Positions 1 through 64,000 of a stretch of 64,000 nt of DNA are shown here, piece after piece. The number at the start of each line of letters is the position of its first letter. The stretch's first letter is position 1. This DNA comes from Klebsormidium nitens (taxonomy: Eukaryota; Plantae; Klebsormidiophyceae). A program made the translations under genes and the position numbers. The notes under the pieces are model-generated. The model was not told the origin of the DNA. It saw only the letters and a program-made list of their open reading frames with translations, and did no database searches. Where the stretch lies: assembly GCA_000708835.1 (NCBI GenBank), contig DF237358.1:19772-83771 (forward strand). The letters are read 5' to 3'.

Positions 1-3000
1 GATCACGAAGATGACGTCGTCGCCCGCCACGATGGTGCTCGCCACCGGGTTCGTGCAGACCTGTGAAAAGGCAGTCCGTTGGCAGTCACAAGTCGAGTTG
101 GCGGTCAAGAGTCTTGGTGGCGTTGTAACGGATCTTTGGAGAAAGAGATACTGGTTGCAAGCGCGCCGCTCAAAATTAGAAGATACCATCTTCGCTTCTT
201 TTCTGGCCTCGCTGAAACTTCGACGGAGTCTCATCAGTGAACTTCAGAACGTGTGGTCAAGTACACAATAATTCGTGCGCGTACATTTACTCGCACCAGC
301 ATGTGTACGATTGATCCGTAATCACAGGATTTCCAGTGCCCTTCTTCCTTTGCCAACACAACGGAGGACCCCAACAGCCATAGCGAACTCTGAGATCAGG
401 AGCAACCCCTATCGTAGATTGCTGAAAAACGTCAGCCTTCGCCAATGAGGAAGGTGGGGTAAAGCGCCACGTAGATGTGTCGGGAATGTCGCTATGTACA
501 CCTGAAAACGCGTGACGTAATCGATTGCCCTTCCATTCAAAGTTACAGCCATACGGAGGACGCTCGCAACATTAGTTACCCACCACAATCCTAAAACTTG
601 TTCCAAGTTAACAGCTGACCAGTAACGTCAGGTCTCCTGATGCAATACGAACGTTTGCGACTCAAGACTCACGGAGAGACGCCCGTCACATCCTCCCGTG
701 CCGGCATAGAATCTGGTGTGCCGCTTGGAGGCAGACGACTCTGGCTCCTTCCATACCAAGACCAGGCAAAAGATCAAGCTACCAATTGTCGTCCAAAAGG
801 TCAACCTTCACTCACATATGGAAACATCCCAGTGTTCTCTTCTCCCTGCCGGTACAGCCCGAGACACAGCTGCTTCTCCGTCCGGACCATGTGCGCCACG
901 AGCTCTCCGTACGTCCGGCCGTAGAAGGCGGGCGGAACCGGAACCTGCCGGATGCAGACGCCCTTGGACGGAAACGTGGGCTGGGATGCGCCGTTACCGA
1001 CCGGCGACGAACCTTTAACGCCCACCAGTAACTGATGGAGGATGAGCTGGAGATCGCCGTTGTAGAACGTCTGCAAAGACAATGGCAGACTTCTCGCCTT
1101 TCTCCCCTCGTGCATTTGCTTTAACGCTATTGGCTCTTCTCCCCTGATGCTGAAGCACTGTCTTTCCTATTTCGCAAACAATCATGAGCATCGAGTCAGT
1201 ACCGAGACTTGGCTTTATGAAAACTGGCCTGATACGACAATGCAGAAAGAAGGCGCTTCACTGCGCAGCTTTCTGTACCGAAACCATTCCAGCATGGAGC
1301 ACCTGACCCTTTTTCGTTGACCGTTTGCCCAGCTTTTACACTAGAATATGCAGAGCATGATTACACAAACTGCGGACTTCCACCGTCTTTCCAACGGAAA
1401 CGCGACCCAACATCCGACGCAAAGCTAAATTCAAGCGCCGGTGCAAAGTCACCACCTCCCATGCTGCCACGTGGCACATACCTGCGGCAGCAGCCGGTCG
1501 AGCATCTGGCCAATGAGAACGCGTCCCGCCGCGAAAGGCGGCGCGGATTGCGGTTCGTGCGCGGAGATGGCGACAGCGCGCGCCGGGCCCGGCAGGAGGA
1601 AAGCCAGGTTTGCGGCGCTGACCAATTCACATTGCACCTGAGGAAGAGTGACAGAGTCAGGAATGGATGGGTGTGAACGAGTTGCCGTAGGGTCCCGTTG
1701 TACAACGAACACACTACGTCGATTCCTGAAAGGGAGGGCGCTTCTCTTCCCGTCCTCAAGTCGTAGATGCACCCTTCTCCCTGACTTAGGTTCCTCTTCC
1801 TGTAATTGATGATTGCTGCGATTGGTTGTATCTCGTGACCCCGACTGCTTCTAATGCATCGGGCAACTCGAGTTTTGTGCGCCAAGTTGCTAGTGGAGAA
1901 GAAGAAGCTTGACATGACTTTCGCTGAAAGAAAAGCACCTAGGAGCCTCTCTCCTCTTGAATGCTCGTCGGTTGAAAGCCTGCAATGTGCAAAATCCGAA
2001 CAAGAATTTTGCACAAGAAGAAAAAAAATGATCTCATCGACCTTCGCTCTAAGTCAAAAACATTCAGTGGCCGGAACGACAGGCCTGGCTTGAGTGGGCT
2101 CGGAGTCTCTCAAGCGCTGGATTCATCGCCTTAAAGAACGACGGCATGAATAGGATGCCCATATCACCATGCAGTCGAGGCACTCCTGTCCGGGTCCGGC
2201 CTTTGTACAGATTGACGGCTCTTGGAATACTAAACGGATGGGGTCGAAACTACGCTCAAATGTGCGAAAGGAGCCCTCACGTTAAGGATCGAGTTGATTC
2301 CCTTGATTTGCTGGACCATGGAGCTATTGTCTGCATCCAGCACGTACTCGAGGCGCTCCCGTCCGAGTTTGTAACTTTCGAACAAACCGACAAAACTCGA
2401 AAATAAGTTGAAACCGACAACACGCCAGGGAAGAGCCTCTCACCTCGAGCGACGGGTTGATCGCCTTGAAGTGCTGGAACGTAAAAATGGTGTCCGCATC
2501 CAACATGTACTCAAGCCGCTCTCGTCCGGGTCCGTAGCTCTTGGACAGAATGACTGCGCCGGACGCGCCTTGCAGGTTCATGCGCATCAGGTCGTCCGTG
2601 CTCTGGGGGGATCCCTGGAAGAAGTACAGCCCCGGGAAGATAGACAGCCGCTCCCACTGCACGGAAGGGAAGTTTGCGGGTTGAAGCGTCGCCAGAATTG
2701 ATTTGCTGCACAAGAGTGGTTTTGGTTACCGGGCGTGCAGTCGTAGTTTTGGGGTCGGGAGGGCCTGAGGAGACCGAAGATAGGGGGCTCTCCGGAACCT
2801 AGACAATTTCTGCAGCGGAACAATGGAACGGAACGGAACGCTCACCTGCTCGCGCAGCGGAAGCACGTCGTCTATGTCACGATCGGGCGCATCATGTCCG
2901 AGCGGCTCGCGGCGCAGCAGGGAAACGAGGTCCCGACGATTCGTGCAGCGGAAAGTAGCAAACGGAACGGAACGGAAATGAACGGAACGCATCGCTTGCC

Positions 3001-6000
3001 TGCTCGCGCAGCGGAAGCACGTCGTCCATAATGACGATCGGGCGCAGCTTGTCGAGCGTCTTGCGGCGCAGCGGGGCGATGAGATGGAACAGCCCTTCCA
3101 CTGGACCGCACACCACCACGTGGCCGTCGAATGTCACGCGGCCGAGACGGCACTCCTCCAACGGGTTGCCCTGTGGACAAGATTATAGGGTTTGGAAAAC
3201 CGGGTTTCACAGGTTAACAGCAGTAACACTTACATGGTAATCACTAAAGGCTGGCACAGAAGCTTGGAGCCCAGGCGGCGCTTTCCAGCCGGGTCGACGC
3301 TTATTAAACTAGGGTGAAGATGCTGAGCGGCCGATCGTTGGTGTCTCTGTGTATAGAAGAGTGGACGGGATAAATAATCGATCCATCAGGAAAAATGTGT
3401 AGCTTCGCCAGTTGAGCTAACGCGATGGCAGAACTAGAACGGCGAGCAATTTCCTACCTCCGAGTCTAGGTGGTACAGTTCCCCGAGAGCTTCCAGGGGC
3501 TCCTGCGCCGCCCGGTCCCAGTACTCCCTCTCCGACTCCGCGCCGCTGATCCGCCTGCCACGTGGCGCCTCTGCCGCGACGCTGACGTCACTCTGACGCG
3601 ACGGCCGCTGCGACGGGCGGCGCTCCAGCAGCCCGACCTCGTCGTCCAGGTCCGCGGACGCGCGGACCCCCCCGAAACGAAACAGGGCGCTTTTCGGCGG
3701 CCGCTGTTCGTCCCGGGGGGTCGCCGTCCCGGGCTTTGGCGTGGTGGGGCGACTGCGGCTAGGGGGTTTCAGGTCGGGGGTCGCCGGAATAAAGCTACGG
3801 GTGCGCAGCGCGGTGAGGGCGAGGTTCATCGCGCTCGGGATCGCGGCGGGGGGGAGCTTGGCGGTCTTGACCGGAAGGGGGGGCTTGTCGCGGAACAGGT
3901 GGAGGGCGGACAACCTGCAGGCGGTCATGCTTACGTCAGCGACTGGCGGGTAGGAGCTAAATAATAGCCTTTGTCAGCTGTCGGAGTAGGGGAGAAGCAG
4001 CCGGGAGTAACAGTAGGAAATTTTGAGTTCAAGCACGAGAATCGTGGTCGAAGGATAATGAAGTTAAGGAAGCAGCTACTTGTTGCATGCATGGGATGGT
4101 CGCCAGCCAGCAGCACAATGCTTTAAGAAGGGTAAGGTCCTAATTGACCTTGGTCGCTGCATCCAGGAACTTGTATTCCATCCTGAACATCACGTTCAGT
4201 GTCAGGTTCCCTCGTTATCTGCTCTCGTTGGTTTTTCATAAAGGAAGTAAAGCTTGCGGCGAAAAAACATCGTAAGTATGACCACACAAACCCGTAGCAA
4301 GAATCGGTCAGGCACTGCTTACTTTGCTGCAGACAGCTTTCCAAACGAGTTGATCCGATGCAAGATCCCGTCGGAGCTTCGCCGCTTTGGGTTCCGTTCC
4401 GGCGGTCTAGGAGGCCGGACGGAAGCCCGGGGACTAGAGTCTTGAAAGCGCTCTGCGTCGGCTTCAAAGTCTTCTCGGCGGGTGTACGTCCGATGAACGT
4501 CCCATTCGGGGGAAAACTGCACGTAAAGGACCGCATCAGCCTTCATTGTTTCTCTGGGCAAATCCTTGCTTAGCTGCGCGTTTCACCCTCGCCCTTTCGG
4601 ATTCTTTGCGCCACAGAAGTTCTACTTTCATTTTTTAAGTTGCGATAAGAAGAATGGGCACTAAAAACCGGAGAGGTCAAAATGTTGGGAAGAGAGTGTG
4701 CTGTCGCCCACTTTTTTTTGGATTCCAGCGACGAGTAAAATAGACTCTCTCTGAAAGCGGGCAATCTTTGTTGGATACTGTCTCTGTAGGGGCCACGAGA
4801 GAAAAGCTAATGGCGGTAGGGCCGCGAACATGCGGAGCCATACCTTCTTAAGAAAATTAATTTAGCCCGTCTATTTTGGCCCGTCAAGCACACACTCTTG
4901 TTAGTATATCCAGCTGCTCCTTGCAGAGCAAAAAAAGTGTGAAAAGGCACCTGCGGAGCCAGGTACGCGTCCGGGAGTATCTTCTTGGGGCTTATTTTCA
5001 GCCCGAAGTGCGCGACGACGAGCGACGCGCCCACGTCCTGCGCGACGATAAACCCCAGGGTTCGCCGCACGTCTTCGATCACGAAACCCCAGGGGTTTAG
5101 CAGGATTTCGCGGTCGCCTGCTTCGAAGCTCTCGCCCATCACGGCCAGCCCGATGAGAAGACAGCCGCAGCCCTCGTAGACCAAAGCGGCGACCTGACAG
5201 CACAAGCAATTTAGAGTCCAGGTCTTTTGATGCTAAACTGACTTTTCCTTTGAAAGATACGCTTTGAAAAGTCGGATGACTTTCCTGTGAATTTCGATTG
5301 ATAGGAGCGGACTCCTTCTTAGTGTCTGTTCCAATTGATTAGGTCAGCCCTCTCAGTTAGCGGATCTTGTTAGTTGAACAACCTTTTCGCCTTCGCTGAC
5401 CCCGCAAAGCAGCCAAAAGCGAAGTGTATCTGCTTGGATTTGAAGTACTACAGGGGAGGAAGAGGAGGCTTACTTACACAGCAGGGCCTTTCTAGGGACT
5501 TGACATGCGAGCAATAAGCGACCCAACAAAGCGACCGTCCTTGAGAAACGTCGTAGCTTCTTTCAGATACTGAGAATTGCAATTCTGTTGTCGCAAACGG
5601 TCAGGCTTAAGCGCTTACCTCTTCGAAGCGCATGCCCTTGAAGCCTGCGGATAGGGGCGTCCGGTAGATCTCCTGCGTGGCCCCGTGCATGTACTCCTGC
5701 TGCCAGGGCTCCCGGTGCTTGCTGCTCTTGCGTGACACCTGGAAATATAGTCACGGTCCAATTCTGACAGAGGATACTTCTTCTGCAGCCTTTCTGTGGC
5801 TCAAATGAATCTTGTAACCATTGGTTACGTCAGACATACCATCAACGGGCTCATTCGTGACTGGAAGAAAGGGCCATAGGCACAGCACTATACATAGAGG
5901 AACACGTTTTACTTTTCCGTAGTTGGTGAGCTTGAAGGGAGTCGCTTCGAGTAAGCCCGCAGTCGACCTGCGCAAAAGTAAAGCGCTGCAACACTTCGAA

Positions 6001-9000
6001 CCTCTGGGGTCTCGCGCAAGCCACAGGTTTTCGTCCGGAGAAGCGATTGACAGTTTTATAATGTCTCCAGGGCATCCTTTACATTCTGAGATGTTGTCGC
6101 TGCCTTCGACGGTGACTGCTCCCAGCTTGGACAGCGCTGATTCGGCAAGCACTCTCTAACCACAAATGAACGAACCATCAAAACGCGGGAAACCATCAAA
6201 TTGTTACTTGCAAACAGTAAAAAAGCGGAAAAACCCAGATTGCGCTCTCACCCTGGTCGACATGCAGAGATTGGTGATCAGTGTGCTCAGCCCCGGCGTG
6301 TGACAAGCGGCGCCCAGCAGCGCGAGCTTGATCTCATTCACACAGACGACGTCGTGACCGTTCAGGCACGCCGGCTCCAGCCCGCTGTGCACTGCCATGT
6401 TGGCAATCAGGTGCTCGCGGTTCTCGGGTTTCAGGAGCTGGACGATAAGCCGGGGACTGCGGGGGAAACCAATGGAAGGGAGACTCATCTTGTAAGAGCG
6501 GAGAGTTAGAGAAAAGAAAGAGTCAGTTCCCAAAAGACGATAAAAGAGAATCCTACGGTGTCTTGTGAAAGGATGTGAAAGGATTTCAAAGGAATTGCTG
6601 CCTGCACTCCTCCTCGCATCTCCCAAACATCCTCTACGAAACGGAAGGGAAGAAAGCGGAACGGAAATGCGCACCTAAGAGTTGCTTCAGTGCTGTTTGC
6701 GTGGTCACTGAGGGGGCCAGCACAACGCGGCTGCTTCTTACCGTCCAACTCCGGCCAAAAATAAAAGACTAATTGAAGGAACGGAACGAGTCCCATCGGA
6801 ACGGAACGGATTCTGATACCTGTGCGTCGCTCCTGTGCTGTTGGAGTGGTCTTTGAGGGAGTGCTGCACGGCGAGCGCGAGCATGGTGCTGCTGCAGTCA
6901 TCGTCGCTTGCGTCGCTGCAGAACCAAAATTGGCACGCAACGGAACGGAAAAAGACCGGAACGGAAAGCCGCACCTGTGGTGTCGCTCCCGTGCTGTTGG
7001 CGTGGTCCGTGAGGTACTGCTGCACCGAGCGCGAGCATAATCCTGTCGCTGTCCTCCTCGCTCGCGTCATAGCTAAAATTTGATCTGGCACGAAACGAAA
7101 CGGTAATCGAGCGGAACGGAAATCCGCACCTGTGGGTCGCTCCCGTGCTGTTAGTGTGGTCGATGGGGTACTGCTGCACGGCGAGCGCGAGCATGTTGCT
7201 GCTGCATCCCCTGGTTTCTGGTTGAAGGTTAATGGAACGGAACAAAACGAAACAAGCGGGACGCCGCACCTGTGCGTCGCTCCCGTGTTGTTGGCGTGGT
7301 CCGTGCTGCACGGCGAGCGCGAGCATGATGCTGCCGCTTTCTACTCTGCCGCCCTGGGATTCTGGCAAAAGGCAGAAGGATACATAAGAATGAACGGAAC
7401 GAAGCCGAACGGAAGGGGAACTGCGTACCTGTGCGTCGCTCCCGTGCTGTTGGCGTGGTCTTTGAGGTACTGCTGCACGGCGAGCGTGAGCATGATGCTG
7501 CTGCTGTCATCGTCGCTCGCGTCGTGGCAGAACCAAAATTGGCACGCAACGGAACCAGAAAAGGCCGGAACGGAAAGCCGCACCTGTGCGTCGCTCCCGT
7601 GCTATTGGCGTGGTCCGTGAGGTACTGCTGCACAGCGAGCGCGAGCATGATGCTGCTGCCGTCCTCCTCGCTCGCGTCGGGGCAGAACCAAAATTGGCAC
7701 GCAACGGAACCAGAAAAGGCCGGAACGTAACGCCGCACCTGTGCGTCGCTCCCGTGCTGTTGGCGTGGTCCGTGAGGTACTGCTGCACAGCGAGCGCGAG
7801 CATGATGCTGCTGCTGTCCTCCTCGCTCGCGTCGTGGCAGAACTTGTCGGTCAGGAAGAAGCACGCGCTCGCGCGCTCGACGGCGGCGCGCCGCAGGTCC
7901 TTGGCGAACATGGGGGATCCCTCCACGTACTGCATGTGCCGGCTGTGCACGGACGCGCGCATCAGCAGCTCCAGCTGCCGCGAGGGGGCCTGCCGGGAAA
8001 ACGTGTGTGGGTCAGTCTACTATCGTGCGTGAATCGAGAAAAGTCGTTCGAACATCTCGACGTTCGCGATCGGGACTGCATAAGGTGTCGGCTTAGGCGG
8101 TCGCTGGGGCAGGAAACGATTAGATGCCAGACGTTGCTCATCTGATCAAACCGGCCACGTTTTCCAATCCACTTGAGGTAGGTATGTTCGCGCTTGTTGT
8201 CAAAAATGGAGAGCGTCGACAGGAACAAGGCGGTGCATCGACATGTGCTCTTCCATTTTTCTTCTGTAGGTACAGTTCAGGTGACTCTTTGGTTCAACTC
8301 ACCTGTGGGGCCAAGAGGACGAGGTCCTGGTCGCCAAAGCCATGGTCTTTGTCGAAGAACTCGGTGATGAAGTCTGAAACTCCCTGAAAGCGACACGAAA
8401 ACAGGTTAGAGAAAAGTAATTACCCAACAGAACGTTCGACCAACAAAGTAACTCCAAGCCTAAGACGTATCTTGTCGTAAGTAAAGGCGCAGCATTTCCG
8501 GCCAATCCTCCAGACTTCGTACTCTGACTTTTGTGAGGGGCACCATCCATGAAATGCGTCCCATGATAGACTTTGTCCACTGTGAACCTTTGGCTTCAAA
8601 AAGCAGACACATCAGAGCCCGACTGGGTAGCAATGGAAGGACCGGCGGCTTTCTTTGCGAAGGAAGCAATGCCGATAGATTGGAAGCTTCAAAGCCGATA
8701 AGACGTCAGATAAAGAACAACAAATTTCTAGGAGATGCAACCATCACAACAAGACGCACCCTGGTTGTAAGGTTTCCGCAGAGCACCACGTGGCTACCTG
8801 TGCGCAGGGGACGGTACCAGATGCGCGCGTAGACTGCAACCACGTCAATGCGTAAGCCTCTCCACATAAAATCCGGAATTTGAAGCCCCAATAGGCGAAT
8901 TAGCGAGCACTTGCTCAGCCTTTCTTTCGCCAAGCACGAAGTATCCCTCTTGTGTGAAACAAGCGGAACTGAACGAACGAAGTAAGACTTGCAAGCTGTC

Positions 9001-12000
9001 GTCTGCGATAATGACTGCGTCGCATGAGATTGCGGGAACCTTGGGCTTGAGGATGAGAGTAGCAGAGAACACAAGCTCAGTAGAAGCTCAGGGAGGCATA
9101 GGTTGTAAGCAGAGTATACGAAGCCGGCTTACGTGAACTAAGGGAGAGCAGGTTGAAGAGCGATGTCGTCTGCACAGAGGAAACGTCAACAAGGTGCCAG
9201 AGATCAGATTTTCAAAGAATCTTCATTGAGGCTGTATTCAAGTTTGCAGCGCCTTTCTCACGGGTCGAGAGGTCAACCAAACAATATTCTTGACGGCTTT
9301 TGAGGACCGAGGATGCTTGACCGGGCGGCATCATTCTTTGTTTCGGTGTAACCTCTGCTAATCCAAACAGGCTGGTGATCTGCGCCTATTACCAATCTCA
9401 GAGGCTTCAAATTGGAGAAAGTATGATTGCGTTGGGATTAAAAGTGGCCGGCCTCACCTGATACGGCAACACGATAAAGATGACTGCGAGCATGCCCAGG
9501 ATGATGACCTTGCCAGCATCAGACTGCACAGGAACGTTGAGAGGTTTTTAAGGTGCCGCTTCTGGGAAGGCTCTGCAGGTTCTGACGCTAGAGTTGGGTT
9601 GATTTGCACAGGTCACATCGTCCAATCTGGATCCGGAGAGAACGCATAGAGAGCAATGTCTCCACCTCTTGTCATTTGTGGAACCGCACACTTCGCCAAT
9701 CCTACGACCACACTAGGACCACACTGCGACCACTGATTGCAGCATTTCCTGCGGTTTCAGAAGCTGGTCATCAATCAACATCAAACGCAGCCGTTCAAAC
9801 TAGGCCCGCTTCCCCCTTGATCAAACTAGGCCCGCTTCCCCCTTGATCAAGCCGCTTTTGAAGAGTTCTGCTCCTCAAAACCAATCAACATCCAAGAGGA
9901 GACACGAGCCGAATGTGATGCCCCTCAGCTGAAGGACCAACAATACAAAGGAAAAGCAGAACAAGTGAAAACAAGTGAAAGCAAGTGAAAAACAAGTGAA
10001 AACAAGTGAAAGCAGAACTGGCGAACAGATGACGGTCAGCACACTACCTCTGGATGGATGTCCCCATAGCCTATGGTGCTCAGCGAGATGCACGTAAGAT
10101 AGACCGCGTTCAGGAAGGATAGATGCTGCCGCCGCTCCGCGATATTGAGCAGGCCCGCCGTCACAAAGATCGTGCAGACGACCGTATACGCCAGCATCAT
10201 CACCTTGCGGTGCACCTCTGCGGGGGCATAGCGTTTTCCGTTCAGGAAAAGAGATGGTCCCAGGTCTTGTCACAGCGATCAGCAACCAACATGAGTAGGC
10301 CAGCTGCGCAAAGGTCAGGCAGCCAACAGTGTGTGCCAGCATTATCCGGAGGCATAGCGGATCCCGGTGAGGAATCGCAATGGTGAAAGCGATGATAAGG
10401 TTCTGTAATTGCAATTGGTCTTGCTCGGACAAAGGGTGGACTATATCTATCGCAATTTCTAAGCGAACGGACTGGAAGCTAGGTCAAGCGATTGGTGTAG
10501 AGCTTCAATCAGGATACCTCTTGCAAAATAAAAAAACCAGTTCAGAGCGAAGAAAGGGCCTCCTCACCTGCATCGGTGCGGCTCAGCAGACGATGCACTC
10601 GCAAGACGCGAGTGATCCGCAGGATCCGGACCTGCAACAGCAGTACAATAGAGCGTAAACAGAACTATCACGACACGTCTTGTAACAACGGCATGCTTCA
10701 AAAGCCTCTAAGTATCGCCACAACAACCAAGCTTCTTATCTAACCAAGAGAAGCTTCAAGCGACTAGAGTACGAAGGCTTGAGAAGCAGTACTCCAGAGC
10801 GGGTGCGAAAACCTGATCCAATAAAATCATAAAAACCTCTGACTATCTTAGGTTCAGGGCAACCTGCAGGGGCTGCGCAGCATGGAAGCGAGGAGAAGGA
10901 TCACAAAAAAAGCTCAAATCTATGTCGCTTACCACTCTCAGGAAGTTGAGCGTTGTACTCGCGTTTTGAATTGCAGCAAGGAAGGTGGGAACGATGGTCA
11001 GGACATCAACAATGCCCGCCAAGCTGAAGACGTACACGAGGCTGCGAATGCAAGGGGAGAGAACTGAGCGACTTCCCGAGTGATAGTTTAGCGGTTGATA
11101 TCTGTTGCAGCTTCTGCAAAGACTCGCTTCAAGTCAGTGTTGTTGGCTGATCGATTCAACAGCAAGCGATCGACGTTCTTTTCGAAAGAGTTTGTCCCTG
11201 CAGCAGGCAAAAGCCTCTGATGAAAACCATAGCGAGTGTGCCGCAGAGACGCCGGTCTGTTCTTGAGAGAATGATCAGATCCAGCGTTCACACACAGTCA
11301 GCACACCAAGCTCACCGGTTTTCTGCGACGTAGAACCTTAGAAGGTACTCCAGCAGGAAGAAGCTAGAGATGACGAACTGCATTGGAGAAACGCACGCAC
11401 AGGTCATGACGTCTGTCTCATTCTTTGGGTTCTCTTTGGATTGGACGTCCCACGGTTCATTATTCTGGACCGGACGTCTGAAACCCGAAAAAGAGCTTAA
11501 AGGGCCAGATGAGCATTTCAACGACCGACACTAATGTTTCGAGCATCGAGCATCCGTTACAGGGAGCCGTGGCAATTATTGGAATAGTCGCACTCAGCTC
11601 TTGACCAGGTAAATCTCAGTTCCTTTGCACCGTTAGTTTCAAAATTCAAGGAGGCGATCAAGAGTCCCTAGTTCTTGAAGTTCCAGTCTCAGAGTGCCTC
11701 CTGAGAAAGTTCAGCGTCTCAGTGCTTTCTCCTTTTACAGACGGTGGGGACTTTTGGTGGGCTTCATCGGTGCAGACGACTAACCTACTCACGCTTGTTC
11801 AATATCAGCAGAGGAACAGTTTGCAAACGAATTGAGTGGTCTTCGAAGCGCACCTCGACAACGAACTCCCAAGCGGACCAGTTGACAACGTCCCCTGAGA
11901 AAGGCTCCACTCGATACGTCTCAACTATGTACAGCAGGACTGCCAGCATGCTCAGCCCCGTCGAGAAGAGGTCCTGTTCAAATTGCAACCAATGGTTAGA

Positions 12001-13498
12001 CATCTTGATTCTCGAGCCGAGCGGGAGGAAGCTTCAGAGCTTTACAAACTTCCTTCCCGACATGCTCGTGTAGATTAAAAGCTACTGCTCAAGTAAAATG
12101 CGTGTCAAACAAATGCATATCAATTTGACCTGACTGAAGAAACGAGTGAGACTCTTGTCTTTGAAAACCAGAGGCAACACAGGATGAAACTTCTGACGTA
12201 GTACTTGTAATCCGTATCAGGAAAAGGGGAAAGAAGGAAATGGAGTAGGGAAGAAGAGGGAAAGGATCTTCTGACACGAGTTGAAACCTCCTCAAAGCCA
12301 TCAAGACACATGCATTGGTACTGCCACTTTTCAGGACACTTGACAAACACACTGCTCAGTACAACTATTGTTGAGAAGCAATCTCCGGCTTTCAGGGAAC
12401 GGCACAGATTTCTGCTCGGTCATAAGGTCTTTATAAAAACAATCTGCAAATACTGGTGTCGACAGATTCGAGGGTCTTGAGCAGCTTTAGAAGCAATGAG
12501 ATCGCAACCATAAGGGAAGGCGCAACGTACAAGGAACAGACCAGCCCGTGACACCTCCAGGTACTTGCGTAGTCTCTGTCGGAACGACACCGCTGCAAAG
12601 ATGGCTGCGTCACTCTCTGGCCCATGTGGACTGGAGGGTTGAGGCAGGTCCATGCCAGCAGAGCTTGAAATCTGCAAAGAAACCACTGACATAAGTTCCT
12701 TCGCTTCTTAATTCCTTGAACACCCGTTTAAAAGTTCCAGGATGGTTCCACGTTGTTTTCAAACAGTTGGGGTTATGCTTACAATCAATTTCAAAAGGAA
12801 AATGAAGCATAGAGATGCAGGATGGGAACAAAAAGCTGGGAGTGTATAGTGGCGCTGGAACAGCCTGCTAGTCTCATGCCCTTTTCTTATTCCATCTCAT
12901 GGGCGTTTGTGGAGAAGTAGCATATAGACACATCTGTAAATTTTGGCATAGCAAACGACCATGCGTGAGCTAATAGCGAGCAAACCCGTTGTCAGATTCA
13001 AAGATAGGACCTGATGAGAGTATTGCAAGCCTCCCTAGCTTTGATTTAAGTTAGAAGGCCAATCCTTATCCAAGCAGAAACACCAATCTGCAACACAATA
13101 GGCACCGTCAAGGTTTGACAAAGGGCTGACGGAGATCCGCACCACTTGAGAGCTTTGTCACTTGCATCAAGCCAGTGTTTTAAAGTTTGATGAAATCTTT
13201 TCCAGGAGAAAAGCTATCATGACTTTCGTATTCAGCCCCTTCTGCATGGGGCTTGTTACAACCTCAACTGCCCTACCCTACTCTTTCGCACCACCGACTA
13301 CTCCCTGCTTGAGCACTTGGTGGGTTTGAAGCCACAAAAAGGGTGGTACAACTTGTAGGCAACTTCTTTCACCTGCTCAATCTCTGTAACGCGCTTCCTG
13401 TACAATGGACTGTCAGAGCTGCCAGCAACCCTTGGAGGTGCCCTCCCTTCTTCGGCGTCTGGGACTGCTAGCCTCAGGAAAGGGCCTGTAGCTGCCAT
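1..13498 (-). CDS. Slo/BK-family (6TM + two RCK domains) potassium channel; 3' end lies beyond the left edge of the window
   Basis: 22 phase-consistent exons (minus strand, high to low): 13498-13373, 12671-12531, 11973-11854, 11377-11316, 11041-10933, 10631-10568, 10217-10048, 9523-9458, 9169-9133, 8833-8760, 8383-8303, 7989-7739, 6456-6252, 5738-5619, 5193-4951, 4516-4323, 3914-3458, 3170-3000 (GC donor), 2656-2444, 1637-1482, 1070-816, 60-<1. Selectivity filter TIGYGD at 10077-10060; S4 [17 protein letters not shown]; RCK1 [38 protein letters not shown]; [14 protein letters not shown]; RCK2 [19 protein letters not shown]; [12 protein letters not shown]. Start Met (13498) is tentative. Confidence 0.9.
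2811..3085 (-). repeat. Two-copy tandem duplication (154 bp period) of an exon 3' end, donor site and (CCGTT)n-rich intron start in the channel gene
   Basis: GACGACGTGCTTCCGCTGCGCGAGCAG ends at 3000 (followed by gcaagc) and again at 2846 (followed by gtgagc). The copy translates as [10 protein letters not shown]...DDVLPLREQ versus the real [10 protein letters not shown]...DDVLPLREQ. Confidence 0.85.
6630..7845 (-). repeat. About 8-copy tandem array (140-159 bp units) of the RCK1 exon 3' half plus 5' splice site
   Basis: The donor motif (plus-strand cacct/tacct) recurs at 7736, 7581, 7426, 7267, 7127, 6972, 6817, 6672. Each unit encodes a variant of [31 protein letters not shown] followed by ag|gt. 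Divergence increases away from the real exon. Confidence 0.92.
9796..10013. repeat. Short intronic tandem repeats: 26 bp x2 and AAACAAGTGA-like 10-mer x5
   Basis: caaactaggcccgcttcccccttgat at 9796 and 9822; aacaagtga/agcaagtga repeated 9960-10011. Confidence 0.8.
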
Positions 13499-14351
13499 TC
13501 TCCGTGCTTGTTCCAACTGGCTAGCAATGCTGCACCACTTCAAAAGAAGAGAGGCAGAAGTAGCTGGTCAACTCGCAATATGATTCGTGGACACCTGTTG
13601 CGGTGCCTCCAAGCAACCCAGTCCTGACAATCTCTCTCCACCTTAGGATCTCTCGTCAGCTCTCAGAATTGACATCCACAATCTTTTGCGCACGTTTTTT
13701 CACGTTCAATCACCAGCTGATTCGAGCTCTCTGAGGCTTGAGCTCTGTGGCATGACTAACATGTGATCAGGGAATGATGTAATGAGTTGTGGTGAATTGT
13801 AGTACACTACTGGTAGTGTGTCATAGAATGTGGTGAGTTACATACATATGCAATTGTATCAGAGGAGTGCCGCAGATGGAATTAAGGCAGCCTGCCAGAG
13901 CCGCTGTCCTGAGAAGAGATGCACGGATCCTGATCAGTGCGCTGTCCTACCTAAAAAACGTGAACTTTAACCGTTCTGTGAGCTACTCCAAAAAGAGCTT
14001 CCTGAGGAGCTCGATCAGCGAGCTGAGCTCACACAGGCACGCACAGAACGACATTTTAGGGTTTCGAACTAGAGCCGGCTTAAGCGTTCCAGCAGTGTCC
14101 CCTTTCCCTATATATTGTGAGCCGTTCGATGAGTTCAAGCGACGGTTCGATGGGCTTGTTGTGGCGAATTACATCTTACAATCTAGCTTCATCTACGGTA
14201 CGATCGGATCCTGGTCAGAGTCGTGACAATTGACGGTTACAAAGCCTCTACCAATCGGTCCATCGTTTGTACAACTAGGGGCGACGACCCGTGCGTGCAT
14301 TGTGCATGATGAGGCTGGCCTGCGAAAGAAGAAACGAGCTGGCAAGCCACG

Positions 14352-21796
<7,445 letters not shown>

Positions 21797-23323
21797 AGTG
21801 TTGTCCCATCTTGGTCTTCCGTTTTATCCAGCCTTTCGGTAGCGAAGAGGTTTAATTCATCATCAGCTACTCTTGATGCTCGATCATCAACACCTAGGTA
21901 TGACAACCGCTTGTCATGATGCTTGGCATGCTTGGTGCGGCAGTGATCTGTACGGTCCCGCATCAGTTGGGATGTAATGGGCCATTTGTGCTCCCCTAGC
22001 TGCGCGCAAGTGTCCAATTGCGTACCTACCAGCTTTCAAACTCAACAGGATCCCAATGTTGATTAGATGATCGCTTCAAGTTTGGCGCATTTGGAGGAGC
22101 TTCGATTGTCGAGCGCCCTGCTAAGATCATCATTCAATCGCGGTGCACATTGCGCAACATGCGCCGTGCATGTATCCCATAAACTAAGTTAGTAACCTTT
22201 TAAGGCTAAGATGCTTACGCACTAGGCATCACTAGGCGGTCGCTGAGCGGTTGGCAGCTCTATTCCATGCCACTGAGTACGTGACGGTCGTTAGATCGGT
22301 CACATGTATACGTACATACAAGTCACAACAATGCAAAGGAATGGTAGATCTCGCACGCTAATGGCCATTGAGGCCAGACTCATGATCTGCAAACATGTTT
22401 GAGATTCAGATTTCAAAATAATTTGCAATGATCTCATGCTTGCACATGAGCCCGCTGCGAATGGATTTCTACATCTCTAGGCTAGCTACACGCCCGTGTA
22501 TAACGTTGAACGTGGAAATACCGTTGTGATCGTGATGTTCCGCTATAGTAGCCAGGCTGAGTCCCGTTGCATCCCCTGTGATATTTAGGTAAGCTTCAGC
22601 TCAACTTTGCATGAAAGCTTCGATCAGCTCAAAAGTTGCCAGGTGGCAGATGCTCGAAGGACCGTACACATATCACGCCGCGGTTTTAGGCCCATACGTC
22701 AAACAGAGCTCAAAAACTTCATGATCTCATCAAACGGTTGCTTTGAGCTGCAACAGCCGTCCGATTGATGCAGCGGCCGCTTTCGACGGCCAACGTTTCG
22801 TCCCCCAGCCTACCATCATGACTTTCCCTCATCACCAGATAACCGTTGCACTTTTTTAGATTCTCCCGGGCAATTCCTCGGATCAAAATTCAGGTTTGAA
22901 GTGTTAATTTAATGATGTTTGGCGTTCCCGTTTGACGCTTGACACTATATGAAATCTGTGGTCGGTAGGTGCAAGCGAACGTGTTTTCGAGCGCTCGGGA
23001 AGCGCGCAAACCACAACAGCTCGAATCGTGCTGATTTGTGACCCGACGCTGTTGCAACTGTAACAGCTCGCAGCTCGGCGGAAGACTTTCAAAGTCACTT
23101 CTGAACTTTGAAGGGACAAGCTAGGACGCGCGGTGCGTCTCTCCTCCAGCTGGCTCGTTGCACGGTTGCCTCTCACAAGGGCATCTGGAGACCGCCATTT
23201 CTTTGCACGCATAAAGAGCTCTTGCATCTCCTTAGTGCGGATCCAGTTTTTCCTCTTCACGCGTCTGGCCTGCTTTGCATCTGAATCGAAAAGCAGGAAG
23301 CGCTCTCTCTTGAAGCGGCAATC

Positions 23324-26300
23324 ATGTCGTCGCAGTACGTGCCAAAAACCGTGTTGATCACTGGGGCAGCGGGGTTCATCGCTTCCCATGTTGCAAACAG
23401 GCTGGTCCGCAAGTAAGTTGCTAAAGCAATTTCGGTCTCAGAAGTGCCTCCTTCAATTTTAAGTGCTAGACCTGCACTGCAGCAATTTGCAGAGTAAATT
23501 GCCGTGCAGAGTACATGCCTCTTTAGATCTGCTTCTGCTGAAATAATCAGTGGTATGAGAAAGACATCAAGCACTGGATCTGTGAGAATCTGTCTCTGAC
23601 TTTCACGCCTTGGCTTCTGGTTGCTGAAAGGAATTCTTCCCCTGCAGGTACCCGGACTACAAGATCATTGTCCTAGACAAGTTGGACTACTGCTCTGACA
23701 TCAAGAATCTAAATCCCTCTCGAGGAAAGCCAAACTTCAAGTTTATCAAGGGAGACATCGGCAGCGCCGATCTGGTCAACTATGTTCTCATGTCAGAGAA
23801 CGTGGATACCATCATGCATTTTGCTGCACAGACGCACGTCGACAACTCCTTTGGAAACTCCTTCACCTTCACGCAGAACAACATCTACGGCACTCATGTG
23901 AGTCTGGCAATTTTGTCCTCAATCGGCGAGATCTCAATGTGCTCCTGCTTAGCTGATCAATTGCCTCTGGTTATATCAGTGGTGCATCCGCAACCCAGCT
24001 TGGATTGTAGAATGGTTAAGCAGTTCTTATTTTTTCCAAGTCAAATCATGAATATTGCGCCTCATTCCAATCCAATTCGTGCAGGTTCTTCTCGAGTCTT
24101 GCAAGCAGCTTGGAACCATCAAACGGTTCATCCACGTGAGCACGGATGAGGTTTATGGTGAGCCTCTCCTCTTTCAGAAGAAACTTCCAGTTTCCTCTGC
24201 AAATTCTGTTGGTGACAGCTGAAGCTTTAGATGTGTCAACCATGGATCTCATGTGCAGCATCATAAGTGCCTTTGCGGATGAAGAGTGGTGCACAAACCT
24301 AAAGTGATCAACTTGAGAGCAGAGGCTTAGTCGCAGAAAACAGTTTTCATTCTGACGAGTCTGGCTGTCCTTGCAGGCGAGACTGAAGCAGATGCTCAGG
24401 TTGGCAACCACGAAGCTTCTCAGCTCCTTCCAACCAACCCCTATTCTGCTACTAAGGCCGGCGCTGAGATGCTTGTCATGGCTTATGGCCATAGCTACAA
24501 ACTTCCCTTCATCACCACCCGGGGTAACAACGTGTATGGTGAGGAGAACCCTAACTTTCTGCAAGCATTAGGAGAAGGTCATTCTTGCTCTGCAACTCTA
24601 GTCGATGATTCTAACGTACTTTAGGATCTGGCTAAACTCTTTTATTGTTGAACTTGCCTCGTTTTCGGAAGATGAGACTTTGACCAATACAAGCCATTTG
24701 CTGCAGGTCCCAATCAGTTCCCTGAGAAGCTCATTCCCAAGTTCCTCCTCCTGGCCATGGCTGGCAAGCCGCTGCCAATCCACGGAGATGGCTGCAACGT
24801 GCGCAGCTACCTGTATTGCGAGGATGTTGCTGGTATGAATCTCTTAACCCCTTGTCACATCATACTTGATGGTCGTCTGAAGCTGCCTACTTTCTGAAGA
24901 TTGAATTTAGCAACGCTGTTTGATTTCAAATTCCCCTGACCAGAAGGTGGTGCACAACAGGAATTCCAGCAGAAACTATGAAATTCGCCGGAGTCCCATC
25001 AACTGATCAAAGGTTAACGCAGTGTTTTTCTTTGATGCATTCTAGATCAGGTTGGCTGCATTCGCTGAGCTTCACATGTGTCTGTCTGCTCTGAAAGGGT
25101 GGTATGTAAGCTTATGTTTCCTGGTTGCAGAGGCTTTTGAGTGCATCCTCCACAAGGGTGAGATTGGCCATGTGTACAACATCGGTACACAGAAGGAGCG
25201 CCGGGTGAAGGATGTCGCTGGAGGTAAGCTAGATGACAAGTTATCGGTTTATGCTCTGATTGGATTCAACTTGCTAAGAGGACACTCTCCCTGCTGCGCC
25301 CTTTACCGTCAAAGGTATCTGCCGTTTTTTCCTGCTCCCTGTGATTGATTTGACAGCTCCGTCAACACCTTACTGATGCTTTCCTTCTGTGATAGCTCCA
25401 CATAGGATCTGGTCTTAGTTCTACATCTTTGGTGCTGATTCTAGAATCTTGCACTAAATCCTCTCATTTTCCGCTGTCCAGACATCTGCAATTTGGTGGG
25501 CGTGGATTCGGAGAAGGTGGTTCACTTCGTGGAGAACCGGCCTTTCAATGATCAGCGGTACTTCCTGGACGACAAGAAGTTGAAGCAGCTAGGCTGGGAG
25601 GTGAGGTCCTCTGTGCCTGTCTGTTCTGCCTGAGACCTGGTGTTTCAAAGACATGTTCACTTTCCGGTCCTGAAACAGACACTTCCCATGAGAGTACCAC
25701 AGGTCTGTGGTTGCGTGATGCGTCATAGCTGGGAGGATATAGTTTCCTGTCTGAATACTGTCATGGCTGAGTCAATGTGTAGTGGCTAGTTGCCAAAGCT
25801 GCACTTATGGCTAACTGTGGTTTGTACTTGGCTTGTTGCCCAAACTGCGCCTATGGATAAGATTGATTTGTACTTATTCTCTTTCTCAAAGACAAGGGCA
25901 GAAGGAGCGCAGCATTAAGAGTGACTCTTCTTCTGTAAGTGTAGACAAGAGGGGCGCATGAGCCAAATATGCATTCAGGAATGCGTGATGATTCTGGAAT
26001 GCGAGATCCTGGAATGCAAATGATTTGACATGTACTCTTCCCAAGCATCGATTTTGAAGACGAGTTTTCGTGTCTGCCATCTCAGCCTTTGTGCTATGCG
26101 CTCATGCTAATTATTGAATTGACCCAGAATTTGACCAGAGGGGGCCCAGGGGGACCCAAAGTTTGTTTGTTGTGTCTATTTGCGAGAGTTTGCAAGGGTC
26201 CCTGCTCAGTTGCACGCATATATTTGGTTCGCTTGTTTTCTGCTTGTCATCATTTGAATAACGTCAAACTCAGCTGAATGTGTGACACGCATCCAATCAT

Positions 26301-29181
26301 GGAATAGAGGAGCGACAAATCCAGGTGCAGACCTTTCCTGAATCGACGAGTCACCTAAGCAGAGGTCACATCTTCTGTAGTTTTTACCCTGCAGGAGCGC
26401 ACCTCGTGGAAGGATGGCCTCCAGAAGACCATGGAGTGGTACCGCGACAACAAGGACTGGTGGGGTGATGTCTCTGGGGCGCTCGTTGCCCACCCTCGCC
26501 TTGGCGCAGGCGTCGGAAGCGCCTCCAGCAAGGACCTCAAGCTGGCCGTTGGAGTCGAGGAGGAGGAGAAGGCGGCCGGTGCCAGCAGCCCGCCCCCGAC
26601 CACGACTCCCAAAATGGTGCACCCTTCCATCACGCCCATCAGCGCCAAGGACAGCAACAAGCACCTCAAGTTCCTGATCTACGGCAGGTGAGCGTTGTGG
26701 GGGCTTGGCAGATGCGGGTGGTTCCGTTAATCTACCTAGATCAAGGGTGGTTCAATGATGGTGTTAGTTTTGGATAATCTGCATGATTGGAAGAAGTCTC
26801 ACTTGGCTGTGGCGATGGAGAGGAAGACAGGGTCTGGCTGAGGTGTCTTTGATCACTCGTGGAAGATATTGGTTGGGCTTGAAAGCGCGTGGCTAATAAG
26901 CTTGTGTTGAGGTCAGATATCAATGGCTTTGACTCGGGAGAAGTTTCTTACGGAAGTATGGTTAGTTCAAATCGAAGGACTACTCGGGCAGGCAGGCTGT
27001 ATCAGAGAGCTGCTGTGAGGCTATTTTATTGGTAACCGCATGTTGACTTGGAAACCGTTCCTCTCCCAGGACCGGCTGGATTGGTGGCCTCCTCGGCAAG
27101 ATGTGCGCAGAGTTGGGGATCGACTACGAGTATGGCGCCAACAGACTGGAGGACCGGAGGGGAGTCGAGGAGGACATTGAGCGCGTGAAGCCGACGCACG
27201 TTTTCAACGCCGCTGGGGTCACTGGCCGGCCAAACGTCGACTGGTGCGAGACGCACAGACCCGAGACCATCAGGGCCAACGTCGTTGGGGTGCTGACGCT
27301 CGCCGATGTCACGCGAGAGCACAACCTCAACCTGGTGAATTATGCCACCGGGTGCATCTTCGAGTACGACGACAAGCATCCCGAGGGTGAGGCGGCTAAG
27401 CTTCTCAGAGACCTGCAGCATTTGAAAGTGGTTGGAATGATGACAAGCTGTGATGTCACTGTCCTGTTTTGGACGATGTAGAGCAAGTGTGGCAGTCTCG
27501 TTGCTGGTTGTTGGAAACTGACAATCCGTCCTCCTTGTGCACTGCTCGGGTCACCTTTAGTCGGACAGACTGGTTGGTTGATCAAAGAGGAGATGCATCG
27601 TTGAATATTCGGAAGAGTTCAAATGCTGAACGCCTCACTACATCCTCTGTGTCAATGTCGAGCTCGAAGTACTCTTGTCTTTGTCTACATGGATGAAAGC
27701 ACGACCTGTACTTCGCATCTAAGCAAGCGCAGGATCCGTGTCACTTCTTGCGCAGGTTCGCATCCTCTTGCATACAATTGACGTTTGCAACCGATTGCAG
27801 GAAAGGGATCGCTGCGTTACATGAAAGGATCAGCTGTGGAGCAATGTCTTACCGGTCTCCGCTGCTTACCCTTGCAGGCAGCGGCATCGGCTTCAAGGAG
27901 GAGGATTTCGCCAACTTCCGGGGCAGCTTCTACTCCAACACCAAGGCCATGGTGGAGGAGCTCCTGCGTGAGTACGACAACGTGTGCACGCTGCGCGTCC
28001 GGATGCCCATCAGCATCGACCTCGCCAACCCCCGCAACTTCATCACCAAGATCGCGCGCTACGAGAAGGTCGTCAACATCCCCAACAGGTAAGCCAATGC
28101 TGCTGATTATGTGGGAATGGAGTCGTGCTAGGCCCTTGAAGCTCGGCACTTGTCCGGATTTTACTTCTCTGCCGGAGGGCGGGCTACCTGCCACTGGTGG
28201 AGCTTTTGAGTGCTATGCACAGACTGTCCATCTGCTGTCAGTTGGTTTTGATTTGGCGTCGCTGTGCCTGCTTCGACATTCTGTATCTTTTGGCGTCATT
28301 ATTTGCACGTGGCTTTTATTCTTTGTATCCTGAACTCTGCATCTGCATTGGAGCATTGTGGATTTTATCGCTCACCCTCAATGGACTCTGGTTCCGTTCT
28401 CCTGCTGTTCTGGTTCCATTCTGATTCCGTGTCTTGATGATCACTGCTAACATCCTCGAATCCTCTGCGCCATCCAGCATGACTGTCCTGGACGAGCTCC
28501 TCCCGCTCTCCATCGAGATGGCCAAGCGTGGCCTGACTGGCATCTGGAATTTCACCAACCCTGGCGTCATCAGCCACAACGAGGTGCTCCAGCTCTACAA
28601 GGAGTTCATCAAGCCCGACTTCTCCTGGAAGGTACGCGCACAAAGTGCTCAATTGGGTTCAAGACGTTCTTGCGCCTCTGAAGAGCCACCCGTTTACGTT
28701 GTCTCAAGCAAAGTCGTCCGATCTCTGTTGAGTGGTTGCTGATCAGTTATATGGAGGTTCGCGTTGTGAACAGAGCGTCTGATTGAAAGACAAAACCACT
28801 AAGGGTAAGACAACCGGGTAAGACTTCGTTTTCAGCCAATGCCTCAGTTATTGTCCCTGAGGCATAGGTTTCGTATCTGGAAATCGCAAAATGTTGCAGC
28901 CAGGCGATTCCACTGCCACAACAAATCTCTAAACGCCCCTTCTCCATCTGCCGCAGAACTTCACCCTCGAGGAGCAGGCCAAGGTCATCGTGGCTGCCCG
29001 GAGCAACAACGAGTTGGACATGTCCAAGATGAAGAAGGAGTTCCCCAGCCTCCTCGGGATCAAGGAGTCCCTGGTCAAGTACGTCTTCGAGCCCAACAAG
29101 AAGGCCCTTGAAGCGCAGAAGGCCAATGGAGGATCTCTGAACGTCGTCCCGCCTCCCACTCCTGACTTCAGCCGCAAGTAG
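23324..29181 (+). CDS. RHM: Trifunctional UDP-rhamnose synthase (UDP-glucose 4,6-dehydratase + 3,5-epimerase/4-reductase)
   Basis: Exons 23324-23412, 23648-23897, 24085-24157, 24377-24538, 24707-24832, 25131-25223, 25482-25600, 26395-26687, 27070-27386, 27878-28088, 28478-28631, 28957-29181. LITGAAGFIASHV, HFAAQTHVDNSFGNS, HVSTDEVYG, NPYSATK, TRGNNVYGPNQFPEKLIPKF; second domain FLIYGRTGWIGG, NAAGVTGRPNVDWCE, GSFYSNTK, LRVRMPI, SNNELD. Confidence 0.96.
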
Positions 29182-29259
29182 ATAACGGCTAACTCAGCCC
29201 AAGTAACTACTAGTAGCGCTGACATACTGCAGATTCCAAACCGTATCCGGGAACGGTGC

Positions 29260-29340
29260 CCTTGTGGCTTTCATGGTTCGTTCTAGGACTGTGTACGAGA
29301 ACCTTGTGGCTTTTAGGGTTCGTTCTAGGACTGTGTACGA
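29260..29340. repeat. Two-copy direct repeat (42 bp period) downstream of the RHM stop
   Basis: ccttgtggctt(tcat/ttag)ggttcgttctaggactgtgtacga at 29260 and 29302. Confidence 0.8.
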
Positions 29341-31014
29341 GGTGACAGACAGGCTCTAGGCTACTTCTGCAGTATATCCTGGTTCCATCACAAGCTAGTC
29401 AATGTAGAAATAAGCGACGTGCGACCATTAGTATGTGGTCGTATTTATGCTAGAAAGTTTACAGAACCGTCCATTACGTAAAGCGCTGCCAAGAGTCTGG
29501 ATCCACCAGTATCCGCTAAACCGAGTTTGATCTTGATCGTTCGTACGAGCTCCATGACATGTAGTTGAGGTGTATCAATATTGGCCGGGTGTGGTCATTA
29601 TGATGCATTGCATGCGAGAAAAATGATCGTACGCACCAGCTTCGGATTTCTACATGTACGTGGTTAGTGGCAACAGTGACTTGGTGATTTGTCGAATCAG
29701 TTTAATAAGGATTCGTTGTTTGGGCGGCTTCATGCATTATGCATTGAATTAAGCCTGAAGGTCTAGTAGTTTAGTGTTCCATATGTTGTCCAGCATGTCT
29801 TCGTTTTATGGGCCCCAGTCACGTCACTGCATGCGCGTACCAAATGACTCATCATTCAGATTCACATTGAGAATGCCAGCTTGCAATTGCAGGCCGCTGC
29901 TGGGTCACTGTGATATATATATAGCACTGCAGGCAGGCTGAGCTGGCATGTCGCGGTGGGTAAGTTAATTGACGTTTCGCATGCAAGTCTTGAAGATATA
30001 TGGATCGAGTTATTTATCACGTATGTCACTCATGCACTAGCTCGATCTAGCTTATATATCTTTTGGCACTCAAAGTAAGCTAGCCTGGCAATGAATGATC
30101 GCATGCATCATCAGCTATGCAAAAGTGCATGAGTACGTGCAACCTTTATATGTCTTTTCATACACGGTGTAAAAAAGATATATACCGTATATCGCACTAG
30201 CCCGCCACCGGGCCGCGCGGCCACCATCCGATCACGTGCTTGCCACAATCTCACAGGCGAGCCCGACTTCCGAGTTGCCTGGCAAGTTAACTTAGCAATG
30301 AGTCAGATACAGGCGGTTAGTACGCATGCCGCAGGGCGCGCAGGCCAGCTGTGCAAAGGCCGGCCAAGATTGATTGGTAGTTCCAACGGTTGAGTCCTCA
30401 CTGTCACTTGGCGGCGACATGCCGCGCTTGCAGTTCATCGAACCTTTGCATGCTGGACGGCCGCACTGTCTTTGACACACATTATACTATCGGCACATGC
30501 TCGGCGATCGAGTTACATATTGATTAAGATGCTTCGATGCTCGTCGGGCAAAGGGCACTGCTCATTAGTCGAGCAGATGCAGTGCACCATTGACTCACTG
30601 CCACGTTGGGGGACTGAGCAGTCCGCCGGGCTATCCATGAGTAGGGCTCGCAACTTGTGTGTGCACTGAACTTTTAGCGGCAAGATGCTCCGCTTTCATT
30701 ACGTTAATCATGCTGTAAATCAAAAACTGATCGAGACGAGCGAGTCCTTTTCTACAACGCCCGGGAATCAAATAGAGTTGCTCGAAAGTTGAGTACTGGA
30801 GAGAAAACGTCATCCAGACGTGCACATGTATCAAACAATGTATGGATAAAGTCACAGCTGAGAAGGGACCCAATGCCCGCAACCCCCTCGCCTCAAGCTA
30901 ATAAGAACTCGCAAGTAAGCTTGTACTGTAATTAATTCGCAGGTTGTGCGCAAGAATATTTACGCTTTCGTACACCTGCACAATTCTTTCGTATTTTAAC
31001 AGCGGCAAATATTG

Positions 31015-34000
31015 TCATCTCCAGATATGTATCTTGCCCCCCGAGACCCCCCCCGCTATGATTGGCATCAACGGATGAACCGCATTCCGGGCAGGGATTG
31101 TGGGCATTTGCTCGCTAGCCAGCCTCTTCAAGTGCTTGCTTTCGACGTTGACGATGTCGATTGCCTGCAATATATATAATGTCAGAATCACTTTGAGAAA
31201 AGGTATAGCCATAAAATACGGCAATCTTGTACTCCTCTTGATGCGCACCGATACAACTGAACGATATGCGCGAGAAGCTACACCGATCACCGGCTGCGGT
31301 CCTGAAAGAAGAGGGGTTACCTTCAGGGAACTGTACGAAGCTCCTCCCGCCACCACCCTTACGGAAAAGTCAGAGAGACGCCCTTTCTTTGCTGTTCGCG
31401 ACAAAAGAGCGCCATGCGGCGAACGAGCGTCGAAACGTCCGATTGCTCTTTCTCAACCAGAAAGAAAAGCACTGCTCTCTCAACAATCACGCTGTTCAGC
31501 TACTATTGACTGTCAAAGGTGACCAAGATTGGGGGTCTCTAGTTTGACCAAGCTTACCCGGTTCATGCTCCCAACTGCCACGTGCCGGTTATCCCAGGTC
31601 CACACGGCCCGGAAGGACGAGATCCAACGGCCCGTGTTGTTGTAGTGGCTGATCAACAACGGCTGTGGCGGCGTAACTTTGGAGACGACATGTTCGAGAG
31701 AGTCGAGCATGCCGTCGTAGATGCGGATGTAGTTATCGTAACTGCAAACAGGGGTTTTGACTAACAGGGGTTAATAAGAGGCATGACTTGAAAACGATTC
31801 TAATTTCAGTGCTGGAAACGAGAAGCGATGACAAGAACGTTAGCTAAAACAAACACTGGGAAGTGGAGAGCACCAAGCGGATAACGAGGGCACACACAAA
31901 GCAGAAACTCCGGACAAGTGACGATGATCCAAGTTTGGGCACCCAAGCTCGATCGCTGCGCCCTTTTTCCGAGTTTCGGAACAAAGTGTCGCGGGTTTTT
32001 CTGCACCGGTTTGCAGCGAACCTCGTTTGCCAAGCTCAATGTGAAACTGTGACGAAGTAATTACTACAACGGTGAAACTACAGACTCCTGACGTCACGGT
32101 TTCTCGAAACTTCCATCTCAAAATTCCATCTCAAAACCATCCCATTCCTAGTATTCCATACCTGGTCGAAGCGAGTTTGTCTCCGTCCGGGGAGAAGTAG
32201 ATGGAGTTGACCGCCTTCACGTGCGGCAGACTGGCCAACGGGTGGATCACTTTCTTCGTCCCGCTCTCGGGAAGTTTTCGGACGTCCCAAATGTGGGCCA
32301 TCGCGTCCGTTCCGCCCGTGACGAAGATGTGGCTGCGGTGTGGGTTAAACTGCAACCCGAGGTTCCATCGTCATCTACTTTGACCAACATGAAGTAAAGT
32401 GGTTTGATACATATTTCAATCAAAATGAGTGGAATTCAGGTTGATTCACAATGCTTGAGGCAGTTTTCGGACGTCCAAATGTGCGCAAATGTACCGCCCG
32501 TGACGAAGATGTGGCTGCGGTGCGGGTTAAACTGCAAATACAAGGTTTATATTTGTAGGCTTTGACGAACATAAAGCTAGCGTGGTTACCAAAAGGTCTC
32601 AATCAAGACTGTTAGAAACAGGTTATGCAATCTGCTGAGGCAGTTTTCACCCTCCGTTTTCAGACGAGTCAAAAATAAGCAACCACGCCCATACATCGCG
32701 AAAGGAGGGCGTGACTGCGGGTGCGCCCCAAGTAGTTATGCTCCAGGTTAGTGATGACCTGGGTCTCGATTTGCCCCAAACGCGGTTCGCAGACGCCCTC
32801 CGCTACGTCATAAGTGCGCATGCGAGCGGTGGAACAGGCTTTACTGTTTGAGGTTAGGAATCATATAATAGAGCTCACGGAATGTGTCCAAGATCTCGGC
32901 AGCTTAAGCAAACCCGTCTGACAAACATCGCAACAGCTCCACGAAGCTTGCTGACAGTCCTCCACTTTAATCAAAAAGGAGAGCTACGTTCGATCTCAGA
33001 TGAAAGCGGAAATCGGAACGCGGGATGCATAACCGGAAGCTGCAAAGTAAAGGTGAAATTTGGAACCTATATGGGGACGAGGACGGGAAACTCAATCGTG
33101 ATCTAAACGGAAGCGAGAGCAGGACCTGAGAATGAAAAGGGAAGATGATTAAATCCGCAGCTCACGTCAATGGTGTTGATCTTCCGCCCGTGCATCTGGT
33201 ACGTCACCTGGGCCGTCGATGCCCTCAGATCGACGACCGTGAGCGCGCCCAGTCCGTCCCCTACGTACGCCACGTGGCCGCCGTCCACTGGCCCGAGACT
33301 CATCGCGCTGAAATCCGACTCTTCGTCTACGTACGCCTCGTCGAAAACGCCCTTTTCGACGTCGAGAACGCGGAGGGAGCCGTCGAAGCTGCACGAGTAG
33401 AGCTTGGTGCAGTCGCGGTTCGACACGGCGAGCGCCGAAATGGGTTTTGGCCCCACGTTGAACACGTGGACGCCGTCGTTCTGTAATGGGAGGGACCAGG
33501 TTGTCAACGACTGCGTAGATTGAAGACCTCAGATTGTACTTGCAGACGGCTTGCTGTGCAATCGTATAATGACGGTAAACATTGCAACATGCTTTCACAT
33601 TAGGCGTGTGTGGTAAGCTTTCCCACTGGGGGCTCTGCTTGCCGTCTTCTGGGCAGACTCCTGTGGCTTTGAAAGTGCATGATCTTTGAGTTCATACACA
33701 AAGCAAGAAGTTGGTAACGAGAGGAGCCGGGTGCAGAATTGAGGGCCTGAAAAATAGGCTTCACTAAGTGCAAACCGATCCAACAGCCGGCTCCTCCAGG
33801 GAGGAGAAAGCGGATGGGTCATGATGTCCAAGAGAAAAGAGACTGGCCCCCAACTCAACAAAGGGCACAAACCAAGTTAAAAGGCCGTCGGGTAGGGTAT
33901 GGAAGTATGTTTACGTCTCAGGGAGCGGAATTTTTTCGACTTTTAGAGGCCACTCGAAGGAGCATCTACTGTAGGAAATGAAAGCAACGAGAGAATGGCT

Positions 34001-37000
34001 TCTCAAGAACACTTGACTGCAGAAATAGAGAAACGATCTTTAGAAAAATCGTGTAGGAGCGGTGGACACGGTAACTTTGACTCTCTTCTTACAACGGAAC
34101 GGGTTTTTACAGCGGTATGGAGAGCATTGTAATGCATGCGTTTACTGGTCTGGATTACAAAGCGGAAGCCACCAGGTATCGCAGAGTGCGCAGTAAGTAT
34201 CAAGCGAGAGAGTCCACATGTATTCACTCTCGTCACCGAAACCAATCCGTATATTGGGGATATTTTTCCAGAACATACCCCAGACAACCCAACACCAAAG
34301 TCTGTTAGAATTGCAACCTTAACGCAACCGGATGCCTGCCTCCACGTCCCAATATCCGACGACTCACGCTCTTTTCCCCGCCGCCAAAACCAGTTTCGTC
34401 AAAATCCCCTCCAATACCCAGTCTCAAAACATGTCATATCTTCTCACAGACAACCCACTACAAAAAACAAGCAGTTCTTCCCAAAGTAACCCACTCTCGA
34501 TTACTGAAACGTACCGTGTCTTTCGCGTCAACGTCCCAGATCCCGAGCCCCCCGCTCTTATCCCCCGCCGCAACGATCACTTTCTCGGTCGTGGGAAAAA
34601 AGGCCACAGCAAATATGCGATCTTTCACCACTCGTGCCACGTCACTCTCGCGCAGCGTCAGCTTTGTCGGATCCACGGATGGGGCTTCCGCCGCTCTGTA
34701 CAGGAAGAAATTGATAGATAACCATTAAATTCTATCCAAAACCGGCAAGAGTTTGACGTCAACACGCACGCCGCGTCACTCTCGCGCAGCGTCAGCTTGG
34801 TCGGATCCACGGATAAAATCTCCGCCGCTCTGCACAAAGAAGAAGTTTCGACGAGCTTAAAACCCTTTGGTTGTCGGCAGAAGTCTGACGTCACTACCCA
34901 GGCCACGTGTCTCTCGCGCAGCGTTAGCTTGGCCAAATCCACAGCTGAGGCTTCCGCCGCTCTGCACCAAAGGTAAGATCAACACCTTTTCAGTAATTTC
35001 CGCTCACTCAATTCTTGACCAGGTTGTGCGCGTTACTAGCTGCAACACATCGCTCTTGCGGAGCGTCAGCTTTGCGGACCTACCGACGAGGCTTCCGGCA
35101 GTGAACCAAAACAGAACGACCTGGCGTCATCAATAGCCCGAAGGTAATATGACCACCTCAAGTAGCCGACAGATCACCAAAGGACTGGCCTGCCAATTCC
35201 GTTGATGGGTTCTCCGTGGCTTAGCCGTATTTGTGAAATCAGTTTTGCTGTCGTCATCACTGTGCGAAAGCTGCTGATCTAGATTCATATCGTTCACAAT
35301 CACCTCCATCCGGGACCTTTTTTTTTCTCTGCTTTTAAAAGTTGGATCTTTCCGAAAGTAAAACCGCTGCTTCTATTGCTGAAGTCACAATCGAACCAGT
35401 CGAAAATCTGATTCAACGAGTACGACCGCAATGAACCTCGCAGAGCAACCGCTTTTACTCCCCGCAACGCGGGACGAGGTCTGTTCCACAACCCAGAGAT
35501 TTCGAAGACTTAGTTGTCAGCACTAACCCTCATGCCGCAGCTCGAAGATTTCTGCCCAGCACCCCCGATCGCCCTCACTTTTCTCAAGGGCCGGTCATTC
35601 TGATCCACCGTTTCACCCATTGGCGTCAAACGTCGATGGTCCTTGATTCATGATTTTCAGCAGAAGGCCTCACTACTCGAGATGCTACACCCACCTCTTC
35701 CTCAGCGGTTGGTCGTCCCTCAACCGCTTCAAAACGTCCAAGAACGCAGCGTCCGACGCCGGATCGTCCGTGTTACTGCTTTCGAATTTGATGGGGCCCT
35801 GTATCCGCCGCTTCTCCTCCCACGGGGCTGGCGTCGCTGCCGCCGGCCGCCGGAACGGGGCCTCCTGCCCGTGAAGCACGACGGAGCCGTCGCGGTTCTC
35901 GCGCTCGATGCCGAGAGACTCGGGCGCAATGTGCTGGAATGGAAAAAGTGACCGGCATTGCATTCAAGTTCGAAACGTTGGAGCTTAACAATGGTCTAGG
36001 ATGTGGTGGACTGAAACAGTACCCGGTTTCGATTTTGAAACGTTGAAAAAGCAGACTCTTTTTGGTCGGTCCAGATGTGCTGGAATGGAAAGAATTGACC
36101 GGGTGCCGATTCGATACATCAAAGAACTTGGATCTCTTATGGTCCGTTTGTTTTGATTGCTTGAAGCGGAGCTGGTTTGAGAGGAGTGACTGGAATATTG
36201 AGCAGACTGGGATTTGTCGAAGTCGAGGTTCTTGCAAACTTCAAGTCCGATCTTCTGATCGGTTTGGATTGTGCTGCATGAAATGGAAGAGGTCACCAAG
36301 TTCCGATTCCCACACGTCAAAGGGTTCGGATCCCTTGCAGGTCTAATTTGGATCGGTTTAGGGTGTCCTGGAAACTGTGGATTCGAGCAGAAAAGCGAGT
36401 CAAGCTACTCAAGCAGCTAAACAGTAGTGATCATCGAAACCCTCGATGTCCACTTTTACACAGATCTGGACAGTTCGTCTGCGAGTTCTCGTCAGAGTAA
36501 CCCCGAAACCCCTAATCAAATCCTTAAAAACACTGAACTTCTTGATCTGGAAGCCGGACTATCCAAGAACCGTAGGATATGAAAGTTTAACCAACCTGGA
36601 TTCTAGACGACCTCCGGACTTCCACCGGTTCCTTCTTCTCTTTCTTTGCTCGCACCGTCTGCAACCCTTTGGCGGCCGCCCTGCATCCAATATATATTCA
36701 TCGACTTAGACGAATCAAAATGCGGCTTAAAGCCTTCAACAGGTCCCCACGCGGGCTTTGAACAGTGTTTAGTTTGACAATACCGTTGAAAGGCCCTTGG
36801 CAGCCGCTCTCTCCAGGCGAAATAATCTACTTGCACAAATCCTGCAAGTGACGGCTTGCACAACCTGCAATACTATTGTCCCTCAACAACCCAAGATAGT
36901 GACAGTTGTGGTTTATGGTCTCACGGTCGACAAGTCAGCGCAGCTTTTGGAAAAAAGCGCATGCGTGCATTATGGGCAATGCAGCAGGCCATTCGCTCGC

Positions 37001-38201
37001 TACTTTACTATCCGTGTGGTATGTGGTGCACTAGGCCACAACAAACAAATTTCTTGCGAAAGCGTCATGGTTCTCAATTCCACGCTCAAGTGCAACACTT
37101 GGCATCCCATGCTGTAAAAGCCAAGGAAAGAGAAAATGGACAAAACCTCCCACTGTCCAAACCATCTGAGAAATCACAGGCCCTCTCAAAATGTTAACGA
37201 GAAATTTCAAATCATCCTCCCCAGCTTCCAAACCAGATCTCTGAGGTTGAAAGACGGGGAACTTGCTCCAGTCTCTGGCCGAACACTCATATCTCATGAT
37301 TCATCAGAGAAGGCGTGAATGTGTTTCTTGCTATGATCTGTCGGCTGGTTAATGCCTGGGAAAGCCCGCTGTCCCTTATCGTAGACTTCGGCCCCTCCCC
37401 AAGCCCTCTTTCTTCCCACCCAACTCTTGGAGACAACTTCACTTTCTCTTCTAGCATCATCACAGCAAGGATAGGTCCAAAATGCACAAAAGATTCAACG
37501 TTTGCTCATCTCTTCCCACCAGTTCAATGAGGCTTGAGCTCTTCAAACTCGCCCTGCTAGCCTGCATTGATGCCCCCACACAGGATCCTCCGTAGCTTTC
37601 CCTTCACATTAACCCGAAGCTCTTTGCTGATAATTTACACTGCCAGAATATGCATCAGATCACGTTTCAAGAACGACAGCTTTTCTTACCTTGACCTTTT
37701 GGCTTGGATTGACGCCCCCAGCCCTTCCGCAGCCTCTGTCACTCCCAGTGACATCAGCATGGCCTCGTTCTTCGCCATTGTTTCTCTGCGCGCCCTCTCG
37801 TACTCTGTCAACTCCTCCCCATTCTCGTTCTTCGTCCGCTCATTCTCTGGCTCCTCAGAAACAGTCTCAGATTCAGGCACCTTGGACCCACTTTTCGACT
37901 TCGATATTTCGGACAAAGGCTCAGAGTTGGACACAGGCCCAGACTCACTTTCAGACACCTTGGAATTGTCCGGCGTTTGCAGCTGACTCTTCACACCCCT
38001 CAAGCTCCTGGTCGTTCGCACTGCACCGCCAGGTGGCGAAATGCCCACCGTCTGTTCATTGCCTGCCTTTTGGTCAGTAGGTTGATCCCCAGATAGGGGA
38101 TCAGACTCTGCTTTTATCCGCTTGCTTCTTGTTGTCGTGCTCGTGTCAACGGCAAGATCCGCATGCTCTTTGCCCCGCTTGGATTGGCGGCGGGGAGCCA
38201 T
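31015..38201 (-). CDS. WDR76: WD40-repeat protein of the WDR76/CMR1 family
   Basis: Exons 38201-37690, 36679-36596, 35933-35695, 34695-34515, 33480-33166, 32349-32162, 31741-31558, 31164-31015, phase-consistent. N-terminal LTEYERARRETMAKNEAMLMSLGV and VRRSSRIQ; VKDRIFAVAFFP..AAGDKSGGLGIWD; SCSFDGSLRVLD; HGRKINTIDFNP..AHIWDVRKL; HVKAVNSIYFSPDG; HYNNTGRWISSFRAVW; SGGKIHIWR. These match my recollection of CMR1/WDR76 motifs. Confidence 0.85.
32270..32545 (-). repeat. Duplicated acceptor site plus exon 5' part (182 bp period) in a WDR76 intron
   Basis: ttgcag|tttaaccc(a/g)caccgcagccacatcttcgtcacgggcgg starts at 32349 (real exon) and 32531 (copy). A fainter third trace (gaggcagttttc) lies near 32637. 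Confidence 0.8.
34630..35100 (-). repeat. 4-copy array (132-141 bp units) of acceptor site plus exon 5' part in a WDR76 intron
   Basis: cag|agcggcgga...gtggat...aagct(g/a)acgctgcgcgagag starts at 34695 (real), 34829 and 34961, with a degenerate copy near 35095. The ORF track shows DPTKLTLRESD / DLAKLTLRERH repeated. Confidence 0.85.
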
Positions 38202-39044
38202 GATCCTTACAGACTCGCAATGCAAGAAGTTCCAATGAAAGTTAATAATGACCAGCTAATCTAAAGTTGTGCCACTTCGAAGTTATCTAATATGCGCATG
38301 CAATTGAAAGGGCCCACTCTCTCTGCTCCGATTGACCTTACCCAAAATGCACGCCTTCCTGACCAGAATGTGTAAGCGTAGAAAGCCCTGCAGACTCACT
38401 TCAATTCGTTTCCTCGTGCACCAAAAGCCAACGTGGCTAACAAAAGTGGGCCAGAAGCCTCAGAACCGCACGGTCTGACGAGCAGATTAGATTGCGCATT
38501 ACCAAGTACTTTAGAAACTCAATCACTTCGCTGGAATTCTTCACAAGAGCGCGCTGTCTGATCCTGATTGCAGCAAAACATGTACAAACCTGCAAAACTT
38601 TGCAAGCTGCACTGCATGAGAGCTGCTTCTTGAAAGCTTATGGCGCGAAGGTGGAGCTCGCTGATTGGTTAAAAGTTCCTGCCTCTCGTCTTCCCACGTC
38701 ACCTTCTTTGGGCAGTCATCGTTTCGGTGCTCGGGGGAGAGCGCCGGGAGGCGCGCTAATGCCAGCCAACCGATAATTGGGTGTCGCTCAGTGTAGTGTG
38801 ACCGGTTGGCCCCCTTCACTGTCAGGCAGGGTACCGGGCCGGGTAATTCGCGGTTTTTGTCGGAGAACTCTGGAATTAGGGTTTTGGTGAAGCATATCCA
38901 GGCTGGTGGACTCGATTTTGAGGCCCCCACAGCCTGCTCAGAAGAAGTGAAATCAGGCCCGCTTTGTGAAGCCTCAAGCAACGTGCTGGAGTGCTCTTGG
39001 CGTGCTTGGAAGAGAAGAGCTAGACCTCAGGGCAAATCGCAAGA

Positions 39045-42000
39045 ATGCTGTCCCCGCGCCTGGCCTCCGTAAGCCGACAGCTGTGCGGGGGCGGATTTCA
39101 GAGGTATTCAGAGCGTTGGGGACCAACGAAGACTGTGTCTCTTGAGGCAGTCTTGATTCAGCAGCGGCACCCGTTTGTGGAAAGGGAGGTAACCCGGATG
39201 TTAAGCAGGGGGTTTGCATGGCCAGCTAGTAACCCAGGATGTTTAACCCAGGTGCCACCGCAGGGGGTGTTGTGCTCGCATGCGTCAGCAAGCATTGCGC
39301 CCTCAGAAGGCCATCGTCACTTCCATTCTGCAGCTGACCACTCCAAAAGGCACTCTTTCGTCAGTTTCATTGATTGCCAACTCCTGCAAAGAAGCAGAAC
39401 ACATCATGTGTATTCGCTTCAGTCACATTTGCAATCAACGACACCGCCTACGTCATTTCCTCCATATGGCAGCACAATTAGGGCCCCCATTCCACTCGAT
39501 TCCTGTCAACCACCCATGTATAACCCTTCCATAAACACTTCCTTTCAGAATTCAGCAACACCATTTCTGACCTCAGTCACTAGATCCTACGCTACTGGAA
39601 ATGCCGAGCTGGAAATGCATGACGCCTCTGTCTCAGTCCGAACTCCTCACGGTGCCGGAACCGAGGGTTTAGCCGGAACCGATGGTTTGGCCTTTCAAAC
39701 CCTGAAACGAGTAGACACTGATCAAGCTGCAAGTCAGTCTTCCGCCAACCCTTCAGCAGTGAAGGACGTTCTGTGGGGGAAAAACCAGCAGGCATTTACC
39801 CCCTCTGCGCCCCCCCCAACTGACGAAGAGATCCAGGCGTTGCATGATTTCATAGTAGAGAGCGAAAAGTTGTTGATAGTAACGGGAGCGGGGGTGAGTA
39901 CTGAGAGCGGGATCCCGGATTATCGGAGCCCGACGGGCGCTTATAGCACGGGGTTCAAGCCCATGACGCACCAGGTGAGAGCATTCACTAGGATCATAGG
40001 CCTTGAAAGAAGTGCTTGGTGTCAAATTCGTCAGGAGGTCAAATATGTACTCTTTTGTTTGCGTATCTCCGTTGTTTCGCTGGTGATGTTAATAGTCGAT
40101 TTTAGAGGCGGGCAAGCGGGGACACTGTGAATGCTGGCGTTGAGTCGTCCGTGGGTTATTCTGATCATTGGGTCTTCTTATCAGTCCCCTTACAGCCACT
40201 GTCGAATACAATTTTCTGCTTTCGCTCTGCCTTTCATAAGAGCTGCTTAAAACATTGGGAACAGATCATACTCGACTGCCGGACTCTAAATCCGACTTGA
40301 GCCGATCGGAAAGTTGGGCTCGGTGTACTCAAATTGTGCCATCAGATGAAGTGCCTCGAGATCTGCAACTGGTGCAAAATCTGCTTCGAATGCCAAGTTC
40401 TGCAACCACTAATCTCGAAACTCGGTCACACGGCCAGATTACTTTAACCAGTACTTATTGCAGCTGCTTTCATCGGTTTCGGAACCTGTTAACACACAGC
40501 GCCCACAGTATGTCGTCGAGCGGTGAAGGATTTGTGAGCAATACATGTGGATACACATGGGCTGCCCTTGAAGTTTGGACTTTGTGGACTTCTTCTCAAG
40601 AATTTGTTGCCATCTTCTGTCGGGACTTCCGGACACGGAGCGGAGCAATGAACACGGTCAGCCGCAAGCCGTCAGCGCTGCTTGGAAGAAAGCTACGTCG
40701 TTACTGTTGATCTCCCCCTTGACTCCGCTTCACCGAGTAGACACATTGAATCTACGATTTTTTCTTGATTCCGGTTCAACGAGCTGTCACGTTGTATCTA
40801 CGATTCCGTCTTCCTTCCAGCCGTGATATGTCGATCCACCCCTGGCCAGAATGGCGCTGAGGCACGAATACTTGGTCCTGTTTGCGCTGACCTCTCAGCT
40901 CTTCAACGGACGCAGCTTTGTCTCTCAAAACTCTCAACCCGAGTTTGACTTGACTTCTGTCTGTTATCAATCTTTTTGTGAGAGTCCCTTTTGGTCCCAC
41001 CATCAGGCTAGACCTTACTCGAGTCGATCCCTCTTCTGAAATGTCGAAAGGTCTTTCCGCTTCCTCGTTCCGTTTCTATTGTACAAAACTCTGTCTGATC
41101 TGCCGTACGCAGCTTATTCTGGTTATCCCCTCTTCTGCAAACAATCGTCGCCTCAATTTTAAACCTCAAATACAATTCCTCAATATCTTTCCCGTTCGTC
41201 TGTTCTGCCGCCAGCCAACAACGCTTTTGGGCCTGGTCTTACTTTGACTGGTCCTCTGCGGATTCTCTTGGCGAATGCCGCCGATTTTGAGACAGGTAAA
41301 CGCCTCTTATACAAGTCCATTTCCGTCGGGCAGGATTCCGTCCGTTCCGCTGCGAGCCGACAACCGCTACTGGGCACGACTACTTCGGCTGCCGCAGGCT
41401 GGCGCCGTTACCTTTTGACTTGATTCTCAAATGCCAACGCTGTTCTGAAGACCCCGCTTCCTTGAATCCGTTTCCGTTTTGCCGGCTTTCACCCGCGCTG
41501 GAATTAGCCGTCAGCATTCCATGGCTCGGCCCTGCTTCGGCTGGCGACATATTTTTGCCCTCTTTTTCGTTCATTTCTCTCCTCAGGAACCCATTCTTTT
41601 GACGATACGTCTGATCACATTCGTATCTTATCGCACAGGAATTCGTTCGCTCTGCCACCAATCGCAAACGCTACAGGGCCCGGAGTCACTTCGGCTGGCA
41701 CCGTTTCTTTGACCCCTTCGTCGAATGCCGGCAATCTGCCCGGATTCCGCTGCCTCATTCCGTTTCCGTTGTTGCAGAAGTTCGTCCGTTCCGCCGCGAG
41801 CCGTCAACGCTACAGGGCCCGGAGGTACTTCGGCTGGCACCGTTTCTTTCACTCTTTCGTTGAATGCCAGCCATCTGCCCGGATTCCGCTGTCTCATTCC
41901 GTTTCCGTTTTTGCAGGAATTCGTCCGTTCCGCCGCGAGCCGTCAACGCTACTGGGCCCGGAGCTACTTCGGGTGGCGCCGTTTCTTTGGGACTCAGCCC

Positions 42001-45000
42001 AACGAGACGCACCGCGCGCTGGCGACGCTGGAGGAACGGGGGCGGGTGCGTGGGGGTATGATAACGCAAAATGTTGACAGGTACATGTCTGAAAACGTTC
42101 TTGCCTTGAGATTTGTTTGAGGGCGTTTCGAACTGGGATTCCGAAGGTAAATGGAACCTCATTGTCAATTGCAGCTTGTAAGTTGCTTTTCCGTCTTCTC
42201 CCCGGTTCTCGTTTTGAAGACGGCGCAACATGAGTTAGGTGCCAATCCGGATGTTCTGGATTGCGCAAGGGCGTTGTGATTCAATGTATACTGGCCTGCG
42301 GTTGCGCTCTTTGTGGAGTCATTTGACGCTTCCGACGTCGATGGTTTATTTCCTTAAACATTTGGAGTCGGCTATTTGGACACAATTTTCAGCAGATCCG
42401 GTCCAAATGATCCTTGATTTTTTTCACCCTCTTCGTACCGCCTCCGCTGTTACATGATTCCACGTGGTCACAACAACGTCCCTTTGTTTGGTTGCTTTAT
42501 CAAGGACGATCCGTTCCCTCCACGTCAGAAGAGGGTTTCTGTTTTTTAGTAGTTGGTCTCACCTACAACGGTTTTCTACCGTCTTCAATTGGCACAGAAA
42601 CCGATTGAAGCATAGAATCTGTGCAGATTACATCATGCGTGTGGCAGCAGTCCCTTGGAGCTCCACGGGACGACCCATCACGTCGTCTGCATGAACTGCC
42701 AGGACCTTACCGACCGACAAATGTTCCAAGTAAGGCACGGAGCATGTTCGGATTCAACTCTCAGCATCCTCGCAAATGGCCATCAAATGTCTCGCAATAC
42801 GTTGGGAGAGAGCGAGGCTTTGCAGCCCCTCGTGAGTCTCTGCCCTCGCAAAGTCGCGGGTGTTCTGAAAAGTGCACACCATTGAGCAGTTCGGAATTCC
42901 TCAAAAGGAACTGCGAAACACTATGCTTGTTCCTCCGGTGAGTTCTTGTTGCGCTCCGTGAACATGGGTTCGTACGTTGCCCTGTCACTGCGCAGTCGCC
43001 GTGTTGCCTTTTAAAAGGGTCTTACGGGCCGTGATATAAGGAGCGACGCAATTCGAGCCGTTTCACAGTCGACTTTGGGGCAAAGTTGCAGCCAGCAATG
43101 TTTCTGTCGACGCTCGGAGACGCGTTCTATCTGAGACCTCGAGACCGCTGCCCCGTTTAAGCAGCCATCTCCTCCGATTCTTTGCCGTTAGCCCCAACCA
43201 TTACCCCCTGTCACCCCATGTTTGAAACCTGGTTTGGCCCCTGGGTTAGGGACGCTATTCACGAACTTCAAATTGTTCCGCATTTGAGTAACCAGGCAGG
43301 ACTTTGTTATGTCTTTCCATTTGATCTCGTTGTAGCGCATCTTGTCCAGGAAAAGCTCGCAGCGATGAATCCCCAGTGGATCGACTCCATCGAAGCGGCG
43401 GAGCGAGGAGAGGACGTGTTGGCCGTTACATGCTTTCAACCTGTAGAGACGGTGCATGACTTCATTTCTGCCTTTATCCATTTTCCAGGAAAAGCTCGCA
43501 GCAACGAACCCTCAGTGGATCGACTCTATCGAAGCGGCGGAGCGAGGAGAGGACGTGTTGGCCGGGACCCCCGGACTGCAACGGCCGGACGGGGATGTTG
43601 AGATTGGGGAGGAGTTTCTTCGAAAGGGGCTGTTTAAGGTGGGTCAAGTAGCACTCATGTAAGCTTGCAGGAATTCATCACAGCACTAATATATTATAGC
43701 ATTATTCAAGCATTATTATCTGCTCTACAATTCTGGAGATATTATTTGCGGGCTTCGTGTCCGTCCAGAATTCTCAGACGCTCCGTTGCGCGAGACTTGG
43801 ACGAAGGTGTTTTTGGAAGGGGCTGTTCAAAGGAAGCTTTTAGCGGCAAGAATCGACGTGCGTAGCGCTTCGCTTTGCAAGAATCCATGACGCGGACGAC
43901 ACGCGTTGTGCTCAGCCATGCAGGAGTCCGCATGTGACGTTTGCGAATCTTCTACCTCGGGGCTTTGCAATATTTACGGGATGTTCCGACTTGGAGTTGT
44001 GTAAGCAAAAGTGTACAAATGACAGTAAATGCACACAAATTTGTACGGAAATTCCGGATTCGGAATCTCGTGTACAACTTTGTACGCCCATATAAGCCCA
44101 TAAGGTCAGAATTTGAACTCGTAAAAGCTGTTGGGCAAAGAGTTTTCTCCTTGATGTTGACTGCTTGTGCCAGCTTGCTTCATTTCTTGGAACTTCGACA
44201 ATCAAAGCATCTGCGGAGATGCTCCAAAAGCACTAACGACGACTGAAACGAACTCAGTCAGCCTAGCGTTAGCAACGTGAGAATGACGTCAGCTCACTCT
44301 TTGCAGGTCCCTGTTTGCGAGAATTGCGGCGCCGACACCCTGAAGCCTGACGTCGTTTTCTTTGGCGACAACGTTCCCAAGTGGCGCGTCGACTGCGCGA
44401 TGGGCATGGTTCAGGACTCGGACGCTATGCTCGTGGTGGGCTCATCGCTTATGGTACTGTCCGCATATCGGCTTGCTAGGTGAGCATTAAGAGATACGAA
44501 ACCGGTTTCCCCAAATCACAAAAGCTTTGGATTCACGGTTTGAGCACTTGAGAGCAGAAGCCTGCATGATCATGGCTCAGGACTCGGACGCTATGCTCGT
44601 CGTGGGCTCATCGCTTATGGTACTATCCGCATACCGGCTTGCTATGTGAGCACAAAACCCCGTTCACAAGGCTTTGATATCTCAGTGTAAGCACTTGAGA
44701 GCAGAAGCCCGTATGGTCATGGCTCAGGACTCGGACGCTATGCTCGTCGTGGGCTCGTCGCTTGTGGTGCTGTCCGCATACCGGCCTGCCAGGTGGCGTT
44801 TAGAGTGCGCGAGATTGTCTCAAGTTTTGAGGCCTAACATTGAGCTAGATAAACCAACTCGATTGTTTACATCCTAGCGTGTATGTCTGTATAAAAGCCT
44901 CATATGAGCCGAAAGCATCAGGAGTCCGCAGAACGTGATTTGTGACCAATTTGATTCGCTCTCCTCACAGAGCGGCTGCTGATGCGAGTACCCCAATCGC

Positions 45001-45599
45001 GATCCTGAACGTCGGCCCAACACGTGCGGACGATCTGGCGACGCTTCGAGTCGGGGCACGGTCAGGAGAGGTGAGCATTTGGTTACCACAAATCCAAATC
45101 TGTACTATTAAGACGCTTTCGACAGAGTTGGTTCTGAAGGTGGAAAGCGGAGCACATTTTGAGGCGCTGCCGTTCCAGGCGGGTGCATAAGCTATCCAGC
45201 AGACCGCGGTTGAGCGTGCCGCCCCTATCAGGAGTTTTAGTCACAGATCTCGATCGCGCTAATTGAGGCTTCGGTAGAACAGCCACCTCTCATGATCTGG
45301 CTGCAGACGTCACTTGATGGACGTATGCAATACGCAAGTTCCGAATTCACTCCCCTCAATCACAAGAACTCAGCGGCCCCTAGCGTGAATCTCTTAAATA
45401 GGGGCCGTGAATCTCTTTAAAGCTCCCCTTGAGATTACCGCGGCGTTTGTGGGCAGTTCTGATTCGACTATCATCAAAGACGCCCTTCCGGCTCCCGTTG
45501 AGATGTCCAAAAAAGGGAAGTGCTGACGGTTTGCAACCGTCGTGGTTGCAGGTGTTGCCACGGCTTCTCAACTGCGGTTCGTTGACGATTCCAACGTAG
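39045..45599 (+). CDS. SRT2: Class II (SIRT4-like) NAD+-dependent sirtuin with a long N-terminal extension
   Basis: Exons 39045-39974, 41917-42080, 42627-42729, 43489-43638, 44307-44479, 44971-45070, 45552-45599. TGAGVSTESGIPDYRSP, RQRYWARSYFGW, ITQNVDRLH, ELHGTTHHVVCMNC, QRPDGDVEI, CENC..LKPDVVFFGDNVP, LVVGSSLMVLSAYR, ILNVGPTRAD; C-terminus VLPRLLNCGSLTIPT. Confidence 0.93.
41060..41990 (+). repeat. 6-7 copy array (about 139-150 bp units) of acceptor site plus exon-2 5' part in SRT2 intron 1
   Basis: cag|(g/a)a(a/g)ttcgtccgttccgccgcgagccgtcaacgcta... starts at 41917 (real), 41778, 41639 and 41334, with degenerate copies near 41480, 41195 and 41085. Confidence 0.88.
43340..43565 (+). repeat. 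Duplicated acceptor plus exon 5' part (139 bp period) in SRT2
   Basis: ccag|gaaaagctcgcagc..cagtggatcgactc.atcgaagcggcggagcgaggagaggacgtgttggccg at 43350 (copy) and 43489 (real). Confidence 0.9.
44405..44800 (+). repeat. 3-copy array (166 and 147 bp) of exon 3' end plus donor in SRT2
   Basis: catgg(t/c)tcaggactcggacgctatgctcgt(g/c)gtgggctc...ccgcata(t/c)cggc(t/c)tgc at 44405, 44571, 44718; donor-like GT follows 44479, 44645, 44792. Confidence 0.9.
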
Positions 45600-47226
45600 C
45601 GGCAGCCTCTATGTAAGACTCTCGTGCAATGACAGCCTGCGTGTTTATCAGGTCCTGGCTATTCGCCGGTTCCATGCTACAGCTATTTGATCTAGTCCAA
45701 CTCAATAAGAACGCGACCCCGATCCATAGGATCTCCGATTTCCAGTGGGACTAAAGGCGGAGCGGTCTTTGTGTACAATAACTGACATTTCAGGAGTATT
45801 GCACGCAAACTGTCCGTATAATTGATAGGTACTTTGTCGTGACGCGGCCGTCCGAACCCGGCCGCCAGTACGTGCGCTTCTGACAACAAGCACTTCACAT
45901 ATATAGGGCTAGGATCGAGATTCCACTATAGCTGAAGCCTGGGCCGATGATCGATTCCTGTCACAATCTGTTCAATTCGATCAATCTCTTCAATTCAATC
46001 TCTTCAATTGCGTACTGTCGGAAGCGGACCTCGACCGCAGTGTTGAGCTTAGGGGGACGGTCAGAATATCGAAAGGGACTTCGATCACGGGCCGAATCAC
46101 CTGGTCAACAGGCTCTGTCAATGCATGCCAACAAGTCACGGTGAACTCTAGTGCCTAAGTCATGAACGTAGTCGCTAGTACGTAGTCAAGGGACGTATGC
46201 ATTAACACTTTTACGCCCGGCAATCATCATTGCACCACAGTATACTGATGTCAGCGTGACTACGTTAGCTAGTGAGTGATGACTCTATCGACTGCACATG
46301 CATACTGCCAGAGACGGACGTCCGACTAGCGCGCGGCGTACCAGGCTTATGATATAAGCGGCGGCCAGGGTCAGCTAGGCTGCCCTGATCGAGCGGCCGA
46401 GGCGGCCCGGCCTCCGAATCATGATCGTGCTTAGTGCCCACTCAACTGATCGACGTCAACGTCACGTTCAATCAATTCATGTGCTTATAATTTGCCAAGT
46501 TGCATGCAACAGATGTACAATCAAGACATCGTTGCAGCGGTTTATATATGAAGTTTGAGCGTGCAAGCGGCTTAACATTTGCAAATTGACGACGTGATCA
46601 CGACTGCGCGAAGTCGGAGCTAGCTTGAAGCTCCGCCAGGGCGGCCGCCCGCTGCCCGACATACATGCCTTGAACTTAGCTGCTTATGCCGGCCTTCTGA
46701 GTCTAACCGTAGAGCTGCATGAATGATCGTACGTGGCCGGCCCGCCCCATGAATATGGCCAAGTGAAAGATAAACACTAGCTACGCATGTCACAAATGAC
46801 GTACGAAAAAACGCTAAGTTCGATCTGAGAAAGTTGACCGCGTCTCGAGTTTTAACGCCTTTCGGCGCTATTGATTTGAAAAACTTCTAAGTGACATATG
46901 ATAACAACTCAACGAACAATATGACACCACGTGGGCCTCATGGTCTGCGTGATAATGATCAGAAGTCACGATGGGTCCACATACATCGTACCACATCCGC
47001 GTATGTTTAGCAGGTCGGAAATGTTTGGTACGTCATGTGCTTCTCTACCTGCCAGTGCCTGGGTGTATGAGTAAAGTTTTTTCACAGTCCACTTTGATCT
47101 AGCTCACACGCGGTGACTACTCTTATCTACAGGTAGAGGTCCAAAAGTATGAGTAAAATTACACTAACATAATACTCTCGATTCTATGATATCTCTCTTC
47201 AAACCCGACAATCTTCTCAGCTTGCT

Positions 47227-49116
47227 TCAAGGAAGAGTATACGCGCTGAAAAAGTTGTAAGTGGCTTGATACGGCACACTCCACGGACGCAGGGTCTGCG
47301 TTGGGAAAGCAAAGACCGGGCAGGGAGCATTGGGTGGTAGCATGCCCCCCGAAATGTCGCTCGTTGTGGCAAATCTGACGGTGGCGAAAGCGCCAGTTCC
47401 CGTGGCTGACGAGTATGTTTGCATGAGCGAGCCATAGCCACCTGCACCGGTTTTAGCTTTGGTGCATTAGCTTTCTTTTCACTGCTTCTTATTATCAATC
47501 TAATCTCGTCATGTTTGGGGTTTACGCGTTTGTTTACGAGTGAACGTAGCATAAGCTTAGGACAGCAGGCGAATCAAGGAATTGATCAGAACAGGATTTG
47601 AAAGATCATTCTCACGTTCGAGTCTAGATGTCAATGGTCAAGCTAAAAAGCTAGCAGAGGTCGAAGGAGCCCACATCGAGATTATGGTGCTCTTCGAAGG
47701 ATTTCAGCCTCGAGGAACTGCAAAGACTGCATGTAGCAACTACTGGTCTCAGTATGCAGAGAACAGCAGACAGCTAATGTGTGCGCATTGGCGTCAGAAA
47801 CTCGCGGGAATGGTTGAGAGAAGGCTAGCTTACCGTCCCTAGGAATGCTTGTCGGTGACGGAAAGGTTCGGGACGTTGACATATCAATTGTCACGGAGCC
47901 ATTGCTCAGATCGAAAATGGACAAACGCTGTCCCTGGAGCGACACAACATTGGAAAGGTTCCCAAGGACGGCGCCATTGGCCACGCTATAGAGGGTGGCA
48001 GAAAGCGTCCCGTTGTCAAAAAGGGCGTCTGCACGTGGGAAAGGAGGTTAAGAAATTCTTGTTCTGGTGACCAGGCACATGGCACGAGCAACTCTTACTG
48101 GGAAGCACTGGCAGCGCCCCATCTTTCATGGTCTGTACTAGTTGTGGTACTGCCTCAATTTAGAGATTTTCAGGAACTGCAGCTTAGCAAGGGCTGGCTA
48201 CTTAAACGGACAGATCAACTCTGTGTATGATCACAACGAAAAATACAGGACAAGTCATTCTGGGGTTTCTTTCGTAATGCACTGCCCTGTCAGCAGCATG
48301 ATCAGTAAAACGATTGAACAGTCCCTCAGGAGTCCAACGCACGCGTCAAGCCAAGGCAGTGGCAAATCAGACTGGGGACATGCATGCTACCATCACTAGG
48401 TTGCCGAATGTGCAAGATTGTCTGCGCAGCCAAAAGCTGGAGCTTTTGTTTGCTTTTGCTAACGCACTCGGCAAGACAGTGCAGAGCTCAACTACTGCAC
48501 GGAATCTGGACGACAGATAGGTTAGAGACCGGGCACACTTACTGGAAGCGTTGCAGGTGTACTCCGCGCTCCCCAGGGCAAAGGCGGACAGTACAACCAC
48601 GTCACCAGGCTTTGGTGCAAGGGAAACCAGCAACGGCTGAGGGGTGGCAACCGGCAGAGTGCCCACTGGCAGAGTCGCGAGGGGCGCAGAAGGAGTCAGG
48701 GCCGGGGGAGAAGACGTTGACACCGGAGTGATGCTCGAGCGATACTCGCAGAACACCACAAAGTCGCAATCACTGTCGATGATGACGCTGAACACGCGGG
48801 AGGCTGCGTTACACGCGCTGGGACTGCTGGCGGCCGCACAGGTCTCAGACTTGGTCTCATCGGTGCAGTAAGGGGACGCGGCCACGTTGCACAGGTACTG
48901 CTTGAGCAGGGGGTTTGCGTTGCAGAAGTCGTCGTTGCCTGAGCCCCTGAAGTACCACCCCGAAGCAGGTAGCAGGTTGAGCTTGTACTCATAGTTGTTG
49001 GTTGCGCAGATGTTGGATGAGAGACGCACCGCCAGGGTTGGCTTCAGAGATGAGAGGGCAATGAGGGCCAGCAGCGGCAGCAAGAGGCCCGACCGGGCAG
49101 CTTGCAGGGGAGCCAT
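47227..49116 (-). CDS. Secreted 327-aa protein: signal peptide + unrecognised 8-Cys domain + Pro/Thr linker + DUF3455-like domain
   Basis: Exons 49116-48543 (574 nt), 48028-47834 (195 nt), 47441-47227 (215 nt) join in frame (984 nt). Signal MAPLQAARSGLLLPLLALIALSSLKPTLA. The C-terminal part follows the DUF3455 pattern as I recall it: PGDVVVLSAFALGSAEYTC...NGSV...GTGAFATV..SGGMLPP..C...VPYQATYNFF. The family call is from memory, not an HMM search. Confidence 0.75.
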
Positions 49117-51755
49117 TGTTGTAGGGGGCAGACTTGTAACCTTGGAAGGAGGATGCGACCGCCGATGGAAAATTCCCAACCTGAAGTCTAGTTTTGAAAG
49201 CGAGACCACTGTGACTGTTCTTCGCAAAGAAAATTTGCTGCTCGCGACCTTTTGGAAGCGATTTTACCTCCAGCTTGTCAATCAGAGCGAGTTCTGCATC
49301 GCGAGCTGCAGTGGCCAGCTTTGCAGCTATAATGATACGAAATTGAGACAACCACCAAAGTCTACGCCGGCCTGGCCTCGATGGCAAGGGGCATCCCACG
49401 GGCATCCCTTGGATTGGGGGAGTTCTCACTTCAAAGGCTCTGCCGTTCTTGCGCTCAAAAAGTGAAAGGCTGCCAGTTGTCTGGCTGTACGTATACGCCA
49501 GAGAAGCTGGCGTCATCCTGCACCCCGGACGTAGCAACTATACGGTACCGGGCCCCGGCTCCGACATGACAACAAACTGCAATGTGCCGACATTCTTTTC
49601 AGACTTTGGGCGCTCCCTAGCTAGTTTTAACGTTTCTCTTGAACTTTCGCCAACTGGCAATCGCTCAAGTTGTGCATTTTCAATCATCAGTATTGCGCAC
49701 TGCGCAGTGCAAATCATTCGATTAATATCCGAGTCAGCTTATTCATATGGCGATTCTATCGTAGCCGTTTGGAAGACCAAAATCCCCTTTGCCAATCATT
49801 GGAATGGAGTTGAGCGGAGAGCTGACAGGGGGAATGCACAATTTGCGCAGGGCGGGCGGTCATATGCACTATAAGTTATCCGCGTCAAGTGATCCCAAAG
49901 AAGTACGGTTGTAGGTACCGTCTGGTAGTGCTGACCCCCTGCTCACCAATTCTCATTACGTACAAGCTGGGTACATTTTGAGATTGCGCATGCAGTGCGG
50001 TACCATCGAAATTAGGGGGCCTGCCATACCGTACCTATTGTACCGTACCTGAAAGTACCGGTACCAACGGCAACAACCAAATATTCCTCGACTTGCCCAA
50101 AATCCTGAATGCATGATAGCATGATTCCGATTTCGAACTTGCACATGAATTTGCCCCGTAGTAAAACCAGGGACCGTGAATATATATCGTGAAACTTGGC
50201 TCTTGCGTACTTGTGAGAAAATTTCGGTAGAGGTTTCATCAACAGCCTCGGCCCTCGAATCTGCTCCAGGAAGGTGCAATGTACGGTACATAGTGTACCA
50301 AGAAGGAGTGTACAGGATGTGCCAATCATTAGCTCCGGAAAGATCGGGGAATTTCCAGGGTCTGACCGGTACGTGAGCACTGAGCAATGACAGTGAGCAG
50401 TGAGCACTGCATGAGGGATTGCACAAATAGCTGCAAGAGGGATTGCCCAACACACAGCTGACAGCCTGACATGGGCATCCTGTTGCATGTGAACTGAGCA
50501 AGTGCGCATGTCAAACAGCATCTAGGCAGAGTCTAGCTGGACCGTGTGCGTTCGCCAGGGCCCAGCTGGCACTTCGGAGAACGTCCTTGCCAAGGCCCCA
50601 ACTTGCTAATAAAGGACCGACTACAGCGCTGTAAGAGTTCCAACAATTATTTAAACTTACAACCTACGGTCTACCGAGTCACCAAATGTGTGTACCTTGT
50701 ATATGTGTGCCGCTGTGTTCTCACGGTCTCGACATACGGCCGGTACTCCGGCATCGTACCCAGTTCAAACCCCACCGTGTAGGACGGTGTGACTCTGCCA
50801 TGGTCCGCCGAGTGCCAGCTGGCGCAACCTCATGTCCAGAGCAGGCCGGAGAACAACAAACAGAAAGGAAGCACCGTGCACACGCACGTGCAACTGAGCA
50901 GAAAGCCCTCGTAGTCTTCAAGGTACTGTGATTGGCTGAGCCTGGAGCATATCAGGCTTGATGGAAGAAATTAAAGGGTGCGTCTGTAACCCCCGGGCGC
51001 CGGGCCCCGGGGCCCTACTGGCCTGGTGTACGTCAGAGGTTGGAGGTACGTCGATCCTGAGTGCAAGGTACCCTAAAGTAACGTCATGGAGCTAGCGCTA
51101 GTTCTTGATTACCGAGGGATTGCGGTCCGCGGAGCTTGATCAAGGATCGGAAGGCTAATTAAGCTCAATCGCGGCCAGGACTTGAGAGCGCTTGCTTGAG
51201 TTTAACTTTATCGAGCAGGCTGCTGAGGACCCCCTGAGGACTTCAAGCAGCACATTTTTTGCGCCCGTCATTGGGACTTGTAACATTGTGAAAGCTTAAG
51301 CAGTCTGCTGCGCGCCGTCTGTAAACCTCTCTGCTTACCGCGCCTTGCTGCCATTCAGGCTGCGCTCAAAAATGGCTCCCCTGCCAGCAGTTATGCTGTC
51401 GCGCTTCTTGCTGCTGCTGGCCCTCACTGCCCTCTCATCTCTGAAACCGACCCTGGGAGTGCGTCTCTCATCCAACATCTGCGCAACCAATAACTATGAG
51501 TATAAGATCAGCCTGCTGCCTGCTTCGGGTTGGTATTACAGGGGCTCAGGCAACGATGACTTCTGCAACGCAAACCCCCTGCTCAAGCAGTACCTGTGCA
51601 ACGTGGCCGCTTCTCCTTATTGCACTGACGAGACCATAGCTCAAACCTGCGCAACCGCCACCAATCCCAGCGCTTGTAATGCAGCCTCCCGCGTGTTCAG
51701 CGTCATCATCGACAGCGATTGCGACTTTGTGGTGTTTTGCGAGTATCGCTCGAGC
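48733..51755. repeat. Inverted duplication: signal peptide and 297-nt 8-Cys domain at 49116-48733 (-) and 51372-51755 (+)
   Basis: The 99-aa domains are identical at 90 of 99 residues; the signal peptides share LALxALSSLKPTL. Confidence 0.95.
49903..50372. promoter_or_regulatory. Dense GTAC cluster in the region between the divergent secreted-protein and RLK genes (candidate SBP/SPL-type binding sites)
   Basis: 16 GTAC in about 470 bp (49903, 49915, 49960, 49971, 50000, 50031, 50040, 50045, 50055, 50061, 50207, 50281, 50286, 50295, 50310, 50369) versus about 2 expected at uniform base composition; four are CCGTAC/GTACGG. A regulatory role is inferred. Confidence 0.35.
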
Positions 51756-54700
51756 CTCACCACGGTCGCAACTCCCTCGCCACCTGCCCCTGTCACCCCG
51801 GTTCCCCCTACTCCAGTAACAACTCCCAGTCCTCCTTCTCCGGTCACCTCCAACCCGCCAACGTCCCCTTCAGGAGTAACGACACCTCCCAGCCCACCAG
51901 CTCCGACTTCTCCATCACCAAATGTTACCAATGGCTCCAGCGGTGGATCCAGCATTGGTATTATTGTAGGGTGCGTGGTTGGTGCTATAGTTGTTATTGC
52001 TGCAGTCATCAGCATTGCCCTCTGCTGCTTCTTCAAAAGCAGGAGGCAGCAGAAAGGAGCTGGCAGCAACCTCCCAACCCATCATGACGCATACAAGGAT
52101 GCTGCGGCGCCGTACTACCCTGCAGCTCCAACCAAACTGCCTGGTAAGCTCTTCCACAATTAGGGTCCCAGCTGACCCGCACTGGCAGATGCCGTGGTAG
52201 ACAGATGTTCATGACCCTGGCCCTGCTGCTGCGATTTTAAATTACTGCATTCGCCACCTTTCTGATTCCGATTTTGCAACGTTGTTTCTCCTCAGGCTGA
52301 CTCTTAAAAGCGCAGAAGCTGGTTGTCCTGTCATCATGATTGTCCTCTGGATCAGCAATGAGCAGCTCAGCTTACCCTCGGTAGCTCCCTAGGGTAATCA
52401 ATGCATGGTAGCAGGCAGTCTTTGAAAACGAAAAAGGGTCTTGAGTCTTGTCACACTGTGGGCTTCAAAAGAGATTTGGTCCCGGCGTGGTGTTGTCTTG
52501 CCAATGACCCTGTCCCCCAGGCCCGACCACAGTTTTTCACCTCTTTGGTTGTGTGTGCCTGTGCCAATTCAACACGTTATTTCAGCAGAGAATCAAGATT
52601 CTGCACGCACCTCTCATAGGTGCTTTTGTTTTTCTTTTCTTCGAACTAACTGGACAGACATGCAAGCAGAAACTCGAAGCAGGGGTATCCAGGTTGTCTC
52701 TACTTTGCTGTTATCATATACCTTCTGCGCCCTCAGACGTCTTATCTTCTTCTTGCCAGGATACGCTAATCCTCAGGCTGGAGCGCTCCCACCAACATCA
52801 GGTGAAAGCGGTTTGTCCTTTGCAACCCCTGCCGGAGATGGCACAAGCAAGGTCTACCCTTATGAGGAGTTGCTCCACTCAACGAACGGGTTCAGTGTCT
52901 CCAACCTGCTCGGCCAAGGAGGCTTCTCAAAGGGTAAGGATAACTTCATCTCATCTGGCAGACGTGTACATTGAGAGGTTCCCTAACACTCTCCGTCAAT
53001 GATGATGAACCTTGATCATGGTATATAAACAAGGATTGAGTATGTCCGCTTCCAAATCTTGGGAAGACATGATGTTCAGCATCTGTTCCTTTGCATGCTT
53101 TTGGCAGTCACAATGTCGAAGTGCGAATGGCATCCAGCTTAAAGTGGTAGCTTGCAGCGCTGACAGCCCCAGCATTCTTTTCAACGCACAATGAAGCCTA
53201 ACATGCACTTTTCGCCACTTTGACAAGTTTCCAGCCCTGACATACACGTTTGCACATCATTGGAACGCGCCATGATATGCTTCTTGTTTCACTTTCGTGC
53301 TGGATAGTTGCTGCCTAAAGCTCATCATAAGGATTGTTGCTGCCTGATCAGCTGGCTCTCCAAATCTCCAAATTCGAAAGCTGCTCTGGTTCAAACGCTT
53401 TTGATACTGCTGTTAGCATCCAACGAAACAACTTGAAGGTTCCGATAATGAGCAAGCTGCAAGCTGTTAACACCAGCCAGTCTGTGAAAGAGAGAAGACC
53501 GATCAGTTGGTATAACTGACAGGCCACGGCCCGTCATTTCTTTGCAGTTTACAGAGGGATGCAAGCGGATGGCACGGCCATTGCGGTGAAGGTCCTGCAA
53601 TCTGACCCTGTAAATGTAAGCTAGCAACTTTTCACCTTCAGCCTTCCTCTAATCGCAGGTATAGAACTGAGCTCTTCTCTGGTAAGATCTAGCTCCTCAC
53701 AAAGATAATCCTTGAACTTCTTCTGTGTTCCTAAATGATTTTCAAGCTAGGTTTGAGTTATAATCAGACCCTACACAGCTACTTGGAAGGTCACGGTGTG
53801 TTAACATCTTCAGAATTCTAGTCTCACAAAAGTCAAAAGTAAAGACCAGTCACATACTGGCAGGTGCCAGGCCTGTACACGGTGAGCTCGAGTTGCAACT
53901 TCAATACCCCTTTCAGCGGCGAAAGTCACAGGTGTTCGGTAATTACTTGTCCAAAAACTTTGTTTGCAATCCCGATTACAATGACGGCAGTCACCCTTTG
54001 AGCTCATCCAAAGTTGAGATCAACTTGAAGCACCTGTGATTAAAGATGAAAATGCCTTATTGATGCAGGGGCCCAACAACGAGAGCTTCTACTCCGAGAT
54101 GGCTATCATGAGCCGTTTGCGTCACAAGTACCTGGTGTCCATGCTTGGATACGCGGCTGCAGGCACAGAACGGATCATTGTGCTCGAGTTCTGCAAGGGG
54201 GGCACTCTGTTCCAAGCGCTCCATGGTAAGAGTTGCTGCTGCTGCTTTGTTCCCACACAACTCATTCTGGAAAAGTGAAATTGACAATCAGGATCTTATA
54301 AGAGGAGCAAGGAGTTAGATAGACTGCTAATGCCTACTCCGTTCCGCTTGTATATGCCCGGCCCTTCCTTCTCTCGTATCGCCCGCAGGTATTTGGCTTA
54401 CGTTCGTTCTGTTTCCTCCTGCAGGCCCTGACAGGCTGGACTGGAACAAGCGCCTCCGCACAGCGCTCTACGTTACGATTGGCTTGGAGTATCTGCACGA
54501 CGGCGTAGAACCGCCTATTCTGCATAGGTAAGACAATATGATCTCAAATTTTGGGTTTGCTTCTAAATGCATTAATGCTATTCTTGATTCCTATGTCGGA
54601 AGAACGAAGGAGGAAGAGAAGTGCCTAATGAGAACTTCGAAACTTTGATGCAAGGCCGCCTAAGCTTTGTCTGCATGCGCCAGAATCGAGTTTGGGTGCG

Positions 54701-57700
54701 TGTCTTCAGGTCGAGCCACTCGGGATATTTTATAAAGCAGATATGAGCGTCGGTTGAGCTTCGCGTCCTCATAAGAGTCGTCTACGGGCGAGCCAGTCCT
54801 TGTTTCTCTCTGATCCATTTTGAGGTAGGCAAGCCAGCGAGGTTGCCAACTTTTGAATCAAACGGTCTGGAATTATCGAGATACCTCCTCGTACCAGTGT
54901 TGGTCGATGGACAATAATCCTCTCGTTTTGAGATATCCAACTCTTGGAGCCTAGCTACTACTTCTCGTCTTACTTCAGGCAAGGCCCATACACAGCTGAT
55001 GTGCGCAGTGCGGCAGGGATTAAACTGTTCAAGTCTTTTCAGTATTCGATGTGCACGTTCAGCTGGAAAGAGTCGATCCATTTGTCTCTATGCAACGTCA
55101 ACCCCGTCACAGCAGGAATAAGTCGGAGTGTAGTCTCCATAATTCCTGGAAGTACCTGACAGTATATATATACTCCCCTTGAATCCATTTCAGGGACATC
55201 AAGAGCGCGAACGTCCTCTTTGCTGATGAGAACAGACTTGCTGCCAAGGTAAAATTGCTGTTGGCATCGCTGGTTTGGTATCTATTGAGGTTAGCAATGC
55301 AAGCGGTCCGGTTTTTGCGGGTGCAAGTTGATGCACGCGCGAGCATGAAGCACTCTTAATACTGATTGCTAGGTCTTCCACTTCGATTTGCGCTCTCTCT
55401 TCCAATTCCTGGCAACTTTTCAACTTTTGTCCGACCGTTCTTGTCAAGCCAGGCAATGAGTTTGTGAACGGGTTGCGTCTAAATAAAGTTCTTTGTGACG
55501 GTCTTTTCTAAGGATTATGCACTGCCAGGCCTTCTGGTCATTGTCCGTGACGCTCCACCTGCAATCAAACACAGTCGGACGTCATCCACTTGACTGGCAA
55601 CAGGCACTGATTATTTCCGATCTCGACTAGCTTTACCTACTCGAGCGCATCGTTTGAGTACACGAATGACGTAGCTAACAAGCTTAATTTGACTGCTTCC
55701 TTGTAGCTGAGCGACTTTGGCGTGGCCAGGTTCGAGGATGGCCCGGGCGCCGTATCAGCTCGGACTCGCGTCTTGGGAACCCGAGGCAAGGGCTCTCTAA
55801 CTTAGAATTTCTACGCCCCTCAGCGCGCGTAAATTAGAATCTTGCGGAACCGAGAACTTGAATATCCTGATTCTCGACAAAGTTCGCTTCGCTCTGGGCC
55901 CTTGAAGGTTTAGGAAAGGCGGGTCCTCCTTAAAGGTAGCGCGTGTGAATGACGGAGTGAGAGCTGGTTTCTACCTTGTTGAATTGGCCAGTTGAACCAG
56001 CCCAACGAATATTGTGTCAGCGTCTGATCAAAGAGGGCTGGCAGCTGGGTTTTGAGGCGCCTTCCTTAACCCACTGCCGCGGTGCCAGTATGTAGGGTCA
56101 AAGCTGCGCAACGGCTGCCTGGTTCGGCGTGGCGCAACCTCGTTGATTTTTTTTTGAATGCCCGTCGGTGACATTCCATTCGTACGTACATAGGTTCTCA
56201 GTCAATGCTTCGGGCTGGGCTTACGTCAAGAGTTATGCCTTTCCGGTGTCCTTACAGCATTCCGCTACTTGAAGTAAGGGTGCGCGTCGAACAAAAAGCT
56301 GCAAAAGGATTTTCAGATTTTGTAGCCAATCGAATGGCTTGGTCGATCCATGCACGTGGTGAACCGAGGTACATACCAGAACAGTGCTCTGGCCTGAAAG
56401 GTACCGTACCTCCTACCTGCCGGTACTGACAGGCAACACTGGAGGCCAAGTAGGTCTTCGGTCGACGCGCAACCTAAATGCATTATGTTCTCATTCTGCT
56501 TGCAGGCTATGTCGCGCTTGAATACCTTCAGTCTGGACAGGTGAGGTCAGGTCCGTCCATGTGCTTGAAGTTCTCGTTCCTCGCTTCTTAGTGGGGATCC
56601 AGTCGTTGCATGCAGAAGAAGTATTAAGGTTGATCCCAGTCGTCTGGCCAACTCACAGTCTAGCAGCTGCTAGAGGATCGTTCATCCAGAGCCTGATCAG
56701 GGATAAAAACTTACTAGGTCATGCGTCGTAGTCCTCAAAGCTATTTTGCGTGGAGATTCTCCTCTGGTTCCCATGTTTTGCTACGGTTGAAGGTTTGCAA
56801 GAAGTTTCCGCTTCGACCCTCAGGTTAGCAAGTACACCGACATCTACAGCCTTGGCGTGCTTCTGTCCGAGCTGGTTACTGGCCGTCCGTGCACCTTCCA
56901 AATGGGGAATGATCAAGTTGCCCTGCGTGACTGGGTGAGTTACACTGGCAGATCGTAGGGTCTGGCAGAACACGCCTTCATGGTTTTTTCACTTTTCCAG
57001 TGCGTCTTCCAGTTGGATGAGAATATACGCACGGACTCGCCATGCGCATCCTTCGAACGTTTTCGCCTGCAGTGGCGAATTGAAGCGGCTGTTCAAATTG
57101 GCTTTTTCCCCAATCGGCTTCTGTACAGATCTTTAGGATCTTTCATTTCTATTGAATCGGTATGGTGTTTCCGAAACGTGCGAGACACACGGTCTTCTTG
57201 GTTTGAGCTTCGTCCGTTTCAAAAACAGTAAACGTTGGATTGTATGAAAATGAGATCACAGCAGCTCCACACAAAAACTGTCCATTCTTGGTCCTAGACT
57301 TCTTTTAGATTCCCGTCTCTTTCTCACCCACTCTTTTGTCGTTCTCGAACTTGAACGAGCGTCACGTCCCAGGAGAGCTTTTCAGAATGGCCGGATTAGA
57401 AACAGCCCTTGTTTTCCGTTTGCTACGCTTTGTTGCTCGGTTTCCGGTCTACCCAACCACCTTGAAAGACTAGCGGACCCCGGGCACGCAATATACGCTA
57501 GCTGATCAAGTCCCTTTTCTAGCTCGCAGACCGGCAACTATATCAATTATAAGAGGTTTTCACAATCAAAAACTTTACAAAACTCACGATTCCTGCCGAA
57601 AGAATCTGGTTTGACACTTTTGAGTTGCCCAGCGCTTTTGAAAAGCCAACGCACTCATCTGAGCAAGACTGGTATACGTTCACTTTGTGCACGCAAACCT

Positions 57701-59208
57701 TCACTGGCAGGTACCACGAATGCGTAGCGCTATTGACTCAGGCTGAAGTGCTGAAAAGGCTTGTCGCATCCGAGTCATATTGGTAGGATTGCATTTTTCA
57801 AAAAAGCGGAACAGTCCTCGGCCAGAGATGAATAACGCCTCCCCAAGCACGGTGACCTCCAGATGAGACTAGTTAGTGGTGGTTTAGCACCCTTGAAATG
57901 GCAGAGTGGGTTGAGAGCAAAACCGTGCTTTATGTGCAGGTCGTTGAAAACAGGAACCAGCCCTTGACTCTAATGGATCCTGCGCTAGGGGGTAACTTCC
58001 ATCCTCAGCAGGCCATCGGACTCATTCAGCTGGCCGTTGAGTGCATGAACCAGAACGAACCCAAGGCTCGTCCTCTGGCTGCCCAAGTGCGTGTCGTTCT
58101 ATCCTTTTATTCTTCCGTTCTTCTGCTAGCTCGTCCTCCTGTTCGGGCGTTTTCCCGTTCTTCTTCTCATTGTACGTCACGTTCTCAGGGAGTTGGTCAG
58201 TCGAAGTACATCACCTTGTCAATTCACTTACGGAGAATGGCCGATTTGAAACATTTTGACTTTGGCAGGGGGCCTGCAGACACGTCATCTGCCAGTGGAT
58301 CAGATTTCATGCAATCTAGGCAACTAGCAGGCCCCAGAACGAAGCAACCAGAATTTCGAGGTCTTTATAATTCAGTAGCTGATGTGAAGCTCGTGGTATG
58401 CATTTGATTCTTCTTGTCATTTTCCACCTGTCAGTGGGGGCGTTTTAAAGTCTTGCCTACACATTCGACAAGCGACAAGTGCTTAAAGCAGGTCTCAACG
58501 TCCTTATATTTCCGAATTTCAAGGGATGCTTGGAACTTCGTCAGGTGATAAAGCTTCGATCCTCCTTTTGCACATCCGGGGAGCGTTGCTGACAACACAC
58601 TTTATTGGAGCTTCAGTTACGTTTCAGCAGACTGTCAGAATGTCAACCTTATAAATTTTGCGAACCCTTCCATTATACATTTCATCTCTTCCTTCGGATA
58701 CGCGGAAAGCGTCAAAACTGCATGAACAAGGGGGGCTGCTCCTGCTAAACCTAGGATTTAATCTGAAGTGGACCCGTAGAACTAACTGCCTTTGAAAACG
58801 AACGGCACAAACCAAGACTCTTGTTACCTCCGCTTACGGAAAGAAGTCTACCGTCTCTCTTTCGATCGTTAGTCGGATCTGGCACACGAGCCAACTCACG
58901 CATGTACCTTTCCCTGTCCTCCGCAGGTCCACCAGCGCATCGAGCAGTTGATCGGCATCACGGCCGGATCGCCGCCGTCCGCAGAACAGGTCTTCGTCCC
59001 CCCTAGCGGCGGCCTCGAGAACAACTACAGACCCGCCGTCGTGACAAATTCGCTGACGGGCTCGGAGGGGTCCTATGGCGCCCCTTCCATTTCGGGAGGC
59101 TCCAGTATTGTCGGCGATGCCATGAATGGGTTTCGGAGCGGCGGGCCGGAGCCCCCGAAGAACATGACGATGTTGCAGAATTTCACCAACATCCAAACGG
59201 GACGTTAA
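51372..59208 (+). CDS. Receptor-like Ser/Thr kinase (RLK/Pelle): signal peptide, 8-Cys ectodomain, Pro/Thr/Ser stalk, TM helix, RD kinase
   Basis: Exons 51372-52143, 52760-52933, 53548-53609/53615, 54069-54225, 54425-54527, 55194-55248, 55707-55785 (GC donor), 56506-56540, 56824-56934, 57940-58086, 58927-59208. TM IGIIVGCVVGAIVVIAAVISIALCCFF (about 51954-52034) then [122 protein letters not shown]. Confidence 0.93.
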
Positions 59209-61469
59209 TCATGTCGGGCGCGGGACGCGTTTGGGCCCCGCCGGGTGGTAGCCAGTCAGCCGAAGTTCGCGCAGCCTGAGTGCTTCGAAACTGAATCGAA
59301 CGCGGACACATACTACGTCTTATGGTGTTTGAGGTCCTAGACGAGTGTTCTTAACGGGCTTTGTTTCAGGTTGAAGACGTGCCCAACTTGTCTGGCGGAA
59401 CATTTGTGGTCAGAAAGTGATCGAGTAAAGCCAGCTTGAAAGCCGTAGTTGTGAGCTATGTTCACGTTGATCAGAAAATGCAAGTGGTAAAGATCTGACG
59501 GTTGAAACGACAAGACGGGATTGGATAGGATTGGTAGAATATGCTTCCAAGAAAAGTTGGTGTCTGTACAGCTAGTTGTCGTTTAAGAGTAGGAGTTGCT
59601 GGTGTCTGCAAGCCGACTTTGCTTTCCACGAAGACCCGAATACCCGGCCTGGAACCATGTAGAATCTTCTTTTGGCAGCCATCAAATTGCCGATGTGGCA
59701 TCCGCACTTATATTCATACTAAATTACCTTGGACACATGCAGTGCAGACACATCCATGCTGGCCACGAGTAGGTTTGCGGTTGCGTTGCTCTTGAAGCAA
59801 CTTGACTGGCTGTAATTCAGGCGTCCCTGGCTGTAGTACCGTCCCAGCGCAGACACAGTTGGCCTCAGGCGCAAACACCAGAACAAGTTGGGGTTCGGCC
59901 CGCGGTCGAGTGGGACTAGCGTCAGATCGATCAAGCGGAGATGCTTATGGGTGACGCAGCGCGCCACCCGGCCGGATGAGATTCCCCGGCCTTCGCAGTG
60001 AAAGCTGCCAGAGTGGCGGCCGGCAGCCGTTTTGACGCGGCCGCAGAGTTTGAAATTCTTGTAGATATTCGAGCTGACACAACGATTGCTGACCGTCGTG
60101 AAAAGGACTTGCTGATTTTATGATTTCTTGGCGATTCGCATCCGGGAGGATTTGGGAGTGCTGCATTTGGTGGCGGGCCCCGTCAAAAGCTTAAGCCCTG
60201 CGCCCGAGTCTGGATTCCCGGCTCAACCAAACAGCAGCCCGGCCCTAGATGCCACATAGAAATAGTTGGAGGTCTCGGCTCAGTGATGCGAGGGCAATCC
60301 GGGGCTCTTCAGACGGAGCGCCGGCTGGTCTCATAGTAAGCAAGAAAGAAGCTGACACAGAAGAACCATTCCAAATAGTCCTTCGCTCCGCACACGTACC
60401 CACCCTGACCCCCAGACTAACCCTACCCGTCCCAGTACTTAGTATAAGCTGACTCAGCTTACTAAATACCTATTCTAGAGAATGATCCGCTGTTCGATGC
60501 ATGTACGTCCGTGACGATTTGCGGGTCGATCGAAGAGTAGCCATGATCATTCTTTAGATGTACTCGGTAGACAATGACAACATCGAATTGAAGGATCGTG
60601 ATAGCGCTGAGTTGGAGCTCGTGAAGCTCCGCCAGGGTACTATGGGACCCACATGCATGCCACGAAGCTGCCTATGCCTTATAAAACCATCTGAACGATG
60701 GCCGCCCCGGCCCCTGTGGCTTGATGTAGTAAAAATAACCACCAGGCGTGTCACTAGTCACGACAAAGTGGCGAAAGTCGGGCCAAGACTCGACCGCGTC
60801 CCAAGTTTTGAGTCTTGACGCCTCTTCAAGCTTGGCTAGGAAGGCCCTAGAGGGCTTCTTCAACAACTTTGACAAAAATTTTGTTTGCTCTTGAGAAGCT
60901 CGTCTAGCCTACAGACTCCATCTTTTAAGGCCCTTTTGCCATCGACCACGTCGAGTCGGTCGCCGTTCCGTTGACGGAAACGACCATGGATCATATCAAC
61001 TTTGCTTGTTGTTTGACGCGCCACCGACTTGCAGCTTTCTTCGACTTTGACTTCTTTCAGCAACCCTTGATCTAAGACCTGCTTCTACTATCGTGTCCAC
61101 AGGACTTTGAGTACGGCAACCTCAACCAGGGAATCGGACAGACAACTCATCCATCGATACCGGTGTTGACTTTTCCGCTTCCTTACACTGCAGTGATCGA
61201 GTCAGAACACTCGTACACATCAGTCTGATCTGGCAACCAGTAGCTTGACTGTCTATTCCCCAGCTCGAGTCCATACCGGGCCTGAGTGTCTCGATAAACG
61301 AGGTAAATTACAAACGCTCTTGGCTCAGTCACGCATCCATTATCAATACACATCCGTTCAACTTCTTCCAAGGACTCAGCCCATCCAACGAGTGTCAAGA
61401 GAGATACTACCATGCCTTCCTCGCTGGCGCTTGACACCAATTAACACCGGCAGTAAGCGCCTCAAACAG

Positions 61470-63470
61470 TTACTGACTACCGCTACCGCACGGACCTATG
61501 TTGGGGCAGCACCCCGTCGAGTTCGAATCCCCTCTCAGTTGCCCGTTGCGCTTGTCATAGTTGCAGGCATCCGCCGGCGGCCCTCCGTTAGGGTTGCACC
61601 TCAGGTTCGACCCGGGGTTACTCTGAACCAAGGGGTTTCCGCACAGGTCTTCTTGTGGGCATTGGCAAGCTGCTAGGAAACGGCGCACGGAGGTCGGAGG
61701 CGCCTCGTTTGGGAGGAAGTAGCCGCACTCTTCGCCGGTGTTGGCGTTGAGGCTGTGGCCGTCCTCCTGTGAGCGGAGGAGCGCTTAAGTCAGATGGCTT
61801 TCGAACAGGATTAGTAGACGTTGGGAACGGAAAGCTCGCCAGCCTGGGATGGGTGGGTGAGTATAAGGGGCGCGGGTTTAGCGTGGGTTCAGCGTGGGTT
61901 TTGCGTAGGTTTTGCGCGGGTTTAGCGTGGGTCCGGATGCAGAACAGGTGATCTCGAGAGTATTAGAGTTGCGAAATTGGAAAACTTATCTCAGGCTGAA
62001 AACTTTTACTTCCAAAACTTACCACTCCGTCAGAGACTCGTAAGAGAAAGTGGGTTCGTAAATCAAACTTTACCACTGAAGCGACTCCCGAAACTTGCTC
62101 TTGCCGTTTGATTCAACGGAGCATCTTTCCGAGGACCATTGCGTTCTGCTGTTTGCTTCGAGCAAGTTCGCTGAGAGAAGGAGCGCACAGGAAAAGCTTC
62201 ATATTCTCCTTGACACAGCTGCCCACATGATCTGGTGTTCCAAGATTCAGGCACAGCAGATCGACGATCTTCGTGGGGCGCCTCTATTACTCTGTGGATA
62301 TTCATACATATCGCCTGCATTTTAGTTCTTAACAAGCTTCTAGAATGCGCTTTCTGTGACTCAGAGCCCTAGCAGCCCTTTCTAATACTTCAGATACCAT
62401 TCCGGCAGTGGCCCGTTTCCTGACAGGCCACTTTGGGGCGGGGGAACAAAGTTGGCGAGCCACGGAGAATTCATCTTGGGTTTGTTTGAACATGAAACCC
62501 ACAGCTTACGATCTCGCGTTTTTAGTTCAAGCTACTTCTTTTGCGCAATTGTTAGCTTACGTAGTTGAAGCATCCCATGGTATATCCAGCCGCAGCCGGG
62601 CAGGAGCACTTGGAGCTTCCAGAGAGGCTGCAGAGGAAGAGATGGAAACGTGTCACTTGGGTTTGCTTCTGTCAACCTCTCGGCTTACCATGGAAGGTAA
62701 ATCGGCTGGGATGCTGTAAAGCTGGGTAAACAATAAGGCTAAGAATGTGAACAAGTGTGAAGTCGCCTGAACAGAACGAACTGCAGGCTTGCCGGTCTGA
62801 AACCCTGGTCTAGAACCTAGCTTTGGGCAGGCGCACAACCGGAAGGTGCGGTTTCCCGGTCAGGTAATAACACGGGTCTGACGTGAAGATGTAGAAACCG
62901 GCCTCGAGTTTGAACAAAATATGAACCACAAAAGTGCTTCTGGTGGGAACGAGGTCGAAGCCTACTGCAACCAAGAAAAAGAAACTCAGATACTTTTGGA
63001 ACCTACTTAGCCGTATAGACATTTACCCTATGAACTCTAAACCTTTTTCTTCCAGAAAGCACCCGGGCCTAGCTCCAACTTTGCTTTGTCGGCATGGTTG
63101 GTCAATGGCATACTTCCATGTTCTAAACAGAATGGTGTGCCATATGTCGATGGTTTTGTTCAAGGTCTTTGTCTAAGTGCTGAGTTCATCAGCTTATCAG
63201 TACTCACCAGCAAAACTGGATGGCCCTGTCAGCTCCATAGCACGGCTGGTGCGCAAACCCGCCGTCCCTAGGGTCTGCGGTGTCGTAGAACCCGCACGCG
63301 TAATGGTTGACAATGTTTCCCAGCATGTCAGTACTTTGGTCGTCAAGCCCGGGCGAGGGCCTGAGCGTGCGGTACGCTAGCGCGGGCTGAGCGTTGAGCA
63401 CCCAGAATGACGCCACTACTGCTGCAGCCAGCACCACGAGCTGACGTTGCACGGGGGTGCCTGTAGCCAT
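61470..63470 (-). CDS. Putative secreted cysteine-rich protein of unknown family
   Basis: Exon 63470-63208 (MATGTPVQRQLVVLAAAVVASFWVLNAQPALA, signal-like; ends TG|gtgagt). A 25-nt exon 62713-62689 (tttacag|...|gtaagc) restores the frame. Exon 61766-61470 reads EDGHSLNANTGEECGYFLP...CQCPQEDLCGNP...RCNP...ACNY...GCCPNIGPCGSGSQ*. GC3-rich codons. The 3' end could extend further via a donor at 61481. Confidence 0.6.
61874..61928. repeat. 11-bp minisatellite (GGGTTTAGCGT-like) x5 in an intron
   Basis: gggtttagcgt gggttcagcgt gggttttgcgt aggttttgcgc gggtttagcgt. Confidence 0.8.
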
Positions 63471-64000
63471 CCTTGTCGCTTGGTGCTTTGCCGTACGAGG
63501 AGCTGGGAAAAGTGCCGTTGGAGATACCAGAGGCAGTGACCTGAGAGCGCTTTTGCGCGCCTCCTAAGTCGCCAGTGGCTCGCCAATGTTTGGAGACAGC
63601 TGCTTCTTTGAGTGTGCTAGTACTGACGACTCGGATTGCAATCCGCTGCAAGCCGGCAAAACAAAATCCTCTACTGCGATACCGATTGGAAGGGGGCTTT
63701 TGATAAAGGTTTACGCATCACAGTTACTCCGAATGCCGCAAATTGCAAAATGTTTGGCTTTGGTTGCCAATCACTGGCGCAGATCAGCCTCATGCCACAA
63801 GGCAGAAGGTTGTTTTAAAAAACGTTCGTAAGTTGACATTCAGTTCTAGACTGCTCTGGACTGACTTGCCCCATGCATGCCTTCTGTAAAACAGATTGGC
63901 GCTAGTCAGGATGAGACTCCCCGCTTTCGCATCATAAATGCTGCCGGAGTCGCGGCCGGCAAGCTAGAGCGCCGGTCGCGGTCATCAGCGTTTGTGCATA

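Follow-up and report, generated by a model that had tools for sequence, protein, structure and literature searches.

A receptor kinase and a facing secreted-protein gene of Klebsormidium nitens share a signal peptide and an undescribed eight-cysteine domain

Two genes lie head to head on Klebsormidium nitens scaffold DF237358.1: KFL_004090110, on the minus strand, which encodes a secreted protein, and GAQ88210.1, on the plus strand, which encodes a receptor kinase. They have in common a 415-bp segment in inverted orientation, which in each gene begins at the ATG, ends where a proline-rich linker starts, and codes for the signal peptide and a 99-amino-acid domain with eight cysteines (the 8-Cys domain). 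We consider it likely that a PERK-like kinase, late in its history, lost its ectodomain in exchange for the opening 415 bp of the secreted gene that faces it. Coordinates below are those of the window, the whole 64,000-nt stretch of the scaffold that was analysed.

The ORFs confirm the two divergent genes of the preliminary description, with ATGs at 49116 (minus strand) and 51372 (plus strand), 2256 bp apart. The public annotation agrees with both products, P0001 of 327 amino acids for the secreted gene and P0003 of 660 amino acids for the kinase; the outer ends, 47227 and 59208, are the respective stop codons. The first coding exon of the secreted gene (48543..49116), defined by its ORF and an RNA joint, contains the signal peptide, the 8-Cys domain, the proline-rich linker and the start of a barrel domain. 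Exon 2 (47832..48028) covers the middle of this DUF3455-like domain, and exon 3 (47227..47439) its end (...VPYQATYNFFSAYTLP) and the stop codon. Exon 2 is placed by RNA joints 47439/47832 and 48028/48543, in four runs, and by tblastn of P0001 residues 191-257; exon 3 by its RNA joint and by tblastn of residues 257-327. Joint 48028/48543 has CT..AC ends, as read on the forward strand, and the joined exons give the 327-residue P0001. A 5' UTR of at least 580 nt (49117..49698, minus strand) is covered by a mismatch-free RNA contig (48878-49698); past 49800 the depth falls to zero.

The first exon of the kinase gene (51372..52142, plus strand) is a single ORF, bounded by an RNA joint, that encodes the signal peptide, the 8-Cys domain, a Pro/Thr/Ser stalk, a transmembrane helix and the juxtamembrane region; a hydropathy scan places the helix at residues 189-225, approximately 51936-52046. 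Joint 52142/52759, with GT..AG ends, is present in four RNA runs. The remaining exons (52759..59208), located by tblastn of P0003, encode the RD Ser/Thr kinase domain followed by the C-terminal tail, the coding pieces lying approximately at 52759-52933, 53538-53615, 54063-54233, 54424-54528, 55192-55251, 55707-55799, 56503-56555, 56821-56937, 57940-58089 and 58912-59208.

In RNA contigs from four independent studies, both genes appear as transcripts whose splicing agrees with the gene models. The spacer between the transcription units (49699..51085) is essentially silent, with an RNA depth of 0 to 4 in the four runs, and the distance from one transcription start to the other is about 1.4 kb. 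The pair has no tight bidirectional promoter, and the promoters are not obviously shared. Co-regulation, which had been suggested for the pair, is not borne out by these promoters or by the ratio of contig depth between secreted gene and kinase, a poor measure, which lies anywhere between about 0.4 and about 4.5 in the four runs.

The shared segment occupies 48699..49116 (minus strand, from the ATG to approximately codon 139) in the secreted gene and 51372..51789 (plus strand) in the kinase gene, as delimited in both by DNA alignment and a 30-nt identity profile, and in the latter also by BLASTP. Its core, 48699-49084 against 51404-51789, is an inverted repeat of 88% identity and the only one of at least 150 nt in the 64-kb window. 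Blastp of the first-exon ORFs gave 111 identities in 133 positions (E 7e-73). Across the 8-Cys domain, residues 30-128, 90 of 99 residues are identical, which bears out the 91% reported at the outset; the signal peptides, described then as near-identical, agree at only 19 of 29 positions. No similarity was found beyond the 415 bp, either upstream or downstream, and the two upstream halves of the spacer are unrelated (local alignment score 24, against a mean of 22 for shuffled sequence).

The 8-Cys domain had not been recognised in the preliminary description, and we likewise found no relative of it in Pfam, the PDB or the ESM-Atlas. Pfam searches with the domain at E<=1 returned no family, sequence and profile searches of the PDB with the domain gave nothing better than E=1, and the best ESM-Atlas score was 0.61, for sub-threshold cysteine-rich look-alikes. 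Among known cysteine-rich ectodomains (DUF26/Gnk2, PAN/Apple, S-domain, malectin, WAK/EGF, CFEM and nsLTP) there was no Pfam or solved-structure match. A profile search of 1.84e9 representatives produced seven matches, four of them real (P0001, P0003, P0004 and P0006). The bacterial matches P0005, P0007 and P0008 were set aside as chance alignments to 35-40 residues of repeat proteins. We therefore regard the module, of approximately 100 amino acids, as undescribed; it probably contains four disulfides. AlphaFold2 models were unusable, both for the domain with a five-sequence alignment (pLDDT 34.4) and for the whole secreted protein as a single sequence (pLDDT 33.7).

The secreted protein consists of the 8-Cys domain, the proline-rich linker and a divergent DUF3455-like beta-barrel. 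The preliminary description had proposed such a barrel without a transmembrane segment. The second point stands, as the hydropathy scan found no hydrophobic segment after the signal peptide. The first is supported in part: the DUF3455 model (PF11937) matched neither P0001 nor its orthologue P0002 even at E<=10, and the likeness thus rests on ESM-Atlas features and structure. For the C-terminal 160 amino acids, 99 of the 100 nearest ESM-Atlas clusters were DUF3455, the best of them scoring 0.93 with 205 of 256 features in common, and comparison of predicted structures, models on both sides, gave a TM-score of 0.69 over 140 residues. These values support the term DUF3455-like, membership in DUF3455 itself being unproven. 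DUF3455 is known from secreted bacterial and fungal proteins and appears in fungal secretome and effector lists; the K. nitens barrel differs in having the extra 8-Cys module in front. A search for homologues of the C-domain found its own orthologue only.

This secreted architecture is conserved. P0002, the orthologue in the nearest sampled relative of K. nitens, has 328 amino acids and is 74% identical, P0006 includes the 8-Cys domain, the linker and the beginning of the C-domain, and on a JGI metagenome contig the N-domain and the last exon of the secreted gene are present, the 10 kb to each side containing no kinase. In all, the form with an 8-Cys domain and a divergent DUF3455-like barrel was found in three other algae.

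GAQ88210.1 has the layout of the RLK/Pelle family: a hydrophobic N-terminus, an extracellular region, one transmembrane helix (Kyte-Doolittle 3.1) and a Ser/Thr kinase. The Pfam Pkinase match (E 2.7e-44) spans profile positions 2-259 of 263, and the motif set of an active RD kinase (glycine loop, VAIK lysine, HRD and DFG) is complete, with GQGGFS at residue 309, AVK at 328, HRDIK at 424 and DFG at 446. The stalk, transmembrane helix and RD kinase first read from the plus-strand gene are thus all present. Nearly all of the best matches outside Klebsormidium are PERKs, at 33-40% identity, and we refer to the protein as PERK-like on these best matches, not on a phylogeny. Like the PERKs, it has a Pro/Ser/Thr-rich stalk ahead of a single transmembrane helix. 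It differs from them in that its ectodomain is not solely proline-rich and extensin-like: ahead of the stalk come a cleavable signal peptide and a cysteine-rich, folded domain of 100 amino acids. No other kinase with an 8-Cys domain was found in any organism among the 1.84e9 representatives, a search made in protein databases that derive largely from transcriptome and metagenome assemblies. This absence is a weak negative because of that make-up, and because no orthologue of GAQ88210.1 was found in the nearest sampled relative.

The closest paralog of the kinase, P0010, shares 73% identity with it from the membrane helix (residue 190) to the C-terminus, and the ectodomain of P0010 is unrelated to the 8-Cys domain. 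That ectodomain, too, had no match in Pfam and, in the ESM-Atlas, only sub-threshold cysteine-rich look-alikes. DNA homology between the two loci is likewise confined to the transmembrane and kinase exons. A BLASTP alignment of the two ectodomains (E 0.013, 22% identity over 50 amino acids) is driven by cysteines and was dismissed as a sign of kinship.

The P0010 locus (L007) has its own head-to-head twin, a predicted gene that repeats the ectodomain and lacks the kinase; the arrangement of kinase and twin thus recurs in this kinase clade. The layout of L007, which had escaped the preliminary description, is the strongest supporting fact in the analysis. Its inverted repeats are 95% and 85% identical and form a conversion mosaic, in which introns are 51-75% identical and exon 3 is 98-100% identical (dS 0.076). 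The partner retains the homologous GT/AG sites, which yield an intact ORF of 356 amino acids, with predicted exons at 8327-8246, 7594-7484 and 6806-5929 of L007; a Pfam search with the partner ORF returned no family. The predicted product has a signal peptide, the ectodomain of the kinase, proline-rich repeats and, at the C-terminus, a short hydrophobic stretch that, judged by eye, resembles a GPI-anchor signal. It is probably a partial duplicate of the kinase, and gene conversion has kept the two similar.

Divergence of the shared domain places the event in the window relative to two splits. The two copies of the 8-Cys domain differ by dS 0.377 and dN 0.049, whereas their dS values to the orthologue are 0.60 and 0.63 and the dS between the kinase paralogs is 0.76. 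It follows that the kinase took its neighbour's module, or was converted to it, late; both the direction and the date presuppose that no gene conversion came afterwards. Most likely, the kinase gained its 415-bp start from the neighbouring gene. The secreted form is conserved, the kinase form is unique, the ectodomain of the paralog is different, and the segment is younger than both splits. For these reasons capture is favoured over the other explanations offered in the preliminary description, that is, a co-regulated receptor with a decoy, co-receptor or homophilic ligand. The capture is not, however, the fresh snapshot envisaged there, in view of a dS of 0.38 and purifying selection. The donor would have been a conserved, secreted two-domain protein whose first 415 bp were exchanged for the original N-terminal ectodomain of the kinase, with the 5' junction at the start codon and the 3' junction within low-complexity, proline-rich coding sequence. 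The exchange, or the last homogenisation, would postdate both the kinase duplication and the split of K. nitens from its nearest sampled relative.

A different history, which we hold to be unlikely, is that receptor and soluble protein form an old pair in concerted evolution, so that the 88-91% identity marks a conversion tract and not a late capture. Conversion does happen in such pairs, as L007 shows by its mosaic of near-identical exon 3 among divergent introns, and the kinase may therefore have had the domain for longer. The homology in the window has sharp limits and does not extend beyond coding sequence, as expected of a conversion tract between diverged genes, and each of the two paralogous kinases faces a twin. 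Against this, third-position differences are evenly spread through the shared segment of the window, with no sign of a mosaic (p 0.26); a 53-nt stretch of identity, the longest, is only marginally significant (p 0.04), and constraint can account for it. An old pair also fits poorly with the lack of an 8-Cys kinase in other organisms among the representatives searched, and with the distant metagenomic homologue that has no kinase within 10 kb. Furthermore, neither the ectodomains nor the partners of the two twins are related to each other, a pattern that suits independent events better than a single inherited pair.

Late capture could also have been a neutral accident, a local inverted duplication leaving a chimeric kinase with a functionless ectodomain and no selected link to its neighbour. 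In its favour, the fusion is seen in a single species, and any interaction or co-regulation of the products is putative. The pattern of substitution makes such an accident improbable: omega for the shared domain is 0.13 (Fisher p 3e-8) after a dS of 0.38, with 9 synonymous and 6 non-synonymous changes on the secreted branch and 10 and 6 on the kinase branch, so that amino-acid changes are equal in number. Both copies are under purifying selection, and equally so. The kinase copy retains all eight cysteines, together with its signal peptide, transmembrane helix and catalytic motifs, and all four studies show expression and splicing of the gene. Finally, an artefact of assembly or annotation (a misassembled inverted duplicate, or a domain exon foreign to the kinase gene), for which only the general risk of inverted repeats in draft assemblies speaks, is refuted: RNA contigs from the four independent studies fit each copy without a single mismatch and link up with the unique flanks, for the kinase through unitigs 51176-51488, 51459-51715 and 51686 onward into the kinase exons. 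The two copies are distinct at 12% of their bases, and domain, stalk and helix lie in one unbroken exon.

The receptor thus exposes the extracellular module that the secreted protein carries; since the proposed capture both copies have been constrained alike, and both genes are transcribed and correctly spliced. As structure prediction was unusable (pLDDT 34), we can only infer that the 8-Cys module serves in binding or targeting, most plausibly toward a cell-wall or other extracellular component. Receptor and soluble protein might then share a target and compete or cooperate for it, as in SRK/SLG, CRK/CRRSP and LysM-RLK/LYM; a receptor/decoy function for the pair is likewise something that we infer. 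The head-to-head twins at two paralogous loci, of which one has clear gene conversion, suggest that matched pairs of receptor and partner are older than land plants. A bolder and rather doubtful extension is that this clade of Klebsormidium receptor kinases systematically keeps divergent, kinase-less twins of its ectodomains, either soluble or lipid-anchored, homogenised by inverted-repeat conversion that forces receptor and partner to co-evolve. Such a system, if real, would be an algal, pre-land-plant counterpart of SRK/SLG; it would use two cysteine-rich domains that are so far undescribed, and would serve in recognition of self, cell wall or partner.

Receptor-like kinases have diversified mainly through new ectodomains, and such exchanges are as a rule reconstructed from deep phylogenies. 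In K. nitens, an early-diverging streptophyte, a single genome shows the putative donor, the recipient, the junctions and a paralog without the swap. Two orphan cysteine-rich ectodomains are added to the RLK repertoire, and the pair offers a small, testable system of two genes and one domain of 100 amino acids.

In Brassica, SRK and SLG are a receptor kinase and a secreted glycoprotein with a common S-domain, and they undergo concerted evolution within a haplotype. In K. nitens, too, a receptor kinase adjoins a secreted protein with the same ectodomain at approximately 90% identity; the neighbours are 91% identical, against 74% to the orthologue, both are transcribed, and at L007 copies of this kind show gene conversion. 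The K. nitens domain, however, is an orphan 8-Cys domain and not B-lectin, S-locus or PAN, and the soluble gene appears to be the ancestral form, with a second, DUF3455-like domain of its own. The genes also lie head to head, in a streptophyte alga. LYM and CEBiP proteins are GPI-anchored or soluble ectodomain partners of LysM-RLKs. The predicted L007 twin, with the ectodomain of its kinase and a possible GPI-anchor signal, is reminiscent of these, but its ectodomain is an orphan. The DUF26 domain arose first in secreted proteins and was joined to kinases afterwards, and secreted forms were re-born through partial duplication of kinases, with conversion among neighbours (PMC6368629). Both directions known from the CRRSP (secreted), CRK (kinase) and PDLP families seem to be present in K. 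nitens: the window has the step from secreted protein to kinase, and L007 the reverse, probably through partial duplication of the kinase. The sequences are unrelated to DUF26 (no Pfam match), and the 8-Cys domain forms one pair as opposed to a large tandem family. Whereas DUF26 has been reported as specific to land plants, the K. nitens case is algal.

ORF reading and alignment confirmed the two divergent genes with a common start reported in the preliminary description, one with its ATG at 49116 on the minus strand and the other at 51372 on the plus strand. The minus-strand product is identical to the secreted protein P0001 (KFL_004090110 of Klebsormidium nitens, 327 aa), and the adjoining called gene on scaffold DF237358.1 of GCA_000708835.1 encodes a 660-aa Pkinase protein, P0003 (GAQ88210.1, "Putative serine/threonine protein kinase"). 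Between the products of the two ORFs 111/133 residues align. The 99-aa, 8-Cys domain, said to be 91% identical, shows 90/99 identities over residues 30-128; the signal peptides, described as near-identical, match at only 19 of 29 residues. The corresponding DNA forms an inverted repeat (48699-49084 and 51404-51789, 88% identity), the only one of at least 150 nt in the window. Similarity extends from the ATG to nt 390-420, where it fades at the start of the Pro-rich linker, with no alignable sequence upstream (local score 24, shuffle mean 22) or downstream (19 vs 17.6) of the shared segment. Elsewhere, window 6817-7898 contains a family of direct repeats with four copies of ~155-163 nt (identity to the reference, 91%, 87% and 66%), three of them in tandem.

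RNA contigs from four studies, placed on window 47200-53199, indicate that both genes are transcribed and support the predicted introns: 47440-47831 and 48029-48542 in the secreted gene (minus strand), whose joined exons give the exact translation of P0001, and 52143-52758 in the kinase gene (plus strand). Each copy is matched by contigs with zero mismatches. For the kinase gene these form a chain (51176-51488, 51459-51715, then from 51686 onward) leading into a ~2.1-kb contig through the kinase exons, and a single exon holds the domain, stalk and membrane helix. The spacer at 49800-51000 is silent, and the signals are therefore RNA rather than DNA contamination; one contig of very low depth lies within it, at 50656-50967. 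The 5' UTR of the secreted gene (49117-49698) is unusually long, at least 580 nt, and the two transcript starts lie ~1.4 kb apart. Both genes were on in all four runs at a variable ratio, although contig depth is a poor measure of expression (secreted vs kinase, ~3500 vs 600-900; 110 vs 95-140; 35 vs 11-16; 17 vs 33-48).

As had been proposed, the kinase gene continues into a stalk, a TM helix and an RD kinase: in P0003 the signal peptide and 8-Cys domain are followed by a Pro/Thr/Ser stalk, a helix at aa 189-225 and a kinase domain with the complete set of catalytic motifs. P0001 has no hydrophobic segment beyond the signal peptide, in agreement with the absence of a TM helix claimed for it. 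For its C-terminal 160 aa, Pfam gave no match even at E<=10, and the orthologue was the sole sequence homologue. The ESM Atlas clusters nearest to this part belong to DUF3455 in 99 of 100 cases (best score 0.93, with 205 features shared), and its stored model matches a DUF3455 model at TM 0.69; on these grounds the earlier label "DUF3455-like" seems reasonable as a distant resemblance, although not as a Pfam match. DUF3455 is without known function and is found mainly in fungal secretome lists.

The 8-Cys domain is, as suspected, unrecognised by described families, with no matching Pfam family, no relative in the PDB and a best ESM Atlas score of 0.61; AlphaFold2 gave no usable model (pLDDT 34). 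A profile built from three domain copies and searched against 1.84 billion representatives returned seven proteins, four of them real: P0001, P0003, a 112-aa fragment encoded on two JGI metagenome contigs (P0004) and a 268-aa protein of Logan assemblies (P0006). The other three, bacterial repeat proteins, were dismissed because only 35-40 residues matched. All eight cysteines are kept in every copy of complete sequence.

These homologues bear on which architecture came first. P0002, from the transcriptome of a close relative, is 328 aa long and collinear with P0001 end to end at 74% identity. A distant homologue lies on the metagenome contig L003, which codes for the domain, the linker, the beginning of the C-domain and the last exon (52% identity); the 10 kb on each side of it contain no kinase. 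P0006 comprises the domain, the linker and a C-domain start, "GDVVIL..A.GS..Y.C". No domain-bearing kinase other than P0003 appeared in any search, including the profile search. This distribution argues that the secreted two-domain protein is the ancestral form. In L003 (10001-10720) and a second contig, L004 (JGI metagenomes 3300060284 and 3300060285), an in-frame stop lies inside the 8-Cys domain ("DSNCD*VVSCEY"); the residue at that position is Trp in P0006 and Phe in K. nitens. Contigs of both samples share this stop, which may mark either a pseudogene or a nonsense allele specific to the strain.

P0003 is most closely related to P0010, a 714-aa K. nitens paralog; the two are 73% identical over the stretch that begins at aa 190, immediately ahead of the TM helix, and runs to the C-terminus. 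Land-plant PERKs are the next best hits, at 33-40% identity. The Cys-rich, ~200-aa ectodomain of P0010 is unrelated to that of P0003, and DNA similarity between the two loci is confined to the TM and kinase exons. By Nei-Gojobori estimates, the domain copies of the pair differ by dS 0.377 (dN 0.049, ω 0.13), as against 0.60 between the secreted copy and P0002 (dN 0.154, ω 0.256), 0.63 between the kinase copy and P0002 (dN 0.155, ω 0.246) and 0.76 between the kinase exons of P0003 and P0010 (203 codons; dN 0.077, ω 0.101). These values place the shared segment later than the species split and also later than the kinase duplication. Within the pair, synonymous changes are in significant excess (Fisher p 3e-8). 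Polarised against P0002 as the outgroup, the kinase branch carries 10 synonymous and 6 non-synonymous changes and the secreted branch 9 and 6, so that constraint on the kinase copy equals that on the conserved secreted copy. Differences at third positions show an even spread over the segment (p 0.26) and hence give no hint that part of it was converted later in the window pair.

A second head-to-head arrangement was found at the P0010 locus (L007, scaffold DF237545.1), where tblastn with P0010 located its ectodomain again, inverted, 1.7 kb upstream. The inverted repeats (6338-6861 and 11645-12168, 95%; 7478-7620 and 10857-10999, 85%) belong to a duplication spanning three exons and two introns, and kinase/twin similarity stops in the Pro-rich stalk. 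Identity is mosaic: ~70% in exon 1, 51-75% in the introns, 81-87% in exon 2, 84-88% in the final 200 nt of intron 2 and 98-100% in exon 3 (dS 0.076), as expected if gene conversion had recently overwritten one tract of an older inverted duplication. At every position homologous to a kinase splice site the partner retains GT/AG, and use of these sites predicts a minus-strand gene (L007:5929-8327) with an intact 356-aa ORF. Its putative product has a signal peptide, a P0010-type Cys-rich ectodomain, PAPPAPT-type repeats and, after small residues, a 16-residue hydrophobic C-terminus that by eye looks like a GPI-anchor signal. The gene's public model, of 122 aa, is probably wrong. Judged from sequence, P0010 appears to have a twin analogous to the window pair, with ongoing conversion.

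The suggestion that an ectodomain was captured by a kinase is well supported, the secreted form being apparently ancestral and the segment younger than the kinase duplication. The module of signal peptide plus domain came to the kinase late, by acquisition from its neighbour or by conversion to the neighbour's copy, and has been retained there under selection. At both loci the 3' limit of similarity lies inside Pro-rich linker coding sequence (window 51790-51930; L007:12170-12260), which suggests CCN-rich low-complexity DNA as a recombination boundary for module exchange. The 8-Cys module would be a binding or targeting module; in that case receptor and soluble protein would share an extracellular target, and they may modulate each other. 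The receptor/decoy function proposed for the pair is unproven.

SRK/SLG is one precedent for a receptor kinase/secreted pair. Another is DUF26, which originated in secreted proteins and was joined to kinases later; incomplete duplicates of kinases also gave rise to secreted forms, and neighbouring genes undergo conversion (PMC6368629). The kind of system is thus already known, and the novelty here lies in the domains, in the architecture of the donor, in the occurrence in an alga and in the repetition of the arrangement at two loci.
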